From assembly GCA_041665345.1 (NCBI GenBank), contig JBAYJA010000003.1:103202-167201 (forward strand): a stretch of 64,000 nucleotides of DNA, given 5' to 3'. The translations under genes and the position numbers were made by a program. This DNA comes from Patescibacteria group bacterium (GTDB taxonomy: Bacteria > Patescibacteriota > Patescibacteriia > PEXW01). The notes beneath the pieces were generated by a model, which had not been told where the DNA came from, ran no database searches, and was given only the letters and a program-made list of their open reading frames with translations. Below, one piece after another: positions 1 to 64,000 of this stretch; the stretch's first letter is position 1; the number at the start of each line of letters is the position of its first letter.

Positions 1-117
1 CAAGCTCCCGCCTTCTGTAGCTTTGTTCACAGAGTGGGTTTGCTTCAGCAGAGCATCAACCAGGGTGGTTTTCCCGTGGTCAACGTGAGCGATAATGGCA
101 ACATTGCGGAGGGGCAT
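1..117 (-). CDS. typA: Translational GTPase TypA/BipA, N-terminal 39 aa only; the gene continues past the window start
   Basis: Reverse-strand translation from ATG (rc of 115-117) gives [26 protein letters not shown]..., the G1/P-loop of the BipA/TypA family. Confidence 0.7.
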
Positions 118-120
118 ACG

Positions 121-184
121 TTACGAATTACGAATACGGTTACGAATTACGAAAAGATGCTACGAAAATACGAATTACGAATGG
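121..184. repeat. Array of about 8 tandem or near-tandem TACGAA(T) hexa/heptamer units in the upstream region of typA
   Basis: ttacgaattacgaatacggttacgaattacgaaaagatgctacgaaaatacgaattacgaatgg; further isolated tacgaa copies occur near 262. Confidence 0.8.
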
Positions 185-461
185 GGAATGTGAGACAGTA
201 TCGCCCCGTCATACGACGAGGGCAGGCAGCCGTATTGGTTTACGGTTTCGTCACTAGGGGTACGAATCGTTTAACGATTTCCTTCCGCCGTAATCCGATA
301 CGGGTGGCGACCCCCTTCACCGAATTTCCCGACTTCGAAAATATGTAGGACTATCAAAAGCCGCACCTGTGCGGCACAAGCAGTGTAGCCGAGTGAAGGC
401 TTTTGGTCAACCATGTATACTGGGAGTGCCTACGGGTCTCACGCTTATCCCACAAACTCCT

Positions 462-815
462 ATGATGCTCCTCCTCCGCTGGGTTATCAATGCACTCCTC
501 GTCCTGCTCATTGCCTACGTTGTGCCAGGAATCCACGTGGCATCGTTCTGGAATGCCCTGTGGGTGGCGGTGGCTTTTGGTATTATCAATGCGGTAGTTC
601 GGCCTATTTTGCTGGTTCTGACCCTGCCGATTTCCCTAATTACCTTGGGTTTATTCACCCTGGTGCTCAATGCGGCGCTCTTCTGGTTCGTCAGTACCGT
701 GGTGAAAGGCTTTACGGTGGATAGTTTTATGGCCGCTTTTGTGGGTTCTTTGATCCTGTGGGTAGCCAGCTTTGTGACTAATCGGCTGCTCCACACCGCC
801 AAAGCAGTGGTCTAG
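462..815 (+). CDS. Small 4-TM membrane protein, DUF360 / phage-holin-4 superfamily-like (YvlD-like)
   Basis: ORF 369..815; hydrophobic core MMLLLRWVINALLVLLIAYVVPGIHV...; the internal ATG at 462 is the likely start (alternative GTG at 369). Confidence 0.55.
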   Translation: MMLLLRWVINALLVLLIAYVVPGIHVASFWNALWVAVAFGIINAVVRPILLVLTLPISLITLGLFTLVLNAALFWFVSTVVKGFTVDSFMAAFVGSLILWVASFVTNRLLHTAKAVV

Positions 816-1028
816 CACGGGTAGGTTATCCACATTCAGCCCACACCCCAGAGAAGTAACTTGGAGAAGTCTTTTCTTGGCTAATCTAAGCTAAAATATA
901 ACGTTTTTATCCTGGTCTCGCCCTTTGCTTTCTGGGGTTTTGCCTTGACTTATCCCAGGGGTGTGTTACAGTACCCCGTTCTAGAGGAACCTCCCGAAAT
1001 TGGGAGTTTTTCGTATTGATATTACCCT

Positions 1029-1568
1029 ATGCATTTTACCCGCAAGCAGTGGCGCCGTGCTCGATTGGTGCTCCAGATTCTGGTGGCACTCCTCACCTGG
1101 CAATTCGCCTTCCCCCAGCATGCTTTTGCCCAAGTGGTGGAAAGTACGCCGGAAGTGACTGAACAAACAACCACCATTCTTCCGCCCGATGTGGCGCCTG
1201 CCCCGGCCGTGCCCCCAGCAGTGCTGGAGGTGCCAAAACCGCCGGTTCCCAAGGACAAGCCACCCCGGCCAGTGGCCAAGGCACGAACAGTGGTGATGAC
1301 CGCCTACTCGTCTACAGTAGACCAGACCGACGGTGACCCGTTTACCACGGCCTCTGGGCAAAAGGTGCGGGATGGGATTATTGCCATGAATGGCGTCCCC
1401 TTTGGCACTAAGGTCCGGATCCCTGAGAAGTTTGGGAATAAGGTCTTCGTGGTGCAGGATCGGATGAACAGCCGCTATGGTTCTGCCCGCGCAGACATCT
1501 GGATGAAAACCCGCCATGACGCCAAGCAGTGGGGCGTGAAGCGGGTGAAGGTGGAAATTTTAAAGTAA
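1029..1568 (+). CDS. Secreted 3D-domain protein (YuiC/MltA-like peptidoglycan-binding fold) with a Pro-rich linker
   Basis: Signal peptide then a PAPAVPP linker; C-terminus TAYSSTVDQTDGDPFTTASGQKVRDGIIA...VFVVQDRMNSRYGSARADIWM matches 3D-domain signatures. Confidence 0.7.
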   Translation: MHFTRKQWRRARLVLQILVALLTWQFAFPQHAFAQVVESTPEVTEQTTTILPPDVAPAPAVPPAVLEVPKPPVPKDKPPRPVAKARTVVMTAYSSTVDQTDGDPFTTASGQKVRDGIIAMNGVPFGTKVRIPEKFGNKVFVVQDRMNSRYGSARADIWMKTRHDAKQWGVKRVKVEILK

Positions 1569-1571
1569 GAC

Positions 1572-1604
1572 ACTGGACTGGCGCATCTCGCGCCAGTCTT
1601 TTGT
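1572..1604 (+). terminator. Rho-independent terminator of the 3D-domain gene
   Basis: gactggcgc-atctc-gcgccagtc hairpin followed by ttttg. Confidence 0.75.
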
Positions 1605-1624
1605 TAGTGGTAGGATTTCTGTAG

Positions 1625-1711
1625 GCCAGGATGGCGGAATTGGTATACGCTGGAGACTTAAAATCTCCCGCCCGTAAGGGATTGAGGGTTCGACTCCCTC
1701 TCCTGGCACCA
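1625..1711 (+). tRNA. tRNA-Leu(UAA), type II, CCA encoded
   Basis: Acceptor gccagga/tcctggc, anticodon loop cttaaaa, long variable arm, T-loop ttcgact, 3' ACCA. Confidence 0.9.
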
Positions 1712-1759
1712 GGTGTTCATCACACTTTCCGCCAAAGGCGGATCCGCCTCTGGCGGAAA

Positions 1760-1807
1760 AATGTCGTCCCGAAAGGGTTGTCGGTTCGAATCCGACCGGC
1801 GGTACCA
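1760..1807 (+). other. tRNA-like 3' fragment (variable arm, T-arm, acceptor 3' strand, ACCA) with no matching 5' acceptor half nearby
   Basis: gtcgg-ttcgaat-ccgac T-arm then cggcggt-a-cca; no 5' partner of the form [ag][ct][ct]g[ct][ct]g was found within about 150 bp upstream (longer-range scan not done); upstream only GC hairpins (ccgcc aaa ggcgg; ccgcc tct ggcgg). Confidence 0.5.
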
Positions 1808-2004
1808 GCTCGTTTCGTGCTCCGCCCTGCGTGTAGCCGTTGCTACGGCTCCACTCCGGACTTTGCACGAAGCCTCGCTTTACCCCATTGATCGGTGCTC
1901 GCCCCAGAGCGGGCTGCGCTTCCGCTCAACGGGGACCCCGAAAAAACCCTGCTCCCCATTCGACTTTGCTCAGGGTGCGCGCCACATCTGTGGGGACCCC
2001 ACAA
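1805..2004 (+). repeat. tRNA-abutting structured repeat, copy A (longest and most diverged), starting at the CCA of the tRNA-like fragment
   Basis: CCAGCTCGTTTCG ... CGAAGCCTCGCTTTACCCCA ... TGCGCGCCACATCTGTGGGGACCCC; same modules as copies B-E. Confidence 0.75.
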
Positions 2005-2122
2005 GATAGAGCAATATGTATGAAACCTATTCAGAATACAATGTTGCTGGAGATACATGCTTCTGATTTTATGAAGCAGTATAAAATTTCCCAGTAGGAG
2101 TCTTGGGATTTCAGGTAAAACT

Positions 2123-2620
2123 ATGTTCTACAACTTCTGTCCAAAGTGCGGACATACATACTCGCATACGGAGAACCCGCACGCACTGGAGTGTAGTCAT
2201 TGCCATTTTACTTTTTTTCAACACTCAAAACCCACTGCGAGTGTGCTCATTGTTGATGGTCGGAAACTCCTGTTAGGCAAACGCCGAGTAGAGCCATCAA
2301 AGGGACAATGGGATGTTATCGGTGGGTTCTTGGAGTATGGCGAATCCCCGTCTGCAGGAGCAGCACGAGAAGCAAAGGAGGAAACTGGCCTCGATGTTGA
2401 GACGCATGATTTCTTAGGCTTTTTTATGGATACGTACGGTTCAGAAAAAGAAGCCACATTGAACATGTGCTTTGTGGGCACTGTTGTGGGCGGTGAACTT
2501 ACGCCAGGTGATGATATTGCAGAACTTCGGTGGTTTGCCATTTCGGATATCCCAAAAGCAATCGCCTTTCAAAATGGCCGCGACATGATTGATGCTTGGC
2601 TAGCGCAACTTTCTCCGTAG
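2123..2620 (+). CDS. NUDIX hydrolase with an N-terminal zinc-ribbon (NudC-like architecture)
   Basis: CPKCGH...CSHCH zinc ribbon; Nudix box GGFLEYGESPSAGAAREAKEETGL. Confidence 0.8.
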   Translation: MFYNFCPKCGHTYSHTENPHALECSHCHFTFFQHSKPTASVLIVDGRKLLLGKRRVEPSKGQWDVIGGFLEYGESPSAGAAREAKEETGLDVETHDFLGFFMDTYGSEKEATLNMCFVGTVVGGELTPGDDIAELRWFAISDIPKAIAFQNGRDMIDAWLAQLSP

Positions 2621-2628
2621 TGGCTTTC

Positions 2629-4440
2629 CTACTCTTCCCAAACGCTAGGTGTTGCGGCAATGTTTGGTGAGCCCGTGTAGCTGATAATTTGATTGGTATC
2701 CTTCGCCGTTATGGGCGCTGGATTTTTGCTCGATGCCTTCTCTTTGAGCCACTGTCCCAGGAGGTGCTTTTGCGATACCTGGTCTACCGCGTAGATTTTT
2801 CCTTCACCATTGCCATTTGCAATGAGTGCCACGGCTTGCATGGCCGCAATGTACATGAGGCTGCGGGTCAGGACAATATCCTCGCTTGGGGTTGCGTCTT
2901 TTTCGCGATCAAAATTAAAGGGGTAGCCGCCGTTGAGTACGGTTAGGGTGAAGCCCGCATGAACGTGCACTTTACGGGCGGCGAAAGGCTCGTTCGTTGG
3001 TAGCCCAAGCTTGAGTATTGAAGCAAATTCAACATCCGCTGAAGAAGCGCTGACCAGAATTTTGTTACCAGCCACTCGCTCAAGCGCAATCCCCTTTAGC
3101 GCATCTGTACCAGTGGTGCTAATCACAACTTCGTTGTCATTGAGCAATGCATCAATTGAGGCAGCGGTATTTTTCAATCCGACAGCAGCGCTAGCATCGT
3201 ATGACTGCGTGGAGAGGTTTTGCTTTTGCAAACAGGCGGCAATGGCTTGGCCAATGCTACCCATACCCAAGATGCCAATTTTTGTGGTGGGCGTCAGGAT
3301 TTTTTCCTGGAGCAGTTTGTCCACAATGGATTGCCCAATGAACTGTGATTCCAGAAGTTTCTTTATCCCGCTGGAGGCAACGCTCACGATGGGTGGGATG
3401 CGAAGGCCGTGGCTGGTAATCCGGGTTATGCCGCGTTGTGTTTGCTCCACTCCCGCAACCCGTACATTCGCCAGCTTGTCCCAGGGGAGGGAGAGCCAAA
3501 TATCACCACCGTCATCCACGATTAGCAGGTTTTTTGCCTTGCTCCGGCCCAGCTCTTCCAAGATTTTTGCCCAGAGGATTTCTACACTCTTCTGCACTGC
3601 GAATTCGTACGGCATGCCAGGTTCCATTCGCACTTGGACAACCTCGCATCCCGCTTGCACCAGGTTGGTGTAGGTTGCGCGCACGGTGGAATAGGGTTTT
3701 TCCAAAACGAACATTCGGCCAAAACCCACCAGGTGTGCTAGATGGCGGAACAATGGCTCATTATTCGGCAGCAAATGCGTGTGGGCGATGATGAGGTAGT
3801 CCCCCAACCGGGATTTCGTGGTGTGGCTCGCGACCCAGTCCAGGAGTGGGAGGGTCGTCAGCGGCTGCGGGACGCGATCGTTCCTGGCTAGCTCGGTAAG
3901 GTATACACGGAAGTCCCCCTGTGATTGGAGCGTTGCAGCACTGAAGAACAGAATTTCCGTGTGCTCATTTGCAACTAGCGTCCAGTCGCCAATATTCCGC
4001 GTGCGCTGCGTCAGCAGCCAATCGCTCGTTTCGAAAAGTCCAAGGAAGTCACCCGTGGAAAGTCGCTTGGTTGCCTTGCCGCCTTTTCGCACAACTACCT
4101 CACCTTTGAGGATGAGTCCCAAAGGGACAAAAGCGTACGTAAAAGCTGGGGTTTCTGGAAAATCGTTCGTCATTTTTCCTTGATCCACAATTGGCTGCAG
4201 TTTTGCATACTGGCCAATGAGAAACCCTTGCTCAGGCGAGTCAATCGCAGCAACTTGAGAAAAAAAAGTTTGCAACGCTTGGACATTTGCTCGCGCGGTA
4301 GAACCTAAGGTGTTGTAGGTCTCCGTAAGCTGCTGCAATAGCAATCCAGCCTGGCCAGCATCCAGTGTTGTGTACGGTTTGGTACGAAGTGCTGTTTCCA
4401 TAGGCTGAGTATAGGTACCCACTGGGAACAAGACAAACAC
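2629..4440 (-). CDS. Fusion protein: cyclic-nucleotide-binding domain plus S-adenosyl-L-homocysteine hydrolase-like (AdoHcyase fold, NAD-binding) domain
   Basis: cNMP motif FVPLGLILKGEVVVRK...TGDFLGLFE; AdoHcyase-like LLIVDDGGD, EQTQRGITRI (cf. TTTGVHRL), IPPIVSVASSG...SIVD (cf. VPAINVNDSV...SLVD), KIGILGMGSIGQAIA (cf. GYGDVGKGCA); GTG start. Confidence 0.6.
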   Translation of the reverse strand: MFVLFPVGTYTQPMETALRTKPYTTLDAGQAGLLLQQLTETYNTLGSTARANVQALQTFFSQVAAIDSPEQGFLIGQYAKLQPIVDQGKMTNDFPETPAFTYAFVPLGLILKGEVVVRKGGKATKRLSTGDFLGLFETSDWLLTQRTRNIGDWTLVANEHTEILFFSAATLQSQGDFRVYLTELARNDRVPQPLTTLPLLDWVASHTTKSRLGDYLIIAHTHLLPNNEPLFRHLAHLVGFGRMFVLEKPYSTVRATYTNLVQAGCEVVQVRMEPGMPYEFAVQKSVEILWAKILEELGRSKAKNLLIVDDGGDIWLSLPWDKLANVRVAGVEQTQRGITRITSHGLRIPPIVSVASSGIKKLLESQFIGQSIVDKLLQEKILTPTTKIGILGMGSIGQAIAACLQKQNLSTQSYDASAAVGLKNTAASIDALLNDNEVVISTTGTDALKGIALERVAGNKILVSASSADVEFASILKLGLPTNEPFAARKVHVHAGFTLTVLNGGYPFNFDREKDATPSEDIVLTRSLMYIAAMQAVALIANGNGEGKIYAVDQVSQKHLLGQWLKEKASSKNPAPITAKDTNQIISYTGSPNIAATPSVWEE

Positions 4441-4476
4441 CCCGTGGCCGGTTAGCCAACGAGTGTTTTGATGTCG

Positions 4477-4932
4477 TTAGTTCGTTACCGTCACCGTGCC
4501 CATCATCATGGTCGGGTGGATGTCACAGTGGTAGGGGAAGCTGCCGACGGCGTTGAACGTGAAGGAGAAGGTTTGCCCAGGTGCAATGCGGCTGCTGGCA
4601 AATTCATTTTTATCCCCGGCAATGATATGGGTCACACTGTCATTGTTGGTCCAGGTTACTTTCGTGCCTTTTTTCACGGAGATGGTTTGCGGGCTGAAGG
4701 CGAAGTTCTGCATGTTCACGCTTTCGGTTGCAGTGGTGACGGTAGTGTTCGTTGCAGCTGTATTGGCATTTGCGTTGTCCAGGTTTGACAGGTTCGTGTT
4801 TGCGACAGCAGTATTCACGTTTGCCGAATTCGTCACTGCAGTATTGGTACTGGCCTGCTTACTGCAGGCAGCGGTAACCAGCACAACAGCAAGAGCCAAG
4901 GGAAGAATAGTCATCAAACTGCGCTTGGACAT
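4477..4932 (-). CDS. Cupredoxin (plastocyanin/azurin-like blue-copper) lipoprotein
   Basis: Lipobox LVTAAC; Asn/Thr-rich linker; copper-ligand pattern H...YHCDIHPTMMMGTVTV. Confidence 0.75.
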   Translation of the reverse strand: MSKRSLMTILPLALAVVLVTAACSKQASTNTAVTNSANVNTAVANTNLSNLDNANANTAATNTTVTTATESVNMQNFAFSPQTISVKKGTKVTWTNNDSVTHIIAGDKNEFASSRIAPGQTFSFTFNAVGSFPYHCDIHPTMMMGTVTVTN

Positions 4933-5126
4933 AGGGCAAAGAGATTATTGGACGAGGCGATTGCACATCGCTTTGCTCCACTATACCCCTGTTCGGAGTT
5001 GTGGAACAGAGCTGAACATACTCTTGGGTATTTGCGAAAAATTCGGCGGTGGCAAAGGCCAGGCAGAAAGCCAGCAGGGTAAAGGCTCTTTTTATGCCTC
5101 AAACCCTAGACGTGTGCACTGCCGTG

Positions 5127-6698
5127 CTACCTCCTTATGAGCGAAGTGAGTTTTGCGGTACTTTTTAGTGTGGGTTTCTTCACCATGCGTGCCTCGACCG
5201 TGGCAGTAAATTTTTGGTACTTGGTTTTTTTTGGTGAGGTGAGGCGGACAACGAAGGTCTGCGTTTGACCCGAGACAATGACTGCTGTGGCAGATTTTTT
5301 CTTATTCACGGTTGCGGCCCAACCTTTGGGCAGGTTCGTGACGCGGAGTTCTGCTGTACGCCCTCCGCAGAGCACAGAGTTATGCTTCACGGTGACGTTG
5401 AAGCTGAGTTCTTGGCCGGGTTTCCCAATGCTTTTTATGGCTTTGGCGGTTACGGAGGGTGCTTTCCACTCGCAAAGCGATTCCCCGGTGAACCGCACCC
5501 GAATAGCCATGGCGGATGCATTCCGCGCCAGCACGCCAAAACTGACACCAGCCACGGGGTCGCTATAACTTGAACCAAGCGGCAGCGCTGGGTCGTAGAT
5601 ATCCATACCTCCACGCTGTGAACCCGGGGTCATGTCCAGTATCGTTGAACTGAACCGGGTGCCGGTAGAGTTTCCCATGTGGACGAGAACACCATTTGGT
5701 ACGCCCAATTGCTGCATGGTTGGAATGTAGCCAGTCACATTATCAAATCCGATGGACTGCCGGTATTCCAGGTAGTACCAACTAGTCACGTCGCCGTTGG
5801 CATCGCGAGCCTGGGGAATTTTCAGCACCTTTGGGCCAACGCCTGCGAGTTGGTATGGATATATAGTGAAGTCTTTTGATTGCGTTACCGTAATGACATC
5901 CGCTGGTGGTAGCCAGCCATAGTTCTCCCGTTGCTGCGCCGTCAAGAGCAACGACCGCGAGCCAGTTGCCCCCATGATATTGTAGTGGTCGGCATATTCA
6001 ACCTCCCTGCAGTTCGTGCCATTGATGACGGCCGGTGGGTCACATTGCCAAGAATTCGCGTGCGCCAATCCCATTAAGTGTGCCAGCTCATGGTGTGGAT
6101 TGCTGCCCATATTGCCGTTGATGTCCACAATGCCGTACCGTACATTCCCCGCTTCGGGCACTGGTGTATGCGACGCCAGACCTTCTGCGCCACACAGCTT
6201 CTGCCTGGAGAGCACCATGATCGTGTTGTACTGCGTATAGTCAATATCGGCGTCGGCTGCCGCAATTGCATCGCCGAAGTATGAGGTCCAATCACAGTCC
6301 CCGTCAGTCTCCGTCGCCGGCGTATCAATGACGTACCATGACCCGTTATTGTCGAACACATCGCCAGTGACGGAAACTTCGCCATTGGAAACTTCCGTAA
6401 AATACGAGGCCATGGAGTACGTATTGGAAAAGAGTTCGCCAGTCACAAAATTCTTTGTCCATGGATTTTTGGTACCGTAGATTTTTGGTTTTGTGGGATT
6501 ATCGGTAAAGGTTACCAGGATGACGGCAACTTTATAATTCGGGAAGGCTTCCAAGTAATTGTAACTAGTTGGAGCCGCCACGTAGCCTGCTTTCACCTGC
6601 AAGGGGAAAAGGAGTATTGCGATACACGTGACGAATACGCCGGTAGCGATGATTTTTTGGAGGGAGCGTGTGTATTGGTTCATGAAACTAGTATACAC
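5127..6698 (-). CDS. Secreted metzincin-type zinc metalloprotease
   Basis: Signal peptide; HELAHLMGLAH = HExxHxxGxxH; 523 aa. Confidence 0.7.
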   Translation of the reverse strand: MYTSFMNQYTRSLQKIIATGVFVTCIAILLFPLQVKAGYVAAPTSYNYLEAFPNYKVAVILVTFTDNPTKPKIYGTKNPWTKNFVTGELFSNTYSMASYFTEVSNGEVSVTGDVFDNNGSWYVIDTPATETDGDCDWTSYFGDAIAAADADIDYTQYNTIMVLSRQKLCGAEGLASHTPVPEAGNVRYGIVDINGNMGSNPHHELAHLMGLAHANSWQCDPPAVINGTNCREVEYADHYNIMGATGSRSLLLTAQQRENYGWLPPADVITVTQSKDFTIYPYQLAGVGPKVLKIPQARDANGDVTSWYYLEYRQSIGFDNVTGYIPTMQQLGVPNGVLVHMGNSTGTRFSSTILDMTPGSQRGGMDIYDPALPLGSSYSDPVAGVSFGVLARNASAMAIRVRFTGESLCEWKAPSVTAKAIKSIGKPGQELSFNVTVKHNSVLCGGRTAELRVTNLPKGWAATVNKKKSATAVIVSGQTQTFVVRLTSPKKTKYQKFTATVEARMVKKPTLKSTAKLTSLIRR

Positions 6699-6744
6699 CA
6701 GGGTGAGTTATGCAAAAGCTAACCCCGTAACTCCCCCTGTTCTA

Positions 6745-6887
6745 TTTTTTGGGCTCCCCACAGATGTGGCGCGCAACCCCGTCTTCGGGGTGAGCACGCG
6801 TCTGTGGGGTAAAGCGAGGCTTCGAGCGGAATCCGAAGTAGCCTCGCAGCAACGGGGCTACGAAGGGTGGAGCTCGAAACGAGCTGG
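6745..6887 (-). repeat. tRNA-abutting structured repeat, copy B (element on minus strand; ends at a CCA plus a 17-nt tRNA-Gly 3' fragment)
   Basis: rc reads ...cacccgctCCAGCTCGTTTCGAGCT...CGAAGCCTCGCTTTACCCCACAGACGCGTGCTC[accccgaagacggggt]TGCGCGCCACATCTGTGGGGAGCCCAAAAAA. Confidence 0.8.
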
Positions 6888-6904
6888 AGCGGGTGATGGG
6901 ATTC
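6884..6904. repeat. 21-bp direct repeat, copy 1 (ctggagcgggtgatgggattc): duplicate of the tRNA-Gly 3' end
   Basis: Identical to 7058..7078 (T-loop half to CCA of tRNA-Gly read on the minus strand). Confidence 0.85.
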
Positions 6905-7058
6905 CCCCTTCGGGGCCTGGGTTGCCCGGCGCCTCCGGCGCATCGGTCAACCCTGCTCATCCCAACGCGAGGCAAGCAGTTGCCTCGCTTCACCTCCAGG
7001 CCTTCCAAGGTGACAATTGTAGGTAGCAAAAAATACCTTGGAATTTTTAACTAAGGTC

Positions 7059-7133
7059 TGGAGCGGGTGATGGGATTCGCACCCACGGCCTCTTCCTTGG
7101 CAAGGAAGCGTTCTACTGCTGAACTACACCCGC
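7059..7133 (-). tRNA. tRNA-Gly(GCC), CCA encoded
   Basis: rc gcgggtgtagttcagcagtagaacgcttccttgccaaggaag...gtgggtgcgaatcccatcacccgctcca; anticodon loop ttgccaa. Confidence 0.9.
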
Positions 7134-7149
7134 ATAGTATTTATTGAAT

Positions 7150-7325
7150 TTTTTTCGGGGGTCCCCGCAGATGTGGCGCGCAGTCCCGCTGCGGGACGAG
7201 CACGCGTCTGTGGGGTAAAGCGAGCTGGCCTGCCAGCCGAAGCTTAGAGAAAACACTTTATGTCCTCCTACGCTCGGAAGCTTCGGAGGACAGCCTTCGC
7301 TCTCGCCAGAGCTCGTTGCGAAGGC
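7150..7325 (-). repeat. tRNA-abutting structured repeat, copy C (abuts the CCA of tRNA-Cys)
   Basis: ccccgcagatgtggcgcgca[gtcccgctgcgggac]gagcacgcgtctgtggggtaaagcgag...; the inner hairpin differs from copy B by compensatory changes. Confidence 0.75.
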
Positions 7326-7400
7326 TGGAGGCCACGGGCGGGATCGAACCGCCGAATAAGGGTTTTGCAGACCCTCGCCTTACCACTTGGCTACGTGGCC
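7326..7400 (-). tRNA. tRNA-Cys(GCA), discriminator U, CCA encoded
   Basis: rc ggccacgtagccaagtggtaaggcgagggtctgcaaaacccttattcggcggttcgatcccgcccgtggcctcca. Confidence 0.9.
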
Positions 7401-7469
7401 GCGCGCCCTTACCTCGCCCTGCTACAGGGCACAACCCATGCTACCAGACTCCCCTTGCAACGGCAACCC

Positions 7470-8573
7470 TTACCGATGGTCTGCGCCAACAGCCTGGCTC
7501 ACATTGGAGAATCCATCCCGTTGCAAAAGTGCCAGGAGACGCTTGTTGACGTGCTGAATGGTGGCTGGACCCCCAAAGATGAAACCGGTAATGAGCTGTA
7601 CCAGATTTGCGCCAGCGCGGATTTTTTCGTAGGCATGGTCACCGGTAAAAATGCCGCCTGTACCAATCAAAGTCAGTTTCCCCTGCGCGAGAGCGTATGC
7701 CCGTCGTATCGTTTCTGTGGAGAGGTTGCGAACAGGTTTGCCCGATAACCCACCTGGCCAGTCTGGATTATGGTCTGCTGGAAAATCTAGGAGCGTTCGG
7801 GCTTTGGCTTTGTCCTTGAGAAGATTGCCAATGACCAACCCTTGCATCTCGTACTTGCGTGCCAGATCTACAATTGCTTGAAGGTCGTTCTCATTCGTAT
7901 CTGGGCTGATCTTCAGGTAGGTTGGTTTACGAATATTGCCATTTTGTCGAGCTTTGTGCAGTGCCTGGAGCAATGGTTCAAGGGCTTGGGGATTGCTGAA
8001 TGGGGTGCCATCAGGAGTATTTGGGCAACTTAAGTTTATTGTGGTGTAGGCTCCTATTGCCCTCAGCCGAACGTAGGAAAGGACGTAATCCGCAATTGCT
8101 GCTTGGCCTATGCAGTCCGGTTGATTTGACTTTGCAATGGAAACGCCAAAGGGCATTTCCACGCGTGTGCGTTCCAGTCGCTGAGCAACGCGTTCCACCC
8201 CCTGGCTCCGTAAACCATAGTTCACCACCAGGGATTCGTTGCGCACCATGCGCCTGGCCCAGGGTTTGGGGTTGCCGGTGTAGGGCCGACCGGTAATGGA
8301 GCCAACTTCTGAAAAGCCAAAACCAAAGGTTTGCGCAAAATGGAGGTTGTGACCGTCCTTATCAAAACCCGCGGATAGGCCAATGGGGTTTTGGTATAGC
8401 ACGCCATCCACGGTTGTCTGTAGGGCCGGATGCTGCACCTGGAGAATGTGACGAAGCGCATGCCCAAGGATTGGCGTGCGTGCGGCAAATTCACTGCCGG
8501 TTGCTACGATTGGGTGAATGGTGTCTGGTGAGAAACGGTAGAGGATGGGTCGGAGGACGTGACGGTAGAGCAT
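7470..8573 (-). CDS. pyrD: Dihydroorotate dehydrogenase (quinone), class 2
   Basis: N-terminus MLYRHVLRPILYRFSPDTIH aligns to E. coli PyrD MYYPFVRKALFQLDPERAH; GLSGKP, IGTGGI motifs; the ORF extends to 8591, start chosen at the second Met. Confidence 0.85.
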   Translation of the reverse strand: MLYRHVLRPILYRFSPDTIHPIVATGSEFAARTPILGHALRHILQVQHPALQTTVDGVLYQNPIGLSAGFDKDGHNLHFAQTFGFGFSEVGSITGRPYTGNPKPWARRMVRNESLVVNYGLRSQGVERVAQRLERTRVEMPFGVSIAKSNQPDCIGQAAIADYVLSYVRLRAIGAYTTINLSCPNTPDGTPFSNPQALEPLLQALHKARQNGNIRKPTYLKISPDTNENDLQAIVDLARKYEMQGLVIGNLLKDKAKARTLLDFPADHNPDWPGGLSGKPVRNLSTETIRRAYALAQGKLTLIGTGGIFTGDHAYEKIRAGANLVQLITGFIFGGPATIQHVNKRLLALLQRDGFSNVSQAVGADHR

Positions 8574-8666
8574 GCAAAAAGTGTACCACACAGTGGTTTA
8601 CGTTGACTGGCTGTCAGCTCCTCGTGAGGCAGCACAAGCGCAACTTGTGCTGCGGGCAAGAGCAGC

Positions 8667-8921
8667 TTACTTCTGCATAGGCTGCATCGGCTGTGCCGCT
8701 GCGTCTTTCTTGGCAAAGGCCATAATGAGCATGTACAGTGCGCTGAGGCCAACCAAAATGTAGACAATTTTCGCTATGGTCGCATCGCTTCCAATTTCAT
8801 TGGTACCCTTAAAAATTGCACCCACGAGATCAAATTTTGCAACGCCAACCAAGCCCCAATTTAGGCCACCAATGATGAGGAGAACCATAGCGATCCAGTC
8901 GAGGACGGACATTTTTTTCAT
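8667..8921 (-). CDS. DUF378 family small membrane protein
   Basis: MKKMSVLDWIAMVLLIIGGLNWGLVG...; SD aaaggagg 8 nt upstream of the ATG at 8921 (the ORF track starts at an upstream GTG). Confidence 0.65.
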   Translation of the reverse strand: MKKMSVLDWIAMVLLIIGGLNWGLVGVAKFDLVGAIFKGTNEIGSDATIAKIVYILVGLSALYMLIMAFAKKDAAAQPMQPMQK

Positions 8922-8987
8922 ACGATCCACCTCCTTTCACTCCTTACGTTACCTTGCTGATAGTATACCGCATTTGCAAGGGGGCGA

Positions 8988-10301
8988 TTATTCGTGCCAC
9001 CCCTTCTCTTCCATGGTGTGCTTCAGGTCGCGTATCCGCTGCTCATCTTCATTGATGATTCGGTTAATGCTGTCAGCAAGTTTTTGAAAAGGCCCACCCG
9101 CTTTTACTGCAAGACGACGGTTTTCCCCAGTTTCTATGGACACTTCATGTACATTCTTTAGCTCGTCTTGCAACTCTGCAAACGGGTGGCTGATGGTTTT
9201 TCGGAAAATAAGGAAGAAAGCGAAGAGGAAGACTTGCGTGAGGAGGATATAGAAAACCGCAAATCCAACAGCGCGTGCTTGCAGTCCAGCAGCAGCAATA
9301 TCGGTTGTGGAGCCATCAAGGAAAAGCCGCAGCACGCCCAGCGTTCCTTGGCCCGAGTTGACGTGGAGGGGCATGGTTACAATCATGGCACTACCCAGAC
9401 TTTTTTCAGACTCTGGGAGGGAATTGCTGGTAGGCACATAGCGAACTGTACCAATACTCTTCAAACCTTGGGCTATATCCTCATCAATTGTCGTACGTGT
9501 ATTGACCCGATCAGCAACATCGGAACCAATGATCAAGCCGTCCGGGAGAATCACGTACACACGTTTTGTTGTCGCGGTCGTAAATTGTTCAACGAAGTTG
9601 GTAATTTCCTTTTGCCCTTCCTCGCTCTTTGGAATGAATGCCTTGGCAGTCAGGTGCATTTCTGATTGGCGGGCAATGAATTCTTGGAATACTTTGGTTT
9701 GGTTCTCAATGACAATGCTCTCCGTCCGGCCGTTCATTTGCCCAACGAACGTAGCGCCCACGACTAAGGTGGCAACGCTGCAAATGATGAAGAGTGCTTC
9801 CATCCCTGCGCCCGGGTACTGTGAGCGGGCGCGAGCGGCGCCAAAAGCCAGGCAGAGAATAGCCGCCACGCCAGTTGCACCTCGGGCAATGACCCCTCCC
9901 ACCCCCAGCGGCTGGAAAGCGGAGACAATTTGCAAGCAGAAAACCAGTGCGACAAACCCCAGGACATATGGCAGGGCGGCCGTGAGACGAGCCAAGTGCG
10001 GGTGTGCCCGAAGCTTCTTCAGCCACAGCCAGGCACTGGTGATGCAGACGAGGTTCAGGCCAAGGAGTCCAACACTCACCCACTGGACGGAGGGTTGGCT
10101 GGCAATGTTTCGCTCCACCAGCCAGATGGTGACAATGCTGGTTTGTGCGATTACCGTATTGAACACCAGGATTCGGAGCGGGCGTACAATTCTGCTCTCC
10201 GTGTACCGCCGTTGCATGAAGTACAGGAAGAAGAACGCGATGGTATTTGCAGCCAAGGCGATGCCGACGAAACCGTCTATGAGAATAGTTGGTGTGGTCA
10301 T
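8988..10301 (-). CDS. Membrane signalling protein: N-terminal multi-TM region, extracytoplasmic sensor-like domain, TM, HAMP domain; no kinase or other output domain
   Basis: Hydrophobic segments; HAMP-like AELQDELKNVHEVSIETGENRRLAVKAGGPFQKLADSINRII; the protein ends about 25 aa after the HAMP. Confidence 0.55.
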   Translation of the reverse strand: MTTPTILIDGFVGIALAANTIAFFFLYFMQRRYTESRIVRPLRILVFNTVIAQTSIVTIWLVERNIASQPSVQWVSVGLLGLNLVCITSAWLWLKKLRAHPHLARLTAALPYVLGFVALVFCLQIVSAFQPLGVGGVIARGATGVAAILCLAFGAARARSQYPGAGMEALFIICSVATLVVGATFVGQMNGRTESIVIENQTKVFQEFIARQSEMHLTAKAFIPKSEEGQKEITNFVEQFTTATTKRVYVILPDGLIIGSDVADRVNTRTTIDEDIAQGLKSIGTVRYVPTSNSLPESEKSLGSAMIVTMPLHVNSGQGTLGVLRLFLDGSTTDIAAAGLQARAVGFAVFYILLTQVFLFAFFLIFRKTISHPFAELQDELKNVHEVSIETGENRRLAVKAGGPFQKLADSINRIINEDEQRIRDLKHTMEEKGWHE

Positions 10302-10304
10302 ACC

Positions 10305-10754
10305 TTACGAGGTCGTTTGTGGACGGCCCTGGGCGTCAATGTGTAAAACTTCAATAAGTTGGGGATTGAGGACGTGTTCCGAGGGTTTTCCGGCGAGCAC
10401 GTCCCGGGTTTTTTGCACCAGTTGTTCGGGTGTTAAATCAGCTTTCACGACAATGTCTTTGGCGCCATACCAAAGCGCCTTTTGAATGGTCGCAGGATCG
10501 CTGAGGTTGGAGACGATGAGAACGGGAATGGCGCTCGTCCGTCGGTCGGACATGAGCGCGCGGGTCGCATCGAAACCATCAACTTTTGGCATGATGAGGT
10601 CCATGAGAATGATGTCTGGCTTCACCTTCTCTGCGACTGCCACAGCATCGGTGGCGTCAGACTTCACGGTAACCACAAATTTCGCTCGAGAGAATTTTTG
10701 TTGGTACATTGGCTGGAGCAGCTGATCGTCTTCAAAAATCAGGACGTGTGGCAT
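10305..10754 (-). CDS. Stand-alone response-regulator receiver protein
   Basis: MPHVLIFEDD...PDIILMDLIMPKVDGFD...IPVLIVSNLSD; start taken at the internal Met to avoid overlap with the upstream receiver gene. Confidence 0.7.
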   Translation of the reverse strand: MPHVLIFEDDQLLQPMYQQKFSRAKFVVTVKSDATDAVAVAEKVKPDIILMDLIMPKVDGFDATRALMSDRRTSAIPVLIVSNLSDPATIQKALWYGAKDIVVKADLTPEQLVQKTRDVLAGKPSEHVLNPQLIEVLHIDAQGRPQTTS

Positions 10755-10755
10755 A

Positions 10756-11163
10756 CTAGCGACGTTGCAGGATGGTACGCGCCTGGTTGATAATGTCTGC
10801 GACTGAGCTTTTATGCTTGACGATGAAGCACTCAACGCCAAGTTCTGCACATTTCTCTCGTTCAATATTGCTATCTAAGTGGGAGACAATCATCACCGGG
10901 ATGGAGAAGGTTGTCTTTCCTGCCCGTAGTTTCTCGAGGAGTTCTCGGCCACCAAGTTTTGGCATGATGAGGTCAAGGATCATGAGGTTTGGTTTCTGGC
11001 GCTGTGCCAATTGCAGCCCCTCTTCGCCGTTTGAGGCGACTTCCACGTTGTACCCAAGTGCTGTCAGTTCCTTCTTGAAGAGATTAGAAACCGGAGCGTC
11101 GTCGTCGACGACAATGATTCGTTGTGGTCGAGGTTGCTTGGTAGTTGGGGTAGAAAGCGCCAT
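10756..11163 (-). CDS. Stand-alone response-regulator receiver protein (CheY-like)
   Basis: RIIVVDDDAP...PNLMILDLIMPKLGGRELLEKLR...IPVMIVSHLD. Confidence 0.8.
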   Translation of the reverse strand: MALSTPTTKQPRPQRIIVVDDDAPVSNLFKKELTALGYNVEVASNGEEGLQLAQRQKPNLMILDLIMPKLGGRELLEKLRAGKTTFSIPVMIVSHLDSNIEREKCAELGVECFIVKHKSSVADIINQARTILQRR

Positions 11164-11174
11164 ACGCGTTTCAG

Positions 11175-12434
11175 TTACTCGTAGCGAAGTGCATCGAGCG
11201 CGTTGATTTTTGCAGCGCGACGCGCAGGATAGAGTCCGGTGATCAAACCCACGAGAATGATGATGCCGGCGATAATGAGCAGGAAGATGAAGGGAATGGT
11301 GAACAGGTCTACGGCTTGCCCACCCAAGCGCGCAGCCAGTCGGTTGATGATGTAGTTCACTAGTTCGCCAAAGGCAGTACCAACGATGAGTCCGGAAATG
11401 CCACCCAAGACACCAATGAGCAAGGCTTCGGAAAGGAAGAGGATGTAAATGTGTCGGCTGGTGGTGCCCAAGGACTTCATAATGCCCACCTCGCGCGTGC
11501 GTTCCAGCAAGGACACCGTCAGGGTGTTGAAGGCGCCCAATGAGGCAATGAGCATGGCGATGAGGCCGAAGATGAACATGACAATCTGGAAGATGAAGAA
11601 AATGCGGTCAATTTGCCCAACCGTATCTGCCACGGAGTCTACTTGGTACCCCTGCGCTTCAATAGCCGTTCTGGCCGCAGCAAGATTTTCTCGGGTATCC
11701 AGTTTGACCCGGGCTAAGTTGAAATTGGTTATGCCTGCATCGGTAAAAATTTTCAGCGGCATGTAGGCTAAACTATTATCACTCGGCACAATACCAACAA
11801 TTTTTACCTCCACATCTTTCGTCTTAATAGAACTCGTGCTGGTGTTCGTGTTGCCATTAGTATTTGCCGTGGAAGCATTTGTGTTGACCAGGGATCGTTC
11901 TTGTTCCACCGGACCGGTGTCGGGAAGGACAATACGCATCGTCACCTTTTGCCCCAGGAGGTCTTGCGGCACTTTTGCACCTAAGAGTTCTGCGGCGGTT
12001 GCGCTCACAATCGCACTCTGCTCATCGTCTGATGTGTAGGTTGTGCCAAAGTTGGTGACGACACCTTCGATGGTTAGGTACTGTGCCTGCACGCCGTAGA
12101 GCGCAATGTCCGTCACTGATTCGCCGCGCACCACTTGTCCTGATTGAGAGATTGAGGAGCTGACGCTAATGACGTTTGGCAATGCACGGAATTTTTTCAG
12201 TGATTCCTCATTAATTTTTAAGATGGTTGAAGCACCGACGCTGACATCAAGTACGGTAATGGCCGCGACGTTCGTGACACGGCTCACAATGAGCGCTTGC
12301 AAGCCAAAGCCTAAGCTTACTAAAAAGACGATGGCGCCAATGCCAATGGCCATGCCGCCGATGGTCAGGAATGACCGGAGCTTCCGCATGCGGAGGCTGG
12401 AGGCAGCTAAGTAAATGATGTAGCCGAATTTCAT
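11175..12434 (-). CDS. ABC transporter permease, FtsX/MacB family
   Basis: N-terminal TM, large periplasmic domain, C-terminal FtsX-like 3-TM bundle. Confidence 0.75.
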   Translation of the reverse strand: MKFGYIIYLAASSLRMRKLRSFLTIGGMAIGIGAIVFLVSLGFGLQALIVSRVTNVAAITVLDVSVGASTILKINEESLKKFRALPNVISVSSSISQSGQVVRGESVTDIALYGVQAQYLTIEGVVTNFGTTYTSDDEQSAIVSATAAELLGAKVPQDLLGQKVTMRIVLPDTGPVEQERSLVNTNASTANTNGNTNTSTSSIKTKDVEVKIVGIVPSDNSLAYMPLKIFTDAGITNFNLARVKLDTRENLAAARTAIEAQGYQVDSVADTVGQIDRIFFIFQIVMFIFGLIAMLIASLGAFNTLTVSLLERTREVGIMKSLGTTSRHIYILFLSEALLIGVLGGISGLIVGTAFGELVNYIINRLAARLGGQAVDLFTIPFIFLLIIAGIIILVGLITGLYPARRAAKINALDALRYE

Positions 12435-12439
12435 AGGGC

Positions 12440-13141
12440 TTAGCTCAGGAACGTACCGGTGCCAGAGAGGATTTTCCCATCGCGCACGTAAATGGTTTGG
12501 GAAGCGTAGTGCACGTACTCCATGTTGTGGGTGACCATGATAATGGTCAATTTCTTTTCTTCATTTAGTTGTTTAAAGGTTTGCATCACTTTTTCCGCAG
12601 ACTCCGTATCCAGGTTGCCGGTTGGTTCATCGGCGACGAGGATCGAAGGGTCATTCACCAATGCACGGGCGAGCTGGACTTTCTGCTGCTGACCACCAGA
12701 GAGTTCGGAGGGAATAAATTTTGCCCGCTGATCCATGTCAAACTTTTTGAGCAGCGCCATGGCGCGTGCTTCCCGTTCACTCCGTTTCACGCCCATGATT
12801 GCTAAGGGGAAGGCGACGTTGTCCAGCACCGTGAGCGAGCGAATCCAGTCTGACTTCTGGTACACAATCCCAATGCGGTGCAAGCGAAAGCGCGCCAGGT
12901 CGTCTGGTTTTTTCAGATCCAAGCGTTCACCCGCGATGGTCACCTGTCCACTCGTGGGATGCTCCAAGCCCAGGAGGGTATGCAACAGGGTAGACTTCCC
13001 ACTGCCAGACGGGCCCAGGAGAATCACAAATTGCTCCGGCATAATTTCCAGCGACACATCTTTGAGAATACGCACGGGCTCTTTGCCCAAGCGGAATTCT
13101 TTAATGACATTTTTGACCGTGATGAGCGGCTTTGTGGCCAT
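12440..13141 (-). CDS. ABC transporter ATP-binding protein (MacB/LolD-type)
   Basis: Walker A GPSGSGKST, signature LSGGQQQKVQLARAL, Walker B ILVADEPTGNLD. Confidence 0.85.
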   Translation of the reverse strand: MATKPLITVKNVIKEFRLGKEPVRILKDVSLEIMPEQFVILLGPSGSGKSTLLHTLLGLEHPTSGQVTIAGERLDLKKPDDLARFRLHRIGIVYQKSDWIRSLTVLDNVAFPLAIMGVKRSEREARAMALLKKFDMDQRAKFIPSELSGGQQQKVQLARALVNDPSILVADEPTGNLDTESAEKVMQTFKQLNEEKKLTIIMVTHNMEYVHYASQTIYVRDGKILSGTGTFLS

Positions 13142-13164
13142 AGTACTAGTGTAGCAGGCGTTCC

Positions 13165-16100
13165 CTATCCACCGAAGAGGTTCCCAACGCCTCCAAGCCA
13201 GGAGAAGGTGTCTTCCAAGTTGCCAATGACGATTTGCAGGAAGGATTGGCGAGCACGACTGGTGAGAATGCTGTAGCCTTGGGATTTGGATTCATTTCCT
13301 GCTTTATCTTTTGAAACCACCCGGAAGTGGTAGGTCTTGGCTGGCGTGAGGCCACCAATGACCACTAGGTGGTCGCGGACGCGCTCGGCATTTTCATCGG
13401 TCTCTGCGCTGTAGCTGGAACCAGAGAGGCCTTCACCGTACTGCACCTGTGAGCTGGTGGGCTCATTGGTCTTCCAAGAGACGATAATTTGGATTTTTGC
13501 CGCGTCACCAGAGCCCACGGTATTGGACTCAGATTTCACTTCGCTGATAACAGGCGGCGTGGTGTCTTCCAAGGTGCGGAACTTGTTTTCGCCAGAGACG
13601 GCTTCGTAGCCAAACTGGTCGCGACCACGGACTTTGAACTTGTACTCCGTGGCGTCTTCCAGACCGAAGACCAGAATGCTATGCTCCCGAACCAGCGAGC
13701 TGTTGCCCTGGGTTTTTGGAGCAGCATTCTCATTGTAGTACTCCACTTCTGAGGTCGTCTGCACGTTTGTGGTCCACTTCACTTCTGTCTGCCCCTCTGC
13801 TTTGTTCTCCGCCGAGACCGTCAAAATCTTTGGGAAGGTGAGGGTCGTGAAGTTGTAGTCGTCCGATGCGATTGGGTTATCGGCTCGGTCCACACCTTCC
13901 AGGCGGAAGTGGTAGGTGGTGGAGTCTTTTAAGTTTTCCAATTTTACAGTATGCGTACTGCTGAAGCCGCTAGCGGCGGTGTAGGTGAAGCCGTAGTCTG
14001 TCGTTGGGCCGTACTGGATAATTGCCGTTGCTTCTTTGGTTGATGTCCAGGAAATGATGGCATCGTTTAACCGGATGTCGGTAATTTTCACATTCTCCAC
14101 GCGGGGCGCTTCCAGGGTGGTGAATTGGCCAATGCTGGAGTAGGCAATGTTCTCATCAATGTCAATGCTCTTCACCCGGAAGAAGTATGTGGTTTTTGGT
14201 TGCAAGCCCGTTACCCGGACTTCATGCGCGTCAATCTGGGTTGCCGTGCCCTGCTCTTTGGAGAGCGCGTCAACCGTCGTTCCAAACTCAACGAAGGACG
14301 AGGCAGTACGTTCGGTGCGCCAGGTCACGACCGCAGCAAAAGAGTCTGGAGCGACTATTGGCCCCTCCACAATTGGTGGCGGGCTAGTGAACCGACCTTC
14401 GGGCTGCTCGGCTACGATGCTGGAATTTCCAGAGAGTGCGCCGCCAGTGCCAACCGCGCGGAGGAAGTACGCGTACACTTTGGTGCTGTCCAAACCAAGG
14501 TCCAGGTAGCCCAGCGTTTTGTTGGTTGCAATGCGGCTGTAATTCGTGGGTGGTTCATCGGTTGTGGATGGGCCATCACAATTCGTTGCAGTTGCTGACT
14601 CTTTGGTACAGCGGTAGATGGCGTACTGCTCCACGCCTGAGCCCTTGTCTGTGGGTTCGTCCCAGGTGAGGGTTACGGAGTACCGTTTGGTGGAGCGATC
14701 AGAAGAGTCAATGGCTTGCACGCTGCCCGGCGCACCGGGTGCCGTGGAGGTAAAAGTGAAGTCCACTGATGCGACGGCTGTGTAGTCAATATTTCCAATT
14801 GCATCGGCGGCAATCAGGTAGAACGTGTTCGTTCCTTGCTTGGTCGCAGCCGAGAAGGCGGCCAGGCTTCGGTCCGCGGTTTGCGTGGTGGTGGTCCAGC
14901 CACCATCTGGGCTGGGGGTGGCGCTGCCGGCGGTGTTGTAGCCACACGTATCTGCTGATGGCAGTTCATTCAAGGTGTAGCAGTACCGGAGTATGTCCGC
15001 CGCATCGCACGGCGTCTGCCCCAGACAGCTACTGGGCAAGCCCCAGGAGAAGGAGAAGGTATTATTATCCGTTTGGCTCGTGGGAGTCACCACCAAGCCC
15101 TGCGGTGCTGCCGGCGTGTTCCCAGAGAAGTAGTAGTTCACTGGTGCGTAGGCAGAGGAGTAGTTTCCTGCTAGGTCACGGCTCCGCACTTTGAAGACGT
15201 TGGCTCGCGCTTGGTAGGCTTGGATGTTTGCAATGGAGAGGGTGGCTGCGCTAACGCAGGTTTCGGTCGCACCAGGACCTTCGGTGGTGTAGCAGTACTG
15301 GTTGATGCCCGAGCCGCCGGTATCGCTCCCCGCAGTCCAGGTAAAGCCAAAACTATTCAGTGACGAGTACCCAGCCGGGGTAGCCACAATGCTCCCTGGC
15401 GCGCTGGGGTTTGCCACGTCTACTTGGAAGGTGAAGCCCGTCACTGCCGCGTCGGTCACGTTGGCATTGCGATCCCGGGACATGATTTTCAAGTAGTACG
15501 TGCCGGAGGTGAGCGCGGTGGAACTTTGCGACGCCGCATTCCAGCTACCGGTCACGCCGTCACCTGCAACTGCGTAGTAGTGTGAGCCACTGACGTGCGC
15601 CAGGTTACTGGCGTTGCACGCCGCACCAGACGGATCCGTGCAGCTGTTGTCTGTCCCAAAGTAGACGTAGAAGCCTTCCAAACCAATGCCACCAGCATTG
15701 TCACTCCCCGTCCACTCGAAGTAGGGTGTAGCATCATTGGTCCAGTCACCTGGGTTGATGCTGACGGTCTTCCCATTATCGGTGTACGCTCCGGCACTCA
15801 CTGGGTTCGTGGGGTCAGTGCCGTCGGTGTAGGATGACCAGGTGACGTCGTAGATAGTTGGCGTTGCTACTTGATCTGAACGGAACGTGATGCGCGCTTG
15901 GCCGTACCGTGCCAGCGTGGACGCCACCGTGGACGTTTTTACAGTTCCCACTGGATGGGTGTTTGTCACCGCAGTCCACGAGCCCCAGTGACTATCCGTG
16001 GCGCTGGCTGCGCAACCCGCGTCGCTGCACGTTCGGGTTTCCACGGTCATGGTTGTGTTCGTCGCTTCAGCCGCATTCACCGCAATGCCACCGAAGCCGT

Positions 16101-19100
16101 ACAGCCCTGCCCCAAAGTCCAGAATTTCTGAGGTCCACTGGCCAAAGTCTTCGTAGCCCGTGCTCGCAGTAGCTACAATGTAGCGGTCAATGGCTGACGT
16201 GCTGGTGCCGCGGTTTCCCAGAATCACGTTGTTCGTGGTCATGACTAATTGGCCATTGGTGTACGTCTGTGGCACTGCTCGAGTGGTCCATACCCCGTTC
16301 GAATCGCCGTCTGGGTCTAAGACGTACATGTTCGTGTTCGTGGTACCTTGTGGTACGAGGATGTTTCCCTGTCCATCTGCCACGCATGCATCAGCACCCA
16401 CAAGGACAGCTGGGGCGCTCTCCACTGTTGCAGCGGCATCCCACGTTTCCGTACCAATATTGAAGCGGTATATATTTGCCTGACTATTGGCACGTGTAAG
16501 GTAGATGTAGTCCGTTCCACTCACGTTGATGCGTACGGCACATGAACCGCTCCCGTTGAGGACGGGAATGGTGGAGGCCACCGTCGACCACGTGTTTGTG
16601 GAGATGACGTATTTGTAGTACGCCGTCGTGCCACCCTGAGCCGTGTAGATGGTGTTTGTGCCGTCCCACACCAAGTCTGCGCCCGCAGTTGGTTCACCCG
16701 GTGTGTTTGCTAAACGGGTCCACACATCGGTCGTTGGGTTGTATCGGTAGAAGAAACCAACGTTGTCACCTTGCGCTTCGTTTCCTGTCAGTACGTACAC
16801 ACCATCGTAGGAATCTGTACCGTGGTTGACGTACTCCGCATCGGCACCCGTGGAGAGTGTGTGCGGAACGTCTGCTTTGCGGAGCCAGGCATTCGTGGTT
16901 GGATTCAGCTGCCACCAGTCACTAAAGGTAACGCCCCGACCAGCGTAGACGTATCCAGTCTGCGTATCATAGGCCATTGTGCCTGTGCTAAAGCCAGCGG
17001 TGGAGAAGCCATGTGGGATAGCTGTGCCTTTCCAAAGGTTCCGCGTAATGTCAAAGGCTAGAACCGTAGCTTCAACGTTGTACCCACGGAGCGAGTACAA
17101 GGTGTTTGTGGCGGTATCGTAGGCCAAACCTTGTTCGCTCCCTTGACCTTTGATCGTTGGCAACGTTGGCATGCTTGTCCAGGTGCTGGTGCTCAGGTCA
17201 AAGCGGTAGAAACCATTACTTGCCGTACCTCGGATAAGGTAGAGGTAGGAGCCCACTCGACGAATAGCCGCGCCGTCACCTGTCCATACTGGGATGTTCG
17301 TGGTGTACGACCAGGTGACAGCTCCACTGGAGGCGATAGTACCTTTCCAGAAGTGGGACGTGTTGTTTCCACGGGTGGCGTACACGCAGCCACCGGCTGC
17401 AGTGCAGGCGCCGATGTTCGTTGGAACGTAGGATAACGCGCCGCCCAGGCCAACTGTTTGGTCCACGTCAGAGCGTTGCGTCCACACTCCTGTTCCCAAG
17501 TTGTAACTGTAGAATCGGGTGCTGGGCGCCGTGCTGCCACCCAGGAAGTAAATCGTATCCGACCCATTGTACGCCAGCGATGCGCCATTCGCGGCAGTGA
17601 GTGGAAGTACAGTAAGTGACCCAGCGCCAGGTGAGGCGGCGGTCCAGGTATTGGCGGTAATGTCGTACCGTCGCCACTCCGTCGTCGTCGCGCCACGGGT
17701 GGCAAACACGCAGCCACTTGCGTCAGCGCAACCGGTTGCTCCGCTGGAGACGAACACCGCGCTCGCACCCGTGTTCACGGCGGCACCATAGTTTGTTTTT
17801 GCGGTGATGACCTTGGTGTTGATGTTGTAGTGGTAGAAGGTTTGCTGCCCAGCTCCACGGAGAATGTACAGGCTGCCATTTCCATCACCCACAATTGCCG
17901 CACCGTTGCTGACTGCAGCTGGGAGCGGTGCCTCACTGGACCAGGCGCCGTTACTCACTGCTGAGAGCTGCAAGGCTGTGCCGCTGCTTGCATTGGTGTT
18001 CACATCCGTTGCCGTGGTGCCGGTGTAGGCGAAGTCAGCTTGGCTGCTCCACTGCCGGGTTGCGGCTGGGCTAATACCCGTGTAGGTGTAGAGGAAGAGG
18101 TTCGCAGCACTACTCACATTTCCAGCCACATCCTTGGTAGCAACGCGCAAACAGTACTGTGTCCCATTGACCACGCTACTGTTCACCGTATAGGTTGTGC
18201 CGGTTTGAAAGTAGTCTTCGCTGGTAGAAGGATTGAATGTGCTGCAGCTTGCGCCGCTAGTCCAGGCGACGTAGTAACCAGAAATTGGTGACTCAGTCTG
18301 TGCGGGTGGAGTGAATTCAAAGTATGGGTTGGTGGCAAACGTCGTGGCAGGCGTAGCTAAGGTTGTGGTCTTTGCGCTGGAGGTCCAAGCGCTCACTGTT
18401 GGGTTTGCAGGCGCCGTGCTGTCTTTCTCGTAGGTGATAGTGAAGTCATCCAGCACGGGTGCGTCATCCCCAGCGGCAGAGTTCAGCTGCGCTTTCACCT
18501 GGATGTAGCGATTAGCAGCCGAGGCAATGGTCGTGCCGCTCACGCTCGCCCAGGCGCTCCAGCTGGCGCCGTCGTCGGACGACCGGGTTGAGAAATCTAT
18601 AGTATTACCATTCAACGTGGCGTTGCTGGTCAGTGACGTGAAGGAGCTGACGTAGTGCAGATCCATGGGCGCGGAGACCCAGGTGGCGGCGGGGATGTAC
18701 GCATCCGTTTCAAAATTGAATTTGTGAATGCCGTTGAAGTTTTCACCGCGCATGAGGTACATGGTTCCCGCCGCGTTCCCATGCGTTACCCCATGGGAGC
18801 GACCCAGCCGAACCGGCGCATCCGCAGCACGTGACCAGGAGTTACCGCTCATGTCGTAGCGCCAGACTTCTTTACTCATCTTCCCAGGGAAGACGTAGAG
18901 GTTATCTGTTCGGTCGTACACCATGGTATTGGTGTACTGTGCCCCGGCAACGTTTGTGCCTGGCGCTGTCGGCATGTTGGTTAACTCGTCCCACGTGTCG
19001 CCGGCAATGTTGAATTTCAACAAGACGCCGCGGCCATTGCCAATGAGCGCGTACACATCTGTGGCGTCGGCCACGTCGGTCCGATTGCTTGCCAACGCAG

Positions 19101-21075
19101 CGCCGTAAGACACGTTCAGGTACGGCTCACCATTTGCGTTAATGGCATTTTCCGCGGCAAACGTCGGTGAAGGAAGAGCCTGGCCGTCATAGTAGGAGAA
19201 GAGGACACCGCCATTGCCGTGGAGCAGGTAGAAGCGATTGTCAGCAGTGCAGGCAATATCTGCGCCAGCGCCAGCAGCGGCAGGAGCAGTAAGCGTACTG
19301 AAGGCTTGATCCAGTGCTGCGTTTATGGGGAAGTTATACACTTGCGTATTGGTGCTGCCACCGCCACGGACAATGAATAAGTTTCCGCTTCCGTCGTAAC
19401 ACATTGCAGAGCCGGTTGAAAGCGCAGCAGGCGTGCTACTCACACTGGCTGCCCAGGTTCGGGCGCCAATCAGGTACCGGCGAATGGGAGCCGCCGCATT
19501 TGCTTGCGCCACGAATAGGCAACCGGACGCGTCGCTGCAATCTGCTCCGTTTGGTACGTAAGCGATGAGATTATCACCCGTAGTACTGGTTGCAGCTTGC
19601 GTGATGATTGCGTCCCACTTTGGCGTTCCCACATCGTACCGAACAAATTCTGGAACACCACCCAGAGTTGCGTACACGTACCCATTGAGGTAGATCATGG
19701 ATGCGCCTGCTGCGGTGGCCCGTTGGGTATTTTCCGTCGCGGCGGCATTCGCATCCCAGGTGCCACCCGAGCCAGAAATCGTATTCACATCGTATTTCAC
19801 GAATTCCGTGTTCCCGCCGTTGAAGACGTAAATGTCGTCATTCGTGTTATCGAATGCCATGGCACTGCCCGCTGCGATGTTGCCAGTACCAGTGTACGAA
19901 GGAAAATTTTGAAAATTTGTAAACCACTGCTCAAGTGCAAGGTCGTAACGGAAAAAGAAACGGTTACTACCCAGAACGCTATAGATACACCCCGTTGTGC
20001 AGTAGGTATCACTCCCGATGGTGAATGCAGTGTCAGAAAAGATTAGGGGGTGTGACGTGGTTGCGTTTACCGGGTCTGGCACGGATGTACCACTGGACCA
20101 GGCATTTGTCTGCGTGTCGTAAATGAAGAAGCCTGATTGCCCACCGCCTTGGACTGCGTAGAGTTTGCCATTGTTCCCGCTTTCAATGTCCGCGCCACCC
20201 TGTGCAGAAGTTGAGCCCCATACATCTGGCGCGTTGCTTAGCGTGGACCACGTGTCCGTGTAGATGTCGTACTTGAAGAATGCGCCGGTTGCGTCTGTCG
20301 TAGAAAGTCCGTCATTTCCGTTGATCGCGTAAATCGCGCCGTCGTAGTAGGTGATGGCGCTGCTATAGAGGAATGGCGTGGGCGCATCAGCAAGTTGCTT
20401 CCAGGTGTTCGTGTCTGGGTTGTACCGGAAGAAGTCAGGTTGCCGACCACCAACAATCATGTATACGTAACTACCATCAGTGGTCAGGTCCGTACCAATG
20501 TCAGCTGGTTCCGAAGCCAGACCGTAGTTCCCGCGGAGGTTTTCTGGAAAACCCGGCGTGCTGGCATCCCAGGTGCCAACCCCGCCGCTTTTGATGGTCA
20601 AACTCCCTGGGGTGGTTGCAGTGTCCAGGGTGTTGTTCCAAAATTCTCCCGCTTCCCAATCCGCTTGGCTAGAGACAACTCGCGTTTCCGCAACGGCCAG
20701 GATGCTGCGAACCGCAAAGATCATGCCTAGCGCTCCGAGGACAACAACTGCAGCCACGGTATAGCGTCGGTGATGTTCTTGGATCGAGATTTGCGCCTTG
20801 GTTACCTGTGGTCGGCTATTTCTGATGCTTGAAACAATTTTTGTAGCGTACCCTCGTGTTTTCTGTAAAAACCCCACGAATGTCAACGTTGTATTGTTGC
20901 TGGTACGCTTGTGGAAAGACCGGGTTTTTAGCGGAATTGACAAAGTAACCGGTTTTTTCGGTTTCTGAGGAGCTCGAGGGGTTTTTTTAGCTAATTTCAG
21001 CGAAAAATTTGACTTTTTCAGGCCTTTTTTCGCTGCTTTTTTGCCGTTTCGTGCCGACAAGCTAGAACGGGGCAT
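13165..21075 (-). CDS. Giant (2636-aa) membrane-anchored surface protein with kelch-type beta-propeller repeats and C-terminal fibronectin type III domains
   Basis: N-terminal TM YTVAAVVVLGALGMIFAV; many kelch-like units (YVYMIVGGRQPDFFRYNPDTNTWKQL...); C-terminal FN3-like units (...LTWDEPTDKGSGVEQYAIYR...); the AT-rich Lys-rich first ~90 codons may be 5' UTR, so the true start may lie downstream. Confidence 0.7.
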   Translation of the reverse strand: MPRSSLSARNGKKAAKKGLKKSNFSLKLAKKTPRAPQKPKKPVTLSIPLKTRSFHKRTSNNTTLTFVGFLQKTRGYATKIVSSIRNSRPQVTKAQISIQEHHRRYTVAAVVVLGALGMIFAVRSILAVAETRVVSSQADWEAGEFWNNTLDTATTPGSLTIKSGGVGTWDASTPGFPENLRGNYGLASEPADIGTDLTTDGSYVYMIVGGRQPDFFRYNPDTNTWKQLADAPTPFLYSSAITYYDGAIYAINGNDGLSTTDATGAFFKYDIYTDTWSTLSNAPDVWGSTSAQGGADIESGNNGKLYAVQGGGQSGFFIYDTQTNAWSSGTSVPDPVNATTSHPLIFSDTAFTIGSDTYCTTGCIYSVLGSNRFFFRYDLALEQWFTNFQNFPSYTGTGNIAAGSAMAFDNTNDDIYVFNGGNTEFVKYDVNTISGSGGTWDANAAATENTQRATAAGASMIYLNGYVYATLGGVPEFVRYDVGTPKWDAIITQAATSTTGDNLIAYVPNGADCSDASGCLFVAQANAAAPIRRYLIGARTWAASVSSTPAALSTGSAMCYDGSGNLFIVRGGGSTNTQVYNFPINAALDQAFSTLTAPAAAGAGADIACTADNRFYLLHGNGGVLFSYYDGQALPSPTFAAENAINANGEPYLNVSYGAALASNRTDVADATDVYALIGNGRGVLLKFNIAGDTWDELTNMPTAPGTNVAGAQYTNTMVYDRTDNLYVFPGKMSKEVWRYDMSGNSWSRAADAPVRLGRSHGVTHGNAAGTMYLMRGENFNGIHKFNFETDAYIPAATWVSAPMDLHYVSSFTSLTSNATLNGNTIDFSTRSSDDGASWSAWASVSGTTIASAANRYIQVKAQLNSAAGDDAPVLDDFTITYEKDSTAPANPTVSAWTSSAKTTTLATPATTFATNPYFEFTPPAQTESPISGYYVAWTSGASCSTFNPSTSEDYFQTGTTYTVNSSVVNGTQYCLRVATKDVAGNVSSAANLFLYTYTGISPAATRQWSSQADFAYTGTTATDVNTNASSGTALQLSAVSNGAWSSEAPLPAAVSNGAAIVGDGNGSLYILRGAGQQTFYHYNINTKVITAKTNYGAAVNTGASAVFVSSGATGCADASGCVFATRGATTTEWRRYDITANTWTAASPGAGSLTVLPLTAANGASLAYNGSDTIYFLGGSTAPSTRFYSYNLGTGVWTQRSDVDQTVGLGGALSYVPTNIGACTAAGGCVYATRGNNTSHFWKGTIASSGAVTWSYTTNIPVWTGDGAAIRRVGSYLYLIRGTASNGFYRFDLSTSTWTSMPTLPTIKGQGSEQGLAYDTATNTLYSLRGYNVEATVLAFDITRNLWKGTAIPHGFSTAGFSTGTMAYDTQTGYVYAGRGVTFSDWWQLNPTTNAWLRKADVPHTLSTGADAEYVNHGTDSYDGVYVLTGNEAQGDNVGFFYRYNPTTDVWTRLANTPGEPTAGADLVWDGTNTIYTAQGGTTAYYKYVISTNTWSTVASTIPVLNGSGSCAVRINVSGTDYIYLTRANSQANIYRFNIGTETWDAAATVESAPAVLVGADACVADGQGNILVPQGTTNTNMYVLDPDGDSNGVWTTRAVPQTYTNGQLVMTTNNVILGNRGTSTSAIDRYIVATASTGYEDFGQWTSEILDFGAGLYGFGGIAVNAAEATNTTMTVETRTCSDAGCAASATDSHWGSWTAVTNTHPVGTVKTSTVASTLARYGQARITFRSDQVATPTIYDVTWSSYTDGTDPTNPVSAGAYTDNGKTVSINPGDWTNDATPYFEWTGSDNAGGIGLEGFYVYFGTDNSCTDPSGAACNASNLAHVSGSHYYAVAGDGVTGSWNAASQSSTALTSGTYYLKIMSRDRNANVTDAAVTGFTFQVDVANPSAPGSIVATPAGYSSLNSFGFTWTAGSDTGGSGINQYCYTTEGPGATETCVSAATLSIANIQAYQARANVFKVRSRDLAGNYSSAYAPVNYYFSGNTPAAPQGLVVTPTSQTDNNTFSFSWGLPSSCLGQTPCDAADILRYCYTLNELPSADTCGYNTAGSATPSPDGGWTTTTQTADRSLAAFSAATKQGTNTFYLIAADAIGNIDYTAVASVDFTFTSTAPGAPGSVQAIDSSDRSTKRYSVTLTWDEPTDKGSGVEQYAIYRCTKESATATNCDGPSTTDEPPTNYSRIATNKTLGYLDLGLDSTKVYAYFLRAVGTGGALSGNSSIVAEQPEGRFTSPPPIVEGPIVAPDSFAAVVTWRTERTASSFVEFGTTVDALSKEQGTATQIDAHEVRVTGLQPKTTYFFRVKSIDIDENIAYSSIGQFTTLEAPRVENVKITDIRLNDAIISWTSTKEATAIIQYGPTTDYGFTYTAASGFSSTHTVKLENLKDSTTYHFRLEGVDRADNPIASDDYNFTTLTFPKILTVSAENKAEGQTEVKWTTNVQTTSEVEYYNENAAPKTQGNSSLVREHSILVFGLEDATEYKFKVRGRDQFGYEAVSGENKFRTLEDTTPPVISEVKSESNTVGSGDAAKIQIIVSWKTNEPTSSQVQYGEGLSGSSYSAETDENAERVRDHLVVIGGLTPAKTYHFRVVSKDKAGNESKSQGYSILTSRARQSFLQIVIGNLEDTFSWLGGVGNLFGG

Positions 21076-21223
21076 GGGATTTTGGTGTATTTTTAGCTAA
21101 CTTTAGCCAAAATTTTACGCAGAAGAACTTCTACTAATTAGTAGGAATTATAACCAATTTTGGCTGGAAACTGTATGTATATTGTATAACAAAAATCGAC
21201 TTTTGTCAAATATTGATAATCTC

Positions 21224-22318
21224 CTATTTCACCAACATTCCGTCCCCAAAGGAGAAGAAACGCAGCTTCTTGCGGATTGCCTGCTGGTAGATTCTCATGA
21301 GTTCTGATCGCCCGGTCAGGCTAGCAACCAGCATGAGCAAGCTAGACTGCGGAACGTGGAAGTTCGTTATGAGTCCATTCACCATTTGGCATTTGTAGCC
21401 TGGTTGAATGAAGAGGCGGGTTTCGTCATTTCCTGCCTTGAGTTTGCCATTTCTGACAGAAGACTCTAGGGCTCGGGCAACGGTGGTGCCCACGGCAATG
21501 ATTGGACGGTTTTGCAGCTTTGCTTTGTTCAGCGCCTGAGCAACAGTAGGCGAAATGGCAAAAGTTTCTGCATGGAGTTTTTTGGTTTTGAGTTTTTCCG
21601 GCGTCAGCGGGGCAAAGGTGCCAAGATTCACGTGGAGCGTTACGTATTCCATGCCAATCCCTTGTCGCTTCAGATCAGCGAGCAAACGTTTGGTAAAGTG
21701 TAATGACGCCGTGGGCGCGGCCACGGAGCCGCTACGTTTGGCAAAGATTGCTTGGTATTCTTTCTTACGCTGAGCTTCAGTTAACGGTGAGTGCTTCAGG
21801 TACGGCGGTAGCGGCGTGCTGCCGAATTTTTCCAAAACCGTAAAGAGTTTGGTAACTGGAAACGACGGTTTGAGGATGTACTCACCTTTCGCATGTCGAA
21901 TCACCGTGAAGGAGAGTTGTTTCGCCAGGGTCAATTGTTCGGCAGCACCCGCCTGGCTCGGCTGACCTCGCTTGGCGGGCAGGGACAGCAGCCGATCAGC
22001 CAGCACGCGTATATTTTTTCCAGCTGTGCCAACGTAGAGCACGCGAACTTTGCCTCCGGTTTTTCGCGTGAGGGTCAGCCGGGCGGGAATGACTTTCGTT
22101 TCATTGAAAACGAGCATGGCATTCTTTGGCAGGTATTTTCCAAGATTTCGAAAAGTGTCAAATTGTACATGCTTGGTTTTCCGGTCGTACACCAAAAGCC
22201 GGCTGCTGTCCCGTGGCCGCGCTGGGGTTTGGGCAATCAGCTCCTTGGGGAGTGTATAGTCGTACTGCTTCACAATACGTACAAAGCTCTTTGGGGCTTG
22301 ACGAAATGTGTTAGGCAT
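21224..22318 (-). CDS. queA: S-adenosylmethionine:tRNA ribosyltransferase-isomerase
   Basis: LITNFHVPQSSLLMLVASL...FFSFGDGMLV. Confidence 0.9.
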   Translation of the reverse strand: MPNTFRQAPKSFVRIVKQYDYTLPKELIAQTPARPRDSSRLLVYDRKTKHVQFDTFRNLGKYLPKNAMLVFNETKVIPARLTLTRKTGGKVRVLYVGTAGKNIRVLADRLLSLPAKRGQPSQAGAAEQLTLAKQLSFTVIRHAKGEYILKPSFPVTKLFTVLEKFGSTPLPPYLKHSPLTEAQRKKEYQAIFAKRSGSVAAPTASLHFTKRLLADLKRQGIGMEYVTLHVNLGTFAPLTPEKLKTKKLHAETFAISPTVAQALNKAKLQNRPIIAVGTTVARALESSVRNGKLKAGNDETRLFIQPGYKCQMVNGLITNFHVPQSSLLMLVASLTGRSELMRIYQQAIRKKLRFFSFGDGMLVK

Positions 22319-22353
22319 AGTTCAATAGTGGGAAACCAACAAGGAGGTTTACA

Positions 22354-22566
22354 GTGTTTGAAGTGCTTACGTACTGCACGGTTGCAGTCGTTTCAGTCGT
22401 CATTCTGTTTCTGGTTGGCCTGGGATGCTTCAGTGGTATCCAGATGCTTGTGCAAGGAATGCGTTGCAGGGATTGGCGCAGCATCCGCGAAGGACTGTGG
22501 TGCGCGGCTGGTCCAACGCTCTCGCTCATTTTCTATGTTCCAGTAGTAGGACGGCTCGTGTCCTAA
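22354..22566 (+). CDS. Small membrane protein (70 aa), hypothetical
   Basis: SD aaggagg 6 nt before a GTG start; hydrophobic; followed by terminator gctcctgg-atttcc-gggagc-ttttta. Confidence 0.55.
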   Translation: MFEVLTYCTVAVVSVVILFLVGLGCFSGIQMLVQGMRCRDWRSIREGLWCAAGPTLSLIFYVPVVGRLVS

Positions 22567-22721
22567 AAAGCATAGCTCCTGGATTTCCGGGAGCTTTTTA
22601 TTTGTAAGTACATTGGTTAGAATTTTTGGACATAGAGTCGAGATATATTACGGTTGACCCTTCCAGGGTAGTAAGAGTATAGTACAGAAAAGGAAAAATA
22701 CATTGAAAGCATGAGGTACGT

Positions 22722-22949
22722 ATGAGTCTGTTCGGTATTTTGTTTGTGCTGAGTTTTAGCGGCACGCTCTATGGTCTCATTAGCTGGTTTGCTTGCTTGA
22801 GCTCATTGCAAGCAAGTACAGGTTCAGCCAGTGATGCAGAGTTGAGGCAATTACGCGCAGAGGTTCGCAGGTCAAAGTTCATTACCATTACGTGTCTGGG
22901 TTGTGTAGTAGTGAGTTTTGGTATTTTATTGATTCGCGCCTTTCCGTAA
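22722..22949 (+). CDS. Small membrane protein (75 aa), hypothetical
   Basis: Two hydrophobic helices; weak gaggt SD. Confidence 0.35.
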   Translation: MSLFGILFVLSFSGTLYGLISWFACLSSLQASTGSASDAELRQLRAEVRRSKFITITCLGCVVVSFGILLIRAFP

Positions 22950-23096
22950 GAATCGTAGTTATTATTTGCCACGACGTAGATCGTGGCTTTTTTATTTTTT
23001 TTCTTTTACCACAGCCATCCCATTGCTATTGACAGTTTATGCGCGCGGTATAATACTTAAATACTTAAAACGTCCATTCAAAAAGTGAGGAAAAAT

Positions 23097-23324
23097 ATGT
23101 ATCACGGCGTCCCAATAAGTTTTGGGGAGGGACTTGCCCTCATTGGTATGATTGTCGGCGCAATCGCGATTACCATTGGCGGCCTTTTTGTCGGAGAAGA
23201 CGGTTGGTTGGAATGGGATAGTAAACTTGCGACCAAAGTTCCTTCCACTGCAGCAACGCTGCTTGTCGTTGGATTCATTATCTTCGGGGCAAGTATTTGG
23301 TATCTGTTTTCCATCTACCAATGA
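23097..23324 (+). CDS. Small membrane protein (about 75 aa), hypothetical
   Basis: TTGACA(23029)/TATAAT(23049) promoter-like pair; gtgagg SD; ATG at 23097; two TM helices. Confidence 0.5.
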   Translation: MYHGVPISFGEGLALIGMIVGAIAITIGGLFVGEDGWLEWDSKLATKVPSTAATLLVVGFIIFGASIWYLFSIYQ

Positions 23325-23367
23325 CAAATACAGGCAATCTTTTTTCAAGAGCTCCAAATGGGGCTCT

Positions 23368-24501
23368 TTACATTTTTCCATGCACAATGAGTTGTCGGTA
23401 CTCTGCCACCAGCGTATTGAAGAAGAAGAGATTGTGCTGGGTGAGCAATGTCAGCCCAGTAATTTCTTTCGCACGCAAAAGGTGGCACAGATATGCGCGG
23501 GAGTAGGTTTTGCAGACAGCACACTGGCAGGTTGGATCCAGTGGTTTTTTATCATTCAGCAACGCTCGCTTGGATACGTCCAGTTTTCCTTTGCTGGTAA
23601 ATGCCGTGCCATGGCGGGCATAGTGCGTGGGTACAATGCAGTCAAACGTGTCCACGCCGGATTTGATTACTTCAGGAATGTCTTTGATATGACCAATGCC
23701 CAACAAGTGCCGCGGTTTCGCCTCAGGGAGTTCTGCGTTGACCCAGCTGAGCATTTGCCGCATTGTTTTCGTGCTGCCGCCAAACTCCCCGCCTATAGCA
23801 AAGCCATCAAAGGGTAAGCTCGCAATGAATTTTGCGCTGGAAATGCGTAAATCTTTAAACGGTCCACCCTGCACAATTCCGTACAATGCTTGTCGCGAAG
23901 TTTTTTCTTTAAGACAGACTTTTGCCCAGGCGTGCGTTTTTTCCAATGACGCCGCGTGGTAGGCGTGGCTGGCATGGGGTGGCGGGCACTCATCAAAGGC
24001 CAGGATAATGTCCGCGCCCAGTTTTTGCTGGATGCGGATGGACATGCGGGGACCCAGAAAAAGTTTTTTGCCATCAATGGGTGACTGGAACCAGACACCG
24101 CGGTCGGTGATTTTCACGCGTTGCGGTTGGCGGCCAAGATTCACTTTTGCTCCATTTGACTTGCTCACTTTTCCCACGCCCAAATCTCGGCCGAAGCCCA
24201 GACTAAAAACTTGAAAGCCGCCGGAGTCAGTCATGAGCGGCACTGGGAGTTTGGAAAAAGCGTGCAAGCCGCCGTGCTTGGCTACAATTTTTTCGCCTGG
24301 TTTTAAGTGAAGGTGGAAGGTGTTGCAAATCGCCAATTGCGTGCCCGTGGCGCGAACCTGGTCAATGGTCAGGGCTTTCACCACGCCCTGCGTGCCAACA
24401 GCCACAAAGGCGGGTGTCTGTACCGTGCCGTGCGGGGTTTTTAGCACGCCCAGCCGTGCCTGGCTCCGCTTGGATGTTTTCGTGATACGAAAGGTGATCA
24501 T
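23368..24501 (-). CDS. tgt: Queuine tRNA-ribosyltransferase
   Basis: LMTDSGGFQVFSLG; zinc motif CQCAVCKTYSRAYLCHL (CxCxxC...H) of canonical TGT. Confidence 0.9.
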   Translation of the reverse strand: MITFRITKTSKRSQARLGVLKTPHGTVQTPAFVAVGTQGVVKALTIDQVRATGTQLAICNTFHLHLKPGEKIVAKHGGLHAFSKLPVPLMTDSGGFQVFSLGFGRDLGVGKVSKSNGAKVNLGRQPQRVKITDRGVWFQSPIDGKKLFLGPRMSIRIQQKLGADIILAFDECPPPHASHAYHAASLEKTHAWAKVCLKEKTSRQALYGIVQGGPFKDLRISSAKFIASLPFDGFAIGGEFGGSTKTMRQMLSWVNAELPEAKPRHLLGIGHIKDIPEVIKSGVDTFDCIVPTHYARHGTAFTSKGKLDVSKRALLNDKKPLDPTCQCAVCKTYSRAYLCHLLRAKEITGLTLLTQHNLFFFNTLVAEYRQLIVHGKM

Positions 24502-24588
24502 GAAAATATCCTAGCATAAAGCGCAGGCAGAGCCGCCCGCACTTGATAAATACCCAAGGGCGGCCCACTGTGGCCGCCGGAATGATAA

Positions 24589-24915
24589 TCATGCATGCCC
24601 CTCATGCATCTCGTCCCATTTCCATTCTCGATCTTTGTTGTTCTGCAATTTTTGCAGAATAGCTTTTTCCATATCAATATTGAAGACACCAGCTAAGTGC
24701 AGGACACGTTGGATGACGTCACCCAGCTCTTCAGCAAAACCGTGCGGGCCGTCCAGTTTTTTGTGTCGGTACGCTTCGTATGCTTCACTCACCTCGGCAT
24801 GGATGAGGGCAATTTTTTCCGCCACATGCACCTCGTCCGGCTGTGTGCCAAAGCCTTTCTGCTTTGCTTGCTCCAGAATGAGAGCGGTGAGTTCTTGAAG
24901 TGAAAGTTTTTGCAT
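24589..24915 (-). CDS. MazG-like nucleotide pyrophosphohydrolase (single-domain)
   Basis: 108 aa; EVSEAYEAYR...ELGDVIQRVLHLA core. Confidence 0.7.
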   Translation of the reverse strand: MQKLSLQELTALILEQAKQKGFGTQPDEVHVAEKIALIHAEVSEAYEAYRHKKLDGPHGFAEELGDVIQRVLHLAGVFNIDMEKAILQKLQNNKDREWKWDEMHEGHA

Positions 24916-24926
24916 GCACCTCTATG

Positions 24927-25343
24927 TTAAGGACGAAACCCCTGCTCCCGCAAATGGGTAATGGGCAGGAACAGTGGTTCAGGTAGTTTATCCCAGCCAA
25001 ACCATTCCCAGCGCTCGCACTTCTCAGGTTCCAGAACTTGCGGCTCTTTGCTCACCCAGTCAGCAATGACGTACAAGGTAATGTAGTGCTTTCCTTCGTT
25101 TTCGTGGACATCATTGGTGTATGGCCCGCGGCGGAGATTGGCTATTTCTACCCCACACTCCTCAGCCACTTCTCGCAAAGCGCATTCTTCCGGGGTTTCA
25201 CCATACTCCAAATGTCCCCCTGGAAAAGCCCACGTTCCATTACCGTGGAGACTCTTTCGTTTCTGCAAGAGGACCTTGCCATCTTTCATGACAATAACCC
25301 CAACGCCTACACGAGGTCGATTTGTAGGTACCACATCAGCCAT
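24927..25343 (-). CDS. NUDIX hydrolase (MutT-like)
   Basis: Nudix box GGHLEYGETPEECALREVAEECGV; start taken at MADVV (rc ATG at 25341-25343). Confidence 0.8.
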   Translation of the reverse strand: MADVVPTNRPRVGVGVIVMKDGKVLLQKRKSLHGNGTWAFPGGHLEYGETPEECALREVAEECGVEIANLRRGPYTNDVHENEGKHYITLYVIADWVSKEPQVLEPEKCERWEWFGWDKLPEPLFLPITHLREQGFRP

Positions 25344-25347
25344 ACAA

Positions 25348-25788
25348 TTATTTGTTGCGTTTGAGAAACGCCTCAAACGCGGGAATGAGGTTTGGGATGA
25401 GATTGTACTTTTGGAAGTCTTTCGGATCAATCCACTGTGCGTCATCATGGTCTTGGCTCAGAGTAACTGCGTCAGTGCTCGTTTCACACACAAAAAACGT
25501 TGCCACCACTTGCCAGGGTTCACCTTTGACCACTGGCCGCCACTCATCTACATGGAAAGGTTGGCCAAGGGTTACTTCCAAACCTGTCTCCTCCCGGATT
25601 TCTCGGCGCAGGCTTTCATCAAAGCGTTCACCGGGTGGAATGCGGCCGCCCACAATGTCATACCGGGCGGCATTGGTACCCTCCTCATACTTTTTTGACT
25701 CACGGAGAATAAGCACCTTTCCATTGAAGGTGATGAAAGCTTTCATGGCCACGAAGATTTTTGGAGTCATACAAATAGTGTACAACAA
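25348..25788 (-). CDS. NUDIX hydrolase
   Basis: GGRIPPGERFDESLRREIREETGL Nudix box. Confidence 0.8.
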   Translation of the reverse strand: MLYTICMTPKIFVAMKAFITFNGKVLILRESKKYEEGTNAARYDIVGGRIPPGERFDESLRREIREETGLEVTLGQPFHVDEWRPVVKGEPWQVVATFFVCETSTDAVTLSQDHDDAQWIDPKDFQKYNLIPNLIPAFEAFLKRNK

Positions 25789-25836
25789 AACCGGGCGCTT
25801 GGGGCAACCCGGTTGTGTAACGATCCATTGGGAATT

Positions 25837-26337
25837 TTATCGCCTTTTCCAATGTCGAGAGCCAGTGACCAACGGCTGCGGGTGGCGAGGTTCTGCGTGT
25901 GGCGCTTTTGGGGTTTCAGAGATTCTTGTTAGATCATTGTTGAGAACCACGATGTCCATGCTGGCCAACTCATCCGCGATGTACGGCTGGTTAGGTATGG
26001 GGTTGAGCAAGAAAATGGGCTTCTGCAGGTAGAACGCGTACTGCATTTCCCCAAAGGTATTGGCGCCAATGTAGTTTTCGATACTGTCCTTCAGTACATT
26101 AACCACCAGGATTGCATCCGCCGTTTCAATTTTCCGCATATGTTCGCGAATGAGATCCAAATCTTTCTTGGCTTGCACACGATGCGTAGAATTTTCGTCC
26201 CAGTAGTTCACGCCCTCTACGAGGATTGGCACCTGGCAGCTATGCCCAGCGTTTCGCAGTTCTTGGGCAATAGCCTGCATAAAATTGTAGAATTTCAAAG
26301 ACCCACAAATGACGATATTCACATATACTCCTTCCAA
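25837..26337 (-). CDS. Nucleoside 2-deoxyribosyltransferase-like protein (flavodoxin-like fold)
   Basis: VNIVICGSLKFY...ADAILVVN pattern typical of NDT/LOG-like proteins; weak. Confidence 0.45.
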   Translation of the reverse strand: MEGVYVNIVICGSLKFYNFMQAIAQELRNAGHSCQVPILVEGVNYWDENSTHRVQAKKDLDLIREHMRKIETADAILVVNVLKDSIENYIGANTFGEMQYAFYLQKPIFLLNPIPNQPYIADELASMDIVVLNNDLTRISETPKAPHAEPRHPQPLVTGSRHWKRR

Positions 26338-26369
26338 TTGATTTTTCTTTTCTTGACCTTATGCCATTT

Positions 26370-26789
26370 CTACCTTTTTGCCAAGAGGAAGTTCTGGATG
26401 TAGTTTTCTGCTTCAGACAGCGTTTGATATTCACCTACGGTGAAATATGGATTGCCCCGTACCATAAGCGAAAGACTTCGGTCTGGGCCGGGGCGGTACA
26501 AACACAACGTAGGCTTCTGCAAGCGCTCCGCAGTCGCCAGTTCATACCCCACACCCAGGCTGGGCGTGGTCACTTCTGCCACAACCACGTCAGACTGTTC
26601 AAGCCAGCGTAGGTCTTCAGTGTAAATTTCTTGGATGGTTTGGGTGTCCTCGCGTTTGGTGGAACGTTCCAAATCACCCACATGCTCCGTCAGCACCTGG
26701 CCAAATTGTCGCAGATATGAAATGAGTCTTTGGTAGTGTTCCCGATCTGGCAAGCCGCCGCGGATGGAACCCGCGAAGTAGATGGTCAT
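26370..26789 (-). CDS. 2'-deoxynucleoside 5'-phosphate N-hydrolase (DNPH1/Rcl)-like, nucleoside 2-deoxyribosyltransferase superfamily
   Basis: MTIYFAGSIRGG matches the DNPH1 motif YFCGSIRGGR; size 139 aa. Confidence 0.65.
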   Translation of the reverse strand: MTIYFAGSIRGGLPDREHYQRLISYLRQFGQVLTEHVGDLERSTKREDTQTIQEIYTEDLRWLEQSDVVVAEVTTPSLGVGYELATAERLQKPTLCLYRPGPDRSLSLMVRGNPYFTVGEYQTLSEAENYIQNFLLAKR

Positions 26790-27214
26790 TGGTTTACAAA
26801 ATATTCCGCCAAAGGTTCAAACACGTGCTCCGACCACCCGACCTTGTGCTCTCGGGCTTCTTTGGCGTTTGGCAGGTTCGCATGCGTGAGTGTCACTTTG
26901 GTGCCGGTTTTGGTCTTCGCAAAAGTGTAGCGCACTTCGGACGGTTCCCACGCCTCAGCCCACTCAGTTGTTTTCCACGTGTACCCAAGTTCTTTGCCGG
27001 GCTTGTAGGCCAAAACTTTGCCGCTCACCCAGCCGTCAAACATGGCAAAGCGCCCGCCGACTTTTGGTTGGACAATTCCCTCACCGCTCCAGGCAGCAAG
27101 TTTCCTACTATCCGTAAGTGCGTCAAAAACTTCAGCTGGTGAAGCATTGAAGGTTGCGGTGAGAGTGAATCTATGTTGCTGTTTTTTCGTTCTCAAAGTA
27201 ATCATTCTCCACAA
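26786..27214 (-). CDS. SRPBCC / AHSA1-domain protein
   Basis: FTLTATFNASPAEVFDALTDSRKLAAW...; 5' end overlaps the cupin gene by about 40 nt, so the start is uncertain. Confidence 0.6.
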   Translation of the reverse strand: MWRMITLRTKKQQHRFTLTATFNASPAEVFDALTDSRKLAAWSGEGIVQPKVGGRFAMFDGWVSGKVLAYKPGKELGYTWKTTEWAEAWEPSEVRYTFAKTKTGTKVTLTHANLPNAKEAREHKVGWSEHVFEPLAEYFVNQ

Positions 27215-27539
27215 AATTGAACTTAAAGGCCACGTAGCAAAAGTCTTCTTTGCTCAAATTTCGAACTTCGTGCACATCATTTGGTTCAACAATGAGCACG
27301 TCGCCCACCTGGAGTGGGATGACTTTTCCATTGACGCTAAATTCCCCCGCGGTGTTCAGGAAGTAGAAGATTTCCGTCTGCTGTTTGTGGTAGTGGTTTT
27401 CCGCAACCTGCCCAGGCGCAATGCGGAGCTCTTGAACCAGTAAGCCCGGTTGCTGCAAATCTTCCGGCGTGGCGTAGATGCGCTTACTGTAGCCGGGTTT
27501 GTGCTGCCAAGGAGTTTGTGATGCAGGAATGTGGCGCAT
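27171..27539 (-). CDS. Cupin-domain protein
   Basis: ENHYHKQQTEIFYFLNTAGEFSVNGKV...GDVLIVEPNDVHEV. Confidence 0.7.
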   Translation of the reverse strand: MRHIPASQTPWQHKPGYSKRIYATPEDLQQPGLLVQELRIAPGQVAENHYHKQQTEIFYFLNTAGEFSVNGKVIPLQVGDVLIVEPNDVHEVRNLSKEDFCYVAFKFNFVENDYFENEKTAT

Positions 27540-36100: not shown

Positions 36101-36246
36101 GCTCGTTTTGCCCTGCGGTCTCCGCGCGTCCCGCTGCTGCGTGACTCGCTCCAACCATAGGGCAAAGCCTCGCTTTACCCTATGAAGCCGTACTCCCTCC
36201 CTTCGGTCGGTCCGTGCCTGCTTCATGGGGACCCCGAAAGAAAATA
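36098..36246 (+). repeat. tRNA-abutting structured repeat, copy E (starts at the CCA of the split tRNA)
   Basis: CCAGCTCGTTTTG...ggcaaagcctcgctttaccc-tatgaagc-[hairpin]-gcttcat-ggggaccccgaaagaaaa; the stem X/X' (tatgaagc/gcttcata) covaries relative to copies B and C. Confidence 0.7.
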
Positions 36247-36388
36247 GAGACAAGGTGCTCATTCAGTTGCGGGACTGCGTCTCATCACGTGAACAACAAC
36301 ACAGTATACTCGCTACAGCATGTTTTCCAGTCTGCAACAATGCAGCCATGGTGATTCATGGTTGGACTTTTGCGTCGGTTGCCCTCCC

Positions 36389-37423
36389 CTAGACTTTTCT
36401 TGTGACTAGCTTGGGTTTCTGTCCCACGTGTCCCCAGTGGCCAAACCAGCGGACGAGTTTCGACATGACGCCACCCTCTTCTAGCTTAAGGAAGAAGAGC
36501 GTGGTGGCAACATACTGGAAGGACCAGAAGATGCCCGCGAACAGGAAGAGGATGATGAGCGTGATCACCAGCGACGCATTAATGTAGTTTCCAAGGCCGC
36601 TGAGGAATCCGGCACTGTCAGAGATGAACAGGTTGACGATTGGCGGGAAGAACAGCGTTGAAAAGGCAACGACAATAACCGTGAAGATGAGGAAGAGGAT
36701 GATGGCCATCTCCACACTCGCAAGCCAGTGCTGGCGGAAGAGGTGCCAGGCATCTTTGATTGCTTGGCGAACCGTGCGGCCACGCAACGCCACGTACGCC
36801 GAGGCAAACTGCAGTAAGAAGCCCACCACCACCGCAAACGGTACGAGGATAATGAAGGTAATGATCCCCAGGGTGGTTGCCCAGATTTCTTGACCGTTAC
36901 TGAGGTACAGTGAGACTAAGGGCACGGCAATGAGCATAGCAGCACCAGTGGTCACCACACGCTGCAGAATGTTCAACCAGAAAATGGGCCAGAAGGTTCG
37001 GGCGCCATCACGAAAACTCTCCTCTGGCTGCACAATTTTTCCGCGGCGGAGTTTTTCCGTAGCGGTGATGAGTGCACCCTGGGAGAGGACAGACATCCAA
37101 ATGAAGAAAGCGAAAATGCCAATGACGATGAGTAGTGTGAGAATGTTGGCAACGGACACGGTTTTCCAGAACTGCGATACGTTATTCAGAATGAATGACA
37201 GGGTTTCTGATTGGTAGAAGATTTTTGCCTGCGCCAGGTTCTCACCCTGATTCTGAATAATTGAAAGGTTGGTAAGGAAGGAGTCAATACCACTGACCAG
37301 GGCAGAGTTCATGAGGACAGCGAAAAACCCAAAGAACCACAGGAACTTGTGGCGGCGGGCAATGCGCCACGCCTCGCGGATAGTCTGCAGGTAGATGGTT
37401 TTTTGGATGGGTTTTTCCTCCAT
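36389..37423 (-). CDS. Polytopic integral membrane protein, hypothetical
   Basis: 344 aa, at least 8 hydrophobic segments. Confidence 0.5.
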   Translation of the reverse strand: MEEKPIQKTIYLQTIREAWRIARRHKFLWFFGFFAVLMNSALVSGIDSFLTNLSIIQNQGENLAQAKIFYQSETLSFILNNVSQFWKTVSVANILTLLIVIGIFAFFIWMSVLSQGALITATEKLRRGKIVQPEESFRDGARTFWPIFWLNILQRVVTTGAAMLIAVPLVSLYLSNGQEIWATTLGIITFIILVPFAVVVGFLLQFASAYVALRGRTVRQAIKDAWHLFRQHWLASVEMAIILFLIFTVIVVAFSTLFFPPIVNLFISDSAGFLSGLGNYINASLVITLIILFLFAGIFWSFQYVATTLFFLKLEEGGVMSKLVRWFGHWGHVGQKPKLVTRKV

Positions 37424-37728
37424 GGGTAAAAGTATAGCATTTGCTGGGGTGGAAGGTAAGGGTATGGATAGCAGTATGGATGGAGGGTTAGGGTGGGACG
37501 GTGTAAAAAATTTTTCCCTAGAGCACCCTCTCTAGGGTGCGAAGATCGTTGGTCACGAATCAGGTGTAAACAGAGTTGGCCCATTGACACAAAGTTTTTT
37601 CCCGGAGGGCGCGCGGGCACAGCGGCACCGCGCTGGGGTTTGGTTTTACATTTTCGTCCTCCGTTCCTCCGAAACCAAAAACCCCACTCGGGTAGAGCGG
37701 GGCCTTGTACTTCGAATTGTACAATATC

Positions 37729-39579
37729 TTAGACAGTCACTGGAGTTGGTACTGGTTTCAGGAATGGCTTGACTAGTGCGGCAAACTCTTCTTGCTCCAA
37801 GGTTTCCTTTTCCAAAAGTTTCGCCACAATCGCATCTAAAGCTGGGCGGGACTTCTGGACAATTTTTTTGGCAGTCTCGTGACCATGCTTCAGGAATTTA
37901 TCCACAGCAGCATCAATGTTTTCCGCAACTTTTTCGGAGTAGTCACGCTGTTCGGTAATTTCCCGACCCAGGAAGATCATTTCCTCCTTGTTGCCGTAGG
38001 TGCGGCTGCCCAGCTCGCTCATGCCAAACTCTGTCACAAGCTTCCGTGCTAAGCGCGTGGCTTGCTGCAGGTCGTTCCGGGCACCCGTGGTAATGTCGCC
38101 AAAGACTTCCTGCTCCGCCACCTGTCCGGCGAGCATGACGGCCAGGTCATCAATGAACTCGGCTTTGCTGTGCAGCTTCTTCTCAAACTCTGGTAGCTTC
38201 AGCGTGTACCCAGCAGCCTGGCCACGGGAAATGATCGACACTTTGTGCACCGGGTCAGCATTCGGCAAGCTGGCAGACACCAGCGCATGCCCGGCTTCGT
38301 GTACGGCGGTGATCTTCTTCTCCTGCTCGCTCAGCACGTGGCTCTTGCGCTCCGGCCCCAGCATGACTTTCTCAATAGACTCCAGGCACTCATTCTGCCC
38401 AACCTGCTTCAAATTTCGGCGGGCAGCCAGGATCGCAGCTTCGTTTAGCAAGTTTGCCAGATCAGCCCCGGAAAAGCCCGGTGTCCGCTGCGCAACTTTT
38501 TGCAGGTTCACGTCAGGCGCCAATGGCTTCTTGCGGCTGTGGACTTTCAGAATGGCTTCCCGGCTCTTCAGGTCAGGCAGGTCCAGAATCACGCGCCGGT
38601 CAAAGCGGCCAGGGCGGAGCAAGGCGGGGTCCAGCACGTCAGGCCGGTTGGTGGCAGCAATGACAATGACATTCGTCTCCGTATCAAAGCCGTCCATTTC
38701 CACCAGAATTTGGTTGAGGGTTTGCTCGCGTTCATCATGGCTGCCGCCTAAGCCCGAACCGCGCTGGCGTGCCACGGCGTCAATTTCATCCACGAAGATA
38801 ATGCACGGGGCAGCTTTCTTGGCGCGGCGGAACAGATCCCGCACGCGGGAGGCGCCGACGCCCACAAACATTTCCACAAATTCGGAACCAGAAATGTGGA
38901 AGAAAGGCACACCCGCTTCACCTGCCACGGCTTTGGCCAGCAAGGTTTTGCCGGTGCCCGGGCTGCCAACGAGCAGCACGCCACGGGGAATTTTTGCACC
39001 CAGCGCGGTGAACTTCTTGGGGAACTTTAAAAATTCCACAACTTCCATGAGTTCGGTCTTGGCTTCTTGCGCGCCAGCCACGTCGGCAAACGTGGTGGGG
39101 ACCCGCTTCTTCTGCTGGTCTGGCTGCTCCTTGGGCCCAGTTTGGCCAAAGGACATAGCGCGGTTGTTCACGTTCTGCGCTTGGCGCATCATGAACCAGA
39201 AGAAAAAGATGAACAATGCTAAGGGCAGGAGGATTGGCAGAATGGCGCCCAGCCACACCGAGCCGCTGGATGGTTGCTTCACCTGCAAATCAATGGCGGC
39301 AATTTTCTCCGGTGCCACGTTGTAGTTTTTCAACGCCGTGGTGAAGGAATCCGCCGGCTCTTTGTAGGCCGTGCGCTTCTCGTCAGACTTCAGGGTGATG
39401 TTCAGTTTCTCCCCATCCACCTGCACTTGCTTCACCTCATCTTTTTGGATGGCCACTACCAGTTCATTCAAGGGCATGGACTTGGGTTTGCTGCTCTCAC
39501 CTCCCACAAACGAGAAGACAGAGGAGATGACCAGCAGGGCGACCACGAAAATGAGGATATTTTTGCTAAGGTTTTTCAT
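37729..39579 (-). CDS. ftsH: ATP-dependent zinc metalloprotease FtsH
   Basis: [28 protein letters not shown]; ...IDEIDAV...; zinc site HEAGHALV. Confidence 0.95.
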
Positions 39580-39628
39580 AGAAAGGTTGCGTCAGTATGG
39601 TAAATCAGCCGGGGTAGGTAAACTTTCC

Positions 39629-40840
39629 CTACTCTGCTTTTTCTTCAGTCACTGCTTCGGCTGGCGCTGCTGTTTTTTCGGTCTCAGACTTGTCTTCGGT
39701 GTCGTCTGTTTTTTCTTCATCCGCTTTCTTTCCTTCTGGTTCTGGTAGCAGAGCCTTCATGGACAACCCCAAGCGGTGCTGGGTGGGATCAAAGGAAATC
39801 ACTTTGAATTCTTTTACGTCGCCTGGGCGGACAATTTCACCGGGATCCTTCACCCGGTCATGTGAGAGTTCAGAAATGTGGCAGAGGCCGTGGACAATGT
39901 CATCCAGTTCCACGAAGGCGCCAAAGGTGTTCAAGCGGGCAACCTTCCCTTTCACCGTGTCGCCAACTTTGTAGCGCTCGGCGGCTTGGGCCCACGGGTC
40001 ATCCTGCAAACGTTTGAAGGAGAGGGAAATCTTTGCACCATCAATGCCAATAATCATTGCCTTGGCATCGTCGCCAATGTGGAAGACGCCTTTGGGATTA
40101 TCAATACGCTGCCAGGCGAGTTCGGAAATGTGCACCAAGCCTTCCAGTCCGTCACCAAAACCCACGAAGACGCCGAAGTCCACCACGCCGGTAATTTTCC
40201 CTTCCACAATTTGGTTCAGCTGGAATTGCTTCAGCGTTTCCACGCGCTGCTCTTCCCAGGCAGCTTTTTCCGAGACAATGAGCTTGCTGGCTTCTTCATC
40301 AATATCCAAGACCTTCACGGCAAAAGATTGGCCAATGAATTTATTCAGGAGTTCCAAAATGCGGGATTTGTCGCCGCCTTCCACGCGGGGGTAGTGTTCG
40401 GGCGTGAGCTGGGACACGGGCAAGAAGCCGTCAATGCGGCCAAGTTTCACCATGAGTCCACCTTTGTTGGCAGCAACCACCACCACATCCACGGGTTTGC
40501 GCTCACTGAGGATGGCATCCAATTCGCCCCAGGCTTTCTCATGCCCGGCCAAGCGGAAGGAGAGTTCCATTTCTCCATTCTCATTTTCCATGTCTAACAC
40601 CGTTGCTTGGGCACGATCCCCAACTTTTAAGGTTGCGGTTTCACCAGATTCATCCACCAACTCTTTCCCCCGGATAATCCCGGTGGTAATCCCGTCAATG
40701 TCCAGGTGGACTTCAGATTTGGATAGCGCAATAACCGTCCCTTCCACCACATCCCCTACTTTGGGCAGGGTGGGCTGGTTTGGGGATTCCAGGAGCGAGG
40801 CAAACGCGGCTGACGTATGTTGATCGGTCATAGAGAACAA
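39629..40840 (-). CDS. rpsA: 30S ribosomal protein S1 (short form, four S1 domains, acidic C-tail)
   Basis: Repeated S1 OB-folds (GDVVEGTV..., GDRAQATVL..., IVEGKITGV..., GDTVKGKVARL...). Confidence 0.75.
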   Translation of the reverse strand: MFSMTDQHTSAAFASLLESPNQPTLPKVGDVVEGTVIALSKSEVHLDIDGITTGIIRGKELVDESGETATLKVGDRAQATVLDMENENGEMELSFRLAGHEKAWGELDAILSERKPVDVVVVAANKGGLMVKLGRIDGFLPVSQLTPEHYPRVEGGDKSRILELLNKFIGQSFAVKVLDIDEEASKLIVSEKAAWEEQRVETLKQFQLNQIVEGKITGVVDFGVFVGFGDGLEGLVHISELAWQRIDNPKGVFHIGDDAKAMIIGIDGAKISLSFKRLQDDPWAQAAERYKVGDTVKGKVARLNTFGAFVELDDIVHGLCHISELSHDRVKDPGEIVRPGDVKEFKVISFDPTQHRLGLSMKALLPEPEGKKADEEKTDDTEDKSETEKTAAPAEAVTEEKAE

Positions 40841-41003
40841 AAAAAATGCTTAACCACGCTCCAGCAAAGCTTGCTGGACGGGCTCGCAGCGCACGCTAGC
40901 GCCACGATTGCGGATGCGTAAGGAATAGGAATGAGCTTTTTGAGAGTACGCTGCTTTGGAAATCTTTGCAAGAATTGACAGAAGTGTATTTTTTTGGTAT
41001 AGT

Positions 41004-41882
41004 ATGGACATGGCAAAGATCTCTGGAATCAAAACCGATCTCCTCCTCCGCAATGCGCAACGGCTGGTTTCGCCTATCACCAGTAAGTACGGGGACAAGC
41101 CAATTTCGGCCATGAAGTTCAAAAAATTGATGGAACATGCGGATGTGGAGCATATTGAGAAGGTGCGTTTTCAAAAAACGGTTACCACCCACCAAGCCAA
41201 GAAGTTTCTGGGCTCGTTCTTGAAGCATATTCAGGAGCATCCTCAATATAAAGTTTCTGGGTTCGCCAAAGAAATGGTGCACGCCAAGTTGCACCAGGGG
41301 GATCACGCCATTCAGAATTTTGATCCCAAAATGCTGGGCGAACATGGCTTGGAGTACTTACGAGAAGAGCAGGCGAAAGAAACGCAGACTACGGGACCGT
41401 CCCTAGAAGAGAAGCAGCGCCTGGAACGCCGGCAAGCGGCAATCAAGAATTTGAACATACGCCACAGCGCAGAAGAACGAGACAAACTTACCTCCGTGGT
41501 TCCCAAAGATGTGGTTGGTTCGGCGAATGCTGCCAAAGCACAGAGCTCCGTCTTTGGTGATACGAAAACTGCTGGTACAGTGAATCCAGGTTCCACAAAA
41601 GCCGTTCCAGGAAATACGACAACGGGCGCGCCTCGGCCAGTGCAACTGGGTGGAGGTATGGCTTCACAGTTGGGTCACCAACAGCAGGAGAAAGCCACGG
41701 TGGTGCCAGTCTTTGGCGTGACGCAGGCAAAAGCCTCTGCTGACCCCGGGAAACCGGTTGCTGAAGATAATTTCCAAGCGTTGGTGCAAGCAGAAGCAGC
41801 GGCAAAGGCGGGGAATGTCAAGGCTGAGGATGACCTGCCGAACACGGATGATGTGGATACGAATTTGCCGCTCGCTGCCTGA
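41004..41882 (+). CDS. Hypothetical protein with low-complexity C-terminus
   Basis: ATG at 41004/41010 sits directly after a TTGACA(40975)-17 nt-TATAGT(40998) pair, suggesting a leaderless or very short-leader mRNA; the ORF track start at 40956 would read through the promoter. Confidence 0.45.
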   Translation: MDMAKISGIKTDLLLRNAQRLVSPITSKYGDKPISAMKFKKLMEHADVEHIEKVRFQKTVTTHQAKKFLGSFLKHIQEHPQYKVSGFAKEMVHAKLHQGDHAIQNFDPKMLGEHGLEYLREEQAKETQTTGPSLEEKQRLERRQAAIKNLNIRHSAEERDKLTSVVPKDVVGSANAAKAQSSVFGDTKTAGTVNPGSTKAVPGNTTTGAPRPVQLGGGMASQLGHQQQEKATVVPVFGVTQAKASADPGKPVAEDNFQALVQAEAAAKAGNVKAEDDLPNTDDVDTNLPLAA

Positions 41883-41972
41883 AAAATGCCCTTGATTCCA
41901 GAGCGTTTCCTTGCTACGCTGCAGAGGACGGCGAGCGTTTTTCTCGTCCTTCCTTGAACCGAAAAAATCCCC

Positions 41973-42623
41973 ATGATCATCACTTGGCTTGGTCACTCCT
42001 GCTTCAAAATCCAAACCGCAAACGCCATTGTCCTCATTGACCCCTACGAGCCTGGGGTGGGCTTGAAATTGCCCAAAGTCACGCCAGATTTTGTACTCAT
42101 CACCCACGACCATGCTGACCACAATTACCTGCAAGGCGTCAGTGGCTCGCCCTTTGTGGCCAAGGGTCCAGGCGAGTATGAAGTGCGTGGGGTGTTTGCC
42201 CAAGGTGTGGCGGGTTTCCACGATGCCACGCAGGGCACGGAGCGCGGGGGCATTACCATGTACCGGCTGGAAGCAGATGATTTGAAGTTGGCGCACCTGG
42301 GTGATCTTGGCCAACCCAAACTCACAGACGAGCAGTTTGAACAGCTCAACGGTGTGGACATTCTCTTCATCCCCGTGGGCGGGTTCTACACCATTGACGC
42401 CAAGGCGGCCTCGGATATCATCACCCAGCTGGAACCCCGGATTGTCATTCCCATGCACTACCTGGTGCACGGCATGGACAAGAAGCGCTTCCCCATTGCC
42501 GGCGTGGACGCATTTATTAAAGTCATGGGCGTGAAGAGCGAACCAACGGATAAGCTGAAAATTGTGAAAAAAGATTTACCGCAGGAAGAAACCCAAGTGG
42601 TCATTCTCAAACCAGACGCGTAA
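41973..42623 (+). CDS. MBL-fold metallo-hydrolase (UPF0173-like)
   Basis: ITWLGHSCF...VLITHDHADHNY. Confidence 0.75.
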   Translation: MIITWLGHSCFKIQTANAIVLIDPYEPGVGLKLPKVTPDFVLITHDHADHNYLQGVSGSPFVAKGPGEYEVRGVFAQGVAGFHDATQGTERGGITMYRLEADDLKLAHLGDLGQPKLTDEQFEQLNGVDILFIPVGGFYTIDAKAASDIITQLEPRIVIPMHYLVHGMDKKRFPIAGVDAFIKVMGVKSEPTDKLKIVKKDLPQEETQVVILKPDA

Positions 42624-42626
42624 GGT

Positions 42627-43031
42627 ATGCCCTCCCTCGACGCTATTACCCCAAACCCGAAGCGCCGGAAGCAGGCACCACGCGTGCGCGGCATGGCGGC
42701 TCCGTTGAGCCCCGAGGAAATGCAGCGTCGCCGCAAGCTGGTGTTCTGGTCTGTGGGTATTGTGACCGGTCTCATTGTCTTCCTGTGGATTGTCACCCTC
42801 CCTTCGGTGCTGGAATCGCAGAAGGGTTCCAGCCCGGCTTTTGGAAAATTCTCGGAGCAGGTGCGCAACCTGTTCAAGTTTGGGAAGGATGACCCCCGAG
42901 ATTCTATTAAAAATATCAATCCAAACAGCCCCACCCCAGAGCAGGTGCAGCAGCTCCGTGAGGCAATTTTCCCTGCTGCAAATACGAATTCCGCCAATGT
43001 AAATAGCCAGACGAATACCAATGCCTCCTAA
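42627..43031 (+). CDS. Hypothetical single-TM protein
   Basis: [22 protein letters not shown]; overlaps the gyrA start by 11 nt. Confidence 0.4.
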
Positions 43032-45525
43032 GCCTAAGCCTAAGTCCAGCCCAGCCTCAAAGCCCGTACAACCCACGCTTAGCCTCAACACTGGCCAGCT
43101 TCGTGCCCGGCCAATTGTGGAGGAAATGCAAACGTCGTACTTGGATTACGCCATGTCCGTCATTGTGGCGCGCGCGTTGCCGGACGTGCGGGACGGACTG
43201 AAGCCCGTGCACCGGCGCATTCTCTACGCCATGAAAGACCTGGGACTCACGCACGCGGCCAAGTACCGCAAGTCGGCCACCGTGGTTGGTGAAGTGCTGG
43301 GTAAGTATCACCCACATGGTGACGTGGCTGTGTACGATTCGATGGTGCGTTTGGCGCAGGACTTTGCCATGCGCTATCCATTGGTGGACGGCCAAGGGAA
43401 CTTTGGTTCCATGGACGGTGACTCTGCTGCGGCCATGCGCTACACCGAAGCGCGCTTGGAGAAGATCAGCCAAGAGATGCTGCGGGACATTGAGAAGAAC
43501 ACTGTAGACTTCATTCCAAATTATGACGGCAGCCGGCAAGAGCCAACCGTGCTTCCGGCCGCGCTCCCCAACCTCCTGCTCAACGGCGCCGTGGGTATTG
43601 CCGTGGGTATGGCCACGTCCATTCCTCCGCACAACCTGCGGGAGCTCTGCGATGCGATTGTCCACCTGATTGCTGAACCTGAGGCGACGGTGGATGACCT
43701 GATGAAGTTCGTCACTGGTCCCGACTTCCCCACCGGCGGGACGATTTTTGACCGGAAAGAAATTGAAGCCGCCTACACCACGGGTAAGGGCGCCATTGTG
43801 ATCCGCGCCAAGACCGACATTGTGGAAGCGAAGAATGGCAGCTACCACATTATCGTTACGGAAGTTCCCTACCAGGTGAACAAGTCCAGCTTGCTGGAGC
43901 ACATTGCCGACTTGGTGCGGGACAAGAAGCTGGAAGGCATTCGGGATTTGCGTGATGAGTCAGACAAAGACGGCGTGCGCGTGGTTATTGAACTGAAGAA
44001 AGACGCCTACCCCAAGAAGGTGCTGAACCGGCTGTACGACATGACGGATTTGCAAACCACGTTCCATGTGAATTTGCTGGCCTTGGTGGATGGCATTCAG
44101 CCGCGCGTGCTGCACCTGAAGGGCGTGCTGGAAGAGTACATCAAGCACCGCGTGGTGGTGATTCGTCGCCGCACGCAGTACGACTTGGACCGGACCAAAG
44201 AGCGCGTCCACATTCTCAAAGGTTTGAAGATTGCCGTGGACAATATTGACGCGGTCATCCGCTTGATCAAGAAGTCCAAAGATAAAGATGAGGCTCGGGT
44301 GAACCTCATGAAGCAGTTCAAGCTCAGTGAGATTCAGGCCGTGGCGATTTTGGAAATGCGCTTGCAGCAGTTGGCCAACCTGGAGCGCCTGAAGATTGAG
44401 CAAGAGCTGAAAGAGAAGCTGCAGCTCATCAAAGAGCTGGAAGCCTTGCTGGCCAGCCCCAAGCGCATCCGCGGCGTCATTTCCAAAGAGGTGACGGAGA
44501 TTCGGGAACTGTACGGGGATGACCGCCGCACGGTGGTGAACCCCAACCCGGTGGGTGAGTTCCGGCAAGAAGATCTTATTCCCAACGAAGCCACGGTGAT
44601 CATGCTTACCCGCGATGGGTACATCAAGCGGGTGGAGCCGGAGTCTTTCAAGACCCAAGGCCGGGGTGGCAAAGGCGTCATTGGTTTGACCACGAAGGAA
44701 GAAGACAGCGTGGAACAGCTGTTCGCTACCATGACCCATGCGGATCTGCTGTTCTTCACCACCCGCGGCCGTGTGTTCCAGCTGAAGGCCTACGATGTGC
44801 CACAGGCTTCCCGTACGGCCAAAGGCCAAGCCGTAGTGAACTTCCTGCAGCTGGGGCCTGACGAGAAAGTCTCCGCAGTCCTCTCCCTGGCGGAAATTGC
44901 TGAAGAGAAATACCTCATCATGCTCACCCGCCAAGGCACTATTAAGAAAACCGAACTTATTGCCTTCAAAGACGTGCGTCGCTCTGGGCTCATTGCCGTC
45001 AAACTCAAGCCCGAAGATAGGCTGGAGTGGGTGAAGCCCAGCAGTGGCAAGGATGACATCATCTTGGTCTCCGTGAATGGCCAGAGCATCCGCTTTGCGG
45101 AAAAGTCCGTCCGCCCCATGGGCCGTACCGCTGGTGGCGTGCGCGGTATGAACCTAAAGCGCGGTGACATGGTTGCGGGCATGGACATTATTCCCGAAGG
45201 CAAAGCCGGCACCAACGAGCAGCTCCTAGTGATCATGGGCGCAGGCTACGGCAAGCGCACGAACCTGAAGGAGTACCGCATCCAGGGCCGCGGCGGTTCC
45301 GGCATCAAGACTGCCAAGATTACCGAGAAGACCGGGAAGATTGTTTCTGCCTTCATTGTGAATGCCAAGCGCGAGCAAGAAGACGTGGTCATCATTTCTG
45401 AAAAAGGTCAGGTCATTCGTTTGCCGCTGAAGCAAGTTTCTGTCCTGGGCCGCGACACGCAGGGTGTGCGCCTGATGCGCTTCAAAGAGGTGAAGGACAG
45501 CGTGGCCTCAGTTACCTTTGTATAA
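43021..45525 (+). CDS. gyrA: DNA gyrase subunit A
   Basis: [29 protein letters not shown]; 834 aa; followed by terminator agcccgggtcccctgacccgggcttt. Confidence 0.95.
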
Positions 45526-45638
45526 TTTTTCGAAATGACCAACGTGGGTAGCCCGGGTCCCCTGACCCGGGCTTTGGTTTTGCAGTGACTTTATGAAAAT
45601 GAAAAAAAGCCCCTCGTTGTGTGACGAGGGGTGTTTGT

Positions 45639-45992
45639 TTAGTCTTTCCGAGCGCTTGGTGGTAGCCCAAGCACTTGTCGGTAGGTCTCAATGGTGGGTA
45701 GCTGTTGTAGCTCGTTTTCATCCCCGCTGGAGATGAATACATGGCCAAGTGCAGCATCCACCGATCGGGGTGAGAAAATGAGATCCGTGGGAACCGGTCC
45801 TTCCAGGCTCATTAGTATTTCCACCGGGATTTTAAAAAAGTGTCTTGCAACATCGCAGACTAAGAAACGATGCTCGGGAGGAGTGTTGCGGAGGACTTTC
45901 AACTCACCTTTTTTCTCCCCAGTACAGCGTGGGCATTCCATGGGAACCTCGTATGGCAAATGTGCATTTTCAATTTCAATGCGTTCCGCCAA
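45639..45992 (-). CDS. Hypothetical zinc-ribbon protein
   Basis: CPRCTG...; terminator cccctcgtcacacaacgagggg-ttttttt on the minus strand. Confidence 0.4.
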   Translation of the reverse strand: MAERIEIENAHLPYEVPMECPRCTGEKKGELKVLRNTPPEHRFLVCDVARHFFKIPVEILMSLEGPVPTDLIFSPRSVDAALGHVFISSGDENELQQLPTIETYRQVLGLPPSARKD

Positions 45993-46015
45993 CCTTACCT
46001 TGGCGCTACAGTGCT

Positions 46016-46064
46016 GTCAATAAAAAGACCCGCCTCCAGATTGGGGGCGGGTAAAAGTACCTTA
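46016..46064 (-). terminator. Terminator-bearing 49-bp repeat (copy 1), downstream of ORF 46062..47054
   Basis: gtcaataaaaagacccgcctccagattgggggcgggtaaaagtacctta; on the minus strand a hairpin then a T-run; near-identical to 47119..47167. Confidence 0.7.
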
Positions 46065-47054
46065 GAATTTTGCGTAGTACTGTTCTGAGCATTCCCAAGC
46101 CAAACGGACAGCTTCTTTTTCATCCGGGAAGTCGCCGAATTGGTCCAGAATTGCAACCAGCTCTGTGTTATTCGACGGTTGCGATTGCGCATTGGTCACA
46201 TACAGAACAGGTTCAGCCCAGTCCACTTCCCGCGCTTCTCGTTTCGGCTTGTCAAAATGAATGGTCAGTGCCTCAGGGGTTGCGGCAATGCATGGCTGTA
46301 AGCCGCACTGTTTGAGTTTAATAAGTTTCTGCGCAAATCCGATAGGTGGTTTTGGCAGCTGCACTTGGTAGCTGAACTGCTTTTGCTCTCTATCCCGCTT
46401 TTCGTCAATATGCCAGGGCCAAACATCTTGGAGTGCCATAAGAAATCTTCTGGACGTCATCTTCATGTTGAGAGAGATGATTTTCAGAACGATTGACGTT
46501 AGTATGCCAACGCCAGCGACAATAATACAAACCCCGGTGACTGTTGGGCTATCGTTGAAAAGAGCAATACAGCCAACGATAAGCGCAATTACCCACAGGA
46601 CGATAGTAAATACACGCGTTCCATGAATGTGGCCTGACCATTCGTCATTGACGTAAGTTCTGGATTCCCCGTCCAAATGTTCAAAGCGCCAGAGATTGCA
46701 CTTTATGCAGAAGTTCTTCCATAGCTCTGCCGGAATAACGGCAATGGGGGTATACCCTGTAGTGTTTCTCACTTTATCTTCAAAAGTTTGGACCTCCCGC
46801 GCCTCGGCTTGTAGTTGACCTTGGGTCACGGAATTTTTCCTTTCAGCTGCTTTCAGCTCATCTTTCCCACACGGAATATCAACTTCACAGCCGGCAATAA
46901 TCTCCTGCCGGAATTTGTCTTCGTCGTGCGTGGTTTTTAGCGAGGCTTCGATTTCCCCGAGCTGTTGCTCCAGGAGTAGTCCCCGTTTGTTTCGATTCGT
47001 TTGCGCGCCAACTGACAGCACCTCAATAGGCTTGCGTGTTTCTGTGTTTTGCAT
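46062..47054 (-). CDS. Hypothetical 2-TM membrane protein
   Basis: 330 aa; flanked by the two copies of the 49-bp terminator repeat. Confidence 0.45.
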   Translation of the reverse strand: MQNTETRKPIEVLSVGAQTNRNKRGLLLEQQLGEIEASLKTTHDEDKFRQEIIAGCEVDIPCGKDELKAAERKNSVTQGQLQAEAREVQTFEDKVRNTTGYTPIAVIPAELWKNFCIKCNLWRFEHLDGESRTYVNDEWSGHIHGTRVFTIVLWVIALIVGCIALFNDSPTVTGVCIIVAGVGILTSIVLKIISLNMKMTSRRFLMALQDVWPWHIDEKRDREQKQFSYQVQLPKPPIGFAQKLIKLKQCGLQPCIAATPEALTIHFDKPKREAREVDWAEPVLYVTNAQSQPSNNTELVAILDQFGDFPDEKEAVRLAWECSEQYYAKF

Positions 47055-47118
47055 GTTTTACCTCCAAATGTTAAAGTTCTTTTTGATTCAAGATACTATA
47101 ACGCTGGCAATGATTCGT

Positions 47119-47167
47119 GTCAATAAAAAGACCCGCCTCCAGAGGGGAGACGGGTAAAGGTGCTTTA
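47119..47167 (-). terminator. Terminator-bearing 49-bp repeat (copy 2)
   Basis: gtcaataaaaagacccgcctccagaggggagacgggtaaaggtgcttta. Confidence 0.7.
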
Positions 47168-47560
47168 GACTTCATCATCACGATCACGCCTGCGTGGTTT
47201 GGCTTCTTGCTGTTTCTTTTGATCAGCAATCGCCTGCTCCACACCAAGAAGGTACAAGTCCAGGAAGAGTAATGAGCTATCTGGAAGAGCGTCGAATGCT
47301 TTTTGAACCCGTTGGTTTTCTAGTTGGATATCGGATTGGGAGAGAATACTTTGCCCGGTCAGGTAGCCCTGCGCATAAATTGAGTCAGCAGCTGCGCTCC
47401 CAAGAGATGTGCTGTCGCCTGGCGAAACTTTTGTCAGGTAGTTGTTGATCAGTTCCGTTACACTGTCCTCCCAAGCAGAGCTCTTACTTTGAAGGGCGAA
47501 GATTCCCCCAACGCAAAGCGCGATAATTGCCCATTTAAAGGGCCGTAACTTCTCCAGCAT
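47165..47560 (-). CDS. Hypothetical membrane-anchored protein (131 aa)
   Basis: MLEKLRPFKWAIIALCVGGIFAL...; its start ATG overlaps the stop of the upstream ORF by 1 nt (TGATG), suggesting translational coupling. Confidence 0.45.
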   Translation of the reverse strand: MLEKLRPFKWAIIALCVGGIFALQSKSSAWEDSVTELINNYLTKVSPGDSTSLGSAAADSIYAQGYLTGQSILSQSDIQLENQRVQKAFDALPDSSLLFLDLYLLGVEQAIADQKKQQEAKPRRRDRDDEV

Positions 47561-47796
47561 CACTCCCCCACTTTCTTCAGGATTGGCCACACAAAAGGTG
47601 TAACCCGGAGTGTCCGAGAAGTTTCGCAGTCTGCGCACACGTGGCTTTGCTTCTCATGAATTGGATGACCAGGCGCATCCCAGATTCCTCCGGTTGGTTG
47701 GGCGACTGCATGGTCACAGCCGGCTGGGTCACGGAATAGCCCAGCTTGGGCTAAGAGCGCGCTGATTTGCTCATCTGTCAGGTGAAGACGAGGCAT
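47560..47796 (-). CDS. Hypothetical small protein (78 aa)
   Basis: Strong SD aaggagg + aaat + ATG at 47796. Confidence 0.5.
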   Translation of the reverse strand: MPRLHLTDEQISALLAQAGLFRDPAGCDHAVAQPTGGIWDAPGHPIHEKQSHVCADCETSRTLRVTPFVWPILKKVGE

Positions 47797-47934
47797 ATTT
47801 CCTCCTTGTTAAAAGATCATTTTTCGTACCCTTTGTTGTACCTTTCCTGGGGCAGAACGTCAATGGCTTGCCCAAGTGCCAGGAAATGCAGTAGGATTGA
47901 CTTATCACGTCCTTTCCTTTACCGTCTAGTTCCT

Positions 47935-48168
47935 ATGGGTCTCCCTGCCAAACGCCGAACCAAACAATCCAAACGCGAGCGCGCTGCGCACTTCGCCCTT
48001 TCCGCTGCCTCGCTCACCGTTTGCCCCAAGTGCAAATCCGCCATCCTGCCCCACCGCGTGTGTGCGAATTGCGGGTTCTACAAGGGCCGCGATGTGCTGA
48101 AGCTCAAGGACAAAGATGCACGGACTGCAGCTCGAACCAAGAAGCGCGACAGCCGCGCTAGCCGGTAA
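47935..48168 (+). CDS. rpmF: 50S ribosomal protein L32
   Basis: MGLPAKRRTKQSKRERAAHFALSAASLTVCPKCKSAILPHRVCANCGFYKGRDV. Confidence 0.9.
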   Translation: MGLPAKRRTKQSKRERAAHFALSAASLTVCPKCKSAILPHRVCANCGFYKGRDVLKLKDKDARTAARTKKRDSRASR

Positions 48169-48171
48169 GCT

Positions 48172-48696
48172 ATGTCCAACCGGCACCTTGCCCGTACCAT
48201 TGCCCTCCAATCGCTTTTTGAGTGGGATTTTAATGGGAATGCTGCGGATCCGGAGGCGTTGATTGAGAAGAACAAGCTGGAGTTTGCTCCAGATTTTGAC
48301 GACCATGACTTTGCCCTGCGATTGGTGCGTGGGGTGCTGAAGCACCAACCCGAGATTGATAAGCTCATTGTGCAGTACGCCCCAGAGTGGCCACTTGATC
48401 AAATCACCAATGTTGACCGGAACGTCCTGCGCCTGGGGATTTTTGAACTGAAATTTTCCACGGCGGAAGTGCCACCCAAAGTGGCAATTAACGAATCCAT
48501 TGAACTAGCCAAGAGTTTTGGCGGCGAATCTTCCGGCCGGTTTGTGAACGGTGTGCTGGGCTCCATTTTCAAAGACCATTTGGAAACGCAGGCGCAAACT
48601 CCGGAAAGCCAGGTGATTACCCCAGAGAATGTGAAGCGCATGCTGGGCGAGAAGCCACCGGAGATGCCCCCTGCGTCCCCGCCACCTGCTGCATAA
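48172..48696 (+). CDS. nusB: Transcription antitermination factor NusB
   Basis: [16 protein letters not shown]...[14 protein letters not shown]. Confidence 0.85.
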
Positions 48697-48702
48697 GTCT
48701 GT

Positions 48703-49392
48703 ATGAAACCTGTCCAGGAGTTTGCCAATGCCATGGGCTTGGAGTGCAAGAACCCCGAGATCCTGAAGCAAGCCTTTGTCCACCGGTCGTACCTCAACGA
48801 GCACCCCGAATTCCCCCTGGCGCACAACGAGCGTCTGGAGTTTCTTGGTGATGCCGTGCTGGAATTGGTCGTCACGGAGTACCTGTACCAAACCTACCCC
48901 AACCCCGAAGGTGAGCTGACCAACTGGCGCGCCAGCTTGGTGAACGCCAAGACCTTGTCCGAAATTGCGTCTGGCATTGGCATGGATGACTACCTCTACC
49001 TCTCCCGCGGTGAATCCCGGGACAAGAATTCCAAAGCGCGGCAAATTATTCTGGCCAACGCTATTGAAGCAGTGGTGGGCGCCATTTTCTTGGACCAGGG
49101 CTACCGCGCGGCGGAGAAGTTCATTTCTGACCACGTGCTCACCAAGTTCAAGTACATTTTGGAAAATCAACTGTACCGGGATCCCAAGAGCCAGTTCCAG
49201 GAAGCCAGCCAAGAGCGCATGGGCGTGACTCCGACCTATAAGGTACTGTCCCAATCCGGCCCAGACCACGCACGGAACTTCGTGGTGGGCGTGTTCATTG
49301 GCGATGAAAAAGTCGCGGAAGGTGAAGGCACGTCCAAGCAAGAGGCCCAGATGGCTGCTGCCGCGGCTGGGTGCAAGGTGAAGGGATGGTGA
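48703..49392 (+). CDS. rnc: Ribonuclease III
   Basis: HRSYLNE...NERLEFLGDAVLELVVTEYLY; dsRBD at the C-terminus. Confidence 0.9.
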   Translation: MKPVQEFANAMGLECKNPEILKQAFVHRSYLNEHPEFPLAHNERLEFLGDAVLELVVTEYLYQTYPNPEGELTNWRASLVNAKTLSEIASGIGMDDYLYLSRGESRDKNSKARQIILANAIEAVVGAIFLDQGYRAAEKFISDHVLTKFKYILENQLYRDPKSQFQEASQERMGVTPTYKVLSQSGPDHARNFVVGVFIGDEKVAEGEGTSKQEAQMAAAAAGCKVKGW

Positions 49393-49606
49393 GGGGGGTA
49401 AAAGGTTTGGGTGTGGCGGCGAGTGGGGTTGGAGGGTGAGGGTGGTAGGTAAAAAATGTAGGTGCACAGCTTGCTGTGCGCGGGGTTTGTTATTTGCAAA
49501 TCGTCATTTCTACAACTCTGTCATTGCGAGGAACGAGTCCTTGAGTGACGCGGCAATCCCGCTGTAATACGGAATCCATTTTGTGTAAGTGATGGGTTGC
49601 TTGTTA

Positions 49607-49634
49607 TTGACATTCCTGTTCCACAGGCGATAAT
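49607..49634 (+). promoter_or_regulatory. Sigma-70-like promoter (TTGACA-16 nt-GATAAT), first of two near-identical copies
   Basis: ttgttattgacattcctgttccacaggcgataatgg; paralogous copy at 50330..50357. Confidence 0.6.
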
Positions 49635-49665
49635 GGAATCAACATAGGGGGCAGGAGGAGGTTTC

Positions 49666-49752
49666 GTGAATACTATTGCACTAATCATCACAGGTGTTGC
49701 GTTCGTTGCTCTCGTTATTTTCCTTATACGCACTTCTCGAAAAGCTGAGTAG
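49666..49752 (+). CDS. Tiny membrane peptide (28 aa) ending RTSRKAE
   Basis: SD gcaggaggagg, GTG start; MNTIALIITGVAFVALVIFLIRTSRKAE; terminator gagctcgtctcccacgagctc-ttttt follows. Confidence 0.5.
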   Translation: MNTIALIITGVAFVALVIFLIRTSRKAE

Positions 49753-49871
49753 GGTCAGCTACGAGAAAACCCCTGAGCTCGTCTCCCACGAGCTCTTTTT
49801 GTTCGGCAGCATTGACAAAGTACACTTCCAGTGCTAGGGTTATGTGAAATAAATTAATCATAACCAAAGGA

Positions 49872-50240
49872 GTGAAAATGTCATTTTCAATGAAGAATCC
49901 TCGACCTGAAGTGACTGTATTTACCTGGTATGAGAACGATTTTGGGTATGCTCCCGACACGCTGCAGCTTTACGAGCGGGTACAAGAGTATATCCACGAT
50001 GAAATGATCACGGACATCGCATTTGATATGCGTCGGGTTCATCAGGTTAATGAACATGGTCTGAATCTGTTAGCCATTCTCCTCAGGGACATTCAGGCGG
50101 CGAAGCGGGTCTTTGTCCTACTGGGCAGTTCAAGAACAGTTCATTCTGCGCTCAAGCATGTCAATCCTGAGGCTCAGTTTCCAAGGTATCCCACTCTGAA
50201 AATGTACCTGGAAGCACTGCATAAGCAGCCTGCCCCATAA
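49872..50240 (+). CDS. STAS-domain protein (anti-sigma-factor antagonist SpoIIAA-like), paralog 1
   Basis: 122 aa; paralog of 50607..50969 with an identical C-terminus YPTL(K/D)MYLEALH(K/T)QPA. Confidence 0.65.
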   Translation: MKMSFSMKNPRPEVTVFTWYENDFGYAPDTLQLYERVQEYIHDEMITDIAFDMRRVHQVNEHGLNLLAILLRDIQAAKRVFVLLGSSRTVHSALKHVNPEAQFPRYPTLKMYLEALHKQPAP

Positions 50241-50329
50241 TCAATTAGCAAAGCTCACCAAAAGGGTGAGCTTTTTTTGCAAAAAAATTCCCTCGCCATC
50301 CGTGGATCGGCAAGCCTCGGTGTTTGTTA

Positions 50330-50357
50330 TTGACATTCCCATTCCACAGGAGATAAT
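50330..50357 (+). promoter_or_regulatory. Sigma-70-like promoter, second copy
   Basis: ttgacattcccattccacaggagataat. Confidence 0.6.
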
Positions 50358-50387
50358 ACAATCAACAGTCGTTCTTTTGGAGGTTCT

Positions 50388-50507
50388 GTGGAAAATATTT
50401 CCCCGTTGGAAATTGCACTCCTCTGCATTGCAATTGCCGTACTCGTTCTCATTTCAAGGCGCAATTTTCGGAAGGCTGAAAAAGATCAGCCTAAGCAACA
50501 ATCCTGA
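50388..50507 (+). CDS. Tiny membrane peptide (39 aa) ending NFRKAEKDQPKQQS
   Basis: SD ttggagg, GTG start; same terminator sequence as after the first peptide. Confidence 0.5.
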   Translation: MENISPLEIALLCIAIAVLVLISRRNFRKAEKDQPKQQS

Positions 50508-50606
50508 GCTCGTCTCCCACGAGCTCTTTTTCTTGGTCGCTTGACGTACCATAGCTGAAGTTATAGGGTTTTCTCAACACTGTTCATCAACAAGGAAGGA
50601 GAAGAA

Positions 50607-50969
50607 ATGTTGTTTCCCATCGCGTATCCGAAACCAGAAGTCGCTGTCATTACCGTGACGGTGAAAGTTTTTGGGGTTTCTCCCGATACTCTCGGAATTC
50701 GTGAACAGGTGCAGGAGCTTTTGCGAGAAAAGAAAGTACAGCACTTTGTTCTTGATTTGCAACACGTTGATTGGATGAACAGCTCTGGACTCGGGCTGCT
50801 CATTAGCCTTCTGAAGTACATACGGGATGCTGATTGCACGCTTGCCCTGCTCTGTGTTTCTGGAAAAGTTGAAGGAATACTTTTGAACACGAAGCTGGAC
50901 AAGGTGCTCCAAAGTTATCCCACCCTGGATATGTACCTGGAGGCGCTCCACACCCAACCTGCTCGTTAA
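50607..50969 (+). CDS. STAS-domain protein, paralog 2
   Basis: 120 aa; terminator gctcaccc-ttttc-ggtgagc-ttttttt. Confidence 0.65.
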   Translation: MLFPIAYPKPEVAVITVTVKVFGVSPDTLGIREQVQELLREKKVQHFVLDLQHVDWMNSSGLGLLISLLKYIRDADCTLALLCVSGKVEGILLNTKLDKVLQSYPTLDMYLEALHTQPAR

Positions 50970-51059
50970 CGCATTGGCAAAAGCTCACCCTTTTCGGTGA
51001 GCTTTTTTTGTAAAAAAAGTCCCCCGCCATCTGTTGATGACGAGGGGAAATTGCGTGCT

Positions 51060-51341
51060 TCATTCTTGCGCAGCGAACGTAAACATGTAGTACCCGTGTT
51101 GATTCGCCTTGAGTCCAGTAAGGACTGCAATGAGTTCAACCAACCGGCTATAGGTTCGCGGGTCTGGTCGCAGGTCCAGAGTTGTCGGAAGGCGTCTATG
51201 ATCTAGATCTAGTGGAGTATTGTCTTTACCGCGCGTGATGGAAAAGAGTGGTTCCGATTCTTGCGGTATTTCTGTTGGAAACCAGATTGAATCGCCTGGT
51301 TGCAGCGTCGTGGGCTCACCGTTGAAAAGAAGTTGTAACAC
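51060..51341 (-). CDS. Hypothetical protein (93 aa)
   Basis: ORF only. Confidence 0.3.
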   Translation of the reverse strand: MLQLLFNGEPTTLQPGDSIWFPTEIPQESEPLFSITRGKDNTPLDLDHRRLPTTLDLRPDPRTYSRLVELIAVLTGLKANQHGYYMFTFAAQE

Positions 51342-51487
51342 TTTTTACCTCCTGGTAATGGATTTTATATGTAGATACAGGAATTTTTTGTTTTGATTGT
51401 ACATCGTAAATCAACGCGCTTCCTCTGTCAATGGCTGCATTTATAAAAATTCCCCCCGCCATTTGTTGATGACGAGTGGTAGGTGTT

Positions 51488-51637
51488 CTAGTTGCGGTGC
51501 TTGGTGGGGTACACGCCGCGGTACTGTGAGGGAGTTTCTTTCCACTGCTCTCGCTTGCGGAAGATGATCCAGGCGCACCCGGCAAGCATTGCGCCGATGA
51601 TCAGTGTAATTCCGATTCCCTGCAATACGTTTCCCAT
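51488..51637 (-). CDS. Small membrane peptide (49 aa)
   Basis: SD ctggagg + aaaga + ATG; MGNVLQGIGITLIIGAMLAGCAWIIFRKREQW... Confidence 0.5.
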   Translation of the reverse strand: MGNVLQGIGITLIIGAMLAGCAWIIFRKREQWKETPSQYRGVYPTKHRN

Positions 51638-51808
51638 TCTTTCCTCCAGGAAAAGTTTTGTTTCCCTAATTTCCAAAAATTGTAGCAAAGTGTAAGTGGT
51701 TTGTCAATGGTCGGGTTGACGACCTGAGCGCACTCCCCTACACTTGGACGGAAAGAAAAATCGATTTTTCCCAAACCGTCTTAGAGAAAGGAACGGAGGT
51801 TTATAGTA

Positions 51809-52456
51809 ATGCGGAAATATACCGATGATGAAATGATTGCACGGCTGGAGCGAGTCGGTGTTATCGTCCATAACACGCACGTGAAACTCAGCAATGGTTG
51901 CTGTACCCGGACGTACGCCAATTTTGTGCCGGGGCTGGTGCCGCGGGAGGAACGCTCAGTATTGGTTTCCGAAGCAGCGGCGTTAGTGCAGCATTCTCAT
52001 TCATCTGCTCCAGTGATTGTGGGAGCGGGGTGTGGATCCTACTATGCGCTACAGGTTGCAGATTTGCTTGGATTAAGCTTTGCCTATGCAGAGCGGGCTG
52101 AGGGGGGCGTCTTCAGGTTTAAACGAGAACAAACCAAACTCATTGCAAATCGCAACATTGTGCTTTTCGATGACGTCCTCACCACATCCACCACGCTCAC
52201 GAAACTTGGAAAGCTTGTTAAGGCGTGTGGTGGAATGCCGACGCAAGGAATTGTACTGCTGAATCGCTCCCAGGATTCGCACGTGGTTCCCGAGCTGGAT
52301 GCCGAAGTACCAATCCACCAGCTTATGGAAAGGTACTATGAAATGTGGCCCTCAGAAGCTCTTTGCCCAGAATGTGCAAAAGGAAACCGTCCAAGCCCAA
52401 ATATTGAAGGCGGTGAAAGGGTTTTTCGGCAGCATGGCTATCGTGCCCAATCGTAA
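51809..52456 (+). CDS. Phosphoribosyltransferase-family protein (type I PRT fold)
   Basis: PRPP-binding motif NIVLFDDVLTTSTT. Confidence 0.65.
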   Translation: MRKYTDDEMIARLERVGVIVHNTHVKLSNGCCTRTYANFVPGLVPREERSVLVSEAAALVQHSHSSAPVIVGAGCGSYYALQVADLLGLSFAYAERAEGGVFRFKREQTKLIANRNIVLFDDVLTTSTTLTKLGKLVKACGGMPTQGIVLLNRSQDSHVVPELDAEVPIHQLMERYYEMWPSEALCPECAKGNRPSPNIEGGERVFRQHGYRAQS

Positions 52457-52559
52457 TCTGTACTCCGGCGAGTCCCCTACTCGCCGGTTTTTTTATTGTT
52501 TCCTTAGCATAAAATTGGTACACTACTAGCGTTGATTCTCGCTGTTTTTCTGTAACCCG

Positions 52560-55223
52560 GTGTATCTCGAAAAGCTCACCATTCAGGGATTCAAATCCTT
52601 TGCCAACCGCACGGAGCTCTTGTTCCAGCGTGGGATTGCGGCCATTGTGGGGCCCAACGGCTCGGGGAAGTCCAACGTGGCTGACGCCATGCGCTGGGTG
52701 CTGGGCGAGCAGAGTTTGAAGATCATTCGCGGGAAGAAGAGCGAGGATGTGATTTTTTCGGGTTCGGACAAGAAAACCCGGCTGGGTATGGCTGAGGTGT
52801 CGTTGACGTTGGACAACCGCGAAGGCCGGGCGCCTATTGATTACAAGCAGCTCACGGTCACCCGGCGGATCCACAAGGACGGGACGTCGGAGTACCTGGT
52901 GAATGGTAGCCAAAGCCGACTGTCCGACATTCAGCTGCTGCTGGCGCGGTCCAACATTGGCCAGCGAACCTATTCGGTCATTGGCCAAGGGCAGGTGGAC
53001 GCCGTGCTGGTGGCCACACCCATGGAGCGTAAGCAGTTTTTTGACGAAGCGGCCGGGGTGCGGCCGTTCCAAATGAAGAAAGAGCAGGCGGAGAATAAGC
53101 TGGCTGCCACTCGGGAGAACGTGGCGCAGGCGCAGCTGCTGATTGATGAAATTGCCCCGCGGCTCCGCTCCCTTACCCGGCAGGTGAAGCGTTTGAATGA
53201 CCGCGAAGAGATTGCCAAGGAGTTGCGCGACTTCCAGGTGCAGGCATACAGCGCCAAAGTTGCGTTGCTGAACAAAGAACTCCATGCGGCGCAGAAGGAA
53301 TTGCAGAGTGCGGAAAAGGCCCAGGCAAGCGCGTTGGCTGAGTTGCAGAAGATTCAGCGTCAGGTAGACGCGGAAGAGCGCGGGAGCTCCCGGCACGAAC
53401 ACTTCACCAAGCTCCAGCGCACGCACCAAGAACTGATTGACCAGCGGAACCGGTTGCTTACGGATCGTGCTGCCTTGGCGGGAAAAGTTGCTGCAACCTT
53501 GTCCCAGGCTGGTCAAGCAAATGTTTCCTGGCTCACCCACCGGCAGGCAGAAATTGCTGGTCGCCTGAGCGCCATTGCTGAGGAGCGTGCAGCCAGCGAC
53601 CGGAAACGAGAGAAGCTCACCAAGCACATGGCTGAGGTGCAGGAGAAACTGCACAGCCACGCCAAAGGCATTCAAGAATTGGAAGCCGGGTTGCTCCGGG
53701 CGGAACAAGCGCTCAAAACTCGGACGACCCTCACCGTGCCAGACTTGGCCAAGGAAGTAGCCGAAGTGCTCACTGGCCACCAGAAGTTCATTGCGGCGGT
53801 ACGCGCGGCTGACTCTATTGACGCGCTGAAAGCTTTGCACGGGGAAGCGCACCGTCTGGATACCCGCGCCGCGAAGTTCTTGGACAAGCTCTCTGCGCAA
53901 ACCCCCAGCGTTGATCCTGCCCAGCTCATCATCCTGCAACGGTCACTCCACCAGCACATGCAGGAGAAGGAACAGGTGGCCAATGAAGAGCACACGTTGC
54001 ACACGGAGCAGCATGCTCTGGAAGAGCGGGACCACACCTTTGCAGATGAAGTGCGTCGCTTGGAGCACGAGCATGCCAACGTCGCCAAAGAGCTGAAGCT
54101 GGCGCAGCTGAAGCCTGGCTCCAAAGCTGAGGCGGATGCTGCCGTGGCGCAGGCGCAGGCTGAGGTGGATGGGCAGCTTGCTACTGTTGATCGAGAACTT
54201 GGGCAAGCGCGCCATGCATTGGATGGGTTTAACCAAACCGAGCAGGATAAACGGGACACGCTCTTTGCTTTGCAGAAAGCCGCCCGGAGTGCACAGGACG
54301 AAGCGCGGGTTGCCGAAGGCAAACTGGCGGACGCGCGGGTGCAGCTGGCTCGCTTGGAAACTCGGCAGGAAGATTTACTCCGGGAAATCCGGGCAGAACT
54401 ACCAGCCGAACTTGCAGCCAAAGCAGAAAAAGCCACCACGGTTCCGGATGCGGACGTGGCTGCCCTGGAAGACACGATTGCCAAAGCCAAGCACAATTTG
54501 GAACTCATTGGTGGCATTGATGAAAACGCCAAGCAAGAGTACGACCAGACCAATGAGCGCTACACTTTCCTCACCACGCAGGTGGATGATTTGACCAAGG
54601 CGGGTGCAGATTTGGAAACCGGGATTGCGAAATTGGAAGCAACCATCAAGGAGAAATTTGAAAAATCTTTTGATCGGGTGAGCGAAGAATTCACCAAGTA
54701 CTTCAAAATGCTGTTCAACGGTGGAAATGCCACCTTGCAATTGGTGAAAGAAGAAGTGGTTGATCCTGTGGACGTGGCTGACGATGAGGATGAAGATGAC
54801 GAGGACGAGGAAGAAGAAGTACTGGTGAAGCCAAAAGCCAAGGGTGAGAAGGTGGTGACTGGCGTGGAAATATTCGCCACCCCACCCGGCAAGCGCCTGC
54901 GCGGCATAGCCATGCTCTCCGGTGGTGAACGGGCGTTAACCTCCATTGCCCTCATCTGCGCCATCCTGGCTTCCAATCCCTCCCCCTTCGTGGTGCTGGA
55001 TGAAGTGGATGCGGCACTCGATGAGTCCAACTCCATCCGCTTTGCGCAAATTCTGTCCAAGCTAGCGCACCGCACGCAGTTCATTACCATCACCCACAAC
55101 CGCGCCACCATGGCGGAAGCCGCCCTGCTCTACGGCGTGACTATGGGTGATGACGGCGTGTCCAAGCTCCTGTCCGTGAAAATGGAAGATGTCGGTAAGG
55201 TCATTGCAGGGGTGAAGAAGTAG
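52560..55223 (+). CDS. smc: Chromosome segregation protein SMC (short, 887 aa)
   Basis: GTG start; Walker A GPNGSGKSN; signature LSGGERALTSIAL; Walker B VVLDEVDAALD; long coiled coils. Confidence 0.85.
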   Translation: MYLEKLTIQGFKSFANRTELLFQRGIAAIVGPNGSGKSNVADAMRWVLGEQSLKIIRGKKSEDVIFSGSDKKTRLGMAEVSLTLDNREGRAPIDYKQLTVTRRIHKDGTSEYLVNGSQSRLSDIQLLLARSNIGQRTYSVIGQGQVDAVLVATPMERKQFFDEAAGVRPFQMKKEQAENKLAATRENVAQAQLLIDEIAPRLRSLTRQVKRLNDREEIAKELRDFQVQAYSAKVALLNKELHAAQKELQSAEKAQASALAELQKIQRQVDAEERGSSRHEHFTKLQRTHQELIDQRNRLLTDRAALAGKVAATLSQAGQANVSWLTHRQAEIAGRLSAIAEERAASDRKREKLTKHMAEVQEKLHSHAKGIQELEAGLLRAEQALKTRTTLTVPDLAKEVAEVLTGHQKFIAAVRAADSIDALKALHGEAHRLDTRAAKFLDKLSAQTPSVDPAQLIILQRSLHQHMQEKEQVANEEHTLHTEQHALEERDHTFADEVRRLEHEHANVAKELKLAQLKPGSKAEADAAVAQAQAEVDGQLATVDRELGQARHALDGFNQTEQDKRDTLFALQKAARSAQDEARVAEGKLADARVQLARLETRQEDLLREIRAELPAELAAKAEKATTVPDADVAALEDTIAKAKHNLELIGGIDENAKQEYDQTNERYTFLTTQVDDLTKAGADLETGIAKLEATIKEKFEKSFDRVSEEFTKYFKMLFNGGNATLQLVKEEVVDPVDVADDEDEDDEDEEEEVLVKPKAKGEKVVTGVEIFATPPGKRLRGIAMLSGGERALTSIALICAILASNPSPFVVLDEVDAALDESNSIRFAQILSKLAHRTQFITITHNRATMAEAALLYGVTMGDDGVSKLLSVKMEDVGKVIAGVKK

Positions 55224-55421
55224 GAAGCAGCCGTAAAGCCGTAAGCCATAAAGCTATAAGGGCAATAGTGGTTTTTTCCTTTAGCATTTGGTCATAGGAA
55301 AATAGAGAGGGGCAAACCCGCCATCTCCACCTTCCGATCCATAACGCTACCCAAAACCAAAACCTTCATCCCCCCGCCCCCTCTTGACGCATTCCCCCAT
55401 TCCCAGTACACTCTCCTCACT

Positions 55422-55910
55422 ATGGTTTCTATCCGACTTAGCCGCACTGGCAAAAAGAATCACGCGACCTTCCGCTTTATCGTGTCTGATAAGCAGCGGG
55501 ACACGGTTGCGCCTGCTTTGGAAATCTTGGGCTGGTACGATCCACATACGAATCCTGGCACCATTGAAGTGAAAGCTGACCGGGTGCAGTACTGGCTGAG
55601 CAAAGGCGCCCAAGCTTCCCCCAGCGCGCACAATCTTTTGGTTACGGCCGGGGTTATCAAGGCTGACAAAGTTGTGGTCGCCAAAGCCAAGAAGAAGGAC
55701 GAACCCAAGGTTGAGGAAAAACCTGCAGCAGCCCCAAAGGCCGAAGCCCCCAAAGCCGAGGAGAAAAAGGAAGAAGCTCCGGCAAATGCAGAAGAGCCAA
55801 AGATTGAAGTACCCAAGGCTGAAGTAAAACCTGAAGAAAAGAAGGAAGAGGCTCCAGCTACTGAAGCACCGAAGGCGGAGGAGAAGAAAGCGGAAGAAAC
55901 GAAGAACTAG
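55422..55910 (+). CDS. rpsP: 30S ribosomal protein S16 with a Lys/Ala/Pro/Glu-rich C-terminal extension
   Basis: MVSIRLSRTGKKNHATFRFIVSDKQRDTVAPALEILGWYDP; terminator agagccgagaggctct-ttttct. Confidence 0.9.
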   Translation: MVSIRLSRTGKKNHATFRFIVSDKQRDTVAPALEILGWYDPHTNPGTIEVKADRVQYWLSKGAQASPSAHNLLVTAGVIKADKVVVAKAKKKDEPKVEEKPAAAPKAEAPKAEEKKEEAPANAEEPKIEVPKAEVKPEEKKEEAPATEAPKAEEKKAEETKN

Positions 55911-55958
55911 GAACCTAGAACGTAGAACAGAGAACCAGAGAGCCGAGAGGCTCTTTTT

Positions 55959-56043
55959 CTGTCATCCTGAGTCCCGTCGCGGGGCGAAGGATCTCCGAAG
56001 GTTGTACATTCTCAGGAGATCCTTCGAAGACTCAGGATGACAG
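55959..56043. repeat. Palindromic element, copy 1 (about 27-nt inverted arms GTCATCCTGAGTCTTCGAAGGATCTCC around a TTGTACATT-containing loop; the left arm carries a 12-nt insertion)
   Basis: ctgtcatcctgagtc[ccgtcgcggggc]gaaggatctccgaaggttgtacattctcaggagatccttcgaagactcaggatgacag. Confidence 0.8.
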
Positions 56044-56121
56044 AGGAGGATTTGACACCCCTCACCCCCAGACGTAAGCTGGGTGGAATGCACATTGAAA
56101 ACCCATTAGGAGGATCAGAAT

Positions 56122-56550
56122 ATGGCGAAGAAACAAGTTCGAAACATGAGAACCGTTTTGACTGCAGCCCAAGCTCGAAAAGCATCAAAACGTGGGCGGC
56201 AGATTGCGACCGTTGCACAAGAAAAGAAGCAGACTGAAGCGCAAGCAAATTGGGCCAAACATATTCTACAAGGCAAGAAGCTTGCCCCGGCGTACTTTTT
56301 GGAGACCGTGCAGCCCCAAATTGCAGCAGCGACCGCTCGGGGTCAGCATGCAGTTTCCATTACCGTGCACAACAATCAGGGAGAAAACTACAACCTCAGT
56401 CCTCTCCTGAGTGGTTTAGTGTCTGGTCTCCTCAAAAAGTTGAAAGGCTTGGGATACACAGCGACATCAAAGTCAAAGTATAACAAGACATTCGGTAGCG
56501 ATGACCCGTACGGTAACGCGACCTACTTCACCCTGGAAATTTCCTGGTAA
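56122..56550 (+). CDS. Hypothetical protein (142 aa)
   Basis: SD taggagg; TTGACA-like box at 56052 just after the palindromic element. Confidence 0.45.
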   Translation: MAKKQVRNMRTVLTAAQARKASKRGRQIATVAQEKKQTEAQANWAKHILQGKKLAPAYFLETVQPQIAAATARGQHAVSITVHNNQGENYNLSPLLSGLVSGLLKKLKGLGYTATSKSKYNKTFGSDDPYGNATYFTLEISW

Positions 56551-56597
56551 CGAACCTTTCCACCCTACTTTGCTGGGCAGAGCAAGAACTATAATCC

Positions 56598-56641
56598 CTA
56601 AACCATAGCCGACGGTAGACAACCTAGGTACTGGAGAAAAA
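56598..56641 (+). promoter_or_regulatory. Conserved 5' leader CTAAACCATAGCCGA(C/T)GG...CCTAGG...ACTGGAG(G)A, copy 1 of 3 (others 57358..57404 and 58148..58192), each preceded by a TATAAT-like -10
   Basis: Three-way alignment upstream of the paralogs P1-P3. Confidence 0.65.
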
Positions 56642-57238
56642 ATGGACAATGCACATCTCGACGCTTTCTTAAAACATCTGCAAGCCAAGCGTTTGCTCCT
56701 TCGAGTAAAAGAATATCAGGGTTCACCGCCTCACTTGCCGCGTCGCAAGATTTGGCTACTGACTTCGGTTAGTCCCGAGAAAACATCTCATACCAAGCCT
56801 CTCATTCAGGTAGTGTTTTCAGAATTCGTTACTGATGTAGTTAAGCCAATAATGACACTTGACGTGACATTAGGCACCATTTTGGATTTTGGTAAGACAA
56901 AGCAACATGGTGAGTTTTTTGACCAGATTTGGTCAGAATGGTCCCGAAACAACTTGTTGGGTCGTAATGTTACCCAAGAAGCAATACAGGTACGGCTTAT
57001 GCAAAATCCTGGACGGTCGGATTTCTCCTACCAATGCCCCGAGACGCTCTCGCTGTACTCGATTCAGCTTATGCTCTCATTTGGATCTTTACGAGCACTG
57101 CTTGTTCGTGAGATTGAGGGCGGATGGGGAGAGAGAGAAGTTGCACTCTCAGTGCTTTTCAAGCGATTCGATGGTTTTCTCAAAGAGTTGCAAAGTAATT
57201 GGAATACGGTTACCACGCAGCTCAAAATGATAGTCTAA
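56642..57238 (+). CDS. Fast-evolving cassette paralog P1 (198 aa), unknown function
   Basis: Shares with P2/P3 the N-terminal helix + (I/L)(I/L)VR motif and a C-terminal L..F.GF...I..G block; own terminator gacagtcctgcccgactgtc-ttttttt. Confidence 0.55.
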   Translation: MDNAHLDAFLKHLQAKRLLLRVKEYQGSPPHLPRRKIWLLTSVSPEKTSHTKPLIQVVFSEFVTDVVKPIMTLDVTLGTILDFGKTKQHGEFFDQIWSEWSRNNLLGRNVTQEAIQVRLMQNPGRSDFSYQCPETLSLYSIQLMLSFGSLRALLVREIEGGWGEREVALSVLFKRFDGFLKELQSNWNTVTTQLKMIV

Positions 57239-57404
57239 TATTACCAGACAGTCCTGCCCGACTGTCTTTTTTTTGACAAAAATATTCCCAAGGTGTTAAA
57301 TGAGTATTCGTACATTTACAATTCTCATAGGGCAATTTGGGAATATTTGATTTCACCCCTAAACCATAGCCGATGGCCCGTGCGCCTAGGCGATTGGAGG
57401 AATC

Positions 57405-57995
57405 ATGTCCACACCACAAGAAGATCCTAAGCTGCAAAAGCAGCTCGCATCAAGTTCACTTCTCGAGCTGGCGTCGACTAAAATTGTTGTTCGAACGCAC
57501 ACGGATGTTGAGTACCAGGATGCCGCATCTTTCGCTGCATGTAGAGAAGATCGCGCATTCTTTACAACTGAAGTTGTCTGCTTCGCAACTGCATTTACCG
57601 GAAAACCCGGCCTGCTTACCCGCGCAAGCATGGTTCTTGAAAGTAGATGTCATCCCGACCTTGCAAGTCGCATTGGCCTCCGCGTGTATGACCAGAGGAA
57701 AAGTGAAGATGTAGAGGAGCTTCGGGCCTACCTTGAAGATTGGATAGTACGTCGGCCAATTTGGTTGGAACCCTTGGCATCAGTCCATAGCCAGGCCAGC
57801 AATATTGTCCCAACGCACGTTCCTGTCGATGGCCGTTCAGTGCACCACTTACTCTGCTATGCAGCCATTGAAACTCGGCTACGTGCTATTCTTAGCCAAG
57901 ATGCCGCAATAGCATTGTCCTCTCGTTTCAGTGGGTTCTTTGATGCGAGAATCCAAGAATTACAGAGAAGCGGTCGTTACCTGCGGAATAGCTAG
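57405..57995 (+). CDS. Cassette paralog P2 (196 aa)
   Basis: Same promoter/leader/terminator architecture; terminator ggacagtcaatatcggctgtcc-tttttt. Confidence 0.55.
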   Translation: MSTPQEDPKLQKQLASSSLLELASTKIVVRTHTDVEYQDAASFAACREDRAFFTTEVVCFATAFTGKPGLLTRASMVLESRCHPDLASRIGLRVYDQRKSEDVEELRAYLEDWIVRRPIWLEPLASVHSQASNIVPTHVPVDGRSVHHLLCYAAIETRLRAILSQDAAIALSSRFSGFFDARIQELQRSGRYLRNS

Positions 57996-58192
57996 ATCTT
58001 TTCTCGTCGTTCACGAACGGCACGAAATAGAGGACAGTCAATATCGGCTGTCCTTTTTTATTTGACATGCTGCTACAAGCAGCGTTAGAGTAAGGCATTC
58101 GTTCATTCACAATCTTCTTAGGGCAGTTTGAAGATATTATAATCAATCTTAAACCATAGCCGACGGTAGAAACCTAGGCGACTGGAGGAAAT

Positions 58193-58729
58193 GTGACTAA
58201 AGAAAAAGATGCGTTGCTAGCCTTAGCACGCAAACAGATTATCGTCAGGTTTGCGATCACGTTGCATGAGAAGGAAATTCGGGGTGACCTCATTGTTTTT
58301 ACGGTCGTTCATTCCAAGGCAATACTCATCTACAAACGCTACAATCAGATGGGTCACACTTGGGAGCACAGTATTGATCAGGGCATGAGCACCTTTGATC
58401 TCAACATAGAACAGCGGCGCTCCGCATTTTGGAGTAATCTTGAGGGATTATCGAAGGCGTATACTTGTATTGATGCGTATTTTCCTGCGGAGCAGTTTGT
58501 TGGTCGGTTTACGACAGTGGATGCTAGTGGATGTGCGTGTTCGCCGTCAAGTCCATTTTTCCTGATGTGCTGCGCCTCGTTGTTCACTGAAATCGGCTTA
58601 GCAGCGTATCCAGAAACGTACATGAGCCGGGAAGAGCGTCATACTTTGCAAGATCGTCTCTCAAGTTTTATAGCCGATTACGTGAATCGAATTCGTCAAA
58701 CTGGATCGGCAATCTTTGTGAAGCAGTAG
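58193..58729 (+). CDS. Cassette paralog P3 (178 aa)
   Basis: GTG start after ctggagg; terminator ggacaggtctgcccacctgtcc-ttttttt. Confidence 0.55.
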   Translation: MTKEKDALLALARKQIIVRFAITLHEKEIRGDLIVFTVVHSKAILIYKRYNQMGHTWEHSIDQGMSTFDLNIEQRRSAFWSNLEGLSKAYTCIDAYFPAEQFVGRFTTVDASGCACSPSSPFFLMCCASLFTEIGLAAYPETYMSREERHTLQDRLSSFIADYVNRIRQTGSAIFVKQ

Positions 58730-58808
58730 GGGAATTTTTTAAGGACAGGTCTGCCCACCTGTCCTTTTTTTCGTACAAAAAAGGCGCTCCACACGGAACG
58801 CCAGCATG

Positions 58809-58988
58809 TTACTCACCTTGGTTTGCGGACTTTTTGATGATCCTCAGGCAAATCAACCAGGTGGCAATGATTGCGCCTACGCTTGACCAGACTACTGTTG
58901 TGTCCCAACTAGCTAGATAAGCCCCTAGAAAAAACAAGCATCCAAGGCATATGGAAATGTAGAGCATGCTTCTCTTACTTTTTTGCAT
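58809..58988 (-). CDS. Small membrane protein (59 aa), not in the ORF track (<60 aa)
   Basis: SD aggagaaaaa + ATG; MQKSKRSMLYISICLGCLFFLGAYLASWDTTVVWSSVGAIIATWLICLRIIKKSANQGE. Confidence 0.45.
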   Translation of the reverse strand: MQKSKRSMLYISICLGCLFFLGAYLASWDTTVVWSSVGAIIATWLICLRIIKKSANQGE

Positions 58989-59165
58989 TTTTTCTCCTCG
59001 TGAGCAGTGTTCATGGAATTTTGATTCACGCTAACATGTGAGAAGCGTATCGTCAATCCTACTAAAATAACGAATGGTTGCAGAAATACTCGGTATTAAA
59101 ATCGGCCTCATTTCCCAGAAAAAACTGACGGAAAAATTATTTTCCGTCAGGGGGGTTGCTGCCAC

Positions 59166-59396
59166 TTAGGCAAAAACGAGCATATCATCAACGAGCACTT
59201 CAATGGCTAATTCCTCGTTGCCAGTCAAATCAAGAACGAGTGAAGCAAAGTTTGCGTGCTCCCCGCCTATGGCCTTCATGATTGCGTGTTTCGCGGCTCG
59301 TTCCGCCAGGATGAGTCGGGCGTTTTCTTCTGGGTCAGTGGATCGCTGTTTTTCCGGGATCGTGCCCCGGCCGAAGCAGAGTGGGCAAGTATGCAT
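59166..59396 (-). CDS. Hypothetical small CxxC protein (76 aa)
   Basis: MHTCPLCFGRG...; terminator-like palindrome 59470..59510 further downstream, separated by about 0.1 kb. Confidence 0.35.
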   Translation of the reverse strand: MHTCPLCFGRGTIPEKQRSTDPEENARLILAERAAKHAIMKAIGGEHANFASLVLDLTGNEELAIEVLVDDMLVFA

Positions 59397-59772
59397 TTTT
59401 TCTCCAGTTCGTAAGTTTTTTGGTTTCGCATCAAGCCTATTCCTAAGGCTACCTGCGTGTCAAGGAGTGGTTTGGTCGATGAATAAAAAGACACTCTCCA
59501 GGGAGTGACCATGTTCGTTTCTCGTTTATTTCCCAATACCCACTACCCCCCTACGCTCAGAAGCTCCGGCGGGCGGGCAGCTCTACCCCTCGATTCGTCT
59601 GACTCACTCGGGGCTCCGACCAAAGCGTCGGAGCAGCTTTATACCTCTATACCTTCTTCTTTTGACACCCTCCCCTACCTCTGCTATTTTTTTAGCACAG
59701 CGATACCGGTCCTGAAGAGTCGCAGGATACACGGTTCCTGGCAGTCCTTTCCCCAGTTTAACCAACGCCGAT

Positions 59773-60135
59773 ATGGCCGAAGAGCAGTTTGAAGACGCGC
59801 AGTTTGTGGAGTTTGTGGTGAAGTCCATTGTGGACAACCCACAGGAAGTAAAGGTAGAACGCATTGTGGATGAAATGGGTGTGCTGTGCACGTTGCATGT
59901 GAACCCAGCAGACCTGGGTCAGGTCATTGGCCGCCAGGGGCAGACTGCCAAGAGCATTCGCACCTTGCTGCGGGTGGTGGGCGCCAAGAACCATGCCCGG
60001 GTGAACATGAAGATCTACGAACCCGAAGGCTACCGCAAGCACAAAGGGGAAATGGGTGGGAAGCGGATGGATGACCAACCCGCAGCCCCTGCTGCCGCGC
60101 CAAGTGAAGACCTGGCCGACGACCTGAAACTCTAA
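59773..60135 (+). CDS. khpA: KH-domain RNA-binding protein KhpA (UPF0109/YlqC) with an acidic/Pro-rich C-tail
   Basis: FVEFVVKSIVDNPQEVKVERIVDEMGVLCTLHVNPADLGQVIGRQGQTAKSIRTLLRVV. Confidence 0.8.
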   Translation: MAEEQFEDAQFVEFVVKSIVDNPQEVKVERIVDEMGVLCTLHVNPADLGQVIGRQGQTAKSIRTLLRVVGAKNHARVNMKIYEPEGYRKHKGEMGGKRMDDQPAAPAAAPSEDLADDLKL

Positions 60136-60252
60136 GTAATAAGAAAACTCCTGGTAGCACTACCGGGAGTTTTTGGTATAGACAGATTTTTTGCCTGGAG
60201 TATACTCATTTTGACATTGCCCTTTGGCGAACAGAAATCCTTGGAGGAAATC

Positions 60253-60279
60253 ATGTTTTATCCGGAAGATGGAGAATAG
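60253..60279 (+). CDS. Micro-ORF MFYPEDGE (8 aa)
   Basis: SD ttggagg 5 nt upstream; followed 1 nt later by the next micro-ORF. Confidence 0.35.
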   Translation: MFYPEDGE

Positions 60280-60280
60280 T

Positions 60281-60346
60281 ATGAAGCAGCTGCTCTATCC
60301 TGATGGCGGGGAGAAGCCACTGCGACACCCCGAAGACTCCGAATAG
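60281..60346 (+). CDS. Micro-ORF MKQLLYPDGGEKPLRHPEDSE (21 aa)
   Basis: ggag inside the upstream micro-ORF serves as SD; terminator agagcgaccaaatggccgctct-ttttttc follows. Confidence 0.4.
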   Translation: MKQLLYPDGGEKPLRHPEDSE

Positions 60347-60482
60347 GGTGAGACCCTGTTTAGCACATTCCGAAGAGCGACCAAATGGCCGCTCTTTTTT
60401 TCATCTTTACAAAAAGTTTGCTTTTTGCTACCTTTTGTTTATCGATCAGAGAAAAGAAATCCCTTCTTTGACTGGAGGTAGA

Positions 60483-60584
60483 ATGTCAAAAAAGTTCCTT
60501 GGTGCGGGCAGCGAAACGCAGAAGCTCTTTGATGCCAGTACAGGCTGTCACAGATCGCTCGGTGGCGGTATTGACGGCAGCTAA
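60483..60584 (+). CDS. Micro-ORF MSKKFLGAGSETQKLFDASTGCHRSLGGGIDGS (33 aa)
   Basis: SD ctggagg + tagaATG. Confidence 0.4.
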   Translation: MSKKFLGAGSETQKLFDASTGCHRSLGGGIDGS

Positions 60585-60705
60585 AGCCAAAAAAGCTGCG
60601 TCAGAACCCATGTTCATTATCAGGGCGTGCTAGCAATAGCCGCCCTTGATTTTCTATTTCTCAGGTGTAGTATGGGGATATCCAAACAAACATCGAGGTT
60701 GTGTA

Positions 60706-60738
60706 ATGAAAAAACTTGAACCTTCGGATGGAGGGTGA
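60706..60738 (+). CDS. Micro-ORF MKKLEPSDGG (10 aa)
   Basis: SD gagg; stop overlaps the SD of the next micro-ORF. Confidence 0.35.
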   Translation: MKKLEPSDGG

Positions 60739-60740
60739 TT

Positions 60741-60809
60741 ATGCGAGGTCAACTCCTTGACCCAACCATTGGCGGGTACCCAATGCGGGATCCCACTGAC
60801 GGCGGCTAG
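60741..60809 (+). CDS. Micro-ORF MRGQLLDPTIGGYPMRDPTDGG (22 aa)
   Basis: SD ggaggg; terminator agacggctactctctgagcagccgtct-ttttctt follows. Confidence 0.4.
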   Translation: MRGQLLDPTIGGYPMRDPTDGG

Positions 60810-60927
60810 AGCGAAGCGCTCAAGCCATACCTAGACGGCTACTCTCTGAGCAGCCGTCTTTTTCTTGACGCATTTTTTGGGTGATGGTAGACAGAGGGAA
60901 AGGAATGATACACATTGGAGGTAGAAA

Positions 60928-61350
60928 ATGCACATTGTTATTGAAGAGCATGGCGATTTGCTGGTTGTAGCAGTGGAAGGCAGATTGGAAAGTGGTCTTG
61001 AGGCGGCAGAATTGAGCAGGTATTTTTCCCAAGCGTTTCAGGCGAATCGAGGACTGATTGTTGACCTTTCTCAATGTGAGGAGCTTGGCCCGCCGGCCTG
61101 CAGCATTCTTGTATACTATGCGAGTAAGTACAAGACCGCGCAGCTCTTCCTCTGCCTGATCATTACACCAGAGCAAGAAGGATTGCAGCAGGTGCTTGCC
61201 TCGCAACTTTTCAATAATTTTTCCATCTTTGAGAATGTCGACTTGGCTGATGCTGCGTATGCGAAGAGTCCAGAGAAGCAGCGGGCCGATAACGCCCTCC
61301 TCAGGTACATGGCAGAGCGTGCGACTGATGCTGAGCTTCGAGGTGAGTAA
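60928..61350 (+). CDS. STAS-domain protein, paralog 3
   Basis: SD ttggagg; HIVIEEHGDLLVVAVEGRL...; terminator gggcgatcgaataccggtcgccc-ttttttt. Confidence 0.6.
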   Translation: MHIVIEEHGDLLVVAVEGRLESGLEAAELSRYFSQAFQANRGLIVDLSQCEELGPPACSILVYYASKYKTAQLFLCLIITPEQEGLQQVLASQLFNNFSIFENVDLADAAYAKSPEKQRADNALLRYMAERATDAELRGE

Positions 61351-61630
61351 TCCTGGGACACATACACCATGGGCGATCGAATACCGGTCGCCCTTTTTTT
61401 ATCCTTGTTCCCTCATTTGCAAAGATATATACTCTCGGCAGATCCTAGGAGGTCTCATGAAACGTATTGGGCTTGTTGATGGTGGTTTCTCCCCATTGCA
61501 TGAGGGAGACGACGGAGGGCAGCTCATTTTTGGGAAGCGGCTGGTGCATACTGGCCGCTTTTTCATATTCCCTTGACCCTGTTGAAGCTAGTTGCTAGGG
61601 TTGGGGCAAAGAAAACTGATTGGAGGTTTT

Positions 61631-61990
61631 TTGAAAATTAAAGTAAAAGCGCAAGGCCCACTTTTGGTCATAGCAATTGACGGCCGAATGGCCGTGCCAC
61701 ACGACATTGCAACCTTTGATGATCAACTGAGTGAAATTCGAAACGACGGTCGTGGAGTAATCATCGATCTCACCAAATGTGCGTGGATTCCTTCGTCGGG
61801 TTTAAGCATTCTCATTTACCAGTACAAGCAGTACCGCGGTGCGAAATTGCCAATTTGCATGGTCCTTGGTACCAACGATAAGATTGGCAGAATTATGGTC
61901 ATATCACGGCTAGCTGAAGTTTTCCAACAGTACAGTACTGTTGAGGAGGCTGCGGAGGGGATGACTTCAAGTTCTGATGCAAGGAAGTAG
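61631..61990 (+). CDS. STAS-domain protein, paralog 4
   Basis: TTG start after attggagg (the ORF track starts 13 codons upstream); LKIKVKAQGPLLVIAIDGRM...; terminator gggcgatccaatgtgggtcgccc-ttttttt. Confidence 0.55.
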   Translation: MKIKVKAQGPLLVIAIDGRMAVPHDIATFDDQLSEIRNDGRGVIIDLTKCAWIPSSGLSILIYQYKQYRGAKLPICMVLGTNDKIGRIMVISRLAEVFQQYSTVEEAAEGMTSSSDARK

Positions 61991-62055
61991 CAAGTCCTGC
62001 CTAACAGGTGAAAGTATTGTGTACGGGCGATCCAATGTGGGTCGCCCTTTTTTTA

Positions 62056-62133
62056 CTGTCATCCTGAGTCTTCGAAGGATCTCCAAAGTTTTTTACATTG
62101 TCTGGGGATCCTTCATATGATTCAGGATGACAG
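62056..62133. repeat. Palindromic element, copy 2 (same ~27-nt inverted arms as 55959..56043)
   Basis: ctgtcatcctgagtcttcgaaggatctccaaagttttttacattgtctggggatccttcatatgattcaggatgacag. Confidence 0.8.
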
Positions 62134-62171
62134 AGGGGAGGGCAGAGCCGCCAGTCTGCTACAATGGCAGT

Positions 62172-62819
62172 ATGCAATTCGACATTATTACCGTCATACC
62201 CGAAGCGTTTGGGTACCTGGAGCAGAGCATTCTGGGTCGGGCGCAGAAGGGCAAGAAAATCAGCGTTCGAATCCATGACCTACGGAAGTGGACCACGGAC
62301 AAGCACCGGACCGTGGATGACCGGCCGTATGGCGGCGGGCCAGGCATGCTCCTGAAAGCTGAACCACTGTACAAAGCAATTTCCGCGGTCAAGAAAAAGC
62401 GCGGCAAGGTAAAGGTCGTGCTGATGAGCGCAAAGGGTGAAAGTTTCACCCAGGCACTGGCTCGGAAGTGGACGAAGCTGGATCAGCTGGTCTTCATTGC
62501 TGGCCGGTACGAAGGCGTGGACGAGCGCGTGCTGCAGTACGTGGACGCAGAAATTTCCACGGGTGATTTTGTGCTGACTGGTGGTGAGCTGCCTGCCATG
62601 GCCATCATTGATGCCGTGGCGCGGTTGCTGCCTGGGGTGTTGGGCAAAGATGCTTCGAGTGCTGATGAGTCACACACGGAAGCTGGGCTCTTGGAGTACC
62701 CGCAGTACACCCGGCCAGAAGTGTTCAAGCGGAAGCGCGTGCCAAAGGAGCTCCTGTCTGGTGACCACAAAGTCATTGCCGCCTGGCGGCAGAAACACCG
62801 TACTCGGCGGAAGGTATGA
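62172..62819 (+). CDS. trmD: tRNA (guanine37-N1)-methyltransferase
   Basis: MQFDIITVIPEAF...RPYGGGPGMLLKAEP...FIAGRYEGVDERV...TGGELPAMAIIDAV. Confidence 0.9.
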   Translation: MQFDIITVIPEAFGYLEQSILGRAQKGKKISVRIHDLRKWTTDKHRTVDDRPYGGGPGMLLKAEPLYKAISAVKKKRGKVKVVLMSAKGESFTQALARKWTKLDQLVFIAGRYEGVDERVLQYVDAEISTGDFVLTGGELPAMAIIDAVARLLPGVLGKDASSADESHTEAGLLEYPQYTRPEVFKRKRVPKELLSGDHKVIAAWRQKHRTRRKV

Positions 62820-64000
62820 AAGTCGACGCGTCAGTTCTCCGCATCCGGCCATTCCGGTTGCTGTGGGCAAACCAAATTGCGGCAGGGTTGGCCACGAACC
62901 TGCTGACCTTTGCGTTTGTGCTGGCGGTGTACGAGCAGTCCAACTCCAATGCAGCGGTGGCAATTCTCGTGGGGTTCCAAAGTGTGCCGCCAATTTTGTT
63001 TTCCTCTGTGGCCGGGGTTATTGCTGATAGCTACGATCGCCGGCGCATCCTGCTCCTCATCAACCTGCTCCGCGCAGGGGTTATTGCGCTCGCTTTGGTT
63101 GTAGGTCAGTGGACCATTGGTATTCTCCTGGTGGCTTTTGGCATGCACGTTATCACCCAGCTCTTCACTCCAGCATCTTCTGCTGCCATTCCCCAGGTGG
63201 TGCCCAAGGAAAAACTTTTTGCTGCGAATTCCTTTTTCACCCTCACCACGTACGCGCTCTTCCTCGTTGGGTATGGTCTGGCCGCGCCGTTGGTGGATAC
63301 AGTTGGGTACCCCACGACCTACGCCATTGGTGCAGCGCTCTTCCTGCTTGGCGCCTGGGCAACGGCTCGGCTCCCCCACCTGGCAGATCACCTGACGCAG
63401 CTCACGGGCCCTCGCTTGGTGCTCATGCACCACTTGCGTCTGGTGTGGGTGAGGTTTGTGGAAGGTGTGCAGTACGTGCGGAAAGATGCGATGATCGCGG
63501 TTATCCTGTTGCAAGTGTCCATTCTCATTGCCGTGGAAAAATCTTTTGCCTCGCTCATGCCTTCCTTTGCTCTGGACTTCCTGGGGTACCAGGTACGAGA
63601 TATTACGCTACTTTTCATTGTCCCCACCGCGGTTGGCACCCTTGTGGGCGTGTGGCTGGCAAACCGGTTGAAGGAACGCGTGGCCAAGCATCGGCTGATC
63701 ACCTTTGGCATGAGCTTGGATGCGCTAGCTTTACTCTTGGCAGTGATTATTGTTCCGCTCACGCATTTCTTGCCAGACCTGATTCCTGGCTTCACCCCTG
63801 ATGGCGTTCGCTTAGGTCTGGTTGTACTGCTTGCAACCATGTCCGGCTTTGCGGATCCATTCATCCTCGTCTCCGCGCAAACCATTTTTCAGGAACGCAC
63901 ACCAAATGCTGAGCAGGGCCGGGTGTTTGGTTTGCAGAACACAGTCCAAAATCTTTTCGCCTTTGTCCCCGTCATTGCCATTGGCGCCCTCAGTGGTGTG
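62816..64000 (+). CDS. MFS-type transporter, partial (runs off the window end)
   Basis: ATG overlaps the trmD stop (ATGA); 12-TM-like hydrophobic profile; ...SYDRRRILL... loop motif. Confidence 0.6.
   Translation, partial: MKVDASVLRIRPFRLLWANQIAAGLATNLLTFAFVLAVYEQSNSNAAVAILVGFQSVPPILFSSVAGVIADSYDRRRILLLINLLRAGVIALALVVGQWTIGILLVAFGMHVITQLFTPASSAAIPQVVPKEKLFAANSFFTLTTYALFLVGYGLAAPLVDTVGYPTTYAIGAALFLLGAWATARLPHLADHLTQLTGPRLVLMHHLRLVWVRFVEGVQYVRKDAMIAVILLQVSILIAVEKSFASLMPSFALDFLGYQVRDITLLFIVPTAVGTLVGVWLANRLKERVAKHRLITFGMSLDALALLLAVIIVPLTHFLPDLIPGFTPDGVRLGLVVLLATMSGFADPFILVSAQTIFQERTPNAEQGRVFGLQNTVQNLFAFVPVIAIGALSGV

Follow-up and report, generated by a model that had tools for sequence, protein, structure and literature searches.

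Tag-outward doublets of TGTC-tagged hairpin units between terminators and promoters in a Patescibacterium

Two palindromic elements of about 80 bases, found in a 64,000-nt stretch of DNA from a Patescibacterium (the whole of which is referred to here as the window), are ordinary examples of a family of small repeated hairpins that is very widespread, and not a dedicated regulatory device. It seems probable that they are tag-outward (HH) doublets, resembling REPINs or BIMEs, of REP-type units of the CGTC/TGTC superfamily, that they are parked between a terminator and the promoter that follows, and that their units would be recognised by an Ssn-type nuclease. This superfamily takes in the dRS3/NTS repeats of Neisseria and the 'Ssn-related motifs' (SRM).

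The two elements and their folding

Copy 1 (55959-56043) and copy 2 (62056-62133) are both near-perfect palindromes, and the sequence-only reading that drew attention to them had their coordinates right, as well as their position, after a terminator and before the following promoter. Both lie 49-66 nt from the preceding stop codon, directly 3' of a terminator-like hairpin with a T-run: copy 1 follows that of rpsP (CDS 55422-55910; 55937-55958, + strand, an 8-bp predicted hairpin and then UUUUU), and copy 2 that of a STAS gene (61592-61990; 62025-62054, + strand, ten pairs, seven of them G-C, and then TTTTTTT). The two doublets are 6.1 kb apart. In copy 1, the outer arms (55958-55973 and 56029-56044) pair at 100% and the inner arms (55985-56005 and 56006-56026) at 81%; the arms of copy 2 (62056-62070 and 62119-62133) pair at 93%.

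Each element consists of two TGTC-tagged units, a spacer and a tail. The left unit of copy 1 (55960-55993, +; TGTC-ATCCT-GA-GTCCCG(TCG)CGGGGC-GA-AGGAT-C) matches the regular expression for the family and is a variant with a long apical stem, also present at an Omnitrophota locus (L206); folded as DNA, it has a 5-bp basal and a 6-bp apical stem (-6.8 kcal/mol). What had been described as a 12-nt GC hairpin inserted into this arm is simply this longer apical stem, with a net gain of 9 nt. Next come a 24-nt spacer (55994-56017) with a TACATT core and complementary ends (TCC...GGA), the right unit (56018-56042, -; TGTC-ATCCT-GA-GTCTTC-GA-AGGAT-C) and the tail GAGGAGGA (56043-56050, +), which travels with the element, being common to copy 2 and missing from the empty site discussed below. 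Copy 2, a doublet of the same type, has a left unit (62057-62081, +) reading TGTC-ATCCT-GA-GTCTTC-GA-AGGAT-C, a 25-nt spacer (62082-62106), a degenerate right unit (62107-62132, -; TGTC-ATCCT-GA-ATCATAT-GA-AGGAT-C; the arm as a whole is GTCATCCTGAATCATATGAAGGATCCCC) and, corresponding to the tail of copy 1, GAGGGGA (62133-62139, +), just 3' of which the homology of relatives restarts, at GGGCAGAG. A 27-nt sequence had been thought common to all the arms: the exact 27-mer GTCATCCTGAGTCTTCGAAGGATCTCC does occur twice, at 56015-56041 (-) and 62058-62084 (+), where none was expected (100 shuffles), but the other two of the four arms differ. Nor is the supposed loop motif TGTACATT shared; the common core is TACATT, and copy 2 has TTTTACATT. 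A third unit at 49519-49558 (+) is single, degenerate and of another stem type (TGTC-ATTGC-GAGG...GCG-GCAAT-C), with a closely similar unit in a relative (L250). Only five units were found in about 72 kb of this genome.

As RNA, the whole elements fold far beyond the level of shuffled sequences (z -7.2 for copy 1 and -9.4 for copy 2), and the hairpins of the segments that include the terminators reach -67 and -65 kcal/mol. As DNA, the whole elements give -32.4 and -21.5 kcal/mol (z -8.4 and -7.2). Three of the four arms, which have minimal apical parts, fold only weakly as DNA when taken alone (-1.7 to -2.6 kcal/mol, not surpassing shuffles), and the long inter-arm hairpin is predicted to be much stabler than these; the arms in the window may no longer be functional as separate hairpins.

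The stability of the RNA hairpins, and their placement exactly between a terminator and the next promoter, might be taken to suggest a role at the RNA level, in which a hairpin formed on read-through would be a back-up terminator or insulator, a stabiliser of 3' ends, or an RNase III site separating transcripts. An RNase III gene is indeed present nearby on the contig, and REPs of E. coli stabilise upstream mRNA (as stated in a passage of PMC6006769). However, as each copy has a good intrinsic terminator on its 5' side, few transcripts are to be expected there, and the hairpins are not followed by a T-run, GAGGAGGA (copy 1) or GAGGGGA (copy 2) being found instead. The elements were rejected as intrinsic terminators for want of a 3' T-run, the true terminators being just upstream. 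A search of the window against Rfam 15 returned tRNAs only, with just chance-level matches at E values up to 10, and canonical copies of the family from 13 loci likewise matched no Rfam family. These points, and those given below on symmetry, covariation and absence from relatives, make an RNA-level role unlikely.

A dispersed family of hairpin units

The unit comprises a (C/T)GTC tag, an A-T, three covarying pairs, GA/GA purine mismatches, a variable apical stem-loop, a further A-T and a C. All four arms in the window match GTC-ATNNN-GA-N(4-30)-GA-NNNAT-C with perfect stems; all begin TGTC-AT, and they end ...AGGAT-C-TCC or -CCC. The pattern GTCATCCTGAG-N2-24-GAAGGATC, used to search for the family, was found at at least 120 loci in IMG/VR viral contigs and at least 120 loci in GTDB genomes, in at least 14 phyla; among the matches listed are Chloroflexota, Acidobacteriota, Bacteroidota, Bacillota, Planctomycetota, Omnitrophota, Gemmatimonadota, Nitrospirota, Cyanobacteria, Pseudomonadota, Verrucomicrobiota and others, as well as other Patescibacteria (Saccharibacteria and Komeilibacteria). 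Elsewhere, exact copies of the 24-mer arm are rare (three JGI metagenome contigs, in other contexts), and nothing points to recent proliferation.

The 556 distinct units comprise at least eight stem types. Of these units, 80% have T and 15% have C directly 5' of GTC, and 174 of the 214 units outside the searched stem type are perfectly complementary at the free stem positions (about 1.6% would be expected by chance). Neighbouring units within 150 nt are mostly HH (132, against 28 TT and 19 HT), with a median HH spacer of 24 nt (24 and 25 nt in the window doublets), and heterodimers outnumber homodimers among HH doublets by 85 to 47. Covariation thus keeps the stem within each arm even where pairing between arms is broken, and the conserved GA...GA asymmetry occurs once per DNA strand, a symmetry at the level of DNA; both features speak against a role at the RNA level. 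The apical part is exactly GCGNAGC or GCGNNAGC in 147 of the 556 units. The d(GCGNAGC) motif forms an extraordinarily stable DNA mini-hairpin (PMC13037366), so its frequency in the family fits a structure of single-stranded DNA, but none of the four window arms has it, their apical parts being GTCTTC, GTCCCGTCGCGGGGC and ATCATAT.

Insertion and its consequences for other readings

In a relative (L125), the same rpsP terminator, there AGAGCTGCCAGGCTCTTTTTT, is joined directly to TTGACACCC without any element, the junction being GGCTCTTTTTTGACACCC, while that in the window consists of GGCTCTTTTT, the element with its tail (C TGTCAT...ATGACA GAGGAGGA TT) and then TGACACCC. Since L125 keeps the same terminator/promoter junction without the element, copy 1 is, on this comparison of sequences, an insertion between the terminator T-run and the -35 region, which are uninterrupted in L125. 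The -35-like box itself, TTTGACACCC (56051-56060, +), adjoins the T-run directly in that relative, and has a second copy in the window at 59661-59671, upstream of khpA. The site upstream of trmD is polymorphic among close relatives for both presence and type of unit: it has no unit in L124 (TrmD 90% identical), and ATTGC-type units or fragments in L123 (95%) and L251 (71%). The absence of the element at these sites in close relatives is a further argument against a role in RNA.

The insertion also accounts for a GAGG(A/G)G sequence that had been regarded as a Shine-Dalgarno-like signal of the next gene: it is present in both copies and missing from the empty site, and therefore belongs to the repeated element and is not that gene's ribosome-binding site. 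The ORF at 56122 has its own AGGAGGA about 70 nt beyond it, and the most likely start of trmD is at 62172.

Might the elements nevertheless be operators, at which a palindrome-recognising regulator controls the 56122 ORF and trmD? Each is a palindrome upstream of a gene, and there is a sigma70-like match within copy 2 (TTTACA-18-TATGAT, 62092-62121), its -35-like half, TTTACA from 62092, being in the spacer and its -10-like half in the right unit. But members of this sequence family stand beside unrelated neighbours in viral contigs and in genomes of at least 14 phyla, close relatives lack the element upstream of these genes, and a palindrome of 80 nt that contains nested hairpins does not resemble an operator, so that this explanation is very improbable. 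None of the dedicated functions suggested in the sequence-only reading, as an insulator, as a processing site or as the operator of a regulator, gained support.

That reading had also considered that both copies might be by-products of the local duplication of a larger block, an idea in keeping with there being just two doublets in the window, at so short a distance. However, the similarity between the copies ends at the element borders, the upstream terminators and the downstream sequences being unrelated, and it is therefore not a larger block that has been duplicated; given, in addition, the world-wide dispersal of this type of element, we regard such an origin as hardly credible.

MITEs are bounded by defined target-site duplications and have DDE insertion sequences related to them. 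The earlier idea of a MITE-like insertion comes closest to what was found, in view of the empty site and the dispersed family, but the elements are apparently not classical MITEs: no clear target-site duplication was detected (copy 1 shows just an ambiguous TT), there was no DDE transposase beside the element at any of the copies examined, and no parent insertion sequence for the elements was found. They are like MITEs such as the Correia elements of Neisseria in being short, non-coding and intergenic, with terminal inverted repeats and possible promoter-like sequence, and unlike them in that the 'terminal inverted repeats' are self-pairing hairpin units.

Known repeat systems and a possible nuclease partner

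The HH doublets match in architecture the CGTC REPs, which are among their closest published counterparts and have a CGTC or TGTC tag and A-T at stem positions 1 and 2, occur mainly as HH dimers, are mostly intergenic and near the 3' ends of upstream genes, have no known transposase, and include dRS3 of Neisseria and RPE-4/6 of Rickettsia (Di Nocera et al. 2013, PMC3733652). The present units share with them the unpaired terminal tag, the A-T at the first two stem positions, the prevalence of HH dimers with spacers (20-100 nt) that have complementary ends, and the location near an upstream gene's 3' end with no associated transposase known. They differ in having GA mismatches in the stem, an apical part of 4-30 nt and a CTC/CCC tail, where the published CGTC REPs have an 8-9 bp stem, a 4-5-nt loop and a 3-nt tail that is mostly CCA; the published hosts belong to five phyla, the CPR not among them.

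As in REPINs and BIMEs, two inverted REP hairpins make up one long hairpin, the location is intergenic, subtypes alternate in doublets, and copying apparently involves the doublet as a whole (Bertels and Rainey 2011; Nunvar 2010; PMC6006769). This architecture, the asymmetric tail that moves with the element, the empty site, by which copy 1 is recognised as inserted, and the possible TT duplication would also suit a non-autonomous transposable element (MITE or REPIN) dependent on a transposase other than Ssn, whether a Y1 HUH enzyme of the RAYT/IS200 type or that of an insertion sequence with arm-like ends. Against this, neither the GTAG tag nor the Y1 HUH transposase partner of the REPIN/RAYT system was seen, the tag here being TGTC; CGTC-type REPs were not found beside Y1 transposase genes in a published survey (PMC3733652); and a convincing target-site duplication is absent. 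When the ORFs of 100 aa or more from the approximately 240 loci listed around units were clustered, no recurrent transposase emerged, Y1 (HUH) transposases being absent both from these recurrent families and from the genes and Pfam domains listed for some 42 kb of this contig; a small GIY-YIG gene alone was both recurrent and tightly linked. We therefore consider dependence on such a transposase improbable, slightly more so than a role in RNA.

The small GIY-YIG genes bring us back to the proposal of HH doublets recognised by an Ssn-type nuclease. In Hymenobacter glaciei (L229), a 93-aa GIY-YIG protein (PF01541, the basis for assignment at all the linked loci; E = 3.8e-18) is encoded by a gene flanked by ATCCT-type units, its orthologues in other Hymenobacter have ATGCT-type HH doublets on both sides, and the gene is likewise flanked by family units at a Cyclobacteriaceae locus (L133) and an alphaproteobacterial locus (L225). 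Among the approximately 240 loci listed, all three GIY-YIG matches abut units, and none of the linked loci is from Patescibacteria. In Neisseria, NTS (CGTCATTCCCGCGMAVGCGGGAATCYRG) is cut as single-stranded DNA by the 94-aa GIY-YIG protein SsnA, which binds through the C 3' of the palindrome and cuts a few nt 5' of the GTC tag; this C is the base most critical for binding, and the trinucleotide preceding the palindrome is likewise critical, being required for cleavage (Chenal et al. 2025, PMC11893778).

The likeness to NTS and SRM lies in the (C/T)GTC tag directly 5' of a palindrome that has AT at its start and end and is followed by C, in an orientation set by non-palindromic flanks, in dispersed, multi-copy occurrence, and in the unit-gene-unit arrangement of units of the same subfamily around small single-domain GIY-YIG genes in other lineages. 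All four window arms have an HGTC tag adjoining the 5' side of the palindrome and, directly after the palindrome, the C, within an RNCYNB tail; the SRM head and tail match 394 of the 556 units. On the other hand, the full published pattern, HGTCWYN(0-2)YYVSBRHN(0-5)WNVSBRGN(0-2)RNCYNB, which detected the positive controls NTS and NTSvar, matched none of the 556 units and nothing in the window or in relatives, the stem here having five Watson-Crick pairs, GA/GA mismatches and a variable apical stem in place of the GC-rich YYVSBR stem. The host, too, is different, Patescibacteria being absent from the text of PMC11893778, and the surroundings of the window copies showed no ssn gene. There is no GIY-YIG gene in the window and some 7 kb of additional contig (about 72 kb of this genome), and the dependence of the window elements on Ssn is therefore something that we infer.

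A cognate Ssn-type GIY-YIG nuclease would recognise the units as folded single-stranded DNA, and the doublet would spread as one whole, as is suggested by the spacer and tail common to both copies. Here, the doublets would essentially be passengers in the harmless gap between terminator and promoter, with, as possible side effects, an additional hairpin that obstructs read-through and a local influence on the recombination of incoming single-stranded DNA.

The two palindromic elements and their setting

In the best-supported reading, the two palindromes between rpsP and trmD are doublets of a TGTC-tagged, REP-type unit with the tags facing outwards (HH), members of the superfamily that takes in the CGTC REPs, the Neisseria target of SsnA (NTS) and the Ssn-related motifs (SRM). 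Direct reading of 55800-56300 and 61900-62400 found both where the sequence-only reading had placed them: copy 1 (55959-56043) is CTGTCATCCTGAGTCCCGTCGCGGGGCGAAGGATCTCC-GAAGGTTGTACATTCTCA-GGAGATCCTTCGAAGACTCAGGATGACAG, and copy 2 (62056-62133) is CTGTCATCCTGAGTCTTCGAAGGATCTCC-AAAGTTTTTTACATTGTCTG-GGGATCCTTCATATGATTCAGGATGACAG. The inverted arms were mechanically confirmed in each, and an exact 27-mer is common to the two (56015-56041, minus strand; 62058-62084, plus strand) and occurs nowhere else in the window, the chance expectation being none. The folds of the whole elements far exceed those of shuffled controls, as RNA and as DNA (for DNA, -32.4 kcal/mol, z = -8.4, in copy 1 and -21.5 kcal/mol, z = -7.2, in copy 2). 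Since the similarity between the copies comprises the element and a short GAGG(A/G)G tail, with unrelated flanks beyond, an origin of both by duplication of a larger block is excluded.

Every arm forms a small palindrome of its own, with the anatomy TGTC / ATCCT / GA / apical part / GA / AGGAT / C. The apical part of the copy 1 left arm is a 6-bp stem, GTCCCG(TCG)CGGGGC, and that of the remaining arms is minimal (GTCTTC or ATCATAT). Because every arm is a unit with a variable apical part, what had been taken for a 12-nt GC hairpin inserted into copy 1 is an ordinary length variant. Only weak folds were obtained for three of the four arms when taken alone. A sigma70-like sequence, TTTACA-18-TATGAT (10/12), lies inside copy 2 (62092-62121), oriented towards trmD, and has no conserved counterpart in copy 1.

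The host is a patescibacterium (CPR), as judged from the closest named TrmD homologues, which come from 'Patescibacteria group', Parcubacteria and Kerfeldbacteria MAGs; the ENA contig that carries the window is 176 kb long, with the window at its end. A gene for SMC precedes rpsP (55422-55910), which is followed by its terminator and copy 1; then come six ORFs without family matches (56122-59396), a khpA-type KH gene (59773-60135), STAS genes at 60928-61350 and 61592-61990, a terminator, copy 2, trmD and an MFS gene. The placement proposed earlier, just after a terminator and before the next gene, holds for both copies. Short STAS paralogues are several (a further one lies at about 50607-50969), and the near-identical terminators that end the two STAS genes upstream of trmD (GGGCGATC..GGTCGCCC, at 61371-61393 and 62025-62047) suggest that a STAS cassette was recently duplicated in tandem.

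Homologues of TrmD have 213-215 aa and start with MQFDII, which corresponds to 62172 in the window; a TACAAT at 62157-62162, merely 9 nt upstream of this start, suggests that the trmD leader may be very short or absent. The public trmD call has 230 aa and starts within copy 2, at an ATG of its right arm (62127, ggATGaca), so that the repeats have here created an annotation artefact.

The 3.6 kb holding the six ORFs (56061-59660) have a G+C content of 0.45-0.50, against 0.57 for the SMC, khpA and trmD genes, and are missing from a relative, locus L125; TTTGACACCC bounds the stretch on both sides, at 56051 and 59661, and the second of these is the promoter-like TTGACA-17-TATTTT of khpA. Its ORFs had no match in Pfam or PADLOC, and one weak match in PHROGs, to a phrog of unknown function. 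The two doublets therefore bracket the whole variable stretch from rpsP to trmD, which recalls the arrangement of NTS/dRS3 around variable genes in Neisseria, although here at a single locus. A terminator T-run that continues straight into a TTGACA -35-like box recurs at 57246-57270, 58029-58067 and 59655-59690; the genes there appear to be packed as cassettes with fused terminators and promoters, and copy 1 split one such junction.

Insertion and turnover among relatives

In L125 (TrmD 74% identical), the gene order is SMC-rpsP-KH-one gene-trmD-MFS, and nothing separates the rpsP terminator from the promoter-like box that follows (...AGAGCTGCCAGGCTCTTTTTTGACACCC...). In the window, the homologous terminator is followed by C-TGTCAT...ATGACA-GAGGAGGA-TT and only then by TGACACCC; with the junction of T-run and -35 box uninterrupted in L125, copy 1 with its tail represents about 94 nt inserted there. 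(This empty site was established by direct reading of the junction and by a local alignment; two automatic aligners, MAFFT and a global one, placed the right flank wrongly.) Of the MITE-like insertion suggested previously, the insertion of copy 1 is borne out by this site, but for a target duplication there is only an ambiguous TT.

At the trmD site, the unit is absent from L124 (TrmD 90% identical), the contig of L123 (95%) starts within an ATTGC-type unit in the same place, L251 (71%) has a truncated ATTGC-type unit directly after the upstream terminator, and L250 (78%) has only a degenerate relic. Homology with the relatives picks up at GGGCAGAG, immediately 3' of the copy 2 tail GAGGGGA, so the gagg(a/g)gg previously likened to a Shine-Dalgarno sequence belongs to the element as its tail and is no such sequence. 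In the best-supported reading, each element was inserted as a complete doublet into the space that separates a terminator from the promoter following it.

A third unit of this superfamily in the window (49519-49558, plus strand) is intergenic, single and of a degenerate ATTGC type (TGTC-ATTGC-GAGGAACGAGTCCTTGAGTGACGCG-GCAAT-C); L250 has a very similar one close to where its contig begins. No units were found in some 7 kb of additional contig. Elsewhere, the exact 24-mer arm is rare: it was found in different surroundings on three metagenome contigs from JGI. A different family of GC-rich, GCGGGCAGAGACGCCCGCG-like palindromes is also present in the relatives, 3' of rpsP and ahead of trmD (L250, 3680-3740; L251, 8150-8260 and 9950-9975), and of it the window retains only a remnant, GGGCAGAGCCGCC, at 62140-62152.

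A widespread family of GA-mismatch units

The pattern GTCATCCTGAG-N2-24-GAAGGATC, searched for in public collections, occurred at no fewer than 120 loci in IMG/VR and at least as many (at least 120) in GTDB genomes. Among the GTDB matches listed were Chloroflexota, Acidobacteriota, Bacteroidota, Bacillota, Planctomycetota, Omnitrophota, Saccharibacteria, Komeilibacteria, Gemmatimonadota, Nitrospirota, Cyanobacteria, Pseudomonadota, Verrucomicrobiota and Fibrobacter, and the family extends to at least 14 phyla, Patescibacteria included, and to viral contigs. Several copies per locus are common, and the same doublets occur at other CPR and Omnitrophota loci, one with the long apical variant of copy 1. 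On one viral contig (L107, from IMG/VR), five HH doublets follow one another in tandem, with an 87-nt period, over about the last 450 bases, resembling a BIME cluster. In a metagenome contig, L248, the tandem repeats (21-22 nt) comprise the 5' half of the unit only.

A looser pattern, GTC(ATNNN)GA(N4-30)GA(NNNAT)C, gave 556 distinct units. The free stem positions are perfectly complementary in 174 of 214 units (the searched stem type being excluded), against about 1.6% expected by chance, and there are at least eight stem types (ATCCT, ATTCT, ATCCC, ATGCT, ATTCC, ATTTC, ATCTC and ATGTT). The base 5' of GTC is T in 80% of the family units and C in 15%. Exactly GCGNAGC or GCGNNAGC, a known extra-stable DNA mini-hairpin (PMC13037366), forms the apical part of 147 of the 556. 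Neighbouring units are mostly HH (132, against 28 TT and 19 HT), with a median spacer of 24 nt (24 and 25 nt in the window). Doublets of two different stem types outnumber those of one type (85 vs 47); compensation therefore keeps the stem within the unit, not a long hairpin across the doublet. A role in RNA, as a read-through block or stabilizer, is possible as a side effect, but the pattern of conservation across the family does not point that way. The unit as defined here, GTC-ATNNN-GA-apical-GA-NNNAT-C, mostly in tag-outward doublets, captures this family.

At Rfam gathering thresholds, the window gave only tRNAs and 13 loci rich in canonical units left the family unmatched; at E up to 10, 55400-62700 gave only chance-level matches. 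Literature searches with sequence strings found only primer coincidences, and blastn at E up to 0.01 found nothing for a canonical doublet in plasmids or for copy 1 in phages. Other identities were dropped on sequence grounds: a hammerhead (the CUGANGA/GAAA core was not found), an integron attC (GTTRRRY is absent), a C/D-box k-turn, a dif/Xer site and a CRISPR repeat.

CGTC REPs, NTS and small GIY-YIG genes

The CGTC-tagged REP superfamily was defined by Di Nocera et al. (PMC3733652): its first two stem positions are A-T, HH dimers (tags outside) predominate, spacers are of 20-100 nt with ends that are often complementary, no associated transposase was found, and Neisseria dRS3 is a member. 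In 50 kb of Sinorhizobium pSymB examined here, no textbook CGTC REPs were found. Chenal et al. extended dRS3 to the 28-nt NTS, CGTCATTCCCGCGMAVGCGGGAATCYRG, which is bound by SsnA, a 94-aa, single-domain GIY-YIG protein that cuts a few nucleotides 5' of it, in ssDNA only and on one strand only, and leaves RNA uncut. Cutting depends critically on the three bases that precede the palindrome, and binding on the C that follows it; ssn genes typically have SRMs on their flanks (PMC11893778). The arms in the window keep exactly these flanking features (TGTC-AT...AT-C-TCC), but differ in the stem. The full published SRM pattern fits none of the 556 units, its head and tail fit 394, and NTS controls pass.

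The unit family, absent from Rfam and unmatched by the published Ssn-motif pattern, nevertheless borders small GIY-YIG genes in each of three lineages. When all ORFs of the roughly 240 fetched loci were searched with an HMM built on small GIY-YIG proteins, there were three matches, all three abutting units: in Hymenobacter glaciei (L229), a gene for a 93-aa protein (PF01541, E = 3.8e-18) lies between one unit and an HH doublet of ATCCT type; in a Cyclobacteriaceae locus (L133), two unit pairs bracket a degraded gene; and in L225, from an alphaproteobacterium, the gene has a CGTC-tagged doublet 60 nt upstream. Other Hymenobacter lineages, with the order RNR small subunit - GIY-YIG - DUF1348, have doublets on both sides of the GIY-YIG gene with stems changed compensatorily to ATGCT/AGCAT, although these look-ups represent one orthologous locus many times and hence few independent cases. 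ORF clusters (at least 100 aa, a cut-off that leaves out genes of the ~93-aa GIY-YIG kind) around units contained phage structural and generic families only, and no transposase. Many small GIY-YIG homologues (P0248-P0390 of a representative library) are annotated with 30-60 extra residues before the domain, which could come from gene calls starting inside flanking units, as with trmD here.

By analogy with this architecture and gene association, an Ssn-type nuclease may recognize the units in the window organism as well. The case is weakened by the weak folding of three of the four arms alone, and by the absence of an ssn-type GIY-YIG gene from the window and the reachable flank of ~7 kb. The GIY-YIG family has 6180 clusters at E up to 0.001 in the representative library, and the ten sampled, from Bacteroidota or without a name, included no CPR homologue; a profile search found no relative in viral contigs. 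In groundwater Patescibacteria, GIY-YIG-domain proteins are among the genes predicted to have been donated to other bacteria, and competence genes are widespread (PMC12455944). We regard it as an outside chance that the Patescibacteria doublets are working Ssn-type nuclease sites that delimit exchangeable cassettes, here bracketing the variable stretch of lower G+C that separates the conserved genes rpsP and trmD, with cuts in incoming ssDNA shaping cassette gain and loss during natural transformation, on which these tiny-genome bacteria have been proposed to rely.

The palindromes are dispersed REP-like repeats of a known kind, and not a regulatory invention specific to this locus; their general interest is modest, and arises because the unit subfamily, besides being very widespread, escapes existing search patterns. 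If the Ssn link is true, the GA-mismatch units would constitute a very large branch of Ssn targets, pan-bacterial and also viral, that the published pattern overlooks; this would considerably widen the range of targets known for that nuclease family, and the repeats would be markers of recombination hot spots in streamlined genomes.

Follow-up and report, generated by a model that had tools for sequence, protein, structure and literature searches.

Three open reading frames lie in tandem on the forward strand of the window, the 64,000-nucleotide stretch of a Patescibacteria contig analysed here: P1 (56642-57238; 198 aa, ATG start at 56642), P2 (57405-57995; 196 aa, ATG start at 57405) and P3 (58193-58729; 178 aa, GTG start at 58193), each a member of a single protein family and each where the first-pass annotation of this DNA had placed it. 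They are separate transcription units, every one with its own leader, ORF and terminator; the predicted order within a unit is a sigma-70-type promoter, a structured leader of approximately 95 nt containing two hairpins (H0 and H1), the ORF and an intrinsic terminator. The common terminator stem described previously was confirmed; GACAG..CTGTC stems followed by T-runs, as in intrinsic terminators, were found on the forward strand at T1 (57246-57274; AGACAGUC-CUGCCC-GACUGUCU, stem scan 57246-57267, loop 57254-57259), T2 (58029-58061; GGACAGUC-AAUAUC-GGCUGUCC, stem scan 58029-58056) and T3 (58741-58773; GGACAGGU-CUGCCC-ACCUGUCC, stem scan 58741-58766, loop 58751-58756), T2 having the stem design of T1 and T3 and a loop other than CUGCCC.

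Promoters were assigned by matches to consensus, and their function is therefore given as probable. On the forward strand, reading of the sequence placed the probable P2 promoter immediately next to the T1 T-run (TTGACA 57273-57278, a 17-nt spacer, TTAAAT 57296-57301), and a promoter scan placed that of P3 at 58062-58091 (TTGACA 58062, 18 nt, TAGAGT 58091; 10/12 matches). The TATAAT box previously proposed for all three genes is present 5' of P1 (56590-56595) and P3 (58138-58143), within the longer leader, but is absent before P2; the promoters directly after the preceding terminator appear to be better candidates, and it is from their position that the leader length of approximately 95 nt, with a second, upstream hairpin, follows. 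In another array, L021, the P2 promoter block recurs ahead of the second cassette with 79% conservation. H0 of P1 lies just past the stop codon of an upstream 142-aa ORF, so P1 and that ORF may be co-transcribed.

Direct comparison did not relate the three proteins to one another; pairwise BLASTP gave E-values of 0.39, 0.15 and 13 and hhalign gave P-values of 0.05-0.14, none of them significant, and a three-sequence MAFFT alignment was unreliable. To a profile built on 19 external proteins (168-225 aa each), hhalign aligned P1 (Prob 98%, P 1.6e-12), P2 (Prob 71%, P 4.6e-6 over 172 columns) and P3 (Prob 62%, P 1e-5 over 167 columns) over their full length, and the external family HMM placed P1 (45 bits, E 8e-13), P3 (19.4 bits, E 5e-5) and P2, in that order, above every other non-training ORF in a set of 1283. 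The paralogy asserted by the first-pass annotation was thus borne out through the external profile and not by direct comparison; as judged from the sequences, it is visible solely via that profile. The faint shared blocks it had listed are also real: a 23-member alignment has an invariant R in (L/I/V)(L/I/V)VR and a nearly invariant R in R(F/L)xG(F/L), together with a central W that is likewise almost invariant, these three being the only invariant or near-invariant residues. Family members are 8-22% identical to P1. Exhaustive phmmer with P1 added one homolog, P0005 (33% identical), which sits in another three-gene array, and a word-indexed protein search returned self matches plus one 84% ortholog of P2. 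By these comparisons the family appears to be uncharacterised, old and fast-evolving, with members of approximately 170-225 aa found across Patescibacteria.

The proteins are probably cytoplasmic, with no signal-peptide-like or transmembrane segments in P1-P3, and their pI is near neutral (5.1-9.3, most between 6 and 7). When the 23 members were compared with the PADLOC, PHROGs, NCBIfam and Pfam HMMs, no family was matched by more than one of them (best E 0.012), and the family profile had no match among PDB sequences, the best (E 0.013) being a designed protein. AlphaFold2 with a 5-sequence alignment gave an unusable model (pLDDT 42.5); the P1 model from an 18-sequence alignment (pLDDT 73.5) had no significant structural neighbour. 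Its weak matches included, recurrently, single-stranded RNA phage coat proteins (PDB 6yfg and several BFVD entries, E 0.03-0.15), and no Kid/MazF-like toxin fold was among the top structural matches listed. The role in immunity, anti-defence or surface variation that had been suggested for these genes finds no support in these searches or in the make-up of the proteins.

In a related genome, L001, only the P2 cassette is retained (84% aa identity), and the segments corresponding to 56563-57360 and 58063-59635 are missing; the first breakpoint coincides with the opening base of H1, the other with the end of terminator T2. Comparison of P2 with its copy in GCA_964493065.1, the sole orthologous pair available (84% identical), gave a dN/dS of 0.20, which is 3-7 times that of neighbouring housekeeping genes and so indicates selection that is relaxed but purifying, not diversifying. 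The description of the coding sequences as rapidly diverged and hypervariable, taken as diversifying selection, therefore gives way to that of an old, phylum-wide family. Other arrays occur at L021, at L031 and on the contig of P0005. Between the window and L021 the intergenic regulatory blocks are 79% identical and the flanking ORFs barely alignable, in agreement with the earlier statement that conservation is much higher in the flanks than in the coding sequence. The housekeeping surroundings into which cassettes are inserted are unrelated, and because genomic context differs between lineages, no conserved partner gene was found among the lineages compared. Self-comparison of the locus showed that only the leaders repeat; arrays may gain and lose units by recombination between repeated leaders and terminators.

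A 17-mer, TAAACCATAGCCGAYGG, occurs in exactly three copies in the window, one 5' of each ORF (56599, 57360 and 58150), as against 0.17 expected from shuffles, in which three copies were reached in 0/100. A covariance model of H1 likewise matched three sites only in the window (E 1.5e-17 to 1.6e-12; next match E 0.13), with no further copy found there or across 169 kb of related loci, so the leader is not merely a common promoter context. The leader consensus previously drawn for all three genes fits P1 and P3, but P2 departs from it in the terminal loop of the hairpin. A fourth leader considered at 59395-59427 on the reverse strand (covariance model E 0.13) was rejected; it shares only AAACCA and the common CUGGAGAAAAAAUG ribosome-binding context.

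Relatives were sought in GTDB genomes and metagenomes with the leader core pattern, AACCATAGCCGAYGG-N-CCTAGG-YRAYTGGAGGA. Some 25 distinct loci, from Saccharibacteria, WWE3 and other Patescibacteria, gave true matches, always before a family-type gene of 168-225 aa; in the window the pattern has no site besides the three leaders. Three gammaproteobacterial matches (L006, L009 and L016) and L033 had no Shine-Dalgarno (SD) sequence or family ORF and were treated as chance, and the pattern had no match in viral contigs. Most H1 copies were retrieved with this exact pattern, the pattern-independent ones being L021b, L031b and three upstream copies, and the near-invariance of H1 is thus partly an ascertainment effect. 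Rfam 15 (4227 models) returned 5 tRNAs only from the whole window at the gathering threshold; at E up to 10, region 55900-59500 gave four weak unrelated matches, none on a leader.

H1 folds as CCA-UA-GCC-GAY-GG / CC-UA-GGC-RAY-UGG, with three short stems separated by two identical UA/GAY internal loops. Its two strands read nearly the same 5' to 3', so that the helix holds two equivalent loops related by a dyad (pseudo-two-fold symmetry). A descriptor scan located the three hairpins on the forward strand. H1 of P1 (56603-56634; CCA UA GCC GAC GG-uagacaa-CC UA GGU AC UGG) is of the C-type and scored 47.2 bits (E 1.6e-12), its structure being the minimum-energy fold of the isolated hairpin; its 3' arm continues into the SD GGAGA (56633-56637). 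H1 of P2 (57364-57397; CCA UA GCC GAU GG-cccgugcg-CC UA GGC GAU UGG) is of the U-type, scored 58.8 bits (E 3.3e-16) and has a minimum-energy fold of -11.4 kcal/mol, with the SD GGAGGA at 57396-57401. H1 of P3 (58154-58185; CCA UA GCC GAC GG-uagaaa-CC UA GGC GAC UGG) is again of the C-type, scored 63 bits (E 1.5e-17) and adopts the structure as its minimum-energy fold (z -2.3), with the SD GGAGGA at 58184-58189. Across the family H1 is 31-38 nt long and marginally stable in isolation (-8 to -13 kcal/mol). The UGG of its 3' arm is the 5' end of the UGGAGGA SD and the start codon follows 7-9 nt past the arm, so that, as in an operator, a structured element overlaps the SD; of the SD, no more than its first two G are sequestered.

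The pairing of H1 is supported by covariation. In the alignment 97.7% of cells are paired and four pairs change on both sides; 0/500 shuffles reached any of the measures, and slid controls were at most 48% paired. At the innermost pair, on which the search pattern placed no constraint, CG occurs in 8, UA in 8, GC in 2, UG in 2 and AU in 1. Second, upstream copies of H1 in L017, L019 and L020 exchange GCC:GGC for GUC:GAC, GGU:GCC and GCG:CGC, and CCA:UGG for CUA:UAG, with the loops unchanged. RNAalifold recovered both H0 and H1 independently and found no conserved leader pairing beyond them. The proposal that the leader is a shared cis-regulatory RNA thus stands on real covariation, and we are highly confident that it is a family-specific, structured cis-acting RNA. 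Its conservation across Patescibacteria, the two-fold symmetry, the paired C/U switch and the H0-terminator complementarity had been overlooked in the first-pass annotation.

The pyrimidine (Y) of the two loops always matches: 16 hairpins are T/T, 8 are C/C and none is mixed, the Y of the second loop having been unconstrained by the search pattern. Both types coexist in one genome, and adjacent cassettes often differ; the order is C then T in L021, T then C in L031 and C, T, C in the window. No protein column was significantly associated with type (the best, a Q, had p 0.0018, equalled in 110/1000 permutations). A UA/GAY loop closed by C:G (5'-C GAY G-3' against 5'-C UA G-3') looks, by its sequence, like the half-motif of loop E in bacterial 5S rRNA, in which a sheared G.A lies next to a reverse-Hoogsteen A.U; GCCGAUGG presumably matches the loop E strand of E. 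coli 5S rRNA exactly. The likeness consists of two half-motif-like modules in a pseudo-two-fold arrangement. It is a likeness at the sequence level, and the two elements differ in that the H1 modules are separated by three Watson-Crick pairs where loop E has non-canonical central pairs, in the opposite strand, and in the location of H1 in an mRNA leader.

H0 has a variable stem, often with GGGCAG in its loop, and RNAalifold found it with compensatory pairs in 7 related leaders. On the forward strand, H0 of P1 (56570-56585, UUGCU-GGGCAG-AGCAA) carries GGGCAG in the loop, that of P2 (57322-57343, UUCUCA-uagGGCAAuu-UGGGAA) is one base off it, and that of P3 lies at 58113-58134 (UCUUC-uuaGGGCAGuuu-GAAGA). 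The CUGCCC loop of T1 is complementary to the H0 loop of P1, and that of T3 to the H0 loop of P3. The same complementarity recurs, on stems that differ, in no fewer than five lineages (the window clade, L007, WWE3, L017 and L020) and is missing in cassettes that do not have GGGCAG. A generic terminator design was rejected as an explanation because CUGCCC-loop terminators occur in the window at T1 and T3 only. We propose that in many lineages, including at P1 and P3, the GGGCAG of H0 would kiss the CUGCCC of the terminator of the same mRNA, a 5'-3' contact likely to affect mRNA stability or translation. Complementary ends of one mRNA are also seen in icaR of Staphylococcus aureus, in hok fold-back inhibition and in the kissing of plant-virus 3' CITEs with the 5' UTR; unlike these, the contact proposed here would be a 6-nt loop-loop interaction of a 5' hairpin with the intrinsic terminator's own loop, the SD not being involved. 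A full-text literature search found no bacterial case of 6-nt kissing between a 5' hairpin and an intrinsic terminator loop.

The overlap with the SD makes it likely that H1 acts on translation initiation. The reading that we favour, to which we would give a little under an even chance, is that H1 serves as an operator of translation to which, most likely, the protein of the same cassette binds as a dimer, each cassette being a self-contained unit. As the isolated hairpin is only marginally stable, ribosomes can open it; a two-fold-symmetric effector binding both loops would lock the helix and block access of the 30S subunit, and were that effector, as seems most likely, a homodimer of the same cassette's protein, the result would be autogenous repression. 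We tentatively assign the effector role to the cassette's own protein because the RNA is exclusive to the family, Y switches jointly (C/C or U/U) and both types coexist; C- and U-types in one genome, often in adjacent cassettes, argue for cassette-specific readers over one host factor. Counting against this reading are the near-neutral pI, the few invariant residues, the lack of a protein column that tracks type at significance, the lack of a significant structural neighbour for the P1 model and the small part of the SD that H1 covers. A variable protein would also be an odd partner for a phylum-constant RNA, a pattern more in keeping with a conserved host factor or a small ligand.

Known autogenous operators (the coat/replicase hairpin of single-stranded RNA phages, thrS with dimeric ThrRS, ribosomal-protein leaders) likewise consist of a small hairpin that lies at the ribosome-binding site or overlaps it, goes with a single gene family and has a symmetry suggesting a dimeric binder, and phage coat proteins recur among the weak matches of the P1 model (E 0.03-0.15, none significant). 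The present case differs in that the family protein is not a ribosomal protein, synthetase or coat protein, in that binding is a proposal, and in that the H1 RNA is conserved across the phylum while its protein is not. We know of nothing in autogenous operators that is comparable to the paired C/U switch or to the 5'-3' loop complementarity.

It is possible, although we consider it unlikely, that H1 is instead the site of a conserved host factor, such as an RNA-binding or ribosomal protein recognising loop-E-like UA/GA elements or a dimeric RNase III acting on a one-turn helix, which would set the translation or decay of cassette mRNAs. This would suit an RNA that is extremely conserved between deeply diverged lineages even though its protein varies freely, and the likeness of its loops to the 5S loop E half-motif; the family proteins, too, are not basic. 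A single host factor, however, leaves the joint switch of Y and the coexistence of C- and U-types in adjacent cassettes unexplained, together with the restriction of the motif to one family.

A small riboswitch with two symmetric pockets, in which a ligand would close the helix over the SD, seems to us quite unlikely. The unpaired Y would pair with a purine-like ligand, the C-type sensing a G-type and the U-type an A-type molecule; a symmetric dinucleotide is also conceivable. Invariant loop nucleotides within covarying stems are aptamer-like, tandem copies in some leaders recall known tandem aptamers, and the hairpin, besides overlapping the SD, is of marginal stability. The pyrimidine switch, always in both sites, parallels C74/U74, the specificity switch of guanine and adenine riboswitches. 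As in the purine riboswitches (RF00167), one unpaired C/U separates near-identical classes that coexist in a genome and exert control at the SD. The purine riboswitch, however, is a three-way junction with a loop-loop contact and its pyrimidine in J3-1, whereas H1 consists of one irregular hairpin whose two internal loops are symmetric; the genes downstream of H1 have no link to purine metabolism, and cmscan with RF00167 gave no match at E up to 10 (55900-59500), so that the analogy is confined to the C/U switch. Riboswitch classes, moreover, normally control several gene families of ligand metabolism or transport, whereas the one family that H1 precedes evolves fast and has no domain recognisable as that of an enzyme or transporter; the hairpin is 31-38 nt only, with no conserved pairing beyond H1 and H0 in RNAalifold, and no Rfam riboswitch model matched even at E up to 10. 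An extended form, in which H1 is a new, very small dyad-pocket riboswitch class (C/C and U/U for G- and A-type ligands) on an mRNA circularised by H0-terminator kissing, strikes us as very unlikely; if it held, neighbouring paralogs of one array would respond to different signals, and we know of no described bacterial mRNA with such a circular kissing architecture.

We give little credence to the possibility that RNA and protein form a functional particle, a type III toxin-antitoxin-like or small defence ribonucleoprotein, in which the hairpin would be cut from the leader and kept protein-bound, arrays supplying several specificities. Like ToxIN, CptIN and TenpIN, the cassettes have an RNA directly 5' of an exclusive gene of approximately 170-200 aa and are stand-alone, patchy units; the motif is paired one to one with a family of approximately 180 aa, one or two hairpin repeats precede the gene at some loci, contexts vary, units are present or absent between close relatives, and dN/dS is raised relative to neighbours. 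Type III systems, however, have arrays of 34-36-nt direct repeats and a terminator before the gene, whereas the cassettes have one or two hairpins, usually a single one, with no terminator between RNA and ORF. No ToxN-type domain (Pfam), ToxN/AbiQ or other toxin domain, or PADLOC match was found in the 23 members, Kid/MazF-like folds were not among the top structural matches listed for P1, and the overlap of H1 with the SD points to translational control.

Least credible of all is that the flanks act as DNA, as integron- or MITE-like mobility sites with GGGCAG...CTGCCC inverted repeats, or that the units are diversifying immunity or anti-defence cassettes: presence or absence between close relatives with breakpoints at the start of H1 and the end of T2, the unrelated housekeeping contexts, the contrast between regulatory blocks and ORFs in the comparison with L021 and the inverted 6-mers at both unit ends would suit the former, but compensatory changes keep the pairing, H1 has a set position with respect to the SD and start codon, the GGGCAG...CTGCCC interval does not take in the promoter, the genes next to the L001 cassette include neither an integrase nor a transposase and viral contigs do not match the leader pattern, while a dN/dS of 0.20 and the lack of any defence-family match oppose the latter. 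A palindromic operator in duplex DNA was rejected because the half-sites differ in internal spacing; each loop is spaced asymmetrically (2 nt against 3 nt), so the two-fold symmetry exists only in the folded single strand. An integron cassette is a promoterless ORF with attC, near an integrase and attI, whereas P2 and P3 have promoter-like sites, all three units have intrinsic terminators, and the conserved element is 5' of the ORF and overlaps the SD. Nor does the locus resemble the target of a diversity-generating retroelement, as no long repeat pair besides the leaders and terminators was found in 55900-59400.

Patescibacteria make up a large share of bacterial diversity and their gene regulation is almost undescribed; no cis-regulatory RNA class for the phylum was found in Rfam or in the literature searched. 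H1 offers a compact, easily testable RNA element, approximately 35 nt long and shared by lineages from Saccharibacteria to WWE3, for which a candidate partner is encoded alongside, and its leader is unusual in combining dyad-symmetric loop-E-like modules, a joint C/U switch and, in many lineages, a 5' loop complementary to the loop of its own terminator. The leader also defines a new protein family with no detected sequence relatives or significant structural ones and thereby gives a handle on the function of that family, all members of which may be sought with the H1 covariance model as a probe. Conserved flanks around a divergent ORF can, as here, reflect an ultra-constrained RNA and not diversifying selection on the protein.

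Three neighbouring plus-strand ORFs, P1 (56642-57238, 198 aa), P2 (57405-57995, 196 aa) and P3 (58193-58729, 178 aa, with a GTG start), lie between rpsP (S16; 55422-55910) on the upstream side and khpA (59773-60135) on the downstream side; the database proteins identical to the ORFs of the window carry locus tags WCV85_05550 and 05555 and are labelled 'Patescibacteria group bacterium'. The first-pass annotation had described an array with like leaders and terminators, and 17-mer and terminator scans confirmed it: the 64-kb window contains three copies of the 17-mer TAAACCATAGCCGAYGG, one ahead of each ORF (0.17 copies expected), and P1, P2 and P3 are each followed by a GC-rich stem-loop and a T-run (T1, T2 and T3, respectively), with GACAG...CTGTC stems common to all three. 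We refer to a leader, its ORF and the intrinsic terminator as a cassette.

Direct comparison did not support the paralogy also claimed for the three ORFs; BLASTP was not significant (E values of 0.39, 0.15 and 13), and profile-profile comparison among them gave P values of 0.05-0.14. Word-indexed searches of 5.8 billion proteins returned, besides P1-P3 themselves, only P0003, an ortholog of P2 at 84% identity, and a protein 99% identical to P3. When the leader was scanned for with the exact pattern AACCATAGCCGAYGG-N(4-14)-CCTAGG, 13 loci were found in one genome per GTDB species, 10 of them in Patescibacteria (Saccharibacteria, WWE3 and unclassified), and 19 additional loci in metagenome contigs; viral contigs yielded zero matches. 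YRAYTGGAGGA and a start codon follow the pattern at all loci save two kinds of chance match, one sequence common to three gammaproteobacterial MAGs and locus L033, both of which were rejected. The ORF after the leader is always 168-206 aa long, or 225 aa in the second cassette of locus L021, and encodes an N-terminal helix followed by (L/I/V)(L/I/V)(V/I/L)R, with R(F/L)xG(F/L) near the C-terminus; 10 such ORFs are present in the protein collection with exactly the chosen start codons, all named ones as 'hypothetical protein'.

Paralogy was recovered through this external family. A family HMM of 19 external members, with the window sequences left out, was scored on the 1283 six-frame ORFs of 80 aa or more from the window and the fetched loci, and the top three non-training ORFs were P1 (45 bits, E 8e-13), P3 (19 bits, E 5e-5) and P2 (13 bits, E 4e-3). 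Full-length hhalign comparison with the external profile gave Prob 98% and P 1.6e-12 over 180 columns for P1, 71% and 4.6e-6 over 172 columns for P2, and 62% and 1e-5 over 167 columns for P3. In a 23-member alignment, identity to P1 is 8-22%, R21 is the sole invariant residue and W100 and R175 are nearly invariant; the faint protein motifs noted earlier proved to be the family's only strongly conserved positions. Together the HMM ranking, the hhalign results and the low identity within the family show that P1, P2 and P3 are anciently diverged members of one family. Exhaustive phmmer with P1 over 1.84 billion representatives added one homolog, P0005 (33% identity).

AlphaFold2, run on P1 with an 18-sequence family alignment (pLDDT 73.5, pTM 0.73), predicted the topology a1-b1-b2-b3-b4-a2-b5-a3-a4, with a five-strand sheet and long C-terminal helices. 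The family profile matched no PDB sequence, and searches with the P1 model gave nothing significant by Foldseek against PDB (best E 0.012) or against BFVD (best E 0.003, TM <0.3). Coat proteins of ssRNA phages recur among the weak fold matches in both collections, which is suggestive and in line with the RNA-operator mechanism proposed below, but is not evidence for it. P1-P3 have no clear transmembrane segment (highest 19-residue hydropathy 1.52), and pI values in the family are near neutral.

RNAalifold on 12 leaders yielded an irregular hairpin, H1, of the form 5'-CCA UA GCC GAY GG(N)-loop-(N')CC UA GGC RAY UGG-3', with AGGA and the start codon directly 3' of it, such that its 3' arm overlaps the Shine-Dalgarno (SD) sequence. 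Across 24 distinct hairpins, 97.7% of cells are paired and 4 of 9 pairs change on both sides; 0/500 shuffles reached any of five measures, and sliding the 3' partners lowered pairing to 48% or less. Since most copies were retrieved by a pattern that fixes the outer two stems, the weight of the covariation is carried by two bias-free observations. The innermost pair, N:N', falls in the unconstrained gap of the pattern and is CG in 8 cases, UA in 8, GC in 2, UG in 2 and AU in 1. Loci L017, L019/L030 and L020 possess a second copy of the hairpin 12-17 nt upstream of the first, in which GCC:GGC is replaced by GUC:GAC, GGU:GCC or GCG:CGC and CCA:UGG by CUA:UAG, while the UA and GAU loops are unchanged. 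The fold is the minimum-energy structure of the isolated hairpin in 4/5 cases, at -8 to -13 kcal/mol, a modest stability that suits a regulated element. Within the window, a covariance model (CM) of H1 matched the three leaders alone (E <1e-12; next match E 0.13), and over 169 kb of related loci it matched only known copies. This rules out a generic promoter or ribosome-binding context, the case that the first-pass annotation had named as one that would refute it. The leader matched no Rfam 15 family, whether searched at gathering thresholds or with E allowed up to 10. The leader is thus, as the first-pass annotation had surmised, a shared structured cis-RNA; it is family-specific, phylum-wide and supported by covariation.

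Both strands of H1 spell almost the same word in the 5' to 3' direction, CC(A)-UA-GSC-GAY-(U)GG; the hairpin therefore has a dyad through its middle stem and two equivalent internal loops, each asymmetric, with UA facing GAY or RAY. Y never differs between the two loops of a hairpin (16 are T/T, 8 are C/C, none is mixed; hypergeometric p 1.4e-6, relatedness ignored), and the second Y lies outside the search pattern. This covariation is same-sense and so does not stem from base pairing; a reader of one kind that touched both loops, with a specificity differing by cassette, would be expected to produce such a pattern. Hairpins with C (C-type) and with U (U-type) are both found in Saccharibacteria and in the clade of the window, and the types run C, U, C along the window array, C, U at L021 and U, C at L031. 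In the protein alignment, at a column two residues before strand b5 (approximately residue 113 of P1), all five members with Gln have leaders of C-type, and Gln is absent from the U-type members, which often have Glu at or beside this position; the raw p is 0.0018, yet 110/1000 label permutations did equally well, and a specificity-determining role for this residue is at present a lead. A GAY/UA loop closed by C:G matches the sequence signature of a half-motif of bacterial loop E, and GCCGAUGG has the same sequence as the loop E strand of E. coli 5S rRNA; this resemblance offers a possible lead to the geometry of the loops.

At Saccharibacteria loci, a TTGACA-17-TAnnnT promoter lies upstream of an additional leader hairpin, H0. 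In the window, the promoters of P2 and P3 adjoin the preceding terminators; the candidate for P2, read from the sequence, is TTGACA from 57273, 17 nt and TTAAAT ending at 57301, and that for P3, from a promoter scan, is TTGACA from 58062, 18 nt and TAGAGT ending at 58091. The TATAAT box first assigned to every cassette is present before P1 and P3, between H0 and H1, and is lacking before P2 and the orthologous leaders. In a consensus fold (RNAalifold) of seven leaders from the clade of the window, H0 and H1 are both predicted, and six pairs of H0 are compensatory. The H0 loop is GGGCAG in P1, P3, L007, both L021 cassettes, the WWE3 group (L014, L022, L027), L017 and L020, and every one of these cassettes has a CUGCCC loop in its own terminator, despite differing terminator stems (GACAGUC / GACUGUC in the window clade, GCUCGCUG / CAGCGAGC in WWE3, AAUACCC / GGGUAUU in L017 and CUCCACCA / UGGUGGAG in L020). 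CUGCCC terminator loops are absent from cassettes without GGGCAG in H0, and within the window only T1 and T3 are CUGCCC-loop hairpins with a T-run; P2 has GGGCAA in H0 and AAUAUC in the T2 loop, which looks like a decayed complementary pair. Complementarity of the H0 and terminator loops is conserved, and we read it as a putative 6-bp kissing contact joining both ends of one mRNA. Inverted repeats flanking the cassette at the DNA level would give the same arrangement, but are less likely because the promoter sits outside the GGGCAG...CUGCCC interval.

Locus L001, from the related genome GCA_964493065.1, has the same rpsP-khpA interval with one cassette, the P2 ortholog. By alignment it lacks window segments 56563-57360, comprising the P1 cassette body and the promoter and H0 of P2, and 58063-59635, comprising the P3 cassette and two small minus-strand ORFs. 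The first breakpoint is the first base of H1, and the H0 of L001 is similar to that of P1, which fits unequal crossing-over or deletion between repeated leaders. Cassettes are therefore gained and lost, the leader hairpin being the site of the first breakpoint. Arrays of two or three cassettes also occur at L021, L031 and the P0005 contig (JGI sample 3300075153, 2930 bp); on the last, three genes (189, 210 and 189 aa) follow one another on the same strand, ~200 nt apart, the third being 33% identical to P1, and a further array of three cassettes is probable there. The block of terminator, promoter and leader that separates cassettes is 79% identical in the window and L021, and the adjoining ORFs are barely alignable. 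Rapid, hypervariable divergence had been proposed for the coding sequences; dN/dS between the window and L001 is 0.20 for P2, 0.028 for SMC, 0.073 for S16 and 0.052 for KhpA, so that in this one orthologous pair P2 is under relaxed but purifying, not diversifying, selection. Genomic context varies by lineage: judged from N-terminal sequences only, the Saccharibacteria cassettes appear to sit between secD/secF and secE-nusG-rplK, different housekeeping genes adjoin the cassettes in other lineages, and no conserved partner gene was found across the contexts compared. The contig that carries L001 and L004, CAZBMC010000004.1, is titled 'uncultured Gammaproteobacteria bacterium'; its synteny with, and 75-87% DNA identity to, the window suggest a taxonomic mislabel of the MAG or contig.

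Several features flank the array. A plus-strand 142-aa ORF (56122-56550) directly upstream of P1 has no leader motif and no Pfam match; no obvious TTGACA promoter lies between its stop codon and P1, so the two may be co-transcribed. In L001 (9485-9910) the orthologous frame has an early in-frame TAA, and the called ORF is the 87-aa C-terminal part only. At 55958-56044, between rpsP and this ORF, a second palindrome is nested inside a long perfect inverted repeat (TCTGTCATCCTGAGTC...GACTCAGGATGACAGA); L001 keeps the ends of this repeat (CTGTCATCCTGAG...TTCAGGATGACAG, ~9275-9405) around a different interior, and a similar repeat (GTCATTCCGACCGAAGCGGAGG..., ~1625-1735, minus strand) lies just upstream of the first L021 cassette. 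The repeat may represent a MITE-like or REP-like element, or else form a large RNA hairpin. An extended -35 element, TTGACACCC(C/T), in promoter-like sites at 56052-56080 and 59664-59690 and in L010 and L021, precedes the 142-aa ORF, khpA and the cassettes of L010 and L021 (first cassette), and may be a general promoter feature of the lineage. Downstream, at 58783-59427, the two small minus-strand ORFs, a 59-aa hydrophobic ORF (58809-58988) and a 76-aa ORF with an N-terminal CxxC (59166-59396), each have a terminator-like hairpin (58802-58783 and 59150-59125). Both share the ribosome-binding context GGAGAAAAAATG with P1, and the weak CM match (59395-59427, E 0.13) belongs to the 76-aa ORF.

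We infer that H1 would act as a translational operator, closed by a two-fold-symmetric effector. The favoured effector is the cassette's own protein as a dimer, since the leader occurs exclusively with this family and one cell carries both C-type and U-type leaders; against it, the H1 RNA is far more conserved than the encoded protein, the family proteins are not basic, and no protein position tracks the C/U type after permutation control. Two serious rivals would make H1 a riboswitch with two purine-type pockets or a site for a conserved host factor, although a single host factor fails to explain both leader types in one cell. The immunity or anti-defence role suggested in the first-pass annotation found no support, none of 23 family members matching Pfam, PADLOC, PHROGs or NCBIfam.

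Full-text literature searches found no description of a cis-regulatory RNA class in Patescibacteria, nor of any bacterial mRNA whose terminator loop makes a kissing contact with a 5' loop. The protein family is absent from Pfam, NCBIfam, PHROGs and PADLOC. Leader RNAs that overlap the SD are a known kind of element; the H1 leader RNA, a motif absent from Rfam 15, is a new class with unusual properties.
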